The notes: a model not told the origin generated them from the sequence alone. A DNA stretch of 64,000 bases from Fimbriosthenelais zetlandica (GCA_977030845.1 OZ365109.1:61752001-61816000); one strand, 5' to 3'; counted from the first letter of the stretch, positions 1 to 64,000 are shown. Made by a program: numbers and translations.

Positions 1-46
1 GGACAATTTTCTTGCTTCCTTTAAAAATAAATTTCTCACATTTTAG

Positions 47-2479
47 CACGACAGAGGGAGAATTCACTGGTGTCGGGAAGAAGGGAGATGCTAACGTGCA
101 AATGGCTAGAATTCTGCAATACTTAGAGTGTCCTCAATACCTTCGGAAAGCCTTCTTTCCACAACATAAGGACCTGAAATATGCAGGTTGGTCTCTCTCA
201 TTTAGCCCTTCCTACTACAGAAGAAAACCTTTGATGAGGTATCTGACTTCGTTATAAGCGGGAAATTCGCTATATCGTTATACAGTGGAGTCCGCCTATA
301 ACGAACACGCTTAAAACGAAATTTCGGTTATAAAGAACTGAATCCCAAGAACCGATTCATTCCCTGTTAAATCTAATGTAATTTGGTCCGCATATAACGA
401 ATTGGCTATAGCGAATTTTCCGCTTATAACGAAGTGATTTCAGGAACAAATTGAGAAAAAATCCGCCTATAACGAAGTCGGACACCTCATCAAAGGTTTT
501 CTTCTGTAGTAGGAAGGGCTTCAGCTTAAAATTCGTTAGTACTGAACTCACACGTCACTCCACCCACACAAACACCCCTACCCACCCACCTCAAACTCAA
601 AGAACCCCTCTACAATCACCTGTGATACAAGTGTCATGAGTCAGTCCCCACGCCTGAACCCCCACCCTCTGCTAAAACAAAGCTTCCATGACATAACTTA
701 ATCCCACATCAAAGCTCAGACAATAGTCCCCAATCCCAACAACCAGACTCCCGGGCACCACCGACTGACCAGGTGAGACGGGTCAGCGTGGGTTTGGTAA
801 ATTGAAGTTAAACTTCCATTTGGTTAAAAAAAAATCAAATAAGAATTCCACAAAGATATTTCATAATGGTTAGCTTAGCAGTCAGTGTATTTAAAGAGAT
901 GTATTTCGCATAATACAGTTTCTTTTCTCATGTAATCATGTCTTGTAATCCCCTGTTAGGCTAATTACTGCCTGCACCCCCGCCTAGCGGCTGATAGGGA
1001 CACTAAGTTACTCTAAACGCTTATAGCGAAATTTCGGTTATAACGAATTAAAGTGCTGGAACCAATCGCTTCGTTATAGGCGGACTCCACTGTATGCGGA
1101 CAAAATTACATTAGATTTAACAGGAAATGAATCGGTTCTTGGGATTCAGTTCTTTGTAACCGAAATTTCGTTTTAAGGATGTTCGTTATAAGTGGACTCC
1201 ACTATATATTACACATTTGATATTTCTTACTCCCCGACATTGCACTTTCACTTTTTCATTTTAATTTCAGGATTGCTCAACCCACTTGATTGTCCTCATC
1301 ATATGAGAGCTGAGGATCTGGCTGAATTTCGAGAAGGTGTGGTACTACGAAAACCAATGAAGCCGGGTAAAGGATCATTTGTTGATGTTGGATTACCCAA
1401 AGAAATCCAGGTGGACAAAGCCTTACAGTCTGGTCTGAGAGTTACTGTCAGGATGGAGCTCGAAGATACAGGTACTCAGGTTATTTATTCACTTACTGTA
1501 TAAACCTCCTGTGTTATGTTGATTTATATGCAAGGAGAGCATTATATATTACAAGACACATCAAAATCGATATTCTCATTATCCATGTTGCTGTTTTGTA
1601 AATCTATCAATGTAATACATGAATGTTTTTTCTGTGTAAAACATGTACATGTACTTATCTATTTCCATCTAAAGACTTCATTTGGAATTTCTTTCAGGAA
1701 AGAAAAGTAAGGGAACAATAGTTTCGCCTTCAACTCCTCGAATTGAAGCCGGACTGTACTGGGGATACAGCGTAAGGCTAGCATCCAGTCTGAGTACTGT
1801 ACTGACTGAATGCCCCTACAAAGATGGCTATGACTGTTTGATAGGCACCTCCGAAAAGGGAACGTCTGTAGACGATTTCCAAATGAATGAAAGCTTCAGG
1901 TAGGATTGGGTCTTGTATATTGGGTATTGATTTTTCCCCCAGGGGTTAATTTCAATCCCTCAGTATTATATCTGGATAGTAGTTATTTTGAAACTATTAA
2001 AAACATATGCATAATTTAGATAACATTGTTTATATTATGAACAGTTCAACTTATAAAACTATAATGGTGTATCATTATTTATTTCAGTCATTTGCTTTTT
2101 GTATTTGGAGGCCTTCAAGGATTGGAGACAAGTTTGGATGTAGATCCTGATCTTCATCTGGATGATCCTTCTGAGCTCTTCAATTATTATCTAAATGTGT
2201 GTCCAGGGCAGGGTTCTCGGACTATCAGGACAGAGGTGGGTGTCTATTTTCTAAAGGGCTTGCTTGGAGTGGACCAAAACTAATGAAATACAAAGTTGAA
2301 TATATTTAATATTTGGTTACATTATATTATAAACTCGAAACTTGGGGAAATGGATTGAAACTTTCAAAACTTAGGAAAATGTTAAAGTTAGTGTATTAAA
2401 TTACATTTATTTTTTGCAGGAAGCTATCTTGATAGCGATGTCCGCTATTCGACCGAAGATTGCACAGTTATCAGCGTGA
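47..2479 (+). CDS. SPOUT1: SPOUT-family methyltransferase C9orf114/CENP-32 ortholog, 3' part (5 exons; 5' end lies outside the window)
   Basis: Exons 47-186, 1271-1471, 1698-1899, 2088-2235, 2420-2479 (TGA), GT-AG with matching phases. Translation FTGVGKKG..QMARILQYLECPQYLRKAFFP..GLLNPLDCPHH..FREGVV..GLYWGYSVRLA..GYD..IGTSEKG..VFGGLQGLE..CPGQGSRTIRTEEAILI matches human C9orf114 as recalled. Confidence 0.95.
283..1204. mobile_element. Tc1/mariner (Tigger/pogo-like) MITE complex in a SPOUT1 intron
   Basis: TA|CAGTGGAGTCCGCCTATAACGAA at 281-305 and its exact inverse TTCGTTATAGGCGGACTCCACTG|TA ending 1092-1094. A second inverted end (1093-1204) mirrors 283-395. Repeated subterminal TATAACGAA motifs; no transposase ORF. 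Confidence 0.85.
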
Positions 2480-3805
2480 GAAAACTATATTCCCCTCCAA
2501 ACACAAGTTAATTTCATCCTATAACATCTGCTTTACAATATTGTATGGCGTATTACAGTATGACTATGTACATACATTATGTATGGTGTACATAATCTTT
2601 ATCGGGTACAAACGTATACTGTTCTCCTTGTGCATTTGTACTGCTGATACTGTATTGGTTGATTGGTACATTTATATTAACAGAATATCTACTGTTACAA
2701 ACCGTGTTGTTCAGTAAAACTGTATAAGGGTAAAATTGACAGTGGAAACTGTGGTAAATTGTTTTTATTGCATATCAATGCATGGCACAATTTAGTATAG
2801 AGTACTAACAACATGGCTCTCTCAACTCTCAGGAAGCTAATTTAGTAATACAGCTGAAATCTAACAATATATCACTGCAGTAATATCAGGAATTGTTCTA
2901 GTGTAACCGCATTAAACAATACTATACGTAGTTTCTCTCAGCCAGTTTACAAATGAATAACTATGTAATGAGAAAAATATCACTCCATTTAAAATATGGA
3001 TAAAGGATCCGTTCCTTATTCTTACAATACTGATTTAAAATTATTGGATTTTGAAAATGATTGGATGGATAGGAAGGCACTTGTTTCGTCAAAGACGGGT
3101 CCAATCTAATTGTAATACCATATATATGCATACAGACGTTTTAGGCTGGAAGATACAGTACCTAAATTTATTCTACACTCGCAGATCAGAAATTAGTTGA
3201 TAAACTAATGGAGAAAGCATCCAAATATCGCTACCTGTATGAATTTTATTCATTTTAAAGGCAAAGATGAAAATGCCATCTTTAGATGTCTATTAGTGTA
3301 GGCAAAAATAACATATATACTGCACAGGTCTGAATAGAAATAATCGTAACATATGAATAGATATATACATATTGAAATAGAAATTTTTACAATGGTAATC
3401 TGACGCGATATTTTGTGTATATAAATGTGTTGCCATCTCGGAAATCATTTAAGAGGTTAAAAATGGTTTTAAATTAAATCCTATATTGAAGTCTTTATCA
3501 TTAGTTATATCATACTGGAGGAAAATATTCAGATACAGGCTCATTTTCGTATTGGAAGTTCTTAAACAATTCCTGGCCCCCAGGGCATGAATTGTCTAGA
3601 AGAGAATAGCATTTTGCAAATAAATGAGTGGTTCCAAAAAACCTAGGTTGTCTAAAATATTTAGACAATATATTAGCACTTCTGTGTTTGATAGAATTCT
3701 TTCTGTGACTTATTTACATGCAAGTAGGTACCAAATATACCTCGACGTTTCATTTTGATAATTTTCGTTGAAAAACGAGTCCTATAAAATAGAAAGCAAA
3801 GCTCT

Positions 3806-6800
3806 TCAGCAGTGTGTCTCTTTAACGTCAGTTCCATGTGAAGTGTGACTGATATTAGAATCTCGTGTAAAGGCAGTGGGTTGACTCTCTGCAGGTCGTT
3901 CGTGTATAAGTCTAAGATCTGCCATCATTTTGCTTGGACTTGTTTCGTTAGAAGGCCTACGGAATACCTTAGTTTTGCTGGTAGTATGAATACCTTTAGG
4001 CAGATCTGACAATAAAGTAGACAAACCACCGGGTGGTGATGCGGTGTGTGGTCCACTGTTTAATTTGGTTGCCTCTTCTTTGTTCCGAGGCAAAAATTGA
4101 ATGTTAAGTGGAGGTCTCTGTATTGTCGGTTGGTTTTTATTCTTCCAAACGTTTGGCTCTCGATCCAGGTCGATTATATTAGGATTAGACATGGCTTTCT
4201 TCATCGAGTTGTGACGGACCATATTTTGCTGGATGAATCCATGAGTGAGCCCCTCAACGAAGGTTTGGTTGCCAGTGGAAACGGTAGCTTGGCTGCCATT
4301 GCCATTACCCTCTTGTATTCTCCGTTGAGCCAATTTCTGAGCAGCAGCTCTGGTTTCTTCGATCTGGGTTTGTGATGCATGAGAATAAGCATTCCCAGGC
4401 CCTGGTTCTGCTGGCTTGTCCTGTGGACTTTTATTATAAGCGTTATTTGTGAAGGCAGCATCACCAGTGGTATTTAACATTCCATTCATTTCCATGTAAG
4501 AAACTAGATTTTCACAGCTTCGGGATAACTGCCGCTGTAATGGGCCCGAACCCTTTCTGAGGACCACCCTCGTGGGTGAAGATTGTGATTCAGACAACAT
4601 GCCAGGCTCAGATGATATAGAAATATTACCACCACGAGCACTGTACCGCCCACCCATACCAGCACCTGAGGGTGGTTTGCCTGCTAATACTGTATCTGGG
4701 TACATGTGATCTTGGTCGTCCCTCTGGGGTGCTCCCACCGGATCATACCCTTCCATGCCAGTATATTCCTCCTCACCATATACACTCTCTGGGCTAAGAT
4801 ATTGGGAGTCTATAGTTTCTATGGTCTCTCTAGGCCGGGATCTAGCCATCTCCCTTGCAGGAGCAGATCTAGTAAAGTTCCTGGGTAAGGAGGAGAAGTT
4901 AGGGCTGGTTATAGAGATGGGTGTGGACTGACTCACTGCTCGACGGTGACCCTGGCTTGGAGTGGTAGGTAAGGAAGGAGATCCATCTAATGTCGCCATG
5001 CTCGCACTTCGGCTGAATATGAAAAAAAATCTACATTTGAATCCACAACTAACACAAACTTACAACATCAGAAAAACGATTCTGAAACCCGAAGGTAACT
5101 TTTCCCCACGAAATCCTAATTTTTTTTTGTAAGCATCCTTTCTACACAGAAACATGATTAAATGTACAATTATATTTATTTTGACGCCGACCCTGCCCAT
5201 CATTCCCATGTAAACTGACAGTCATGTCGTGCTCAATACAAGAATTGTGAAGGCCAATAGGAAAGCAAAGGACATCCAACAACCAAATATTATATTATTA
5301 TTAGATAATATGTCAATAAATGTAAACTCAACTGGGATTTCTAAGGACTATCGGACATAGAGATATATTAAGATAACAGTGTTAAGACACACCTGTTCAT
5401 GCTGCGATGTTGAGTGTGGGGAGAGTCAGAGACGAGATCTGGGCTGGCTAGTTTTCTCCTCGTGGTGGTGCCTGTAACCCCACAGGATGGAAAGTAAGAA
5501 CACAATACCACAAACAGCTAGATAACATGCAGTACCGGTAAGTAATGAAACAACGTTTGGATGCAAGGATCGGTCATCATGCAAAACCTAAAGACAGTTA
5601 CCTTATAGGATAAACTATTTAATACTTAAGGAAAATACCATAACGAGAAAGAAATGAAAGGTGGCAGGATTAATATTTTAAGAATGAATTTGATATAAAT
5701 GGTATGCTGTACTGACCAAAGTGCTGCCACAAGCTGTCATAGATGTCTCGGGATATTTTACGGAGATGATTGCTGAATTCTCCACTAGCTCTGACATAGG
5801 TCAGAGATTGTAAACTCTCTAATTCCATGATGCCCGTCTGACTAACTGTATCTGATTGACTCTACAATAAAAAGTGGGTGATTTTAGAAGACATGTTATT
5901 AACACACATATACATGTATTTCTGAAGGTATTCTGTACAGAAAAATATTACTGTAAATGTATGAAATTTATACCGCACATCTATTTCTTTTATCAACCTC
6001 AATTATAGGTCTATAGATTAAGAAAGTTCATTTTTAGGATATTATTTCTTTTAGCAATTTGCAGGTTTAGCAAATGTCAATTTAAAGGAAACATTACTTT
6101 TTTTCACCTGGAGGGTATATTAATGGATAACTGATTTTTATGGTCTAGTAATTATTACGATCTACTACTAGTTTTCATGTCAACTAATTTTCGTGCCAAC
6201 TAATTTTTGGCACATGATGCATATCTTTCCCCCTAATTGCTTTGTACCCAGAGGTTAAATGCCCTTTCAAAATCAAAATAGTTAGGCGTAATTTTTAGAG
6301 CAATCTGGTAGAGCGAGGCCAGGTATCTTAGAACATATCTTAGAACATACATTATATTTAATAAATAATTTTTAATAACTTACATATCGCAGTCCCGCTG
6401 CCTCAGATACATAATGATCCAGCCGGTCATATAAGGCGTTCTCCTGACCAAGTCTTGTACTGAACACATACCGACCTACACCCATACAGGCCCGCTTACC
6501 CACCGTTACAATGAAACGACCGTGTCCAGTACTCTCATAATTCTTGATGCAACTCAATGGCCACTGTGCTAGTACACACTTTGACAACTAAAACAAGAAT
6601 TTGTTAAGTTAAATATAATGATACGATCCCAGTAACCATGGGCAAAACAACGATAAAATCACAGACAATTATATTTAGTATATAGTGAAAACTTTAATCC
6701 CTTTCACTCAATATTTATGGAATATCCTTAAAGGTCTAATTCCTTTCACTAAAACAGAATTAAAACCGTAACAGTTAAAACATTTAAATTTTTCGAAGTA

Positions 6801-9487
6801 TAGATTATGGAACTATTCAAATATATGCGTACCTGTATAATTAATAATTTATATCCAATGTATAGACTCAGTGATTGACCTACCTGTAGAGCCACAGTTA
6901 AGCCCCATGGTGAGACATGCAGCAGACAGATGTTTCCCCTTGCTCCAATCTTTCTCTGGTCGTCCGAATTCTCAGGTCGGACAATCAAACATTCATCTGA
7001 AAGATGCAAATTTAAAAAGATCATAAATCATGATTTCATTGAATGATAAGTCATGTCAAATGTTGGTTGCAGGGACAAAAATGAACCAATATTGGCCATT
7101 AGCCAACTGGGCCCCTCAAGATTGTTATTTTAGGGGCCCTTATTAAATATGATTCATTGATATTATTTCTTATATATTATTTTATCTAGCAATACTTCAA
7201 CCATGACAAAGCCTGAATCATTCATATATTTTAGAGTGTATTAAGGGTCACGCAATCATTCCTTTGCATCCTCATCCATAAACTATAGCTACTCCAATAT
7301 ACAGTCATAAATAAGTTATGGTCAATATTCATACATGAATTGTGAAGGTAAAACTACGTATCAGACACATTTAGGTATATCCCTCACCTTCTAGATCATC
7401 TCTAAGTTTGGTCTGGACTTGAAGGAAGAAGGAGAATAAGTGAAATATCTTGTCATCATCCACTGCTACTACGAGGCGCTTTGTTGGTGTTGTCAAGGAA
7501 ACAACCATGTTCTGGCCTCGAACCCCATGCTTTTTCTCAACCTTATAGGGTGGTTCAAGAACAACCAGTCCTAAAATAAAATAGAAAAAAAACCTTCACA
7601 AAAATACAGAGAACAATTATTGAACTTAGATCAAATGATCCCTGTTATATATAATTAACTACAAATGAAATATCACAGGAGGCTGCAAAAGACAAATTCT
7701 TCTTATTTGAGAGGCAATCACAAAAGGATTTTTTTAATATTTAAAATATGTTCTGTCAATTTGGGAATGCAACTTAATATCATATTTTTATGTTTGCATG
7801 TTCCTTCAAAAAATAGGTCCATTACCTTTTGGTGTCTCTTCAAGGCTGTTGGGCTTGCTATTGTAGTAGAGCAATGAGGCGGATTCATGCTGTCTGAGTA
7901 GGACGAAGTAACGCTTCTTCCACTGACTGGAGAGGCGGAGCGTGCTGCGGCTATCTAAACCAGTCAGCTTCAACATCCAAGACTGTAAACCAATAAGAGA
8001 TTTTAATATCTTATATATTCATCCTTTCACCTCATTTTAAAACTACAAAAAAAGAGTTAGTGCCTAGAGTAGTTAGTCCCAAATATAATTTTAAAACATT
8101 TCATTAAATTACCTTCAATATCACTCGGAAAATCTTGGAAAAATTGATAACCCATAATTAAAAAACAGCCGCTGCCAAGTTGCCATCTCCTCCCCTTCTC
8201 TACCCCACTTCCCATTCACCTCTTCACTCTCTCTCCCAGTCCCTCCTTCTCTCGCCTACTCTTTGTCGATCTACCACTAAATAGGCCATCTGGATCTATA
8301 CACCAAATTGGTCCACACCTGACCCATATAGAACGGTAGACTCCATCAGGCAGGGAAAGAGAATGGAAAGAATGCAGGGAATCTCATCAGAGGTTAGAGG
8401 TATGCATGGAGGTTATTTCCAATGAAAAGGGGCGTCCCTCTGAGAGTAAAAGTGGGGGGGAATCTACCGGTATACATGTATATGGAATATGAGCAGGAGG
8501 CCTGTGAAATCAGCAGAGGAGCAAAGAAACTTTATATGGGTTTCGATTTCAATATGACATGAACATTTTATAATTGATTTACGAGTATAGAAATAATCTA
8601 CTCGTCTTAGGCCTACATATTTTTTTTTATTAGTTCTGGATAATTAGAATATTAGAATGATGGGCCTACTTTAAACCTAATGCAGATCTAAATGGAATGG
8701 TCTATTTAACCAAATCAATGACACAGTAAATTAGGTTACTATGGCAGGGCATCTGTATATGGAAAACCTCTCTTTGACAACATAACTACATGTATTTGGG
8801 TATCTACATGTATTAATAGTATTAATACTGTACCCCGATAAATTGGGTAGGCTAATGATGGAAATAGGACATGATATGGCAGAAAAATATTTTATATCGT
8901 ATATTAGACTATGGTGTTATATTAATTACTTTCTTGTTAATTTTATTGATTTTTGAACAATAACACGACCACCCAAGGGCAGTGGTCACTCGTGGCAGCT
9001 GCATTTGAGGAACCATATCATATGAATACCCTGATAATGGTAGGCCTATGTTATTTATGATATTGCATGATGATGAATGATGAAGGGAGGCTATTTTTCA
9101 GGGAGGTCCCCCACAGGGCTGTTAAATTAACAATGGCTTCTTGGTACCCAGCGTCCCAGGTGCGAGAAAACCTTCCGTTCATGATCAGATGCTAGCAATC
9201 TGACTCCATAGTCCACTGTCAATACACAGCAAAAATTAGTGTAAAGTTACAGTAGGCCTACCCTACGATACATAGACAGTAAAACAAAAAGTTCACCAAA
9301 ACTTTTTCCAACTTTGTGAAATAGATTATGCTTCGTAAACAATGCTAATCGCATGGATTTCATAGTATTATGACAGATGGTACACTTATCTCAAGAATTA
9401 TCAAAATCGTCAACGTTGAAATTATTGTTGTCGTGGAAAAAACACTTTTAAACTTACCTCAAACAAGACTTCAACATCCTCCTCCAT
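3806..9487 (-). CDS. Dok/IRS-like docking protein: N-terminal PH domain, IRS-type PTB domain, long disordered tail (~705 aa, 8 coding exons)
   Basis: Exons (minus) 9487-9458 (MEEDVEVLFE), 7982-7826 (SWMLK..QWKKRYFVLL..LLYY, PH), 7570-7388, 6996-6884, 6587-6384 (AQWPLSCIKNYE..RFIVTVGKRACMGVGRYVF, IRS-PTB-like), 5861-5717, 5471-5393, 5012-3806. All GT-AG and phase-consistent; total 2118 nt. Confidence 0.88.
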
Positions 9488-9880
9488 GCCTCTGTTTACC
9501 ATCATCCATGGCCTCCATTTGCCAAACTGCTCAATTGTTAAATAATAGTTCAGGATTGACACACCAGACGGCGGGAACAGATATTTTCTTCGTAATTTCC
9601 TTATTTCACGAACAACTGGTACATTAGTTGATGATCTGAGAAAGGGATATTATCGTGAATGATTTACGATAGTTATCTTTTCATAAACTTTAAAATTTAA
9701 TGTGGATGGAAGAGCGGCTGGCAGGTGCGCGCTGAATGCGAACAAAGCAGTTTAAACAAGACTATCGTGTCAGGAAACAGTGACCCAATTTACGACCTGA
9801 GCAAAGATGGCAGGCTAAACACATCGGGTCTGAAAAATATTGCCATCTTCTCGGACTCCGGTGGACATTCTTTGTCCACA
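9488..9880. promoter_or_regulatory. Probable bidirectional promoter between the Dok-like and NPDC1-like genes
   Basis: Divergent ATGs at 9487 (-) and 9881 (+) are only 393 bp apart; CpG-containing stretch at ~9710-9745. Confidence 0.6.
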
Positions 9881-12800
9881 ATGAAGAATTACAGTTTCCT
9901 CTTTGTTGTACTCTTTGTTACTGTGGGAGTTCATGGGAATAGAGCCTCAGATCAAGGTAAGACTGGCCATTATCTAATCCTTGCGGGCTCGCTGAAGTGC
10001 TCGGGTGCCAGGCTTGCTCAGTTGCTGAACTGGGAGGGGCTGATCGGCCTGTGCTGAGGTCAATATTTTTATATCAACTGTAATGTTACTGTTAGGCCGT
10101 CAGTGTATAGGTTGCCTAGAATCACCATTTGGCCCACGACCCATGGTTATTATCAAAACCCTGTTCAAGTGACTATATGTAGCAGTTCATCATTCATGTT
10201 CGAGGTAAATTTTGTTAAATTACTGCCACAACATCCTGGCATTCCTGGTGTCATGTCCAATCATTCATTAGTAACTTTAGGCCTACTTGATCAACGACAT
10301 CATCATAGGGTGCTACATTACAAGTCACTTTCTTAAAGTAGGCTAGGTAGGCCCCCCTATTGATATTATAACCGAATTTGAATTCCAGGACTCGTGGAAC
10401 TTTGAATGTCATTTAATCAGAATGTACCGTCTACCTGGAATGACTAACTAATTTGTATTCAGTTACAGATAATAATATAATTTATGTCAAAAGATATTTT
10501 CATGATGAATTTAATATGTTCTTACACGGTAAATCGAATTTCAAGGAATAAGCTACTGGGCATATAGATGGAGAATATAGCCAGGCCTAGACCTCGGCTA
10601 TGTAGGCCCCTAACAATAACATAAGCCTTTTTTAAATTTGGTAATTCCTGGTTAAATTCTTGGTCTACAATGGGCTTATAATTTTAGAGAGCACATCAAA
10701 TACATCCACTAGGCTTACTTTTTTAGATTAACAGATGTACATAATTATACGGTCTCCATTCCTGTATAATATAATTTACTGCAAGTCACGCTGAGTTACA
10801 TACGGTACCGGGGTAATCACTTTGACTTCCCATTTTCTCTCATGGTATGATCTGTACCGGTACCGTACTTATTCTATGGCCAACCTGGACCCCCGTGGAT
10901 ATTTTCCACCTATTTAAGAGGCTACTTTAGTGCTATTATCGTAATTATTAGTTTTTTATACAGAACCGCGGCGGTAGGCCTACTGGGAAACGAGCAATTT
11001 TCCGAGTTTTCTTCTTTTATACCAGTATCTTTAAAGCGTACCGTACTTCACATTAAAGGCTTTCCAGTCCATGGAAATATGCAGTTGATAAATAATTGTA
11101 TTTGTACATGTACTTCAGATGCCAAGTCAGATGATTTAGTAGTTCAGTAGGCCATTAAAATTTACGAATACGTGAGCTAAAATCTGGTATCAAAAATGCT
11201 TGTCAGCAAAAATAAACCAACCCTGCAAAGTTTTGTTTGTACATGATGTAGGCCTAAATGTACATATTCCTACTGGGCCTTGGGGTAGTATTACTTTCCC
11301 AGCTACTGTTTACCTTATATGTTGTTGCTGCATTGACACCCTCACCCATGCCCAACCCTCCCCAATAGTCAGCACTCTCTGTTATATGTTAAGATTTTTT
11401 TCTTCTGGTTTTTAAATAGGAACGCTCCCAATATTAACATTAAATCATGCTTCAAAGTTTAATCTTGCTTCATATTTTAAAAGCTGGTCCAGTGGATGAC
11501 TGCTGGTGCTGTGTGTAACCCAGATTTATGGATCAGTTCTATAAATACCTGTGCCATTATTGATATAAATCTCTCAACTTTCCTCTTTGAATAAGACCCG
11601 TTTGACGTTTCAAATATCATTGTTACAGAGTTTATTGGGCCACTATTCACAGTGACCTACATCACTGCGTGCCTTTAACATATTAGTAATAGTAATAGTA
11701 ATCATGCACCCGTGTGCACAACTCAATAGGTTCACTGAGACTCCATATGTTTGTTTTATGTTTTTACAGCTATAATACCTAGAAAGCTGGTATATATACG
11801 TCATTTGATTCACTTTTAAAGCTTCTGCTGTCGTATTTGATCAGTTTAGTCCATACCCATTTTTATTCAGGACTATTTCATCATACATGAGGATCTAGAG
11901 GTGTATATTTAGGCAACGGTTTATCTGTATCCAACTGATTTTAGACTATAACACTGCCTTGGTCCTGTAGTCAAAGGTTTCTAAAATTTGAACATGATTA
12001 ATACAAATCAAATCCGTAATTAAGTGACTGATGCCCAATTTAAAAATCTGAATTCGGATTGTGATAAAAAGGAGAAAAACCATCATCAATAGGATTGAAA
12101 AATCCTTGTTTAATCAGGGGAATGTCAGTCATTGTGTCTTAAATTGGCGACTCAGATTCAGTGGATGGTCATTGTTTTGCAAGTACCGGTAATCCTGCCA
12201 TTCTCAACATTTGTTTTTTTGGCTCTCAGCTGACTTCCTCTGGTTGTATTTGGGGATCACTCCAATGGAGCCTTATCTGGGTCCCTATACTCCAGACTCT
12301 ATTGATCACTCATTGATCTGTCAGGTGGAGTTATTTGATGAATCCATCTAGACGGACTGGGTTTATGGCCAGCGAATAGACCGATATGGATTTACTTATT
12401 ACAATGATGCATGGATTAATAATATCTTCATGGCTCAGATTGTTTGTCTGTCTGTGTTGTTGGTATTTATAAAGAGAGAACACATTTTTAAAACAACTCT
12501 CACCTAGCATTATAGTATCTTTTATGTCATTTAACAATTTTAATTTTAACAAATGCCTAAGATTTTGTTAGATTCCCTCAAAACACTCCAGATGGACAGG
12601 TGAAAATCATGAATTTGTTTCTCATGTGTTTATCTTATCACTATCTATTAGTATGTAACACATTCCTCTAGTCACACGTTTCCACCTCATAAGTAGATGT
12701 CTAAATATTGTGTATTGATGTCTTAAGGCTTGGGACCGGCTGACCGAGGATTATTGTATCATAAATGAGTAATTTGAGGTTCATCCCTGCCAGGGGACTT

Positions 12801-15800
12801 CATATTACTGTCGGTGAATGGATATTGTCGCAGTGCCCAGAGGAAATGTATTCAGCATTTTGCCATCTTCATTAAAATGATTGAACATTGGTCATATGCT
12901 ATAATGCCCAACTCTCTGGTCAATGATTTCACTATATTTCCCATGGACTGCATTGATGTAGACAATTTAAAAGCTCTGAAAAACAAACATTGCGATCCAT
13001 TATGAAACGTACTATATGATTGTATAAAAGGCGGCTTATTTTTTAATGATTATGAGTAACTAAAGAACTGTCAGCCTGGTAAAACGCTGTCATGGATACC
13101 GGTACTCACCGAATATACTATTTTTTTAATTAACATGTATTGAACATCATTCCTTTATGCATAAATGCATTTAAAATCTTTAGGTTTTAATGGAAAATTA
13201 TTCCCCTGGCTTTGTGGAAGGTCAGTAGCAAGTATAATTCTTATTTTCCAGGAAGTCCGGCACGTATAAAACATTCCTGATTACCCCTAAACCCTCCAGA
13301 TTCCCGCCCTGTGATATATTCATTCAGTGACTCTGACATGTATACGATCCCCTGTCAATGACTAAATATACATCATTCCTGTGGCCGCCTCCAGGCCCAG
13401 GTACCTTGCTCATTTATCTGATTAATGAAGACGAGCAGGGATCCTCGTCCCTTTCTGCCACGTTAGGAGAGCTGGTACTGATTTCGCGATGTTATTCATA
13501 GTCTTTATTTACACTGATTAAAGGCGAAAAATAACCTGTATCGCATCGCAATTTGCTACACAATTGAAGGGCTAAACAAATTGCAAGTTTTGCGAATCAA
13601 AATGTATATTATTCGTGATATACAAGCAAAAACGTTTAATCATATTTTCGGAAATAATTTGAGCCTTTTGTGATTTAATACCATGCAAAGAACAGCTTGG
13701 AAATTCCTAGCAATTCATTAGACGAATAATGCTAGAAATAATCCGTTTGTTGGCCCTATTAATTAAGTTGTTTGTTATGTGCTTGAATCTAATTGTTAGA
13801 TCTGTCCTCAGTTTCTGCAAATAATTGCTTAATATCCTTTCATGTACATGTACCGTCCATCACAATCAACAAACAAAGAAAGGCCATACATTTATTAATG
13901 AGATTGATTTCAACTCTCACTCGATTCAAATGAATGATTTCTACTAGATATTATTTTGGTAACTGTTCCTGAGACATCTGATCTTGGCACCTTGGGTCAC
14001 ATCTATAAAATGTTTGAGGTAGGTCTGTACTGACCTCTCTTACTATGTTGAGTGGTGAGTAAATCATGGTCAGTGTATTTGCTGTGGAGTATTGGTCAGG
14101 AAGCAGGGGACCACACAAAGAGACAAGCTGCACGTCACAGGTACTGTAAAAACAGAACCCTTGAGATGTGACAGGCGCGTGTTAATGAAACATTGTAGTA
14201 CCTTATGGCGAAAAACTGGAGAAAAACTCTTTCCATGGTATCCGGGTGTGGTGGACCTTAAGTAATAGTTGCAGGGATGATTTCAATTTTGAAAGGGATG
14301 GCAAAACATGATATATATGACCTTATATATATACTGATATATATACAGACATTGCAGTATGAATCATTGAATTTGTTTTGCTATTCTGGTATAAAACAAA
14401 TATTTATTCCTTTCCATTGTGCGTGTGAAGTCAAATTGAGATATAGCCTATTTTAGGTAACTGTGTTTTTCAGGTGTGCATGTACCGGTAATTTCATGTG
14501 CTCACAATCAATGCGTACCTGCGGTATTGCATTCTAGACTCGTGAGTGACGCATATTATTATTATGCATTGTTATATACGTATAGAGAAATAGTCATACC
14601 CATCAGATGGTTATGCGGGTGCAGAATTTAACCTGTGGTATTACTAAGAATAGTTATAATACCCACATAATAGCACGCTGCACGCCCATCACTGGCATCA
14701 GGTGGCCTTATTTGTAGTTTCCACAATTCCGCCTACTTCGGCACTGTACTGAACCTGACTTGCATTTAATATGTGAACAAAGGCATCATTATTCTCATTG
14801 ATGAGACAGTCATTTCCATCGCAATTTTTTGTACATAAAACTTGCCAATAACCAGAATAACATTTTTTTGTCTGCCTGAGCAGAAGATAATTGGATTGTT
14901 GACTTTTTCGGTTAATTTCGCGGCATTTATTAAGCCGGGTCTGAGCATGGACTTACTAAAATGAGAGTGAGAAAAATGGAAAGATGGGAGTGACCTAGAA
15001 ATTTACATTGGATATTTACCTTGTCCATATACATGTAGCTCTGTCTACAGGAAATTTCCTTGTAAACATAATGCTCGGGATTATAGCTTCCCTGGCACTG
15101 ACAGATTGCACCTGTAATGTCTGATTAAGAACATAATCACCTCTCACATGTCCCCTTCATTCATCACTATAGTCTTAGATCTAATCGGCCTTTCATGTAG
15201 GATAATGTTGCTCATGGTCTACACTACTGAATTCCCTGTAGCAGGTGTTTTTTATTCACATTCCTGAACAATATTGAAGTAACATGTAAAGAAGGTCAAT
15301 GTCATTCATGAACATATTTATTTGGCGATGCATGCTGCACAAGCCGAAATAATAGATTTCCTTCGTGATACAATATAGAATAAATGAGCTCTTTAATTTT
15401 TAAAATGGGATTTTATGATATGCTAATATCAGTTGAGCTGAGACTCGGCATATTAGCACCTGCTAGCCCTATTAAAATATCCGTTTTGCCTAAACAGCTG
15501 TTTTCGACCACTGATTATACTACAGGTAGTTATAGCTTTGAACTTCCTAACGTACTAATTGACGCAGTTAAGATAAAATCCCAGTTGGTATGTTAGTCTA
15601 GATCTCGGGGGAGAACTTTAAGTGGCTGAACATGCATGATCGATATCTCTGATGGGGAATAGTGAGTAGCACATGGAAACCGGACCTTACCCCAGGTTCA
15701 CTATACACTAGAGCACACATGGGTCAGGGAAACCAGCTCTTAACTTACCCCAATGATAATCTAAGCTATTCCGGGAAGGGAGCAAGACAGACAGACATCC

Positions 15801-18800
15801 CCCCCCCCCCCACCAAACACACCCACTCGTGACTCCAAACTGACAGACAGAAGGGGGAACACACAGCGACAGGGACAGGGATGGGGGGGAAAGGCAGAGA
15901 GGTCATGCAGACAGGATCAAACCGTCATTATCAAGCAGACAAGAAGGGCTTCAAGGCTGAAGCAAATCTGCTTGGCATAAAATATGTACTTACCAATCAG
16001 ACATTAGGAGTGAAAACGTACAAAATTGATAACTGGGATAAAGTGGGATAGGATGGGATGAGTGTAGGCGTAGAAAACTTACAAACCTCCTGTAGAAGCA
16101 ATCGGCCAAAGAGTTAACAGAACCCACTTAGGCCCTGGTAGTCTTTTCATTTGGTATACTCTATCCGAGGAACATGTCTGCTACTTATCACTTTGCCCCC
16201 TTATGGTAGAACTGACATTTCTATCTAAATGTTAGCCATAAAGCCGGTGGAAGACGACTGATGGGTCGTTAGAAGAGGTCATAAAGGGCACTATGCTGGT
16301 ATAGGACGTCCAACATTAATGGTTTCTTTCATCAAAATCTCCTGGTCAGCGTTTATAGGTCGCCGATTGATTTCTCTGTAGTAATGGATAGTAACTCAAT
16401 CTGTTGGCAATTTCCCTCCTTTGTTTAATTCAGTCTGCTTGAGCAACAGCACAAAGATTTTTTTTTTTTTAAACACCATCATGCAGGTAATTTAAGATAT
16501 TAGGTAATTATCCCAGATATTCATCTGAACTCAATGGATTGGTGTTGTAATGTTTTTTTAACTACGGTTGTGAATGAGTCATTTCAGACAGACGTGTGAC
16601 AGGTTCATTAGTTTGGAGGTTGGATTAGCTTATAACGGTTAATTTGGGAATCCAACAAAACTTACTACTGAATTCAAGCAATCAATGCGCAGGCACTGAG
16701 TGGTTGGTAGGGTGGACACATTCTGCTCACACCAGCCCTTAGTTTAACTCAATCAGTCATGGCCCTAAGGTATAAAAATGTCCGAGTGTCTAGGGCTAGG
16801 CCCTGACAGCTTCTTTGAGTTCATGTGGAAACGCCCATTTTTTCCCATTGTGATTCATTAGTGTGGATTACTTAATAATTAATCCAGATCTAGATATTGC
16901 AATATATTGCAACAAGTGTAGGCTACATTATCGTTCATATCTGTGTATATTGCATTGGGGTTAATGCAGTAGCTCAATCATAATTCATACACATTTATAT
17001 ATCATGCCTGTGACATAATAGCACCTGGCAGCATGAATTAGCTCTGAAAGCCTATATACTATACATCTGTATTCACTACGCATACACACCATTGATGTGG
17101 AGTGACACTGCTTTTATCTCGCATCTATCCTGGGAAGAGGCTTAGTTTATTATTTATTATAGAGCTATATCACTTTACTTCAATGCAGTATTTTTAAAAA
17201 TAGTGTGAAATATTGCGATAGACCTTATAATAAGGAGATGATTGAAGACCGGCCTAGTATTCACTTGTCATGATTTGTGGATGGAGTGCCAGTGTTGAGA
17301 TATTAGCTACAGTGCTGTAGTAGCTTCATATATATGCTAGGGCCTCTATGCTATGGGCGCATGGCAGCATGGCTAAAAATAGAAACACAAGCCTCCTCCT
17401 CCTCCAGCCTCAGCAGCAGCAACTGCAGCAGGAGGTCTATATTTATACTCTGTGCCACCCAGAGGATGGCGACAAATGAACCCTTTGTTTCAGAAATGAA
17501 AATTATACAATTTTAAGCCAACCATGATGGTCCCATTAACACCCAAGCTCAATTTCGCTCCATTTAGATTTAAATAGGAAATCCTGTCCATAACCTGTGG
17601 TCACTGCCACCTTGGACACCAGTTGTTTGGCGTCGGGTATAGAGGGCGAGCTGTTGATAAAGCAGTGCCAGCAGCAGTAGCAGAAGCTGTCAGTGTCACA
17701 GCAGCCCCAATACAAACTGCTGCTGCTGTTTCCCTTCTTCCATCGCTCATCACGCACATTAACCTTCCACTATTATCACCTATTACAAACTGCCAAACTC
17801 CCTGTCCTCCTCTCTGAGCACCCAACCCATACTTCCCACTAAACCTGGACGAGAAACATGGGTGTGTTGAAGAACTCATGGTTTCGCCCGAGAACCACCT
17901 CAGTGGTGCTTGTGGCAGGGACGGAAGGACATGGCAATCTCAGTGCATAAAGATACATTCACTTGTTATACGTGAATGGCACACAACTCATCAAAGGAAC
18001 CATACTAAAACATCCACCTACCTGCCTACTCACTCAGGAAACGCAGTATCTCTTTATTAGTCAGATTGAAAAGCTCTTACTATGGTTTTCAAAGGGCTGA
18101 GATTTTTTTGTAACACGGATTAACCTATTATAAACCATATGGTCTGGTGTATGAATGGATCAGTGGATGATACTCTATGCTTTGAACCATAAGTATTAAC
18201 CAACCTATACCTGGAAGCAAGAATTCAGTATTACCTGTCAAGGAAACATATTACATGTCATACATGTCATACGACTCTGTTACTGTCCACTACCTGAGTC
18301 CTTTTGTTCCTTTTAGACAAATTTATTGTCCTAAAACAAATAAATATATTTTTCTACTGGATTTCTCACCATATCAGTGAATGGAACGTTAAAGGAAGTG
18401 ATACCTTGTGATTCTAAGTACTGTGCATATCAAATCTACTGTCTTCATAGAATAGAGCCCGTGGATCACACCTCATCAAAATGACATCCGTTACCATGGT
18501 AACTCATGGGATGCTCATCGGAGTACTTGTAGTTACTCTTGTCATGTTACAAGGAGTACATCCTTACACGCTCCTACACAAGGAGCACAACAAACGTCAG
18601 AACGAGAATGCCATTGGGAATGGTAATGTTTTATGAAATTTTCCTTTCTTTAAAAAATCTATGCTAATCTCATACATAATCAAAATCAGTTCTGTTTTGA
18701 TACTCTAAATTTTTTCTTTCTTTTTTCATACTCTGAATCTTCCTCATTCTGTGATATGATTATTAGAAGGATAGACTTTTGTGGGTTCCCAAATTTATGA

Positions 18801-21800
18801 TCTCTGAATGTTATCTTTCTCGCGTGAAGGTTTTATTGTGTGCCATAGATTAAGTATATAGCAAAATGGTGTAACACTCATCAGGAAGGAGATATGTGAT
18901 ATTTGTGACGTTTGCACTGATCAAAGGTGTATCCATGACGTTCTTGGTGTTATAAACAAAAGTTTATTAAATATCGCCCCCTCCCCTCTCCCATTCCTTC
19001 ATTTCCATTCCTCATAATGTCAATTGCATACAAATAATTTTCTCGATAGCTTCGTAACATCTCATTTACCTGTCTACTCCTCATCTAACCCAGTCACTCA
19101 GTTACTCACTCATTTACTTTAACTACTCACTTTGTCGATCATTTACTGTATCACTCACTCACTTTCAATCTCTCACATGAGTCATACTACCGGTTTATAT
19201 CTAGATGAGCTGACGCCAGACTTGGCTAATCCTCTATGTATTTGTTAAAAGATCATCATCAGACACCATGATTATCTCAAGTGATTGGTATCTGATTTAT
19301 GGATCTCAACTACTGATATAAGCACATGCATTGACGCTTCTCATCTAGAGAGTTTCAACTTTAAGGATCTTTTTATCACTTCAAGTTGTGACACGCTCCT
19401 TAAGTTATAAAATGAATAATAGGTCTAAGAGATGTACAGACCCGTATTCTAATTCTATCCATATAGGTTTAAGATTATTTTAATTTTAAAATAATAATGA
19501 ATAATAATATTTTACCTTAGGCATTGGTGGATTATATGAAAAAGAAATCATGAGAAGATATAGATTGGTTCATTTTTTACATAATCAAATTTTCGGGTAG
19601 TGCCTTTTCATCTTGTTTAGAATATAAATATTAATAAAGCAGTAGCTCGGGTCTTATTCGAGATGCATGTTGATTAACATGCAAGGCATTCACCCACTTC
19701 TGAATGCCGGTAATTAAGTAGATCTCTTTATACTAATCAACCCCCGGGAACAGGCGGTGATTTAAAATTGATGTCACGCTTCTCTTTGTCCCGGAACAAT
19801 GAACAGGACTCTTTCTTATCGTGATGCACTGGTCCATTGTTGATTTTCGTGTCATCTTCCTTCGTTGATTTTCTGGAACTATAAATGGATATTATCATTA
19901 TCATGGCTGAATTAACTTTTGCCTATTGACTCCACCCTTCCCTTTCGTTATAATCTTCTAGGCCATCTCTAATTAATTCCAATAGGATTAATAATAATAT
20001 TTTCAATATATATCTAGACAGATCTATTGTATTAGTTACTTATGATGATCCTTATTTGAAACAACCATGTGAGATCCATACTTTATTTGAATGTTCTAAT
20101 CATCATGTGGCATTATCCAAACTGTGATGATCATCTCCCATAAATTTCCTTAATAAAATACTTAGGGTCAATAAGATTTAATTATTACAGATCCTTCCAC
20201 ATTCTTTATCTGATAGTGGTTTGAGGAGCAATACTGGCGCACCACTCGAACAAAGAAAATGAGTTGGTCACTTTTTTTGCTCGTCACCATCACTGCTAGG
20301 ATTGGTAGAACGTGGGAGGTGCCAAACACAACTAATCTGTGTGAACTAATTTGTAAATGTCAAGGCAGGTTATGGAGCCGAGAACATTTCATTGAACTCC
20401 CACTCATAATCTCACGCTTTAATCTGCACTTTAATCAGAGTATAATTTTTACAGGTTTAACCATTATAGCTTTTCTGGCGGATTAACTAACGTCAAGTCA
20501 GACAGCCTTTGAGGATTTGTGAAAGCAATTAAGAAAATGACTACGCTGCAATTTCCTGGTTTATTCTATATTGTTGGTATGTCTGTCTGTACACTACTCT
20601 TAGTACTTACTGACTTAATTATTTGATTACACATGTACAATGTTCAATCGCCTTTGTTTCAAATTCGCGATTAATATTCTTTTTAAAAAAATTTTGCACA
20701 TAATTCTCGGATCCTCTCACTCGTAGATGAGATTCATTATTAGGAACCTTTTGGAAGGATTTAGTGTAGTAGGCCTACTGTAGGTTTAGATAACAATCCT
20801 AACCAAATAATTTCTATTGCTTAAAGCTTTGGTAGGATATGATTTGAAAAAGAAATCATCAGATACTTTTCTGAAGCAAAGTCTGAGTGAGTGACTTCTC
20901 TTTTATTTGTCTTGGTGTTGTCTCAGGTATTGGTACAGACTGAGAGGATGTCATAGTAATCCTAGAATCCTTGGCAAGTTGGAACAATATAAATATACCG
21001 TACAAGATCAATATTATACCGTATTCATACTTCAGTTATGCAACCATATAATTATAGTCGAAGCCATTAAACAGTTATGAAGTAAGCCTGGTTCTGAGCT
21101 GGCACATATTATTTTCTGTGGTCACAATATCTTATCCCATTCCACTATCGAATTGAAACTTCTCGGGCCTCAGATTTCTCTTCAGATGACATTGTCGCAA
21201 ACTCTGAGTAGAAGCTAGTATCTCATGCTCACATCTTTCCCATAATTGGATCCATATCAATATTGTTGTCTTTGACTGGGCTGCTTTCTCTAAAACATTC
21301 ATTTTCTCTTGACGCTTATCTCTAGAGAAGTCTAATTAGGAATTATGATAGACTCGGTGCGATTTATTTGTCTTCATGAAATAGCGACGTGTAAGAAGAA
21401 TCTAAGACGTGCGTTAATGCATGGAAATGAATCATTTTTCACTTGATATAAAACTTATTTATTACAATTTATTAAAATGGAATATTATGAGAGTGACAAA
21501 GACAGCCGTTGAGTAGAGCCTGTGATGAATTATTGCAGTCTCTGTGACTGATGATATTGTACTTTTATCATTTAGCAACTCTTCTCTTCTTAAGATGATA
21601 GCAAAAAGAAACGGCACATGTACGAAGCTTATGAGGTTTAATCAGATTATTATCATTTGGTACTGTTGTCAGTTTTATTTTCTTTGTTACTTTAATGATG
21701 GGGGTGATATGTTTTAGCATCACAGTCTACTAAACAGGCTGTTTGAATTATTCAGTTTGTCTGGGGTTGGGAAGCGGAGAGGAGAGATTGTGTCACAGGG

Positions 21801-24800
21801 CTGCTTTGTCAGGGGTGACAGATTGGATGAATTTGCTTCACATAGGGAGGTGTGCTGCCTCTTGATCAGTTTAACTTGCTCTGGTAGTGTTTGGCTTGTT
21901 GTCTACAATGTCTTTATGGACATCATCTCATAATCAAAGCTCTTACTATGGCATGACTGGAAAAGTCAGTGATGAGATATAATCAAAAATATACTTATAG
22001 GAATGTACGTACTGTACTTGCAATGTACTTGTAGTTGTAAGATCGGGGTCCGTACTTGCACGATATAATATTTTAACATTTGACACATTTCGCCAGACCT
22101 TTATTAGAATTTTTTGAAAGGGACATTTTATTGGCAAGCAATAAGAGTTTGAATATCTTGATGTTTTTCAGAGCGGGTTGGTTTACCAGAAGATGATATA
22201 GAACGGTTGGCATACAAGGCTTACCTATTGCGACAAGAACAGCGGGAGCGAGAACTGGCCCGACAACAACAGAATCAGAAGTACGAGGAAGAGTCCCAAA
22301 ATTATGGCGGTTTACAAGGTAAATCAAAAATTAAATTTCTAAACCGGGTGAAATTTCTGTCAATCAGTTTTTTAACTCAGTATTTTTAACTGTACTCAGA
22401 TGTGCAAGAAAATTTCTGTACAAGAAAACTACATATTTTATGCGGAATATCAGAACATTATCTTGATAATATCGTGTCATCTCTCTGCCTTCGTATATTT
22501 GTTTTTTGAAGAAAAAAAATTGTTTGCTAAATTAATTTTATCTGTTACTGTTAATCTTACTCTTAACATCCTGTATCACATATCACTTGGAATCATATTG
22601 CCAGATTCCTTTATTGGCAAAGTAACGTCAGTTGCATTCATGGAGTGCAAAAAGCGAGGAAAATTGCAATTTCCCCTGACTAATAAACCAAAGGTTTAAT
22701 GCCCTGCCTGGGATTAATGCATGATTGGGAGTATAGGAGAGAGCAATATGGACTCCCCCCTCCCTATAGATTGGAGACAAAGACTCAGGAGGGTCTGCCA
22801 GTGAAAGAATCGCCTGAATAGAACTTGTTTAGATGGAGCTCTCTGAGGTATTAGCTCTATTGTCTAGTGATTATCATCAGTCAGACGGACTGGTGAAGTT
22901 ATTGGAGTTTGGTGAGAGATAGATATGCTATAGAGTAAAGCTGGAAGCTGACTACCAGAAGGCTTTACGTGTAAAGACTGTCTCCCGGGTATTCTCTTCT
23001 TCTAGCTGGACGCTGGTTTCCTCTGTTATATTGATTGAAATAACCGTCCATGCCTGATGCATATCTTTTATTGGACTTGAATTTGGCTGCAGTAGATTTG
23101 CCGCAGTAAATAATACTGGCGATGGGATTTCCCTCCCAGATCGATTGTTCAAAGCTATTTATTTCATTTTCAATGCTTTTCTTATGATAGAGAGGCTTAT
23201 GAAGTGAGACGGTCGCCAACTAAACTCTAATGTGGCTTCCCTTTTTTAGTCGGAAAAGTACATCTTTGGAATGAAAATATGCTCACCGCTTAAAGCTGAA
23301 TTAAGGATTCAGTCAATTTAAATCTTCTGGATATTATCCGTACTACAAGAGGATAAAACTATATTGGAGCGACTGTATTCTCTTATAAGTGGATCTGTAT
23401 TTTTATGTGTATGTCTTTTTTCATCTATTCTAATTAATTAATCTCTACCCTGTGTTTAATGCTGACAATAGGAAGGTTATTTGGACCTGCCTATCACCGT
23501 AAACTAGGCTACAGATATCCCCAACAGCAGGACCTGAACCAGGTCCAGGATAGCCCTCATCAAGTCCTAGCTAGCCCTGAGCAGAAAGCGCAAGCTCAAG
23601 ACCCAGGGGTCCCTTATGATGAAACGTCAATAGTGAAAGAATCTTCTGATCCCGCTGGTGGTGGGGCAGGACAAGTCATCAATGCTAATAAGCTAGAGGA
23701 GTCAGCTGAAAAAGCCCCTCCGCCACCTCCTCAAGCTCCAGCCTCCCAGAATGAGGGGGGCGGGGAGGAGGAGAATGGGGATGTGGCCCCTCACCCTACA
23801 CCAGCTGGTCAGCTGGCCAAGGAGAACACGAATAATCTAGAACTCATGCACAACCCTGCCAATATGGCCGATGTATATTTCCTGGGTAAGGCATGCAATA
23901 GTGTGCCAGTTTTCATTGTTGTTTAGCTGTTGTTTGTTAATGCCCCGACCCCACAAATGCATGATTGTAAAACCATGGGACTTACTGTACCGCATTAGCA
24001 ACATACACGGTTCATGTTATTATGGCCGATTGTCGTTTTTCTAATTTTTGGCTCATCAATTTTTAGTGTCACTAATTCCAATCCAAATTACAAAATATTT
24101 TAAAACGACTTTAGTTGAAGCAATAATATTAATGAAGTAGCTATATGTGTTAATAATTCCCATGGTTTTAACTGTGTATGTATTTGGGATTGATCATTTG
24201 ATGTTGTGTCGTTAGCCTTATGTTGTCTCATTAACGTCTCAACAGACCTCAGGAGGGATGTTATAGAAAAGGATTTAAATTCTGCAATAACTACAACAAC
24301 GTCTGATCCACCTCCCCATCCTGCCGCTATGCAACAAGCTGCCGCGGCCCCGGACGGGGTCACTCCAGTTTCTGGATCTTTAAGCAATATACTTTTTATA
24401 GGTATATTACCATAATCAAGTATCTAATATTAAGTGATCTTTTATTCTCTAATCGGCTTTGGGTTTTAACACATTTGGTGGAGGCATTTTTAATACCGTT
24501 TCCGAAAATTGCTTGAATATTAACCCTTTCTTAGATATAAGTTTGGCCTGGTATTTAGACATTTATGCTATCATCTAATGGTTTTAAATCTCTAAGGAAA
24601 TTAAATTAAATTTGAGGGGAATCTAAAAGATGATGGATGCTGCAAGAACTTTAACAAATGCAAAATTACTTGCCCCATGGCAACTGAGTTGTATTCTCAA
24701 TATTAACATCAGCATACATAATGAATAACAGTGCCTCCTGACAGGTATTGGACTGCCTGTTGATATGAAGTTCTGATTCTGACATTTTAATTGTAAATCT

Positions 24801-27800
24801 GTCTTTTTTGCATGACTTTACTTATATACTCTGAGATCAGTAAACTTGGTGATATGGAAGTGTTGTCAATGCATGATGTGAGGCACGCGGGTGTTTTGTG
24901 CAGATTGTGGAGTACGCATTTTAATATCAAGTAATGAAACCTTTAAATTCTGAGGGAATTTTTCTCCATTATGGAACGCAAAGGTTTACATTCCCATTCA
25001 CCCGTGACGAAATTTTTATTTCCCCCTGAGATGGTGCTAATGGTACTATATTGTTCACTTGACCTGTATATTTCATATTTTTAAATATTACCTAGTCATT
25101 GCTGATAAAACGTTCAGAGAGAATATGTTGCTTGCTTACCTAGTCTATAGATTTATCAGTTTCATAATGCGCATGTATCGTATAGCTTTAGATCGTCCCT
25201 TCTTCTCTTCTCAGTATAGCCTGTAAACAAGCCTCGTCCTCCCAGCGAGTAGCGAGCCTCACCGGGACAGATACTCCGTCTATTCTCAGTATGGCTTTGG
25301 ATCTAGTCCATTCCTCTCTCAGTAGGGGGTAGCACTGTCCATGTATAGCTCAGGCTGCTTCCGCAATCAATTTTCCTGCATTCTCTGTCTGACCTATCTC
25401 TGCTACCTAGCAACAATGTACATACTGTACCCAAATATTAATCCGTCGTAAATTGGTTTCTTGTGAGAAGTTCTTATTCATAATGAAGAATTTGCATTTA
25501 AATGGCTTTCTGAATAACAATTGTTTAAACAGGGGTAAGCCCCTGGACATAAATACCTGAATTTGACATAAATACATGAATAGTTGTTTAGCTGTGTTTA
25601 ACTTCATAAAAATGAAGTGTATATATTCTGCAGAGTACACATATGAAACAAAAGTTAAAATAAGTAAAACGCGGTGTGTAATAAGCTGACTTTGGTTTTA
25701 CAGCTGTGGTGGCCGGCTGCTCAGTCGCAGGTCTCATCGGTCTTGTTGTTGCGGGCGTCTGCTGGTACAAGTAAGTTAATTTCACCTCAAATTTACTTAT
25801 AGCTTTAAGTTACTTTCAATTTCAAGTTACTTGCTGACATTATATTTGGTTTCCTCTCAAAACCTGTTATCACAAATTGTGGCCTTCCTATTCTTGGTTG
25901 TTGTAGCCTACTCATTTTGGTTCATGAGTAGTGCATGGAATGAGGTATTGGGCCAGGGTAAAAAATGTGTAGTACATGATTGTATACGTAAAGTAGAGTT
26001 ATCTAATGCCTGATATATAGTTATCTAATACTTATATCCGATCCTGCAGATTGGATGCATTCTATTTATTAGTTTGCAATTTCAGCTGAATCTGTTCACT
26101 TCTTTCCCCCACCTGGTGGCAACAGACGATCCCTATTGACTATTCCATTAGTTTCTTGTTTCTCACACTGGGGCTCCAGCTTCTAAGTCACTGTCCATTC
26201 TCATCCACTCTCACATTTTCCCATGATCATGCTGTGACAGTCCAACCACTCTAAGGCTATAGAACTTTGCTTGACTGACTGGTTTAATGATTAATTAGTA
26301 GGCCTACACTGATTTGGTGGTTTACATTGATTATTGCTTGAAATTGCGCTGAATTAATTGTGCAGTCTGCGAAACTAGGTTGGGATTGTCACTTGCCCGT
26401 CGGGCAAGTTGTTCAGTTAAAAATGGTTGCCCCTCCGAAAATATACTTGCCCGAATCTGTCACAAAAAAGTAGCTTTCGGTAGTGTATTTCAGAGTAGAC
26501 ATAAAAATTACATTACATTAAAACTGTAATTGAAATCAATTTATTATTCTTTTGAATAGGATTATTTCAGTGTTGCCAACCTGGAGGAGTCAATTTTCCG
26601 TGAGGTTTATAAATAGCACCATAGGCGCGACATCTTCGTGCCAAAGGCACTTGCAAAGCCAAAGGATTGAAGCTTTGCTAGGCATGCCCCCCGGAAAATC
26701 TTGAGATTTTAAGTGTAATTTAGTTATATCTAGGACATTTTGGCGCACAAAATAAATGAATCAGTCATATTTTAAGCTAGAAGATCGTGGATAGGCCTTA
26801 TTTTGAAAATAATCGATATTGTTAAATTATCATAAGGGTTTCCGCCAGGAAATTGTTGATTGGGGCGGGGGATAATTTTGGGGTCCTATCCCTATAGGCC
26901 TATAGTGAAAATAATTTTTTGTCCTGGCATAATATTATAAATACAAGTTTACTTTTAACGTTAATAAACTATCCAGTTTCAGAAAAAAAAATCTAAATTA
27001 ATTTCAAGGTTTCTAATTCATAATTGCCTGTGAGGAAACATTTGTCTGAGCGCCAAAAGCACTCGATTGCAAGGGCCGGAGGCGCGAATCATTCCTAGGC
27101 AGGGCTGTATGCAGGATTTTTAAGCGGGGTTACAGCATGGGCAAATATGTATTATAGTCTGAAGAAACAAAGCAGCGCTAGGTGTTAAAGTTTTCAAAGT
27201 TTTCAGAGAGTCTGGGAAAACAAAGAACTATTTTTGATAGCATTGCGCGGCTTCAAATGGGATAAACTAGATTAGCTAGTGGAAATAACAGAAACATGTT
27301 ATGTAGGGGCCAGAAAATTGAAAGTGACAAAGGGGAAATGACTGCAAATTAAAAGAAGTCAAAGAATGAACACAATGACAGGTAATAACACAGTGAAGCC
27401 TAAAAGACACCATGTAATATTTAGACTAAAATAGACTTCTTGACAAACAAGTCCAGTTCCAGTTATAACCTTTTGGATCAGCAGGGGGGTTACAGAACCT
27501 CTGTAACCCCCCTAAATACAGCCCTGCTAGGGGGTTCCAGGGGCATGCCCCCCCCCCCGGAAAATTTTGGAATTTTAGACATAAACTTTAAAGTGCATTG
27601 ACAAGGAAAAAGTTCAGTTTTAAAACAGTTTTTCCTCTCCTCGCCATGAGGAGAGGGAAAACCCCTTAAGTTCAATGACAGCCCCTCTGTTTCACTGGAG
27701 CCCGACGCACTTGCCCGTCGGGCTTGCTATGGACTAGAGTTTTGGTTGCCCGAACAGGGAATTTGGTTGCCCCGGGCTTCGGGCTACCGGTTAATGTCGC

Positions 27801-30800
27801 AGACTGAATTTGTGACCATAATTCATTGGATAAAATCAGATGACCAAATATTTTATAGATTTTATTGAAGTTTTCGTTTAAATATGGTTACTTTGATTGA
27901 GTTCATTTTTTTCTAAGTTTGATGAGGGGCTTATAAGTGTTAGGATTTGTATGCCAACTTTGTCCAGCAGCATCTGTCAGTGATCGCCTCTATCACTTGT
28001 GAAGATGGAGATGGTGTTGATGTGAGAGTCGTGTTGGTCGATACCGCCTGTTAAAGGACGGTCCACTATTACTGGGAAGTACACCATTACTTGCCAGTCC
28101 CACCTGTCTCCAGACCTCTCAATCACAAAGAACCAAGCTCTCTTTTGATGAAATGAAAAGGAAAAAAAACATCTCGGTGGTCTGAAGGATCATATATATT
28201 TAATAGGGACTTCATGCGAGCTCTGTCTATGTCATTCATAGACCAATTTCATTCCTGATTTGATTATTTTCTGCAAAATACATTCCTCGCTTCATTCCTA
28301 GCTGAATAAGCTCGATAATACGACTTTGTCTTCAATGACTAAGGTAGGGACTCTAGTAACGCGTGCAATCCACCGCTCAAATTCTCACCCAGCTGGGCAT
28401 GTGAAAATTGGCTCGCGACTTGACAGTACTGATTTGGTAGTGTTCACGTTTTGAGGCATTGCTCAGTCCCAACATATCTGATCAACTTCTATTTTACCGC
28501 ATTTGAAAGAACACGAATAGACGTACATGATGGTCGTTTTTTCATAATAATACGACAGGTCCTTCCTATGTCTATTGTCCAAGAGAAAACGGGGTAACTT
28601 ACAATCGCAAATATCTTCAAGAATTCTATTCGGGCCGCTCAATTTGATGATCTAGGCGGCTTTTTCAGACATTTTTACCCCATAATCAGAAACTTTTATT
28701 GCTATTAGGACCGGCGCAGTCCGTTAAATATGGAACGCAAGATTCTACATTGACGTTTCCCGACCTGTAAAGCTAATACACTAAACTGCCATAGGCAAGC
28801 CGAGCTTCTGCTCCGAGCCGAGAATTAATCGCCGAAATCTCTGTAAATATAAGCGGGCCGTTCGTTTTGATGGTTTAGACACCTTTTTCGACATTTCTAC
28901 TCCATGTCTATGTCGGTTTTGATTGTATTAGGACCGGCGCAGTCTGTGTAATATCCAAATAGATTCTTTATGTATTTTTCGACCACCGGCCCAGCTTACT
29001 ACAGTTAGGCCAAACAAAAAAGTACTGTTTCAGGTCACATAACATTTTTAAGACCAACGTAGATTTCAATTTTTCAGAGGAGAGTCAGGACTTTAGATTT
29101 TTTATTTTTGGCTAAAACCCGTAAAGAATGGCGATGACGTCGACGATTCTATGGGCGATTTTATGATGGTCAGTCGTTGAACCAGAAACAAACAATACAA
29201 CTTTCTGGCCTTACTCAGAAAGTGAATGACCGCTGCACTGTGAGACCACCACAAGGCCAAACAATTTTAGTCCGAGAACAGCGTTAATTTAAGTTTAAAT
29301 TCTGAAGCAATTACCGGGTCGATCTCGATGAAACAAAAACCTATACGTAGCTTAAGATATGTAGAATATGGAGCTTTAAGATGAAAGAGTAAAAGCCGTT
29401 ATTAGATTTCTGATTCAACAGCAGTCCTTTAGCATTGATTCTCTAGAACAACTGACTTTTAACCTACATATTACGAGGGGACGCCAAGGTCGAAGGTCAA
29501 ATAGTCTTGCATAATCATTTAGCACCAGATAATTTGAATATATGTTGAAGATTTGACAAAAATTGGTTGGAAAGTAAAGTTTGTGTGACAGAATAAAAAA
29601 CAGACGTTCATTACACAGTGACGTGCCAATTTCTTCTCCGCTGGCCTATAGTAAAAAAGTGAGAAATCTTGTCCATTTTTTGGCCGTTCAATCCCCGATA
29701 ACTTCTGAACGGATAAAGATATTCACTCCATTTAAAAAGTTTTGTCTAATTCCGCCCCACATCCAGCCCTTGGTCATATTTAAAAAATAAAAGAACGATT
29801 TTAAAATTTGTATTAGAGTCCCTACCTTAGTCTAAGGGAACATAATATTTTATAATTGCCTTACTTATGGAGTTATTCCACTTATTACTTCTATTCTCCA
29901 GGCTTTTCGGTTATATCTCGGCCTCCCACCATCCTTTCATGAGGCCTACTCTTACTTTTATGGAGAGTATAGCTCACAACATGCGTGTACGTCGTGGTAT
30001 CATGTGCAGGATAGAACTGCTCCCATGCATGCATGCCAGGGGCGGGCAGAGTTGGAGGGAGATTAGTGGAAGATGGGACTAATACGCAGAAAACTATTTA
30101 GGGAGACAGGGGCAGAGAGATAGAGGGATACCGTGTGCATGAATGAATGTGTGTAAGGGGGAGGTGTCTGTGGAACCCCCACCACGCCCAAATCCAACCG
30201 ATCAATTTGAGAAACCAGCTGATCTTGGACTCTCCCAGTCTCCTGGGGGAGGAGATCAGATGCTAACAAGTCAGGGTACATGGACGCAGTCAGTCAGTCC
30301 CCACTCTCCGGGAAGCCAGGACCATGTTTCGTAACTGAACAATCTTCTCAGAACTCTAACTGAGAATCTTAACCATTGACGGTGGTATCTTCTGATTATC
30401 TGATATAGCAGTACAGCCTCTAGAAAAAAGGAGAATTTAATACGGTTGCTGATGTATTTGTCACGTCGTTGAAATTATCACTTGTGACCATTGAGTTTAT
30501 ATAGGATTTTCTCACCCCGTGTGAGAATCCAAGATCAAGGGGCATCAGGATTAGAGGCTAATTTTTAAAGGATTACATTGGAAAGTTTGTTGCAAAATTC
30601 CCAAACGAAAAGCCTGTGTAATGGAGTCAATCATTGGAAATCTTTGGGGTATGAAGAATAATCTGACAGAAATTCGTGACAGATTGTAAGTATGATTTAG
30701 TTAAAGAATAATTATTTATTTGAGATAAACATTTATTTTGACATCGTTCCTGGCTGTTATATCCTTGCCAGCTCATGTTAACTTAGGAAATGATTTGGGA

Positions 30801-33800
30801 GGGTTAGGTTGAGTTGATTTATCACTACCTGTCCTGGCAATAAATTGGACATGTGTTCAACTGCCTTATCTACAGCCAACATTCTGTCATTTCCTCTGCT
30901 GGATCCTTAATACTGCCCAGTTTACATGGACTTTAATATATCGGGAATACGAGGGCTGACGCTTTTGATCCATAGTCTTGGGTAATTTGGAGTAATTATT
31001 GATTTTCTTATATATATCGGGGTAAGCAATTGGAATGTTGAAATTGAATGTGAAATACTCCCCTTAATGTACCAGGACCCTGTTTCAAAAGGATTATTAG
31101 CCATAAACTTAGCACTGTTAATATTCCTTTTGAAACGGGCCCCAGGCTTTTTATGTTTAGTTGACTTTGAGCATGAATGTCGGGCACTAAAGTCTGTTCA
31201 CTCTAAGTTGATCCGAAACCACCATACATTTGTTCTGTGGTTTCGGATCAACTTAGAGTCAGGCTGGTTCTGTGGCACACTGATGGATGATTACTTGTTT
31301 GACTGATTAATTAAAGGATAAGAATGCTGGATTGGGAATGGGTGGGTGGTTTTCTGGTGATTGACTGTTGGATTACTATAGCCTATATTATATATTTCCT
31401 TCTTTCCTTCCTTCCCTCCATCTCTCCCTCATTATCCCTCCCCCTCTTATTCTTTCCCCGTCCCTCTCCCTCTCCCTCTCACTCTCTTTGAGATTGGTCT
31501 GTAAACTTGGTCGACCTCTGCTCGTGACGAACCTCAAACCATAAACAATCCGTTTAATGAATGCCTCTCTGGATAAGCCTAGAAATCCAGATCAGTGTTA
31601 AAATAGAGATAAAAAGCTGAAAAGTTATCCAGGGATGATTCCAGCATCGATTCCCGTTTGAAGTGGGACAAATGTTCCAGAAAGTCTGGATTCAGCATAC
31701 GTTTGTATTTGCATACCCTTCTGTCATGGCATTACTTTTATCGTGACAGTAAATGAAAATTCTGTTTCTATATGGAAACTTTCATTTGAATAAAAAGGAA
31801 AGTCACTTAGCTTGGATATTATTTGAACTGTAATTTAAGCCTAAAATGTGAAATTACCGGTATAATGTACCACGGAACGATGTTTTTGTATCTTATGAAC
31901 AGTTATTTTTGATCCAGTCATCATGTTAGATTTTAAGGACCTAGGTATGAGTGGTAGATGATAGGGAGAGATGAGTTTCTTGCGTGTCTTGACCTTCTCT
32001 TCTCGAGCACTACTTCGCTCATTATATTTAAATTCTAAACTCTTATATGAATCAGAGGTGGATATTGAATGACTTCTAGCAATTTGCTGGACACTATTAA
32101 TGTAATAAGATATCTGACTTTAATAAGATCCAATACAAATTTAGGACTTTCATGTTCCCTCACAAGCCTTTGTACAAATCTTACGATTTCTTCCACAACT
32201 TTTCCCGAGTGGAGAGTCATTCTTAACAAAGTCCTCTATTATTCAAGCCCCAGACTCCTTACATTATTAGTTTATGAGCAAAACCTGCCATTACAGGGCT
32301 AAGTGGTCGTCTAATGCAAGTACATAGTTTAATCATGTTTTTGACCATCTCACAACCAAGGTGGTTATTTGGGCCTTGCGTCTTTGGGCTGCCATCTAGG
32401 GTCTTATTTACATTCACTCTATGTCATCTCTGGTCGGTTATGTAGGCGGAGTGAGGGCTGGTTATGATTGAGTGTGATTAGTGGGTACTAGAGGAGGGGA
32501 GTTTGCGTGTCAGACCTCTGACAGGCGATGTGTGGAGGAATGGGTGGTGTATATGGGAGGTGAGTGATGAATGATTGTGGTTATTGTAGTCAGGACTGCC
32601 TCTGCTTCTACTTGACTAAGATGATCATTTTGACAACCATTGGTTTAAGGTTGGAAATTATGGTATTATATATACCGGTAATACAAATTTTAAGTCTTAA
32701 TGAATTCAAATTTCATATTTGTGTGACTGGGCAAGCCTGTCCAGGATTTCAGCGAAGGTTAACCCTATCTGTTTTAACAGGCAACATTATTAATTTATGT
32801 AAGATGATTGATGGTCCATTTTATTTTATTTTTATTTAGGAATAATCATCTTTATAGTGTATCACTTCTTTTCTCTGAAAATCATTACAGAACTTGGGTC
32901 TTACGAATTGTTGTGATTTGCTAACCGACAAACAAAATGCCAAATGGTTCCACAACTCGGCATTATCTCACGTCCTAGCAACACCAAAGGCCAAGCCTCT
33001 ATTTTTTTCTTTTGTTCCCAATGCGCAAATAAAACTCCACCTATTTTAGACATGACCTTGACTACATGTTCCCATCTTAGAATGTGTGTGACGCATAACG
33101 GTATCAAATGAGTGAATATTGATGGGAGGCTTAAGGCTTCCCCAATGTCTTCACTAGATGGTGTTTTTAAATAGACAGATAGGTGTTATCATTGACCTTT
33201 TTCACACATCTGCTCTCATGCTTCAATATCCACTAATTAAATCTTTTAAGTTTTTGTAACCCTTAAATTTCTCTTTGTGGAAGGATAAATGGAATGAATA
33301 GCCTAGGCCTTGCTGCTTTGGCCTGGGGTTTTGACTTGACCTGATTAATGATATAATCTGCACAAATATAAAAAGTTGTTATGGATGCGTTGGCCATATT
33401 ATAATATTTGAAAGTCGATTCCTTCATTTCACGGTTGGCATGCATTTGTTACTCTTTATAATCCAATAGAAAGGGACAGCTATTTATGGGACAGCTATGT
33501 TACAAATATGCGCATTAAATTTGCCCTTAGAATATATTTATAATTTATTGCCTGGATTTATTATTGTACAGCTGGTACTATGTTCACATAAAATTGATGC
33601 TATTTAACCTCTTTTGCTTCACATCCTATGTTATGAATAGGCCTACATTATTATAATAATTTATTGTTCTATTCATTTGGCACCTATTCTTCCGTATAGG
33701 CGTCTGGTCTAATGCCATGTATCCCAGGCATAAGGTGTCTCCATATTCTATATTTATCTCATTAGTATAGAGCAAATTCCTCCTCAAGGGACACTGCCCT

Positions 33801-35535
33801 GTTCCTAAATGCAATATCTCGAGTACTAATTTTGAACCCGAACCATTTTAAGCGTAGTATAAAACGGAATATATTATACGGTGCACTGGTATAAATTTAC
33901 ATACCTATATACATATATACATATATACGTGTATACATGTAGTATTATAAACACATGGGCATTCCATCTATATGGCTTTAACTGATACATTCTTGTGCCC
34001 TGGCTTGATACCAGACTGTAGCTACAGAACCATAGGATTTTGTTTATGGCTGCCTGTTTTAAGGATGCATCTATGGAGGAAGCAGGAAGGTATTACGGTA
34101 GATTCTGACAGTACCTCACTCCTTTCATGTACACCTCATTGTTGCATATCGATGGGTTATGTAAGCTCTATTTATAAACCCGATATGTAGTATGTTGGTC
34201 GAATGTGGTAATATTCCTGAATATAACACACTGAAGGAAGAGCACTTATCACCATGGGCATGGAATTTATCATACATTTGGTCTGTACCCTGGATTGAAA
34301 CTGATTGATTCACCGGATTATGATTACTTAGTCCAACTTTGGAAACGTTCAAAGGTTGATGTGGGTCTGCTTGGTATTAAATAATATCTGTGGGTAGCTG
34401 ATATAATCTAAATTCCTGTTATATGTTGTGTTTAGTCGAAAAGCTACGCGTGATCCATTCTTACTTCATTTCTTGCCAACTTTGACGTCTCTGAGATTTC
34501 ATAAACTCGGTGTTACACGATTTGTACCATTAACAAAACATGGAGAGATATATCAAGTTTGTACATTCCTGTTTATCAATAGGTGCGATCTATCTTTACA
34601 GAAAAAATCTTGGTATTTAATTTGTGCTGCAATCTAATGTTTTCTATTTTCTTCTATTTCAGATTACAGAAAAATGTAAAAGCAGCGAGTGAAGCTGAGT
34701 ACCCAGCCTATGGTATAACTGGTCCCACTAAGGAAAGGGTTCAGTCTCCCGGGGACCGCAAACTGGCCCAGAGCGCACAGATGTACCACTACCAGCACCA
34801 AAAACAACAGATGATTGCAATGGAGAAGTAAGACACACTGTCTTTATATTTATATTTTTGTATCCTTAGATTGGATTTATATTTAATAACATTAAAATTC
34901 GATCGCCCTTTCTCATCCATAATGTCCTATTCGTTTTCATAAAAAATCAATATTCTCGCCCTCATAAAATAAACGTTCATAATATTAAGAATAATTATGT
35001 TAATATTTTTATGAATGAAGTAATTGGTTTCATCATTAACACATTTATTTGATTTTTCAGAGCTAATAATGAAATGAAACATGATGGTTCTGACGAAGAT
35101 TCGGAAGAAGAAAATGAGGAGGGAGATTACACGGTATACGAATGCCCTGGACTCGCCCCTGTAAGTTTGACTTAATATTGAAGGATTTCAGTTTTTCTCT
35201 ATCCGTGCGGTGACTTTCTAAGATTATATTAAATTGTAAAAAAAAAAAAATTAAAAAAATAGTACATATAGTATTTAGTGCAGGTGATCAGATTTTAATT
35301 CTATAGAGTTTTGTTGGTATCTGAAGAAAGTAACTGCCTTGCCTTTACTGTGTCGAAATTCAAACAAAACCTCAAATTGTACTCTTCCATTGTTTGTATT
35401 AATCAGAAGTAGATTACACATAACATTATTCTGGATTATGTTTTATAACAGACGGGAGAAATGGAAGTGAAGAACCCTCTGTTTTCCGAGGACACCCCGG
35501 TCACACCGACTGTCCCAAGTAGCGACCATAAGTGA
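9881..35535 (+). CDS. NPDC1: Neural proliferation differentiation and control protein 1-like (NPDC1/cab-1 family), type I membrane protein
   Basis: Exons 9881-9956 (signal peptide; alternative 18481-18622), 22172-22318, 23472-23885 (and/or 24246-24401), 25704-25770 (TM AVVAGCSVAGLIGLVVAGVCWY), 34663-34827 (EYPAYGITGP..GDRKLAQSAQMYHYQHQKQQMIAMEK), 35061-35160 (EENEEGDYTVYECPGLAP), 35452-35535 (TGEMEVKNPLF..TGA). The C-terminal motifs are diagnostic for NPDC1; first-exon assignment is less certain. Confidence 0.9.
18481..18622 (+). CDS. Candidate alternative first coding exon of NPDC1-like gene (second signal peptide)
   Basis: ATG at 18481 gives MTSVTMVTHGMLIGVLVVTLVMLQGVHPYTLLHKEHNKRQNENAIGN-G, with phase-1 donor G|GTAATG at 18622 and an upstream acceptor TTCATAG at 18450. 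Phase matches exon 22172. Confidence 0.65.
24246..24401 (+). CDS. Candidate alternative/cassette juxtamembrane exon of NPDC1-like gene
   Basis: Acceptor CTCAACAG|, 156 nt (52 codons), phase 1-1, open frame DLRRDVIEK..PDGVTPVSGSLSNILFI, donor G|GTATAT. Confidence 0.65.
26363..27806. mobile_element. Non-autonomous hAT-like DNA transposon
   Basis: TIRs CAGTCTGCGAAACTA / TAATGTCGCAGACTG (13/15). Flanks TAATTGTG and AATTTGTG give a 6/8 match to an 8-bp TSD. Subterminal TTGCCC(G) repeats at both ends. Confidence 0.75.
27100..27526. mobile_element. MITE nested inside the hAT-like element, apparent 5-bp TSD
   Basis: Perfect 11-bp TIR CAGGGCTGTAT / ATACAGCCCTG, flanked on both sides by CTAGG; 13-bp subterminal hairpin at 27483-27513. 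Confidence 0.75.
28342..29827. mobile_element. Non-autonomous TIR element (~1.49 kb), superfamily uncertain (TA-TSD Tc1/mariner-like or Kolobok-like)
   Basis: Perfect 14-bp TIR AGGTAGGGACTCTA / TAGAGTCCCTACCT with TA on each side. Internal direct repeat TATTAGGACCGGCGCAGTC at ~28702 and ~28927. No transposase ORF. Confidence 0.7.
31390..31490 (+). repeat. Polypyrimidine (CT-rich) low-complexity tract
   Basis: About 100 bp almost exclusively C/T. Confidence 0.6.
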
Positions 35536-38500
35536 AGAGCCTCCAGGATGGGGGAAGTCTGCCTCTCTCCTTCAGAAGGCATCGCACTGACTATCACACG
35601 TAGATGTCCAAAAACTCTCCCTGTATTCTCCCTTCTGTTGCCATGGTATCACGTCCCCATCACCGACAAAAAAAGTTCCCCACGTGCACACATCTTTCTC
35701 CCCTTGATCTTTATCCCCCAATCTCAGTTATGTTGTTATTTTTGGGGAGATGTTGTCAGCCATAAATGTACTACATTAAAGAATTTACACACATATTATA
35801 TATTTATTGGTAACTTTCTTTATATCCAAAGCAAGAGTATTTTTGCAATGAGGTGAAATGTCAAATAATATAAGAGGGGTTAAAGCCTTTGAGGCTGGTA
35901 ACTTTTATGATTATGGTTACGGTATGAGGGAAGAAGGCAGGATATTGCTTTTTAGGGCCTGCGCTGCGCAAAACTTCTCATTTTGTTGTAAATTTGAAGT
36001 AAAAGCGTCACTACTGCTATATAGACCTTTAAGCTTAAACTACATGTTGTGAAAGATTATAAAGGTTTATAGAGACCAGCCAGTGTATTGATGAATATAT
36101 TATAATATAATGAATATTATGATTATTGTAATTAGGTTGTTAATATTAGGGACAAGGTGATACGCAACTTACAACAGTCATTCCTCATATAGGTATATCA
36201 CTATTATCATATATCTACTGAGTGTAATATTACTTGATGACATATAATATCTTATACATATTATAGACATTGATGAGGTGGTACTTACTTACAAATTCTA
36301 AGAGCATCATTAAAGATTAATGTCTTTTAAAAATCAAATGAAGAAGTATCTGACAGATTTGTTAAGTTCTGCTTTTCTCACTTGCACTGCAGAAACCTAT
36401 GTGATATAGAATTTACTTAAATAGATCTTTATTTTTAGGATGATGAAATTTTGCCTATCCCCCATGACCTTGTTAATAGAATGTGCATTAATATTTTTTC
36501 AAGATTAGGATCTTCAGTTTTAACTATTTCTAGTAGAGGTGGAAGGAGTGAAGCTGAACTAATGGTTTTGCTTGTACTGGGGCCTGTTTCAGAGGAACGA
36601 TGTGCTATAACATTGGTCCATTATAGTTATCACAAATGGCTAATATAGCGCATCATTGTCTTGAAACAGATCCCTTGTAAACTGACAAGATATGAGGTAT
36701 TATCGTCCGTTGGGTCTTTGTGACCATCACTAATGGCTGGTACTGTTAGTGTTGTACTTCTCACTCAATTAATTTTTCAGAAACTCAAAACTCAAAACTT
36801 CCAACTCACACACAGAGTCCCAATTTGTTAATCGATGTTGAAATGTTTATCTTACTTATAAGTTTATCTGACTTATAATAACAAAGCTAGTCATGGTTAT
36901 CATTTGTACATTTAAACCGCTTTGCTTACACGTTAAGGGACTTTATTTAGGATGTTGACATTCCAACTTTTCCGATGTCAATGGGTCTGTCTAAATGCAT
37001 TTCCGATATTCTTGTTATCTAAAAATAGAAACGAAATTCCAAAGATCTGTAGCTTTAGTCTTATCTGAGTCTTTGAATGCAGTTTTTAGATAAAAATGAG
37101 TCTTGATATTTGAAAATGGAAACAGACGTACAGTGGATGCAAACAGGATTTTACATTACTTCTTAATGCTTATCCTCTATAAAAATGGCTTGACCATCTG
37201 AGAAAGTCCGTTCTAGTCCTGTTTTATCCAAGCACCAACTTTCTGTTTTCCAACCGCTGTAAAAAAGAAATTTGTACCAAGATCATACGGTAAATCGTTT
37301 TACTTTAAATTTACTATGTCAGATTGGCATATTGGTTTACATAATGATTTTACATGGGGTTTCCGACGTAGGGATGCTGACAGTGTCCGGCCCCACATAG
37401 GGGACATTAGGGCATGAATTTTGCACAAACTCTTTTACCATGCGACCCTATTGTGACATCCTATGTGGATCATTTTGTAGAAGAAATACAGAACATATCA
37501 GTTTTTAGGCCTGCTGAATAAACAGGATAATGCTTCTTTCAAACAATATTAATTCAACTTGGCTAGGTAACTATGGTAATAACACATTCCATACCCATCA
37601 TGAATGGCATTTGTTATCTCGGATATTAGATATTAACCCCTATAATTGTTATGTCCTTTTGTTGTAAATTTGGACTTATTATTCTACCTGTTATTCCTTT
37701 CTGAATTCCCCCCTGTGAAATAATCGGTGGTGTACTCCAGCCTACAAGGACTGATTACAGCAAGGGCAGAAGTGTCGCTGGTGTTATCTGGAGGTGGTAA
37801 AACTGTGATGTGCACGTCAGTTTAATGTGAGAATAAACCTTGATAGAAGCAGACTCCGATATCTACGTCTTACTTGTTTTCTTTCAACAACCTAAAATTA
37901 GATGGTTGACAGTTTCTGATGCAAACGTCCGTCACCAAAATTTACATTCACCTTGTCAAAATTGTACTGACGATGAATTTTTTTTTATTCCACGTGTATT
38001 TGGGATGGCTAAATCAGAAGGGTTACAGGAAATAATCATTTAAGGGTCGAGACTCCCACCAGAACAACGCCTTAATCGATACTTATTGGATAATCATAAG
38101 CTACGTATCTATATAATATTATACTGAATACACTGAAAACCTACTTTGTAGAATGTAGTCAGAATAATTCAAATAAAAAAAAAGATAGATGCATATTAAT
38201 ATATTCGACGACTCAATAGGTATATAACAGTGGATTATCTCTTTACTATTTAATGAAATTAATATAAAATAATATTATATTGAAAATACAAGGAGTTTGG
38301 AAAAAAAATTAATAATTAATTTAATATTTTAATTATATACACATAATTATATAGTCCCAGGTGATCTATGGATATTTATCAAGATGGGTCCATTCACAAG
38401 GCGAGTGAGTGTCTCTTATTTACTCCAGAGTATGTCAGTCTTGTATGGTCAGTTAACACTCTCCGTATATATATTGCTGTGTGATAGTGGATCATAGTGT

Positions 38501-38806
38501 GGATGATGGAGATCGAGCTCGCCATATACTGAGTGGTCAGCTGGCCGAATGGTCACGGGATTCATGATGACACTCTATTCTAAAATCTACCAAAGACTAT
38601 AATTCATGGCTGTATCTTCCTCCATCAGTGTATATCCTATATGCTTAGATATACAACTCCAAGAATCCTCAAATCGCCTCCAATGTCTCAGAATATGACA
38701 TATCGTAGGCCGTCACACATTGAAGTAATGTTTATATACATATCCAGGTGAAAATGGTGGTCAATGCATCCGGCTGAAACCTCCAAATGCATTGATTCCA
38801 ATGAGT

Positions 38807-39934
38807 GTGCACCGCCCATAGGCTCAGTGTTAAAAATCACTCACGATTACAGGAATGTGTGCTACAGAGCCGGTTTGCCAGTCCACTCCAATCGGCCTTT
38901 TTTCAACTTAATCTATATCATTTTCACTCAAGACCATGGCTATTTCAACTTTATGACACCTACTGACAAATATCAATAGAGCAGAGAATAAAAAAGAGGA
39001 AAACTCCGATTTCGGAGAAGTTGACAAATCGGCCGAGCGTATACCGGCCTATAATTTGGCCTTTTAAAAACCTGAACAGCGCCCTCTCAGTAAATGTCGA
39101 AAAAGTTGAATAACTTCGTGAATAATGGGTCTAAAATTACAATTCAAACGGATTATTCTTAGTTGGGAGCACCTCCAGGTATCTATCTGGTTTTTGTGGA
39201 ACTTAAATTAATTTAAAATTTTTATTTTTGAAAATGGAGTCAATTTGAGGTCTATAGCATTGATCTCTATGGAAGGAGCAAGCCAGCGCGACTGAGGCGA
39301 CCCGAGATATACAGCGGCGAAACGGTGAACTACGCTACTATAATCTAGCCGAAGCCCTCTCGGCCTACTCCCTTTACTTCTCGGTGTTTTGGGTAGATCA
39401 TAGTAGAATAGTTCACCTTTCTGCCGCTGCAAAATCTCGGGTCGCTTCATTGCGCTAGCTTGCTCCTTCCATTGAGTCCAATGCTAAAGACCTCAAATTG
39501 TCATCATTTTGAAAATTCGAAATTTTAAACTGATTGTAGTTGCACAAAAATCATATAGATACCTGGAGGTGCTTCCAACTAAGAATAATCCGTTTGAATT
39601 GTAATTTTAGACCCATTATTAAAAAAGTTATTCAACTTTTTCGACTTTTAGTGAGAGGGCGCTGTTAAGGTTTTTAAAAGGCCAAATTATAGGCCGGTAT
39701 ACGCGCGGCCGATTTGTCAATTTCGCAGAAATCGGGCTTATCCTCGTTTTTCGTCTCAGCCATCTTGAGATTTGTCAGTAGGTGTCATAAGCTATACATC
39801 ACCGTGGATTCGCGTGAAAATAATATGTATTAGGTAGGGAAATAGGCGATTGGAGTGGACTGGCAAATCGGCTCAATAGCATACCTTCCTGTAATCGTGA
39901 GTGAGTTTTAACATTGCGCCTATGGAACGTGCAC
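38807..39934. mobile_element. Fold-back (long palindromic) element, ~1.13 kb
   Basis: Arms of ~540 bp are inverted copies, e.g. ~39030-39115 vs ~39625-39710 with about 4 mismatches in 84 nt. Both ends read GTGCAC..CCATAGG..TGTTAAAA; loop ~39353-39392; no ORF. Confidence 0.8.
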
Positions 39935-39984
39935 TTTTGCAGAAACCATGGAATTTAGACAGGTTAGAAGCAATGAATCGGGCT

Positions 39985-40270
39985 GAATTTTTGGGAGGGA
40001 GTTGTGGTGGGTGCCGGGGGTAGATATGGGGGTGGGGGTGGAGATTGGGGGTCGCGGAGGGGTTCGGGGGGCTAAATAATTTTTAACATTGGAGCCTATG
40101 GGAAGTACCTATACAGTGGGCTATTCCGCTGGATTTTGAGAGGTAAGCCTTTTCAAATCGGGCTGGTGTTTTTGAAGGGAGTTGGTGGGAGTGTTGGGGG
40201 AAGACATAGGGGTTGGGATGGACGTTGGGGACCAGGAAGGGGTCCGGGGGACAAAATAATTTTAAACATT
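39985..40270 (+). repeat. Two diverged copies of a ~170-bp G-rich unit with G-quadruplex potential
   Basis: ATCGGGCTG..GGGAGTTG..GGGG..AAATAATTTT(T)AACATT repeated from ~39985 and ~40158; many G3-G5 runs. Confidence 0.6.
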
Positions 40271-40334
40271 CTGATTTAGCCATGTCCTGGGCGGTTCAGG
40301 CTAAATTTGAGGGTGTGGACTCAACTGACCTCTC

Positions 40335-40406
40335 GTCCAGATAGCCTAGAGGTAAGGCACTGGCCTTGAACGCGGGAGATCGGGGTTCGATTCCCAGCCT
40401 CTTCAA
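40335..40406 (+). pseudogene. Solitary tRNA-derived (Gly-like) pseudogene / SINE head
   Basis: A-box TAGCCTAGAGG, B-box GGTTCGATTCC and downstream T-run; acceptor stem does not pair. Confidence 0.65.
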
Positions 40407-42174
40407 TCACTTTTCTCCCTGGATCGTTACGCATTTACACGGCTTAACAGTAGGCCAATTGATTTGGTCTTTGCTTTTATTGTTTGAGTTGCCGAGGGGA
40501 ACACTCTTCTTCTGTTCTCAATGACAGGCAAGACGCGTGTCACGCCTCCTTTGATGTTCAAACTGGGGATATTGTGGGATTAGAAGATACCTGAAAATTT
40601 TATCAGTCTGGCCGATGCCATGGCAAGAGTACTAGGGGGATGGTTGTTTCACGGAGGGAAATTAAGCCAAGGCCGGCCGAGAAGGGGCCAAAAGCTAATT
40701 CTGTGTGGTGAAAAAAAGATGATTGACTAGCTAATTTCAGATGGTCTCTGACCATTCTGAATAATAATATGAAGAAGCGGTTTATGGACACTGGATTTTA
40801 TTGCTGGTGTATTTTCCAGTGTGGAATAAATGTAATTGTGTATAGTACAAATTCGGCCAAGCTCACAGCTATAAAAAAAATATCGCCAAACCAGTGAATT
40901 TTTGTAAGTGTTTCAATCGGGAAGTTCAAGAGATGCGACAGGCAGACCGGATTATCCTTGCACATTTCATGACATTTACAAAATGTGTATAATGGTTATA
41001 AATACTCAAGTCTTCAAAGCTTGGGGATGAACAAGATTATATAGAAAATGTCTTATAATTTCATCAATCTTGAGGAAAAATAAACCATGGTACAATGTCA
41101 AACAGTAAAACCTTAATATTACGTATATATAAGAAAATGTACATCATTAGGCGCACAGCTGCCAATAACCATATGAATATAATAAATACTCTATTTTTCT
41201 TTTTCGACCCTTTTTAAAAGTTTACACTTGTAGATTGATGCACTCTGCAACTCTAAGGCAAATTAAATTATTTTGTATCTCTGATTGTATTTTTGGACAA
41301 ATTATAATTTTTTACTGGTCAAATAAAGTCACATAGATTTAATGAAGCGATATTTACTTGCAACTACAAATCTCGAATTGAATGATGTCTGGGACTTTCT
41401 CACAAATATTTCATCAATAACAATATACACAACATCGAATCCCCAAAGATGGCCTACACAGTAGGATATAATATTGTTATAAATAGAACATTTCAGTAAT
41501 AACTAGGACTAGATCTTAAGACTAAAACCCTTCATAAATATTTATATCGATATTTGTAGGCTTCAAATTAAATAAAGGCAAAATATTTATACTTTCCTAG
41601 CTGGGACATACAGGAATGAACCTGATAGTAATATATCAGAAATAGTATCCGTGCCCTAAAGGCAGCTACCTAAGTATTTCAGATTAATACATGTATACCA
41701 ACTGAGATGTGCACATTGAGGGCGAGCCTTAATATCTTAATCACACGATTACTAACCTCCAAGAGGATGAGGATGAGCTTTAAATTCACATTTCAAAATT
41801 ATAGATATTGGTAAGTATCTCAAAAAGGTTCTGGAACTCCCAGAACAGGTTGTAAAACCTATTTGGAAACAATAATCTAATTATAAACGTTAGAAAGCTT
41901 TCAGTGGATGAGCTGCAAATATTGCTGCTCACTAAACTGTCCACTGTATGGTTTTTCTTTACTTACTGATCTAAGAAAATTGTTTACAAAGAAGCACGCT
42001 GTCTTAACACTAATAACTACAAGTGTACTGCGAGAAAATATGCGGAATGGGCTAACTGTACATTGATATTCACAACAAATTCACCAATGGAGTAAAAGGT
42101 CCATCTGTGGTACTATCAAGTAATAGAAGAAGGTGCTTCACATATCTTAGTGCGTAAATAAGTCATAGTGACAT

Positions 42175-44092
42175 TCATGACTTAGTCGAGTCATCCGCTT
42201 TAGCACTGGATGACTCAGTAGAACTTTCCCCCTTGGTCTTGCACTCTTTTTTGATGACCACTTTGAGACCTTTACGTTCGGTGATTGTTTCTATGGTGTG
42301 AGTGGGATCAGGCTCACCAATTGAAGTATCATATGGTGAATTAGGATCAGTTAGATCCTCTTCACAGAAGGAGCCACTCGCCTCCAGTAGAGCTGTGCCT
42401 GCTGTGGTAAATACCTGCTGTACATTCATGGGCTGTTTAGCTATAGGATCTCCAGGGTGATGTTTCTTCATATGACCCGTGAACTCAAACTTACGACCGA
42501 ACCCTCTCATACATTTAAAGCAGAAGTAGGGGAACTGGCCAGTATGGTGCTGCATATGTTCTTTAAGGCCACGTTTTGAGAGGAGCATCTTGCCACACTG
42601 TTGGCATTGGTAGCCTCCAGGTCCGTCATGGAAGACCATCTTGTGTTCAGCGTAATCGCCGTGATGCCAGAATCTCTTTCCACACAACTCACAGCGATAG
42701 GAGACTTTAATTTTGTGGATCATTTTCATGTGGCGGCGACAGGTTGTCTGGTCGGCGAATATCTCATTACAAACACTACACATGACTCCATCTGATTCAT
42801 CTAGGATCAACATACAGGCCCCGCCTGGATTACCCCCGCCTCCTGTGAGCTGGCTGAAGGAGAGGTTCCCATCCATGGTGAAGTTTAGGTTATCACTGAG
42901 TTCACCATCAATACAATGGTCGATATAAACTAATGGTTGGCCATCATCTCCTTCCTCGTCCTCGTCCTCCTCCTCTTCCTCATCGTTACTTCCCGTGTCT
43001 ATTTTAAGACTGTCTGATTGATTGCTTACGTTGTCGTCTCGGCTCTGGTTGGAATCCACGTCATCTATATCACGAAGGATGGGCTTCATACCACTCAGGA
43101 ACTGACCTAGATCTGTTGCTGACTGCATAGGAAATTGTGTCAAATTAGTAATTAACTTAAAAACAGTAAAATTAAAAATGTGTATAATATTATAATTGAT
43201 AAATATAGCATTTATTTTAGTAACTGGATCATAAATTATACATGAAAAATGACATTCTAGAAAATATCGATCTATTTTAAATATTGAAATTGTTTTTCTG
43301 ATAGAAAATGGAAGGTAAAAACACATATTTATGAAGGTCAACGAAAACAACATTTGATATAGATTAAATATGATAGAAATTCATAGACACATACAATAAA
43401 ATCTAACTTATAGAGTCATATCAACTTGACATTTGTCTCACCTGTTCAGGAAAAACTGGCTGGGAGGCGATAACAGAAGATAGGGTTCGTGTAGAGATAG
43501 ACTTGCGAGGTTTAGTTTTCTTTGTCTTTGGATCCCACAATGCCCTCTTCTTCATTGGTTCAATAGTGTAAGTTTCTGCCTCCTCTCTTTCGCTGTTTTC
43601 TTGTGCGCCATTCATGGAGTCTTCGCCTTCAGCCTCATCCCCTGATACTGGTTCCTCTTTGATCAGAATTTCAGCCCGGGTGGCAGACCGGGTTCTTTTT
43701 AACGGAGGTTCATTCTCTGATGGTTTAGTTGTTCTTTTCCCTTTGCCAGGACTGGGGGTGGTGGTAGCTGGTACCTTGGGTGTACTACTCAATGGCACTG
43801 AGACAGTAGTACTGGTACCGGTAGCTGCCCTGAACTTTTTTTTACCCAGAATTGTGGGAGATGATGGCCTAGCGGGTTCTCGTGATTGGGAGGCAGTGGA
43901 TACTAAATAACCAGAGTTGTGAATTGTTTCGTTGATGTTGACAAGAAATACTTCGCTCTCATCCAGGGTTATGCCTATGAGGCCCTCTAGACTGAAGTTT
44001 CTCTTGTAGTTCAGACATTTACGGAGGATATTAGCCATGGACTGGACAAGGATGGCCTTGATCTGCTCCTGTTCTCCCCGGTCTGCCAACAT
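42175..44092 (-). CDS. C2H2 zinc-finger protein (4 fingers) with an unnamed N-terminal alpha/beta domain, ~532 aa, 2 coding exons
   Basis: Exons 44092-43442 and 43122-42175, phase 0. Fingers CSVC..HMKMIH, CELC..HKMVFH, CQQC..HMQHH, CFKC..HMKKHH with a TGQFPY linker; acidic tract and basic NLS-like PPLKRTR. Confidence 0.88.
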
Positions 44093-45305
44093 GGTGAGTT
44101 ATTTGGGTGGCCAGCTATATAATACAGGTCTGAAAATATATGAATGAACAATTTTAAGGCATCAGATTTAGAATCATTATGAACTAATGAAAATTAATAC
44201 CGGTACAGAATTACTACAAATATTATTATGGGGTATCGGGTACAGAGTGTATACATAGGACTAGTATATATGATATCTATAGACCAGTTTTTTTTTAATT
44301 TCAAATTATAGGGCAGATATATTTTGGGCAACTCAAATAGAATCATAATGGCATCTTATTCTAGCCTCTATGCAATAGCATTAGCCCTATAATAACACAA
44401 TTATTTTTTATGAAAACATAAGAAAAGAGCACTTCAATGAGACCGTAACAAAAAACAATTATTTATTTAATTATTAAAGTGTGATTGATCATTCAGACTA
44501 ATGAATTGATAACCATTCAATTCATTATATATTAAAGCAAATAAAGGGTTTAAAAACAATTTAAGTTTTAGGTCTATGAACGACAGAATATATGGATTAA
44601 TAATTAGTCCACGGTAATTATTAATTGTGGAATGTGGAGTTCAGAAACATCACTATAAAGCTAGAAATTTCTACACCCGTTAGTAGCCCTAAAATTAACT
44701 AGTAGTACTAGTACAATGTCATGTGGATGATAGCCTACAGGATCATGAGGAAATGAGAACTGTAGACCTCAAATCAAATGACTCAATCAATGACGTGGTG
44801 TGAGCGCACTGCTAACCAAGCAGGCCGCCCTCGACGGGCGCACACACGGTGACACATGTCTACTAAAACACCAATACACACACACCTCAACCAGCGTTCA
44901 CCGACATCTCCCCCCGCTCACGGAACGCTCCCCAATAAACAAAACAAGTTCTCTCCTCGTTTATCTTGTGCGGCCTAGCCAAGCAAGACAACGTTATCAC
45001 AAGCGAAAGTATGAGTATAATAAGATCCTATTCTATGAGTTACAGATGAGTAACAAAGTAGCAATTCCACAGTTAGATTTCTTCAATATCACTTTAGACA
45101 TGACATCATGCGGTGCCTCCAAGCCGCTGACAGTCAGTGGTCGTGTCGTGACAGCTACAGCTTACACCGACCGCCATGACACTCAGCCGTCATACGCGGA
45201 ACGTCGTGCACACGAATATCGCTCATAAACACCCACTCTTCTACCCATCTCCTTCCCTCATACAGACCAAACAAGCTTCAGTAGATACTAGGTGTTACAC
45301 TTTAC

Positions 45306-45520
45306 CTGTAGCCTTAGTGGTGTAGGATATATAGATGGCGAAGCGGTAATAATTAATGGTTTCGTTTAGTCGCTGAGAAGGTATGCTCTCCCCACCATGA
45401 ACCAGACCGACTCTGTTGCTGATGACGCGAATGAGACCGGAAGTTGAATTCACCGTGCCCGGATGTAGGTCACGCACCTGCTGGTTGACAACGATATGCG
45501 GACGCTCTCCCTCACACGCT
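45306..45520 (-). promoter_or_regulatory. Probable non-coding first exon and promoter of the zinc-finger gene
   Basis: Minus-strand donor CAG|GTAAAG at 45306; matching acceptor TTTTCAG| at 44129 upstream of the ATG; CpG-rich, with ETS motif CCGGAAGT at 45437-45444. Confidence 0.5.
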
Positions 45521-46358
45521 CTTTTCCCGCCTCAATTCAAAGTCTAATGCCCAAAGAATAGCAATCTATTTATTTGATATCCTGAAGCAGGCCTAAGTAG
45601 GCCTAAAGTCGAATACCCCAAGGATAGCAATCTATTTATTTGATACAGGGTATCGTGAAGCAGGCGACAGTGGCTTAGGCCTATTTATGAAGAATATTTA
45701 AATTGTGTCAGTGTAACTGTTGTACACGTGTAGGCCTGAGAGTAGACCCAGATCTATAGGCCCTAAATATAGACTAAATCAATTTCTAAGCCAAGTGGTT
45801 AAACTATTCGAATGACTCCTTGCCCCTTAGACGAGGGCTGGTTATACTGGCTACTTGCCCCTATAACGTAGACATTCTACCATTGAATTTATTACATTAG
45901 TTATCACTTTTTTATTTTTTAACACGAAAAAGAATTCAGGCAGGGAACCACAAGAAACTAGTTCAATCATTCAAATGCATTTTAAACCTTTTATTATTGC
46001 ACATGAAAAAGTTTCATTTATTTTCGCCATTAGGCCTACCTAGGCTTCTGCGAGTACATTTCATAAATAATCGGGAATAGATACTGATAATGCAACCCGG
46101 GAAAAAATATACAAGCAAATGTAGAAAGAGCAACTTAAGCACTGGTTCTAAATATGGTCTTACATTTCGCATAGGCTAATCCATCTTTTTTGAAGGAAAA
46201 ATAATTATCTTTACTCCAAAATCTTTTCCCAATATAACAGTGATGAATGCACGTTTAAAAAGAATCAGTACAAGATGATATATAAACAACCAGAACCCAG
46301 TTAAACAGTGGAATTATCCAAGCTTTCATAAGGTCAATTAATATTAGAAATATTTTGA

Positions 46359-49300
46359 CTATTCATCCAACTTTTTGCGGTTGGCTGCCATCTCGAGATT
46401 GGTGAGGGTCTCATCCCATTGAACGAACTGCTTTGAAAGTAAGGCCACCTGATATCTGGTTAAGGATTCTATGTAAAACTCTAAGAATTTATTGCACACA
46501 CTTCTAACAATCAACGTATCCACTCTTTTTCAAATACCAGTATGTTTCTGTCCAATATCAAATAATTTACTAGAAAGTATATACTAAGTCTTCTATAAAT
46601 AATACTTTTATCTTGCCATTTAAAGGATACAACATTGTTGTAGTAGAGGAGGAGATTCTTTATTTCTTCGGTAACCTCACTAGCATCATCCTGAAGAAAT
46701 AAAAATACTATTTATGAGAAAAATTTCACACATTTCGTCAATAAAGGTTATCTAATATATGTATGCCAGGAACAAATTTAAAATTTGTTATTTTGTACAG
46801 AAGACTTCATCGGTAAAATACGGGTTTTCATCAATGTGGAACACATTACCTGCTGTTTAAGATGCACTGTACTCAGGGCTTGGAGTTGTCCTTGTAAAGA
46901 TGGCACAACTGGAATAAGGTAATTGAACAATAAGGACACCACGTTTACAATCTTATATTAGCTTTGAAAGGTAAACGAACGCTTCAAGAAGGAATACGTC
47001 ATGCGCTGAATACTTCATTAAAGCATTAATGAGATGGAAATTTAGATATATTTTCTTTTAATATTCGCAGTACCGTTTTCATTTTTTGCTTCTGTTGAAC
47101 CAGTTTTGTCTTGGATATGAAAATTATAATTAATTTCTTATATAAGTGCAATTGGTAGACCTTAAACTTTGTGCCTCGGCATAGACCATAACAAAATGAC
47201 TGTAACTGAACGACTGTGCAAAACATAGGATGTACATGTAGTCCAGGAGGCACGTCTACATCATATCCAAGGCGGATCCAGGGAGGCAGGGGTGGGGTGG
47301 GGGGAGGGGGAGGGGGAGGGGGAGCGGTGGTTGTCCAGGATGTCGATGGCTAACAGGAACCCCCTTAAAGATCTAAAAGGTGGGGTAAATTAAATTCTTT
47401 GCGAACAGAAATTGTATCACTTGAATTATGCAGTGTCACATTGAATATGACACTTCATTTTGAAAGTCCCCTGTCCGCCCCGGATGTCAACAGAAATTAA
47501 TTTTGGTGGAAGACACAAGGAATATATAACCAAGACGCTGGGAAACAACATAATGTACGAGGTCGACTCTTGTGTGTGTTTGGATGAACTTTTTTAATGT
47601 TTTACTGTAAATATATTAATTTGGGTGAGAGTTTTTCAAAAGTAAAAAATCCCATAATGCGCAAAATAACAGGAATACATGTACACTACAGAAAACAAAG
47701 AAAAGGAATATCAAAAGAAATTTAGTTGCCATGTTATTTGGCGTGCAATGAAATATATCAGCATATATCTGTACTGTACATCAGCGCAAATATATGGAAG
47801 TAGGCATTATTGGAATTTTTAAGCACTTTGTCCTTTGCGACATGCTCCATTGTATTGCCGACATTTTAAATTTGAACACTAACAACACGGAATAGGTTAC
47901 AATTTGCTATACTTTTCACTGTGGCTATGACAGACCTACCTTCTAATGGGTTTCCCTTTCCTTCAAGTATCACGAATAAAAGACAATAATCAATTTTCCA
48001 AGATCTACCGCGTTGAATTATTTTACGCTGCATATTAAATGACGCTCTCCTAAGATAGATTGAAGGATATAAGTCTGTCTGGGTTTCATAGATATGTTGC
48101 TAACTTTAGATCAAATCCTTAAACCATGAAAAGAAGAAAGTTATTTTAATTAAACATTAAAATATAACTTTTATTACCTTTGATATGCTCACTGCTCAGT
48201 ATGGGCATCATCTCTTCTACTTTCTGAAGATTAGCGGTCTGTGCATGGAGTAATTCCTCTTCTGAATTATATTATGAGAAAATTGTTAAAAAATTATGTC
48301 ACCGAGATTTGAAAACACGTTTCTACGAGAATCTGTAAAATGTACATTCTTAACATTTCCCTTTTATATTCGTCGTTCGAGCTCACAAATTCATTGACAG
48401 AATGATAGTATAACTGACCTGCCAAAATTATTTCAGCCTTTGCTCCTTGGGACAAAGTGAGCTCTTCTGAGTAAGCTGGGTCAACATATTTCTCCAATTC
48501 CGGCACTGAAATTTAAGGAAGTATTTCAAAATGTGGTTGAAAAATTAGGGGCAAACATGGATTCATTGGAGCGCTATTTACAGAATTGTATGTGGCATTG
48601 GGTAACACAAGATATACTAGTAACTGAGAAAAAGTCAACTCACATCTTTTCATCAGATGTTCTATTTTATTTCTCCCAGCAAGAGCAGCATTGACTTGCC
48701 CGTGGAGATGGGCTAAAGTGTCAATCACCTGTTAATGAACCCATACAACATCAGTCAGTTTATTAGCACAATGACAGAAATTTCATACATGTATCTGCAA
48801 AAGAAATGGATCAGTTTTTATATGAAGGGGGTACCATTTCTGCGCATCAATGCTCACAGACCTTCAAGTTCAACAACTTGTGATCCCAAGTTGTGTATTC
48901 CAGTATTTTCTATGTATGCATGTACATGTAGCTTTTTTGCAGATTGTTACTTGGTGGGAAAGAATATGATTTGTTTCGTAGTGTCAACTCTTTAGGGGAG
49001 GTGCCTTACACATTTGCTAAAAAAATATTTCGGGGTTTGAAGCGGATATATTTGTTGTATTGTGATATTTCTTCATCAGTAATTCATAAAAGTGAAAAAA
49101 AAATCCAAAAGATTATTTGTGACGATCTTGAAAATATATCACTTTGTCAGAATTTATCATAGAAATTATTTAGACAAACTGATTTCTAGTAGAATGATAT
49201 AAAACAACACCAAAAGCAATAAGCTGACACCATAATTATATTCAGAATAACATTACACTTTATAGTCTCTTTTTCTATTGTGTAGTCCATAAGTATCAAC

Positions 49301-51658
49301 ATGCCAAGTACGTCTAGATGTACCATCACCACCACCACCACCAATGTTACCATCACCTACCACTGACAATGTAGAAACTAATCTCCACAGGTAATATAAT
49401 GTAAGATCTCTCTTTTCTATCGTATTCTATCTACGAGACAGGTAGGTGACTGCTAAACCATGGTCAAAACTTTGTAGGACAATAAAGCTACAGAAATGAT
49501 AAGCTGATTCAGTGATCGGTGGTTACTATGATAATGTGTGCAGATGGAAAATGAAGGTTTCAGCTTCTCCCCCATTTGAGTAGAGAATTAGCTTTGTGTG
49601 GTCCACAAGTCAGCAAATTATTAGTCTGTGAGTTAGCTTTTATTATTTACAATTTTGGCTGAAAAGAAGGAATATAATACTCTCATACCTTGTTATGTGC
49701 GTGTAAAATTCATTATGACTAATCACCTTTGGTCCCGGATAAAGTTAATCAAAATGACCTGGGAAAATTATTGATAGAACTCAGAAATGAGAAGAGTGTA
49801 CAAATGGGCCTATAAGCGTTGTGATTAGAAAATAAAAAACCCTGCTAAGTGCAAGAAACCGGTCAAGAATTATTGGAAACTAAACCAAGCACAAAGAAGA
49901 CACAAAAATACATGACATCAATACAATACCAACCTTATCAGCGTCCTATAAGAAATGAAGAGCAGAAAACGCAAACCTTTAGTACTAAAACACATAGATG
50001 ATCTATCGGGTAGGTTACAAGACACATTCAATTCAATGTTAAGAAACTACAAGGACTTATGGCTTAAACAAGTGAAAGCAACAAATGAAAATTTGTAGAC
50101 TTAAGGTAAGAAATCAAGGGAAGGTAAGAAATAAGAGCATATATAGTTGGGTGGTGCATTGTCCATTAGTTACATACATCAACCTTCAGGTGAAGAATGT
50201 CAACGAACGGAATAAAGAATCAATTTAGGGGTATAGTGGTACCGATTGTAAAGGGATGTAAAGTTATTGATTTAGTTGCCTGTTGGCGTTCCAAAAATGA
50301 GACAAATTTTCATGGACCCCAAATTATTAACAATAGACCAATCAACAACGTAGGCCTACCGTAAGTAGAGACACACATCCCCACAAATAATAATAATAAT
50401 AATAGTCAGGCCATTACCTTTTTTTGCATTAAAAAAAATCTGAATTGTAGGCCTAAATGTTACAAGCCTACTGCTAATAGGATATTCCTAACATCTAATG
50501 ATGGTAGGAGCCATTTCTGCTGATGTGCCTGTGAAACACAATGCTTGTTCACCTGAATGGTTGGTTTGTTGCTTCCAAGTAAACTAGCCCCGCCCTGGCC
50601 ACAAACCCACCCTGGCCACAAACCCCCTCCCTCTCCTATAGATACACAGCAGAGCGTCTGCTGCAGGTGCGAAAGCTAAGACCCGTCCGGTGCCTCGAAC
50701 CCAGCACCAGCTACGATCAGTAGGCCTATCACCCACCCCCAGCACTTTGCCATTATGGTGGCCGATGGTGGCCGGTTCGAGGCTCATACATATCTTAGCT
50801 TCTATATAAATTTTATGCTTCAGTGGTTTTAGGCCTATGCATTACTTCAATATATCTACTAACCTCTACCCTCTACCATCCCTATAATAATTAGCCTATA
50901 TCTAATCTAGGCACACGGCAGAGCCTCTGCTGCATGTGGGAAAGGTAAGGCCTGCCCTGTGCCTCGAGCCACCACAAGCTATAATGTTATGGGCTACACT
51001 CCTGTGTGTGTCGTGTGTCAACAGGGAAATTGTGAATGTTCAGTGTCGATTTTTACCAGCCATTTTTCAGCTGTGTTGCGCGTGTCGATTTTTACCCATG
51101 TCATGTCCTACACCCATACTATTAGGCCATAGTGTGGCCTGTCAAGACAGGCCCTAACCAATCAAGTAGCCTACGGGAGTAGGCCTACGGTAGTCAATAT
51201 TGTACTACTAATTTGTAGCCAACTAGGCCTACTACTAGTACTAGGCCAGTACCACCGGTATACCAAACAATTATTTTATTCTTAATAGGGCCCCTATTAG
51301 GCCTACTATTAGGGGGACAAACGCGAGCGGAGCCCTGACCTGACCTGTCCTGTCAGTACGTCTACGACACTATAATTGAGTCTGGAGGGTAGTCATACAA
51401 GTTACTCATAGACATAGTCACAGACAGATAGCCTAGTCAGTGACTATTGTGGGTGTGACTTAGTGTCAAAAATCAACAACTTTAACAGGAGGGAGAGGCC
51501 CGTTACGATCCAACTAGCTGCGTGAAAATGACAAGTACCGGATGCTGAAGAACACAATATACCTTAGGATAGTCAGCATCTTTGTCACCATCCCCGAAGA
51601 CTCCTTTCTCGAGAATTTCTAGGCGCTGTTCTATCGTGTCCAACCAGGCATCCGACAT
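46359..51658 (-). CDS. DCTN3: Dynactin subunit 3 (p22/p24), 186 aa, 7 exons
   Basis: Exons 51658-51563, 48728-48644, 48505-48419, 48261-48178, 46908-46850, 46690-46631, 46448-46359 total 561 nt. IEQRLEILEKGVFG..KYVDP..AKAEIILA..PILSSEHIK..LLSKQFVQWDETL aligns with human DCTN3 as recalled, same length. Confidence 0.95.
47271..47322 (+). repeat. G-run tract (G4 motif) after a GGCGGATCCAGG MITE-like start
   Basis: GGGG/GGGGG runs separated by single bases in DCTN3 intron 4. Confidence 0.5.
49048..49175 (+). mobile_element. Possible highly decayed non-LTR retrotransposon RT fragment
   Basis: YLLYCDISSSVIHKSEKKIQKIICDDLENISLCQNLS*KL loosely resembles the (LY)ADD..LN.DL..I..W...NKL region of CR1/L2-type RTs. 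Confidence 0.3.
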
Positions 51659-51784
51659 TTTCCTGCTGGGCGATAATAGAGATTATGGAAATGTACGCCA
51701 CCACCGGGGAAAACGAAAACTAATGTACTAACGAGAAAAGGGCAAGAGTTCTTCTCGGCAAGCCGTTACAACGAGCCAATATGG

Positions 51785-51841
51785 CCGCACAGTAGCGCTC
51801 CAGTGGATAACCATTCGTTCCTACTGGAGCGTACTGTGCGG
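51785..51841. promoter_or_regulatory. Inverted repeat in the DCTN3 promoter region
   Basis: CCGCACAGTA(G)CGCTCCAGT ... ACTGGAGCGTACTGTGCGG, ~130 bp upstream of the DCTN3 ATG. Confidence 0.55.
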
Positions 51842-52169
51842 AGTAGGCCTATGATTATCCTGCTCAGCTCGCGACAGGAGACATTGAACTAATTTCCCAC
51901 AAAATTCATTTGATAGCCTACCTTTTTTTATGAGCAGCAGGAGTTCTAAGCCACTGAGCCAGCTTTAATACCTGGGATTAGGCTAGCTTTTAGGGTAACG
52001 GCTAAGTTACTTTTTTTTGTGTGTTTTGTATTTAATAGGCCTAATTATCAAGTGCACAATCTGGTTTTCTGGCTGTTTCTCATAATTTAATGAATTCTAA
52101 CTTTCCTGCTCCATAGTTTTAGATTTTGGTAAATATTCTTTATTTCTGGAAAAATGGTAGCCTATATTT

Positions 52170-52298
52170 AGAGGATACATCATGGCAATATTCCTCACGA
52201 GGGGGTATATGGTGAAATATTAGCCGAGGCCCGAAGGGCCGAGGCTAATATTTCACCATATACCCACGAGGGAGGAATATAGCCATGATGTATTTTCT
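52170..52298. mobile_element. Short palindromic (hairpin) element
   Basis: Perfect 23-bp arms 52203-52225 / 52243-52265 around GGCCC-GAA-GGGCC, extended imperfectly to ~60 bp per arm. A collapsed second copy lies at ~52750-52800. Confidence 0.7.
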
Positions 52299-52554
52299 TT
52301 ATACCACGAATAGTTCCCAAATGTTGTAAATTGATTCCCCTTTCCTTGTGTTATATACGAAATAACTCTCTTTCTCGCTCACTTTTCACCAGAGCTCTGT
52401 GTATACATTCAACACACTGCCACTAGTCTGATCCTATTATTAGAATCAGGTGGGAAGTCTTGACCTCAACATGACCTCATTTTGGGTCATTACCTGCATG
52501 CATGTAACAGTTTTTTTTCATCACATGGGTTTATACACAGCAATTGTCAGCTTG

Positions 52555-52626
52555 GCCTCGATGGCTGAATGAGTAGCATGGCTGCTCCCTATGTGGGCGA
52601 ACCGAGTTCGAATCCCGGAGCTTCTG
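52555..52626 (+). pseudogene. tRNA-like head P (Gly-like)
   Basis: TGGCTGAATG A-box-like, B-box GTTCGAATCC, T-run downstream; acceptor stem unpaired. Confidence 0.6.
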
Positions 52627-52970
52627 CACTTTTTGATTTTTGTTCTTACTTATTTCTAAATTTTAGGATTTTTTTACGAGTTGGATTCCTGCAATAATCC
52701 AGGAAGTTTTCGAGAAGAGACATTTTGTGTATAGAATCATATGTTTACTTAGAGGATATACCATGGCACTGTATATACCACGGTATACATGTATTGTCTT
52801 TATACCATGAATAGTCGAGAAATATTCTAAATTGATTCCCTTTTCCATGTGTTAGATACAAAATAATTGTCTTTCTCGCTCGCTTCTCGCCTGTGTATAT
52901 TTACATTCGTCAGTTTCTGGGTCAAGGTGTGCAAATGGAATATTATAGCCCCACTGTCTTGGGTCTCCAA

Positions 52971-53043
52971 GCCTTCATGGCCTAATCGGTAGAGCGTCAG
53001 ACTTGTAAACTCAAGGTTGTGAGTTCAAGTCACTTGGTGTTCG
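52971..53043 (+). pseudogene. tRNA-like head Q (Thr/Lys-type, loop CT-TGT-AA)
   Basis: TGGCCTAATCGGTAGAGC, TCAGA-CTTGTAA, B-box GTTCAAGTC; stems mismatched. Confidence 0.65.
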
Positions 53044-53332
53044 TTGTGAATTTTGACACTATAGCGCTCATGTCTACCACACATGATAATTCTTGGCTAT
53101 GTGTGGAAGACAATAATGCCCTAGGGCGGTATATCGTGAAATAATGCCTCGTATATCGGGCAGAAATTGGAGTTGGAGTGGTATAATAGCCTATAATTAT
53201 ATGGCATATAAGCGGCAGCAGCCGCAGATGGAGCAGCAGCAGGTGCACTAGCAGCAGCAGGAGTTCAAAGTTATTGAAGGTCTCATGGGCGCCACCCAGC
53301 CAGCTCTACGTGGGATTACATGTAATACGTGA

Positions 53333-53405
53333 TCCGTCATAGCTCACATGGTAGAGTGTTGGATTTCAAATCCAGGGGTTGTGTTTTCGAATCCCCTTTG
53401 GGAGA
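53333..53405 (+). pseudogene. tRNA-like head X1 (loop TT-TCA-AA)
   Basis: TAGCTCACATGGTAGAG, TTGGA-TTTCAAA-TCCAG, degenerate B-box TTTCGAATCC, T6 downstream. Confidence 0.7.
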
Positions 53406-53731
53406 ATGCTTTTTTGCTTTTGGCGCCTTATTCTGCAAACAAAAAGTAATCCGTCTCCAGTGCAGCCTGAAATCACCCACCATTCCCTAAAGAATTTTTA
53501 TTAATGATTATCAAGTCCAAAAACTGGTTTTCCGACTATTTATTCCCCATAATTTAATAAACGTTTTGCCTCGGCAGCAGATGCAGCGCCACCAGAAGCC
53601 TCGGAAGCAGATGCAACGGCAGCAGATGGAGGAGCAGCAGATGGAATGGCAGCAGATGGCAAAGCAGCAGATGGCAATGGGCGCCACTCAGCCAGTTTTA
53701 GCCTGTATAGGGAAACGGTTCCAGTATATAA

Positions 53732-53803
53732 GCCTTGATAGCTCAGATGGTAGGCTCTTGCCTTTGAAAGCCAAAGGTCCTGGGATCGAACCCCCTCTGG
53801 ATC
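53732..53803 (+). pseudogene. tRNA-like head Y1 (loop TT-TGA-AA)
   Basis: TAGCTCAGATGGTAG, B-box GGATCGAACC, T4 downstream. Confidence 0.7.
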
Positions 53804-54196
53804 TATGTTTTCTCTTTTAAGCTTTTTGTTGCTGACTAACAATGATCGACTGCACAATCGGATTTTTCTGGCTGTTCCTCATCACTTAACCCATTCTTTA
53901 GCTTCCCTTCTTGAGAGATCTCCAAACATTTAGCTTGTGACACGTTAACAAGATCAAAATATTTCATAATTATTCAATAAGAGGGAAACATTTGGTGGTC
54001 CATGACCTAAAAGGCTGCCACCTTCTGCTTGAGACATGAAGTAAAATCTCCCCACAATTAATTTCAATTAAAAGAAGGCAGATAACAGCACCAGAGAGGG
54101 GTTTCATCGCTTAATCCTCGGATGCCACATTCGCCAGCCAGACTGCAATAACGGGGGTAACAGAACTGGTTGTAGTTGATAGCCTAGTCCATGTGA

Positions 54197-54269
54197 TCCA
54201 TCGTAGCTCAGATGGTAGAGTGTTGGATTTCAAATCCAAGGGTTGTGTTTTCGAATCCCCTTTGGGAGA
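54197..54269 (+). pseudogene. tRNA-like head X2 (loop TT-TCA-AA)
   Basis: Copy of X1 at +864; perfect arm TTGGA/TCCAA. Confidence 0.7.
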
Positions 54270-54587
54270 ATGCTTTTTTGCTTTTGGCGCCTTATTCTGC
54301 AAACAAAAAGTAATCCGTCTCCAGTGCAGCCTCAAATCACCCACCATTCCCTAAAGAATTTTTAGTAATGATTATCAAGTCCAAAAACTGGTTTTCCGAC
54401 TATTTATTCCCCATAATTTAATAAACGTTTTGCCTCGGCAGCAGATGCAGCGCCACCAGAAGCCTCGGAAGCAGATGCAACGGCAGCAGATGGAGCAGCA
54501 GCAGATGGAATGGCAGCAGATGGCAAAGCAGCAGATGGCAATGGGCGCCACTTTTAGCTTGTATAGGGTAACGGTTCCAGTGTATAA

Positions 54588-54660
54588 GCCTTGCTAGCTC
54601 ATATGATAGAGTGCTTGATTTCAAACCCTAAGGTCATGGGATCGAATCCCCTTTTGCACC
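54588..54660 (+). pseudogene. tRNA-like head Z (loop TT-TCA-AA)
   Basis: GCCTTGC-TAGCTCATATGATAGAG, B-box GGATCGAATCC, T5 downstream; Lys-type overall. Confidence 0.7.
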
Positions 54661-54949
54661 ATGCTTTTTCCTTTTTAGCGCTTTATCTGTAACTAATAAT
54701 TATCAAGTGCACAATCTGGTTTTCTGGCTGTTTCTCATAATTTAATGAATTTTAACTTTCCTGCTCCATAGTTTTAGATTTTGGTAAATATTCTTTATTT
54801 CTGGAAAAATGGTAGCCTATATTAGCCTATATATGGCATAAGCGGCAGCAGCCGCAGATGGAGCAGCAGCAGGTGCACTAGCAGCAGCAGGAGTTCAAAG
54901 CTATTGAAGGTCTCAGCCAGCTCTACGTGGGATTACATATAATACGTGA

Positions 54950-55022
54950 ACCGTCATAGCTCAGATGGTAGAGTGTTGGATTTCAAATCCGGGGGTTGTG
55001 TTTTCGAATCCCCTTTGGGGGA
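54950..55022 (+). pseudogene. tRNA-like head X3 (loop TT-TCA-AA)
   Basis: Copy of X1 at +1617. Confidence 0.7.
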
Positions 55023-55348
55023 ATGCTTTTTTGCTTTTGGCGCCTTATTCTGCAAACAAAATGTAATCCGTCTCCAGTGCAGCCTGAAATCACCCACCAT
55101 TCCCTAAAGAATTTTTATTAATGATTATCAAGTCCAAAAACTGGTTTTCCGACTATTTATTCCCCATAATTTAATAAACGTTTTGCCTCGGCAGCAGATG
55201 CAGCGCCACCAGAAGCCTCGGAAGCAGATGCAACGGCAGCAGATGGAGGAGCAGCAGATGGAATGGCAGCAGATGGCAAAGCAGCAGATGGCAATGGGCG
55301 CCACTCAGCCAGTTTTAGCTTGTATAGGGAAACGGTTCCAGTATATAA

Positions 55349-55420
55349 GCCTTGATAGCTCAGATGGTAGGCTCTTGCCTTTGAAAGCCAAAGGTCCTGG
55401 GATCGAACCCCCTCTGGATC
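55349..55420 (+). pseudogene. tRNA-like head Y2
   Basis: Copy of Y1 at +1617. Confidence 0.7.
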
Positions 55421-55813
55421 TATGTTTTCTCTTTTAAGCTTTTTGTTGCTGACTAACAATGATCGACTGCACAATCGGATTTTTCTGGCTGTTCCTTATC
55501 ACTTAACCCATTCTTTAGCTTCCCTTCTTGAGAGATCTCCAAACATTTAGCTTGTGACACGTTAACAAGATCAAAATATTTCATAATTATACAATAAGAG
55601 GGAAACATTTGGTGGTCCATGACCTAAAAGGCTGCCACCTTCTGCTTGAGACATGAAGTAAAATCTCCCCACAATTAATTTCAATTAAAAGAAGGCAGAT
55701 GACAACACCAGAGAGGGGTTTCATCGCTTAATCCTCGGATGCCACATTCGCCAGCCAGACTGCAATAACGGGGGTAACAGAACTGGTTGTAGTTGATAGC
55801 CTAGTCCATGTGA

Positions 55814-55886
55814 TCCATCATAGCTCAGATGGTAGAGTGTTGAATTTCAAATCCAGGGGATGTGTTTTCGAATCCCCTTTGGGAGA
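55814..55886 (+). pseudogene. tRNA-like head X4 (loop TT-TCA-AA)
   Basis: Copy of X2 at +1617; one stem mismatch. Confidence 0.7.
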
Positions 55887-56212
55887 ATGCTTTTTTGCTT
55901 TTGGCGCCTTATTCTGCAAACAAGAAGTAATCCGTCTCCAGTGCAGCCTCAAATCACCCACCATTCCCTAAAGAATTTTTAGTAATGATTATCAAGTCCA
56001 AAAACTGGTTTTCCGACTATTTATTCCCCATAATTTAATAAACGTTTTGCCTCGGCAGCAGATGCAGCGCCACCAGAAGCCTCGGAAGCAGATGCAGCGG
56101 CAGCAGATGGAGGAGCAGCAGATGGAATGGCAGCAGATGGCAAAGCAGCAGATGGCAATGGGCGCCACTCAGCCAGTTTTAGCTTGTATAGGGAAACGGT
56201 TCCAGTATATAA

Positions 56213-56284
56213 GCCTTGATAGCTCAGATGGTAGGCTCTTGGCTTTGAAAGCCAAAGGTCCTGTGATCGAACCCCTTCTGGATT
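56213..56284 (+). pseudogene. tRNA-like head Y3
   Basis: Copy of Y2 at +864; perfect arm TTGGC/GCCAA. Confidence 0.7.
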
Positions 56285-56641
56285 TATGTTTTCTCTTTTA
56301 AGCTTTTTGTTGCTGACTAACAATGATCGACTGCACAATCGGATTTTTCTGGCTGTTCTTCATCACTTAACCAATTTTTTAGCTTCCCTTCTTGAGAGAT
56401 CTCCAAACATTTAGCTTTTGACACTTTAAAATATTTCATAGGGGGCCTATACAATAAGAGGGAAACATTTGGTGGTCCATGACCTAAAAGGCTGCCACCT
56501 TGTTGTTGAGACATGAAGTAAGATCTCCCACAAGAAGACAGATGATAGCACCAGACGGTGGTTTCATATGCGCCACTCAGACAGCAGTAACGGGGATTAC
56601 ATAACTGCTTGTAGTTGATATCCTAGACCTAGTGCATGTTA

Positions 56642-56690
56642 TCCATCATAGCTCAGATGGTAGTGTTGGATTTTAAATCCATGGGTTCCC
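56642..56690 (+). pseudogene. Truncated tRNA-like head X5 (loop TT-TTA-AA)
   Basis: TAGCTCAGATGG..TTGGA-TTTTAAA-TCCAT, cut off by an inverted segment at 56693. Confidence 0.6.
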
Positions 56691-58060
56691 ATTCTGTCTT
56701 CTTTTAATTGAAATTAATTGTGCGAGATCTTACTTCATGTCTCAAGCACAAGGTGGTAGCCTTTTTCTATATACCTCTAGGTCATGGACCACCAAATGTT
56801 TCCCTCTAAGGCCAACTAAGCAAATCCATTTATAAAGTTGGACAGAGTATCCATCTCTACCACGGGACAGGGCTGGTTATACTGGCTAGTATAAAGTATG
56901 CATACATTGATTAAGTACTAAACACGAAAATGAAAAATGAAAAAAATATATCTACAATCAGCCAGTTTTAAAAACTATGACCCCAGAATATTCCCTTTTT
57001 CCCCCATGTCGACTACATCCCTGCAGATAGATCATCAATAAATCGAAACTTCGAAGCAAACAAGTCCAATCATAACCTAGCCTACTTGGTCAATGTACCT
57101 TTTTAATTTAGTCTTCCCCAATCTCGAAAGTATGAACATTTTTTTTTTAACAAATTCAGCTTTATTGAACAAACGAACGTCAGGTCAAACAATGCACAAC
57201 ATGGAGAACGGTCTTAATGGCCGAACACAATGCAATTAAATCACTCGATTAATATTTTCCATTAATTTTAGCCTACACATATATTTAAGGGCTATAATAT
57301 AGATAGGCCTACCGGTACAAAATAAGCCACTTTATAAATTTTAGTTCGGTCCAGGCAGGCCTACGGTACCCTAGTGTACGACAATCCTCTCTTTTACCAA
57401 TAGGCAATCTTCTAACAAATTCAAATTAATTCCGTTTTTACCTCTTTGTCAAGACATGCAAGATGAAATATCTCAAAACTTATATACAAACAAGAACAGC
57501 TTTTAGGCGTTCAAAATTCAACTTCCGGGTAGCTAACATTGAAACACAAAAAAAAGTCAGAACCATAGTGCCTGGTACATGACTGCATTTCTATAAGGCA
57601 TTGTATTCAACTTTGGTTCATTATATTCCGGTATGCATCAGTACAAAACATATACTGTAGAAATGTATAATTTCTGGGACTAACTTAATGTGAATGATAG
57701 GCATAGCATTTTTCAGTACCGGTGCCAGTATATTATCATATACAGCCTATGATAAGGTAGACATTACCGTATAAATAAAGATGCAAAAATATCACATTAA
57801 TTTGGGAATGTTTCAATAAATAATTTATAAACCTTTCCTGCACATGGTACGGTACACAGTATATATAAATTAACTCAAGTTCTAACGCCCGAACTCAAGC
57901 GCCTCCCTAAGAATTTTCAAAATAAATTATAGCGCACGTTCAAAGCCATCATACATTACACCTTCTGTATTAGCCATAAAGCATGACATGATTAATTTAC
58001 GGTACATCTTTACGATAATATTTGTTGATACTTATGAACACCATTAGTACGAATATGCAA

Positions 58061-58165
58061 AGTGGGTGTAAACTTCATTGCATACATGCATGTCAAACAT
58101 AGACGGTACTATAAGTGGGTGTAAACTTCATTGCATACATGCATGTCAAACACAGACGGTACTAT
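58061..58165 (+). repeat. 53-bp tandem duplication in the ACSBG 3' UTR region
   Basis: AGTGGGTGTAAACTTCATTGCATACATGCATGTCAAACA(T/C)AGACGGTACTATA occurs twice (58061 and 58114). Confidence 0.85.
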
Positions 58166-58517
58166 ATTATTAAATTTTGATCATCTTCGAGATTTTGATC
58201 TCACATTCTGACTGATGGGTTAAATAATATATTTAACCCTAAATGCCCCCATGGAATGGACAAACACATGTATATAATTATGTATACAGTATTTCAATTG
58301 TACTGAAATCAGCAAATTATACCACATAGTCTTTTTAAACATTTGCATTGACCAAAATTATAAAGATTTTTTATCAGGTCAAATGAGACCCACCCATATC
58401 AAAATGGTCATGAAAGACCCAGTACCCAAATTACCCATCCATATTCTAGAGGTCCCATTTAGCACAAAGAATTATTAAACATTTATATATCTGTCCTATA
58501 CAAAATGCACATCAACT

Positions 58518-61500
58518 TCACACATCATAGAAAGCATCGATAGTGGAGGCATACATCTTGTTGACGACTGGCCTCATCAGTTTTGTTGTAGGTCCTGATG
58601 TAGAAGAAAAATAATGGATATTTATGAATACAACTAATATAGATCTACGGTACCGTACAATTTATCGTAACTTCTTTAAAATAAGTACAAAATTCGACAG
58701 TAGACTTCTGTATTGAAATAAAACTATTGAATCAATCTTTAAAGAAAATGTCTTTAGATAAAGTAATTGCAATCGGAATCAATTATTTAAATAATTTCAT
58801 CAGCATGTAAAATAACACATTTGCTGCAATTATATGATATAATTGCTAGAGACTTGAGTCTAACATTTATATAATTATATTTGATTTGTGTGCACTTATA
58901 TGATAAAAAATAAATGAAGGTGACTAACCCAGTTCTCCGCCGGGAATAGAGAAGTCTCGTGGTAGGATGGTCCACTTCTGGACACGTTTAGCATTGCTCT
59001 CAGCCCGCTTGTTAGCTCTGTCGATGGCCTCCTGGATTCCCTTGTTTACCAACTCGTCAGATTTATCAGCAATGGCTGACACGGTCGTGGATGTACTTCC
59101 CAGTGACTGGCACCAGTCAAGAGCTGCGCCCGTCAGCTCATCTGTAGGCATCATGGTGCTATCCACCTGTGACTGTTTAGAGAGAAGACAGAAAAAATGT
59201 ATACATTCTAATCTATATATCATTTATAACATGTTTTTGACGAAAACAGGAGAAATTATTATTATTTCACCTCTTTGTCTAGATGAATATCGTACAACTA
59301 GGAGTTGTTTCTTTCAATTCTTGAGTCACATTTAGATTTAGATTTTCTACAATGAGCATCATGTTATATATACCCGGTATCCTATATCACATACCTTTAG
59401 AGTGATGAGTAGAGACAGGAATTTACGCTTGTCGCCTATAAGCATACAGTTACTAATGATGGGACATTCTTCTTTGATTGAGTCTTCTATAGGGACGGGA
59501 GCCACGTTCTCGCCACCTGCTGTGATGAGTAGCTCCTTGATACGTCCAGTAATAGAGAGGAAACCAGCCTCATCTACACGTCCTATATCACCCGTATGTA
59601 ACCAGCCCCACTCATCTACTGTCTCCTTGGTCTTCTCCTCCATACCCAGGTACCCCATGAACACATGACGTCCTCCCATACAGATCTAGAAACCAAGAAT
59701 AAATTACTATATAGTTAGAATCCAGATATAAATATTTATTTCCGCGCTCAAAATGATAATAGTATCTAAACTTAATTTTCAATATATATTAAATGACAAA
59801 GGGATATTCGCTAATACACATTTTTGGTAATATTCTTTTCGCTTTAGCAAATAATTATAAAAGAAAAAGGCATATTCAGAATTTAATTAGTTTTAAACAC
59901 TCGTCTTACCTCGCCATTGCCTTCTTCGTCAGGGTTTTCTAGTCGTGTAGTACAGCCTGGTAGATCAAAACCGCAGCTCCCCAGCTTGAACTTCCAGGGG
60001 AAGGACACTGTATGTGGGCCTGGAATAGAAAATATGTCAAATCCAACGTTCAATTTGCAACTGATTTGGCCACATCTACGTTTATCCGAAACGAACTTTG
60101 CCATCATAAAAAAGGAGGAAAAGATTAAATTCTTAATACAAATCTTTAAATTTCTATTTAAATTAGGTCTAGAACATGACATTGTGTCCTACTTTCAAAC
60201 TTGCAGTAAAAAGGGGTTATTAATGAGATTGGAATAGATATAGGATCTATTACCTGAGCTTTCACTCATGCCGTAGATCTCTGTGACTGGGATGTTTAGG
60301 GACATGAAGTATGTCAGGGTTTCCCTCATGATTGGTGCAGCAGCAGAGATGAAGATCTTACAGCGATCAAAACCCATGGTGCTATGGATCTTCCTGAACA
60401 ATACATTAGCTAAGGTCCAGCCAAATGGCAGAGATCCCCTAGAAAAAGACAGCGGACAGGTAAAGTTAATTCAGTTTTATAACCATAAAAATCTTCTCTA
60501 AATCTAACCAAGATGTTTACGTATATTGTCATGTATTCTTTTTAGCAAGAAAGCTACCATTATCATGCATCACTGGTAGGATTGGACAAAACAGTCGTTA
60601 TATCAGTATATGGCATTAATCTACTGAATCACTCTTAAAATACTACCGGTATTAGCATTACAAATAATATGACATTTGTAACGTGAAAAGCACCATCCAT
60701 GCAACATAAATACAAAGTTTCATAAAATAAATATAGAACAGTAAGAACAGTAATGAACAAAACTACTTCATGCAGTATTAATCTAATGGAGCGCTCTATT
60801 AAATAAAGGGAGCGTTTAAGTTTACCCAAACAGAGTCAGTACATAACATGCAAGTATAAAACAGTGATGTGAGTAAACGTTACAATAATTACCGCGTCTT
60901 TTTCCCCTTGAGTTGACTGTGTAAATATTAGATATCAAAAGGTAAGTTATAGAAGTGTGGGCGGCAAAAGATATTAAAAAAAATTGAACATAAAACTGGA
61001 TAGGTTAAATCATTATTCTTCTTAATCAAATATAATCTTCGAATGTAGTAAATTGTAATATTTTCATATTTTAAACATATTTTACTTACCCTTCCATACG
61101 ACTGAGGTTTCCTCTCAGGCCGATGTCTTTTGCCCAAGTAGACAAAGTTTTCTTCAGACCCGTTGTTCTTCTCCCGACCTCAAGCAGTTTCTCTTGGAAT
61201 TTTTCCCAAACCCGAGGAACGCCAAGGAAGACTGTGGGTCGTACTTCTTTCAAAGTTGTCGCCAATGAACCCTGGAAGAGAAAATAAGAGATATCTTAAT
61301 TCCATATAACTATTTCTAACTATTTTAAACTAATGTAACGCAGTAAGAAAGGACCATAGTTTCTTTGGTGATGTTAAATTATTATAGAACCTAGGCAAAG
61401 TATCCTATTGATTAATTTCTATTTAGGAGGGAAACAAAAGCAAAAACATGCGGGTATTATGAATATGAAAGAAAATGGTTCACCTTGAGGGCATCTGGTT

Positions 61501-63798
61501 GGGCGAACCATACAGTAGCACCATAGGTGATGGATCCATACATGTCAACTAACTGAGCAGCGATGTGACTGAGTGGTAAATAACTGATGATATGATCTTC
61601 ACCAAACTGAAGCTGAGCTGATCTGCCCACCACCTGTGACGTCCATGTGATGTTATCATGACTTAACATCACACCTTTAGGACTGCCTGTCGTTCCCGAC
61701 TGAAAAAACAATGATATCTCCATCATTTAAAAACTGTATACGAATACATGTAAGGACTGCTCTGGGAAATAAAGGTGCGATCAAATTTAAACTGAAAAGA
61801 AATTCTAAATCACTTGAATAACTTACTGTGTATATAAGAGTAGAACATTTATTCGGAGCAAGTCCGCGGATCCTGCTTTGGAGTGTCTCAGTTGGCACGT
61901 CCTTTCCTTTCGCAATGAATTCCTCCCACTAATGTAAGAAAAAATCAGTTACTGTGTTATTATGAAAAGGAAATATCTGCTTCTGGTACACTGGTATTTA
62001 CTTTTAGTCTAATTGTTGACAATTTGAAAAAAGTACATCAACACATTAAAACTATATTAAGAACAATTGAGTGATGAACTATTAAGTAAAACTATGACCA
62101 GATAATAGTAAAATATTACTACCCAGACTATCACCTCTAGGATAATCAAGATTAGAAATGGTTAAATATCATATATATAAACGTACCGTGTACACATTGG
62201 CCCTCTTCTCTTCCACTTCTCCGCTGTATTGGACCACAGCTTTCAGTTTAGGTAATCTGTCCCACACTTTGAGGATTTTCTTTAGTTGTACTGTGTTCTC
62301 CACCACAATGATGTTAGCCCAGCAACTCTCAGCCACGTAATGACAGGCTTCTGGGGAGTTGGTTGTATAGATGCCAGTGGCAAGACCCCTACAGACGGGA
62401 AAACATAAACCCTTATCAATGAAATTAAGCAATAAAAGAAATCCCGATATAAAATGATAATATTCGATCATACACAAATTAGCTATTATGTTTCGAAAAT
62501 ATTATACTAGGTATAATTTCTAAATATGTGCAGCAGTAACAGTAAGAATGTGCGAGCACTGGAGAGGAGATCCTATGAATTATTATTAAACAAACAACAA
62601 AAATGCTTACCCGGCAAAGATGGCACCAATGTTAGAGAAGAACCATTCTGGAGAATTGAATCCAACGATGCCAACACCATGACTAGGTTCTAAACCTAGA
62701 GCGATGAAAGCTTTGGCTGTTTGCTGAACCACGTCAAGGTATTTCTTATAGGTCCACTTTACCCATTTACCGTCTCTCTTGTGAGCTAAAACGACATAAA
62801 TAGGATATAAAATTAACAAAAAACATTATAACTTTATAATGATAATTAATGAGCTAACTAAAGAAGTTCACTGGCATGACATATGCTACTGTAGGGAATA
62901 TCTCAGCAGTCATTAATCTTGACATTATTTTGAGTTTGAGCATATTACCTAAGGCAACGTTATCTGGGATGCGCTTGACTGTATTGTGGAGCATTGTTGG
63001 TATAGATATAGGTTTGTTGGCGGGAACACCTGTGTCACCCAACCTCAGTTTAACTGGTACATCTCTGTCCCAGGAGGTCAGGCTGGAGGCTGGGAGGACC
63101 TCATCAGGTCCATTACCGGTTTCTGTTGCTGCTGTTAATTCTACTACTGCTGCTGTTTCAGCTGTTGATGCTTCTACTGTTACTGAATCTGCTACTGATG
63201 TTGCTGCTGCAACTGTTGCTGCTTGTGCTGCTGGTATTATTTCTTCTACTGTTACTGGTTCTGCCGTTGATTCTGCTACTGCTTCCACAGCTGCTGTTAC
63301 TTCTGATTCCTCTGTTACTGTTTCTGCCTCAGCTCTTTCTGTTACAATTGGCGCTGTTTCTGTTTCTGTTTCTGCTGCTACTCGTTCAGCATCTGTCAGG
63401 AAGTATCGCGAGGAAAAATATTACTCTCACTAATCAATACTATTCTTGTTAGAATAATGTTCCTGAGATATACTCATCCAATCCATGGGACCATTTAGAT
63501 TTCACATTTCAATTAGGAAGAAGATCTCTATTACAGAATCAAGGAGAGACAACCTTCAGATGATCATTAATAATCTTAATAATCTTAAATTAATCTTCCC
63601 ACATAGAAAGTAATTAAAAATGGACATAAAACAAACTATACCGGTAATAAATGTAATACTTTACCTTTTGTCTGGAGGTCAGCCTCAGTTGTGACCGGAG
63701 CATCCCCGCCTGCTCCGCTATCATTTTCCTCCTCAAATTTGTTCTCCATGTAGGATACTGGAGTTACCTCTGTAGGTGTGGTTTGCAATGAGCCAACT
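58518..63798 (-). CDS. ACSBG2: Long-chain-fatty-acid--CoA ligase, bubblegum family (ACSBG2-like); 5' end probably outside the window
   Basis: Exons 63798-63665, 63392-62949, 62785-62611, 62388-62187, 61928-61827, 61699-61484, 61271-61090, 60438-60254, 60019-59910, 59685-59395, 59172-58929, 58594-58518 (TGA). Motifs IYTSGTTGSPKGVMLSHDN, SYLPLSHIAAQ, FLGVPRVWEK, EIYGMSE, GWLHTGDIG, ITGRIKELLITAGGENVAP, DFSIPGGELGPT. Confidence 0.93.
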
Positions 63799-64000
63799 CT
63801 AGCAATGAGAAATTTCAGACATTGTACTTTCATGAATAAAGCATTGGTTTTATAATAGATCCCTCATACATATATATATTACTAATTCACCGTCTCTGTA
63901 ATCAGTTAAATCTATAGTTTATCAAATATTATATATTATATTATATATTATATATTATCAAATGGGCCCAGACATATTTTAGTATAGAATAAAATAAGAC

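What the first reader, a model, noticed from the sequence alone, without database searches (positions are those of the whole stretch)
51930..56807. Higher-order array of 11 tRNA-like Pol III cassettes filling the ACSBG-DCTN3 intergenic space
Seen: heads at 52555, 52971, 53333, 53732, 54197, 54588, 54950, 55349, 55814, 56213 and 56642. Each has an A-box and, apart from truncated X5, is followed within ~15 nt by a T4-T6 run. Acceptor and T stems have decayed, so these are not functional tRNAs. Known: SINEs normally continue into a body and tail, whereas head-then-terminator is tRNA-gene architecture. Inference: a recently amplified cluster of tRNA-lookalike mini-genes able to make ~80-90-nt RNAs (or tRF precursors); I do not recognise it as a named element.
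Basis: partly seen in the sequence, partly recalled or inferred. Interest (0 to 1): 0.8.

Follow-up and report, generated by a model that had tools for sequence, protein, structure and literature searches.

The report
Tandem array of decayed tRNA-like genes
A 4.9-kb stretch between two animal genes is a locally duplicated array of about 0.4-kb units, each carrying a worn-out tRNA-like gene with its promoter boxes and stop signal; it is a real but ordinary kind of tRNA-pseudogene cluster, with no sign that the RNAs are kept by selection.

Summary
Eleven same-strand tRNA-like heads lie at the stated coordinates, 362-465 bp apart. Each has an A box at position 8 and a B-box-like motif at position 51/52. 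All but the truncated X5 have a T4-T6 run near +76 to +84.

They are not independent SINE insertions. Heads, terminators and spacers are homologous as whole units of about 0.4 kb, which were duplicated at the DNA level in layers (864-bp pairs, then a super-unit of about 1.6 kb at 98.4% identity). One end is an inverted duplication.

Only X2 reaches Rfam's tRNA threshold, and default ARAGORN finds none. D and anticodon arms still pair (86% and 80%), while acceptor and T stems do not (49% and 54%). No head folds better than shuffled sequence, except weakly B.

Heads are no better conserved than spacers between old unit types. Among recent copies the X heads diverge about 4 times faster than the rest.

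A related species has the ACSBG orthologue but no array downstream. Other first-reader notes (unchecked) report similar cassette arrays elsewhere in this genome.

Best reading: a lineage-specific, neutrally evolving tandem tRNA-pseudogene array, possibly still bound or transcribed by Pol III. New member of a known kind, low to moderate interest.

The parts
51935..52168 (+). Headless unit U0. It has the upstream motif (AAGCCACTGAGCCAG at 51948), a T8 run and a Z-type spacer, but the roughly 90 nt that hold the head in unit Z are replaced by 9 nt.
   Evidence: 52042-52168 is 99% identical to 54697-54823; unit alignment; motif.
52169..53186 (+). Block of about 1 kb that carries a palindrome and heads A and B. 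It is absent from the paralogous copy of the array and is bracketed by a 10-bp direct repeat (TAGCCTATAT / TAGCCTATAA).
   Evidence: In the paralogous copy the two 10-mers lie adjacent at 54814-54833. 53193-53285 matches 54824-54915 at 99%.
52175..52293 (.). 119-nt near-perfect palindrome at the left edge of the 1-kb block.
   Evidence: Inverted repeat I1, 84-86% complementary. It gives only sub-threshold miRNA-model hits.
52555..52634 (+). Head A with a T5 run.
   Evidence: A box 1 mismatch, B box 1 mismatch, T5 at +76. Relaxed ARAGORN calls it Arg(cct). No Rfam tRNA hit at E<=10.
52971..53054 (+). Head B with a T4 run.
   Evidence: Rfam tRNA 24.9 bits, below the threshold of 29. Relaxed ARAGORN calls it Thr(tgt).
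53333..53415 (+). Head X1 (anticodon-like loop TTTCAAA) with a T6 run.
   Evidence: Rfam tRNA 23.4 bits; boxes and T-run.
53732..53811 (+). Head Y1 (loop TTTGAAA) with a T4 run.
   Evidence: Relaxed ARAGORN calls it Ser(tga). B box GGATCGAACCC, 1 mismatch.
54197..54279 (+). Head X2 with a T6 run, the best tRNA match in the array.
   Evidence: Rfam tRNA 34.6 bits against a gathering score of 29. The T stem is largely unpaired in the cmscan alignment.
54588..54669 (+). Head Z, with an internal T4 at +65 and T5 at +78.
   Evidence: It is 79% identical to Y1 and 72% to X1 over the head.
54950..55032 (+). Head X3 with a T6 run.
   Evidence: Rfam tRNA 24.2 bits.
55349..55428 (+). Head Y2 with a T4 run.
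   Evidence: The head is identical to Y1. Relaxed ARAGORN calls it Ser(tga).
55814..55896 (+). Head X4 with a T6 run.
   Evidence: Rfam tRNA 20.9 bits.
56213..56292 (+). Head Y3 with a T4 run.
56642..56690 (+). Head X5, cut off after the anticodon arm by an inversion junction.
53567..53680 (+). 15/30-nt minisatellite with a GCAGCAGATGG-type core in the X spacer. The same array recurs at 54436-54538, 55184-55297 and 56053-56161.
   Evidence: Tandem Repeats Finder; family D1.
53681..53695 (+). Conserved spacer motif GCGCCACTCAGCCAG, about 50 nt upstream of the next head. It also occurs at 51948, 53289, 55298, 56162 and 56570. On the minus strand it reads TGGCTGAGTGG, a perfect A-box consensus.
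   Evidence: 7 matches with up to 3 mismatches against 0.38 expected; 6 of the 7 lie in the array.
53182..54753 (+). First copy of the youngest super-unit (X1-Y1-X2-Z).
   Evidence: 94% identity to 54818-56378 over 1582 bp. It is 98.4% if the Z/Y3 part is left out (22 mismatches in 1406 nt).
54818..56378 (+). Second copy of the super-unit (X3-Y2-X4-Y3).
56448..56807 (.). Foldback that ends the array. Its arms are 56448-56533 (Y3 spacer) and 56693-56807 (inverted copy of the Y spacer, 84% identical to 53980-54082). The X5 head lies in the loop.
   Evidence: Inverted repeats I2-I4; BLAST rows.

Best explanation
This is a lineage-specific tandem array of tRNA-derived pseudogenes (a tDNA-like repeat). 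An ancestral unit of about 0.4 kb was multiplied at the DNA level, by unequal crossing-over or segmental duplication, in successive layers. The unit consisted of one tRNA-type Pol III gene with its internal A and B boxes, an oligo-T terminator, a spacer that holds a minisatellite, and an upstream motif.

The layers, from oldest to youngest, are: old unit types (A, B, X, Y, Z), then X+Y pairs of 864 bp, then a super-unit of about 1.6 kb. An inverted duplication closes the right end.

The heads have lost acceptor and T-stem pairing, so they cannot act as tRNAs, and they now drift as fast as or faster than the spacers. Because the A box, most of the B box and the terminators survive, some heads may still recruit TFIIIC/Pol III and give short RNAs of about 80 nt. 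That step is inferred, not shown, and nothing indicates that such RNAs are selected for.
For: Shown:
- Whole units, not only heads, are homologous. X, Y, Z and B share spacer blocks, the minisatellite and the upstream motif.
- The terminator sits at the same place in X, Y and Z (ATG(C)TTTT at +74 to +83). Head-plus-terminator is therefore ancestral, as in a tRNA gene.
- Duplication is layered. The super-units differ by 1.6% (22 of 1406 sites), Y3 differs from Y1/Y2 by 3% in the head and about 6.5% in the spacer (mean over the three Y copies), the inverted arm by about 16%, and the unit types by 20-40%.
- No copy of any unit lies elsewhere in the 64-kb window. Outside the array there is only one other tRNA-like hit at E<=10.
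- The heads are not functional tRNAs. Default ARAGORN finds none. Only 1 of 11 reaches the Rfam threshold. Acceptor pairing is 49% and T stem 54%. There is no cloverleaf minimum-free-energy fold, and z-scores run from -0.8 to +0.5, except B at -2.2.
- There is no purifying selection on the heads. Y1 vs Z is 79% in the head and 78% in the spacer; X1 vs Z is 72% and 78%. Between the recent super-units, 8 of 22 mismatches fall in the 168 nt of the two X heads (P=0.003-0.004).
- The array is not conserved. In a relative whose ACSBG exons are about 74% identical in nucleotides and 85% in amino acids, the 9 kb downstream of the ACSBG orthologue hold no tRNA-like hit at E<=1 and nothing similar to the array.

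From the literature: tDNA and pseudogene clusters with spacing under 1 kb and fast turnover are common in eukaryotes (PMC2888827). A repeat of about 420 bp per tRNA gene is described in Arabidopsis (PMC10701932).
Against: - The common ancestor of X, Y and Z already seems to lack a good acceptor stem. The founder may therefore have been a tRNA-derived element rather than a bona fide tRNA gene.
- The anticodon stem shows double-sided changes between X and Y (A-U vs C-G at pair 31-39). This hints at past structural constraint, or at input from different tRNAs.
- First-reader notes report many similar cassette arrays elsewhere in this genome. A mobile carrier therefore cannot be excluded without the whole genome.
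- The excess divergence of the X heads is unexplained. Transcription-associated mutagenesis would fit (PMC6130373). However, X has the poorer B box, the Y head shows no change, and the test is post hoc on 8 substitutions.
Confidence: 0.7

Rival explanations
1. The array is the internal tandem-repeat part of a mobile DNA element (Helentron/HINE-like, foldback or another non-autonomous element) that captured a tRNA-type Pol III unit, and it arrived here by transposition.
For: - The right end is a foldback with a head in the loop.
- A 1-kb block is bracketed by a 10-bp direct repeat whose two copies are adjacent in the paralogous copy, like a target-site duplication next to an empty site.
- First-reader notes for other windows of this genome describe tRNA-cassette arrays in putative rolling-circle or foldback elements (unchecked).
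- HINEs are known to carry central tandem repeats (PMC7492417).
- The Arabidopsis tRNA-Cys cluster overlaps Helitrons (PMC10701932).
Against: - No pair of subterminal inverted repeats links the left and right borders beyond chance: 1 hit with one mismatch, against 0-12 in shuffles.
- No right flank with a subTIR followed by a palindrome was recognised.
- No second copy of any part lies elsewhere in the window.
- The layered divergence (1.6% to 40%) points to long in-place growth.
Confidence: 0.13
2. The heads are maintained Pol III mini-genes that produce functional tRNA-like RNAs or tRNA-fragment precursors of about 80 nt.
For: - A boxes are intact, most B boxes are near consensus, and terminators lie at a conserved position.
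- D and anticodon arms still pair.
- X2 passes the Rfam tRNA threshold.
Against: - Heads are no better conserved than spacers, and X heads are less conserved.
- They fold no better than shuffles.
- Z has a T4 run inside the head.
- The array is absent downstream of the ACSBG orthologue in the related species.
Confidence: 0.07
3. The array works as DNA: a row of TFIIIC/Pol III sites that forms a chromatin boundary between the DCTN3 promoter and the 3' end of the ACSBG-like gene (the reading of the other first-stage note on this stretch).
For: - There are 11 same-strand A/B-box pairs at 362-465-bp spacing, starting about 280 bp upstream of the DCTN3 start codon.
- tRNA genes and a human tRNA tandem repeat are proposed boundary elements (PMC4041453, PMC11830863).
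- Among X1-X4, none of the 9 variable sites hits a specified A-box, B-box or T-run position, though P is only about 0.06.
Against: - The regular spacing follows from tandem duplication and needs no selection.
- Y3 carries a B-box change.
- The array is not conserved in the relative, where DCTN3 is not even adjacent.
- No binding data are available.
Confidence: 0.06
4. The heads are ordinary dispersed tRNA-derived SINE copies that happen to lie together, or the array is an assembly artefact.
For: The heads lack acceptor-stem complementarity, as SINE heads do. A solitary tRNA-like head lies at 40335.
Against: - A T4-T6 terminator directly after each head would stop a Pol III transcript before any body.
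- There is no A-rich or simple-repeat tail and no target-site duplication around single heads.
- The flanks are shared between units.
- Copies differ by substitutions and indels in a consistent nested pattern, which is not what a mis-assembly gives.
Confidence: 0.04

Closest known systems
Eukaryotic tDNA clusters containing tRNA pseudogenes (survey: Bermudez-Santana et al. 2010, PMC2888827)
   Same: Neighbouring tRNA-type loci lie less than 1 kb apart in the same orientation, many are scored as pseudogenes, turnover is fast and lineage-specific, and synteny is poor.
   Different: Here essentially all members are decayed (1 of 11 above the Rfam threshold). No isoacceptor can be assigned with confidence; the loops read TCA or TGA on a class-I body.
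Arabidopsis thaliana chromosome-5 tRNA-Cys cluster (repeat units of about 420 bp; PMC10701932)
   Same: One tRNA-type gene sits in each tandem unit of about 0.4 kb. Units are 84-94% alike, copy number changes by whole units, a pseudogene lies at the edge, and transposon remnants are present.
   Different: The Arabidopsis genes pass tRNAscan-SE's high-confidence filter and keep one anticodon. The heads here have lost acceptor and T stems and have diverged into several types.
tRNA-related Pol III tandem repeats: Xenopus laevis Satellite 1 and the Hydromantes Hy/Pol III family (listed in PMC9659126)
   Same: These are tandemly repeated DNA whose unit contains a tRNA-related region with Pol III promoter boxes.
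   Different: Those are high-copy satellites spread over the genome. This is one 4.9-kb locus with about 12 units and an oligo-T directly after each head.
tRNA-derived SINEs
   Same: Both have a tRNA-like head with A and B boxes and without a working acceptor stem.
   Different: Here there is no body or tail downstream of the head within a transcript, since a terminator lies at +76 to +84. No single head has a target-site duplication, and the flanks are shared between units.
HINE / Helentron non-autonomous elements with central tandem repeats (Cg_HINE, PMC7492417)
   Same: Both show a short satellite-like array in euchromatin next to genes, with microsatellite or minisatellite pieces and palindromes nearby.
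   Different: The defining pair of subterminal inverted repeats, and the right flank with a subTIR followed by a palindrome, were not found at the borders.
Human tRNA VNTR at 1q23.3 and tDNA barrier elements (PMC4041453, PMC11830863)
   Same: Both are tandem repeats carrying tRNA-type Pol III units between genes, and a boundary role has been proposed.
   Different: The human units are 7.3 kb with intact tRNA genes and CTCF binding. No binding or boundary evidence exists here.

Membership tests
Functional cytosolic tRNA gene | Covariance-model score above the curated threshold | tested here: not met
   Rfam RF00005 (gathering score 29): X2 scores 34.6. B 24.9, X3 24.2, X1 23.4 and X4 20.9 are below it. 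A, Y1-3, Z and X5 are not listed at E<=10. Default ARAGORN finds no tRNA.
Functional cytosolic tRNA gene | Cloverleaf with a paired 7-bp acceptor stem and 5-bp T stem | tested here: not met
   Acceptor 49% and T stem 54% of cells paired; D stem 86% and anticodon stem 80%. No cloverleaf in the minimum-free-energy folds.
Functional cytosolic tRNA gene | Gene sequence conserved relative to its flanks (purifying selection) | tested here: not met
   Head identity is equal to or lower than spacer identity. X heads are about 4 times more diverged than the rest of the young duplicate.
Pol III type-2 transcription unit | Internal A box and B box at tRNA spacing, followed by an oligo-T terminator | tested here: met
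   A box at position 8 with 0-1 mismatch in all heads. B box at 51/52 with 1 mismatch (A, Y1, Y2, Z), 2 (X1-4, Y3) or 3 (B). T4-T6 at +76 to +84. This is sequence only; transcription was not tested.
Tandem tDNA / tRNA-pseudogene cluster | Adjacent tRNA-type loci less than 1000 nt apart (criterion of PMC2888827), in the same orientation | tested here: met
   Spacings are 362-465 bp and all heads are on the + strand.
Tandem tDNA / tRNA-pseudogene cluster | Units related by DNA-level duplication (gene plus spacer homologous) | tested here: met
tRNA-derived SINE | Head continues into a transcribed body and tail | tested here: not met
   An oligo-T run lies within 4-12 nt of the end of the head, and there is no A-rich or simple-repeat tail.
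tRNA-derived SINE | Dispersed copies, each with its own target-site duplication | tested here: inconclusive
   There are none elsewhere in the 64-kb window and no duplications around single heads. The rest of the genome could not be searched. Two metagenome scans found nothing.
HINE / Helentron non-autonomous element | 5' and 3' subterminal inverted repeats (11-12 bp), with the 3' one followed by a palindrome, flanking central tandem repeats (PMC7492417) | tested here: not met
   There is one 11-mer inverted match with 1 mismatch between the borders, within the range of shuffles (0-12). Only a 7-bp-stem palindrome lies at 56877. The true borders are uncertain.
tDNA insulator / TFIIIC boundary | TFIIIC occupancy and barrier activity | not testable with these tools
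   Only B-box-like motifs can be shown. The array is absent from the corresponding region of a relative.

The most novel reading that the evidence does not exclude
The heads are kept not as RNAs but as live Pol III/TFIIIC entry sites. On this reading, germline Pol III transcription of the X heads explains their roughly 4-fold excess of substitutions (transcription-associated mutagenesis without purifying selection). Promoter boxes and terminators stay intact, and the array acts as a boundary or small-RNA source upstream of the DCTN3 promoter. It would be one member of a genome-wide class of such cassette arrays.
Probability: 0.12. Interest if true: 0.5.

Novelty: new member of a known kind. 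Interest (0 to 1): 0.25.

Why it matters
The locus is a clean, small example of how a tRNA-type Pol III unit becomes a tandem repeat and then decays. The layered duplications give an internal clock.

The contrast between intact promoter boxes and terminators and broken RNA stems makes it a convenient test case. It can show whether decayed tDNAs still recruit Pol III/TFIIIC, and whether that leaves a mutational footprint.

If the other notes for this genome hold, such arrays are numerous there. They would then matter for tRNA gene annotation, because pseudo or suppressor-type calls such as TCA loops would be false leads. They would also matter for repeat annotation. By itself the locus does not change what is known.

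Tried and rejected
- Independent SINE insertions: rejected because flanks are shared and a terminator follows each head.
- Real tRNA genes, including a UGA-suppressor or Sec-like reading of the TCA loop in X: rejected. The T stem is largely unpaired, the acceptor stem weak, there is no long variable arm, and only X2 is above threshold.
- HINE/Helentron borders: no subterminal inverted repeats beyond chance.
- Coding potential: the 53-105-aa ORFs across the minisatellite and heads are not in the 15-billion-protein collection, and they follow the repeat, so they are taken as spurious.
- Copies elsewhere: two metagenome scans, one with an X/Z head pattern and one with a spacer pattern, each found 0. 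The sequence look-up in the scan's notes was blank.
- Organism identification: not achieved. The nearest DNA is from ENA metagenome-type assembly ERZ25767047 and Logan runs ERR14368245/8/9, at 61-85% protein identity.
- Synteny test: in the relative, the ACSBG orthologue is followed by other ORFs, including an HTH_animal hit on the opposite strand. It is followed by neither DCTN3 nor any tRNA-like sequence.
- Upstream TATATAA at -9 to -3 of Y and Z, and the motif at about -50, considered as a type-3 external promoter: no test was available. The motif's conservation is no greater than that of the surrounding spacer, so the idea was not pursued.

Full report
**What is there**

The stretch 51935-56807 lies between two minus-strand genes. 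On the left is the first coding exon of a probable DCTN3 gene: an ORF at 51503-51658, and a downstream exon at 48294-48506 that hits Pfam Dynactin_p22 at E=1.5e-4, below that family's curated cut-off (22.1 vs 25.2 bits). On the right is the last exon of an ACSBG-like acyl-CoA synthetase, with AMP-binding and AMP-binding_C_3 hits in exons between 58924 and 63288.

The motif TAGCTCAGATGGTAG, allowing up to 3 mismatches, occurs nine times in the 64-kb window, all inside the array. Shuffles give 1.46 expected, and none of 100 reaches nine.

Each head has an A box (TRGCNNANNNGG) at position 8 with 0-1 mismatch and a B-box-like motif at 51/52 with 1-3 mismatches. Each except the truncated X5 has an oligo-T run at +76 to +84 (T5 in A, T4 in B, T6 in X1-4, T4 in Y1-3, T5 in Z). 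Z also has a T4 inside the head at +65.

**How tRNA-like are they**

- Default ARAGORN finds no tRNA in the window.
- Rfam's tRNA model passes only X2 (34.6 bits against a threshold of 29). B, X3, X1 and X4 score 21-25 bits. A, Y1-3, Z and X5 do not appear even at E<=10.
- Relaxed ARAGORN calls A Arg(cct), B Thr(tgt) and Y1/Y2 Ser(tga). These labels are not trustworthy. The X loops read TTTCAAA (TCA) and the Y loops TTTGAAA (TGA), on a class-I body.
- On an alignment of the heads with the canonical cloverleaf imposed, the D stem pairs in 86% of cells and the anticodon stem in 80%. The acceptor stem pairs in only 49% and the T stem in 54%.
- None of the heads folds into a cloverleaf. Their folding energies are ordinary for their composition, with z-scores from -0.8 to +0.5, except B at -2.2.

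**Architecture**

The heads are not separate insertions. Units X, Y, Z and B are homologous over their whole length of about 0.4 kb. The shared parts are:

- the head;
- the short trailer and T-run at the same position;
- a spacer block;
- a 15/30-nt minisatellite with a GCAGCAGATGG-type core;
- a motif GCGCCACTCAGCCAG about 50 nt before the next head.

Duplication happened in layers:

- X+Y pairs of 864 bp.
- A super-unit of about 1.6 kb, 53182-54753 against 54818-56378. This is 94% identical overall and 98.4% when the Z/Y3 part is left out: 22 mismatches and 4 indels in 1406 nt.
- Y3 differs from Y1/Y2 by 3% in the head and about 6.5% in the spacer, as means over the three Y copies.
- The unit types differ from each other by 20-40%.

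A headless unit opens the array at 51935-52168.

A block of about 1 kb (52169-53186) begins with a 119-nt palindrome and holds heads A and B. It is absent from the paralogous copy and is bracketed by a 10-bp direct repeat. The two copies of that repeat are adjacent in the paralogue. I could not explain this.

The right end is a foldback. An inverted copy of the Y spacer (56693-56807, 84% identical) cuts X5 after its anticodon arm.

No part of any unit occurs elsewhere in the window. Outside the array only one other tRNA-like hit exists, at 40335-40405.

**Selection**

Between old unit types, heads are no better conserved than spacers. Y1 vs Z is 79% in the head and 78% in the spacer; X1 vs Z is 72% and 78%.

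Between the two young super-units, 8 of 22 mismatches fall in the 168 nt of the two X heads, none in the Y head, and 14 in the other 1154 nt. Fisher's test gives P=0.004 and the binomial 0.003. Among X1-X4, 9 of 84 head columns vary against 9 of 307 spacer columns.

The heads are therefore not under purifying selection, and the X heads change faster than their surroundings. Elevated mutation at transcribed tRNA loci is known (PMC6130373) and would fit. The test is post hoc on eight substitutions, however. X also has the poorer B box (TTTTCGAATCC), and the Y head shows no change. I treat this as a hint only.

The anticodon stem shows double-sided changes between X and Y. This is consistent with an ancestry in real tRNA structure.

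**Conservation elsewhere**

The nearest DNA I could reach is a metagenome-type assembly of a related animal (ERZ25767047). Its ACSBG orthologue lies at L005:1008-11142, with exons about 74% identical in nucleotides and 85% in amino acids. The 9 kb downstream hold no Rfam tRNA hit at E<=1, no similarity to the array and no DCTN3. The array is lineage-specific at that distance.

Two metagenome scans for head and spacer patterns found nothing. ORFs across the array are not in the protein collection.

**Interpretation**

The best reading is a tandem array of tRNA-derived pseudogenes. It grew in place by unequal crossing-over or segmental duplication and is now drifting. Its Pol III signals are still largely legible, so binding or transcription is possible but unproven.

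This kind is described in the literature:

- tDNA and pseudogene clusters with spacing under 1 kb and rapid turnover (PMC2888827);
- a repeat of about 420 bp per tRNA-Cys gene in Arabidopsis (PMC10701932);
- tRNA-related Pol III tandem repeats in Xenopus and Hydromantes (listed in PMC9659126).

Rivals considered:

- A mobile carrier (HINE/Helentron-like or foldback) cannot be excluded, because first-reader notes (unchecked) report many cassette arrays elsewhere in this genome. The HINE hallmarks were not found at the borders (features from PMC7492417).
- A functional small-RNA gene family, and a TFIIIC boundary, remain possible overlays without support.
- Independent SINE insertions and assembly error are unlikely.

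**Verdict**

It is an ordinary member of a known kind rather than a new element class.

Noticed in passing
window 40335-40405 (+): A solitary tRNA-like sequence passes the Rfam tRNA threshold (32.5 bits). Its anticodon-like loop is CTTGAAC (TGA, as in the Y heads) and a T4 run follows at about +84. It does not fold better than shuffles (z = -0.5). It shares no flank with the array units.
   Followed up: partly
window 52159-53196 and 54814-54833: The ~1-kb block with heads A and B is bracketed by a 10-bp direct repeat (TAGCCTATAT / TAGCCTATAA). The two 10-mers are adjacent in the paralogous copy, like a target-site duplication next to an empty or excised site. No terminal inverted repeats were seen.
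   Followed up: partly
window 52175-52293: A 119-nt near-perfect palindrome (arms about 58-68 nt, 3-nt centre) lies at the left edge of that block. A collapsed version lies at about 52750-52800. It gives only sub-threshold miRNA-model hits.
   Followed up: no
window 53681-53695, 55298-55312, 56162-56176 and variants at 51948, 53289, 56570: The conserved spacer motif reads TGGCTGAGTGG on the minus strand, a perfect Pol III A-box consensus. It lies directly next to the minisatellite. Other first-reader notes mention minisatellites built from SINE A-box heads in this genome.
   Followed up: partly
window 51783-51842: An inverted repeat with arms of about 20 nt lies just upstream of the DCTN3 start codon, in the likely promoter or 5' UTR. 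It gives a sub-threshold mir-22 model hit only.
   Followed up: no
window 58060-58166: A 53-bp unit is repeated twice in tandem at 98% identity, in the interval between the array and the 3' end of the ACSBG-like gene.
   Followed up: no
window 42175-44092 (-): Two large ORFs (392 and 223 aa) belong to a C2H2 zinc-finger gene. Its nearest relatives are unnamed ORFs from ENA and Logan assemblies at 48-76% identity. In the relative, the zinc-finger gene and the ACSBG orthologue lie on different contigs.
   Followed up: partly
L001:2497-6390: In the related species, a full-length Ty3/gypsy-type retrotransposon ORF (RVT_1, RNase H, integrase) sits about 3.6 kb upstream of the zinc-finger orthologue.
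   Followed up: no
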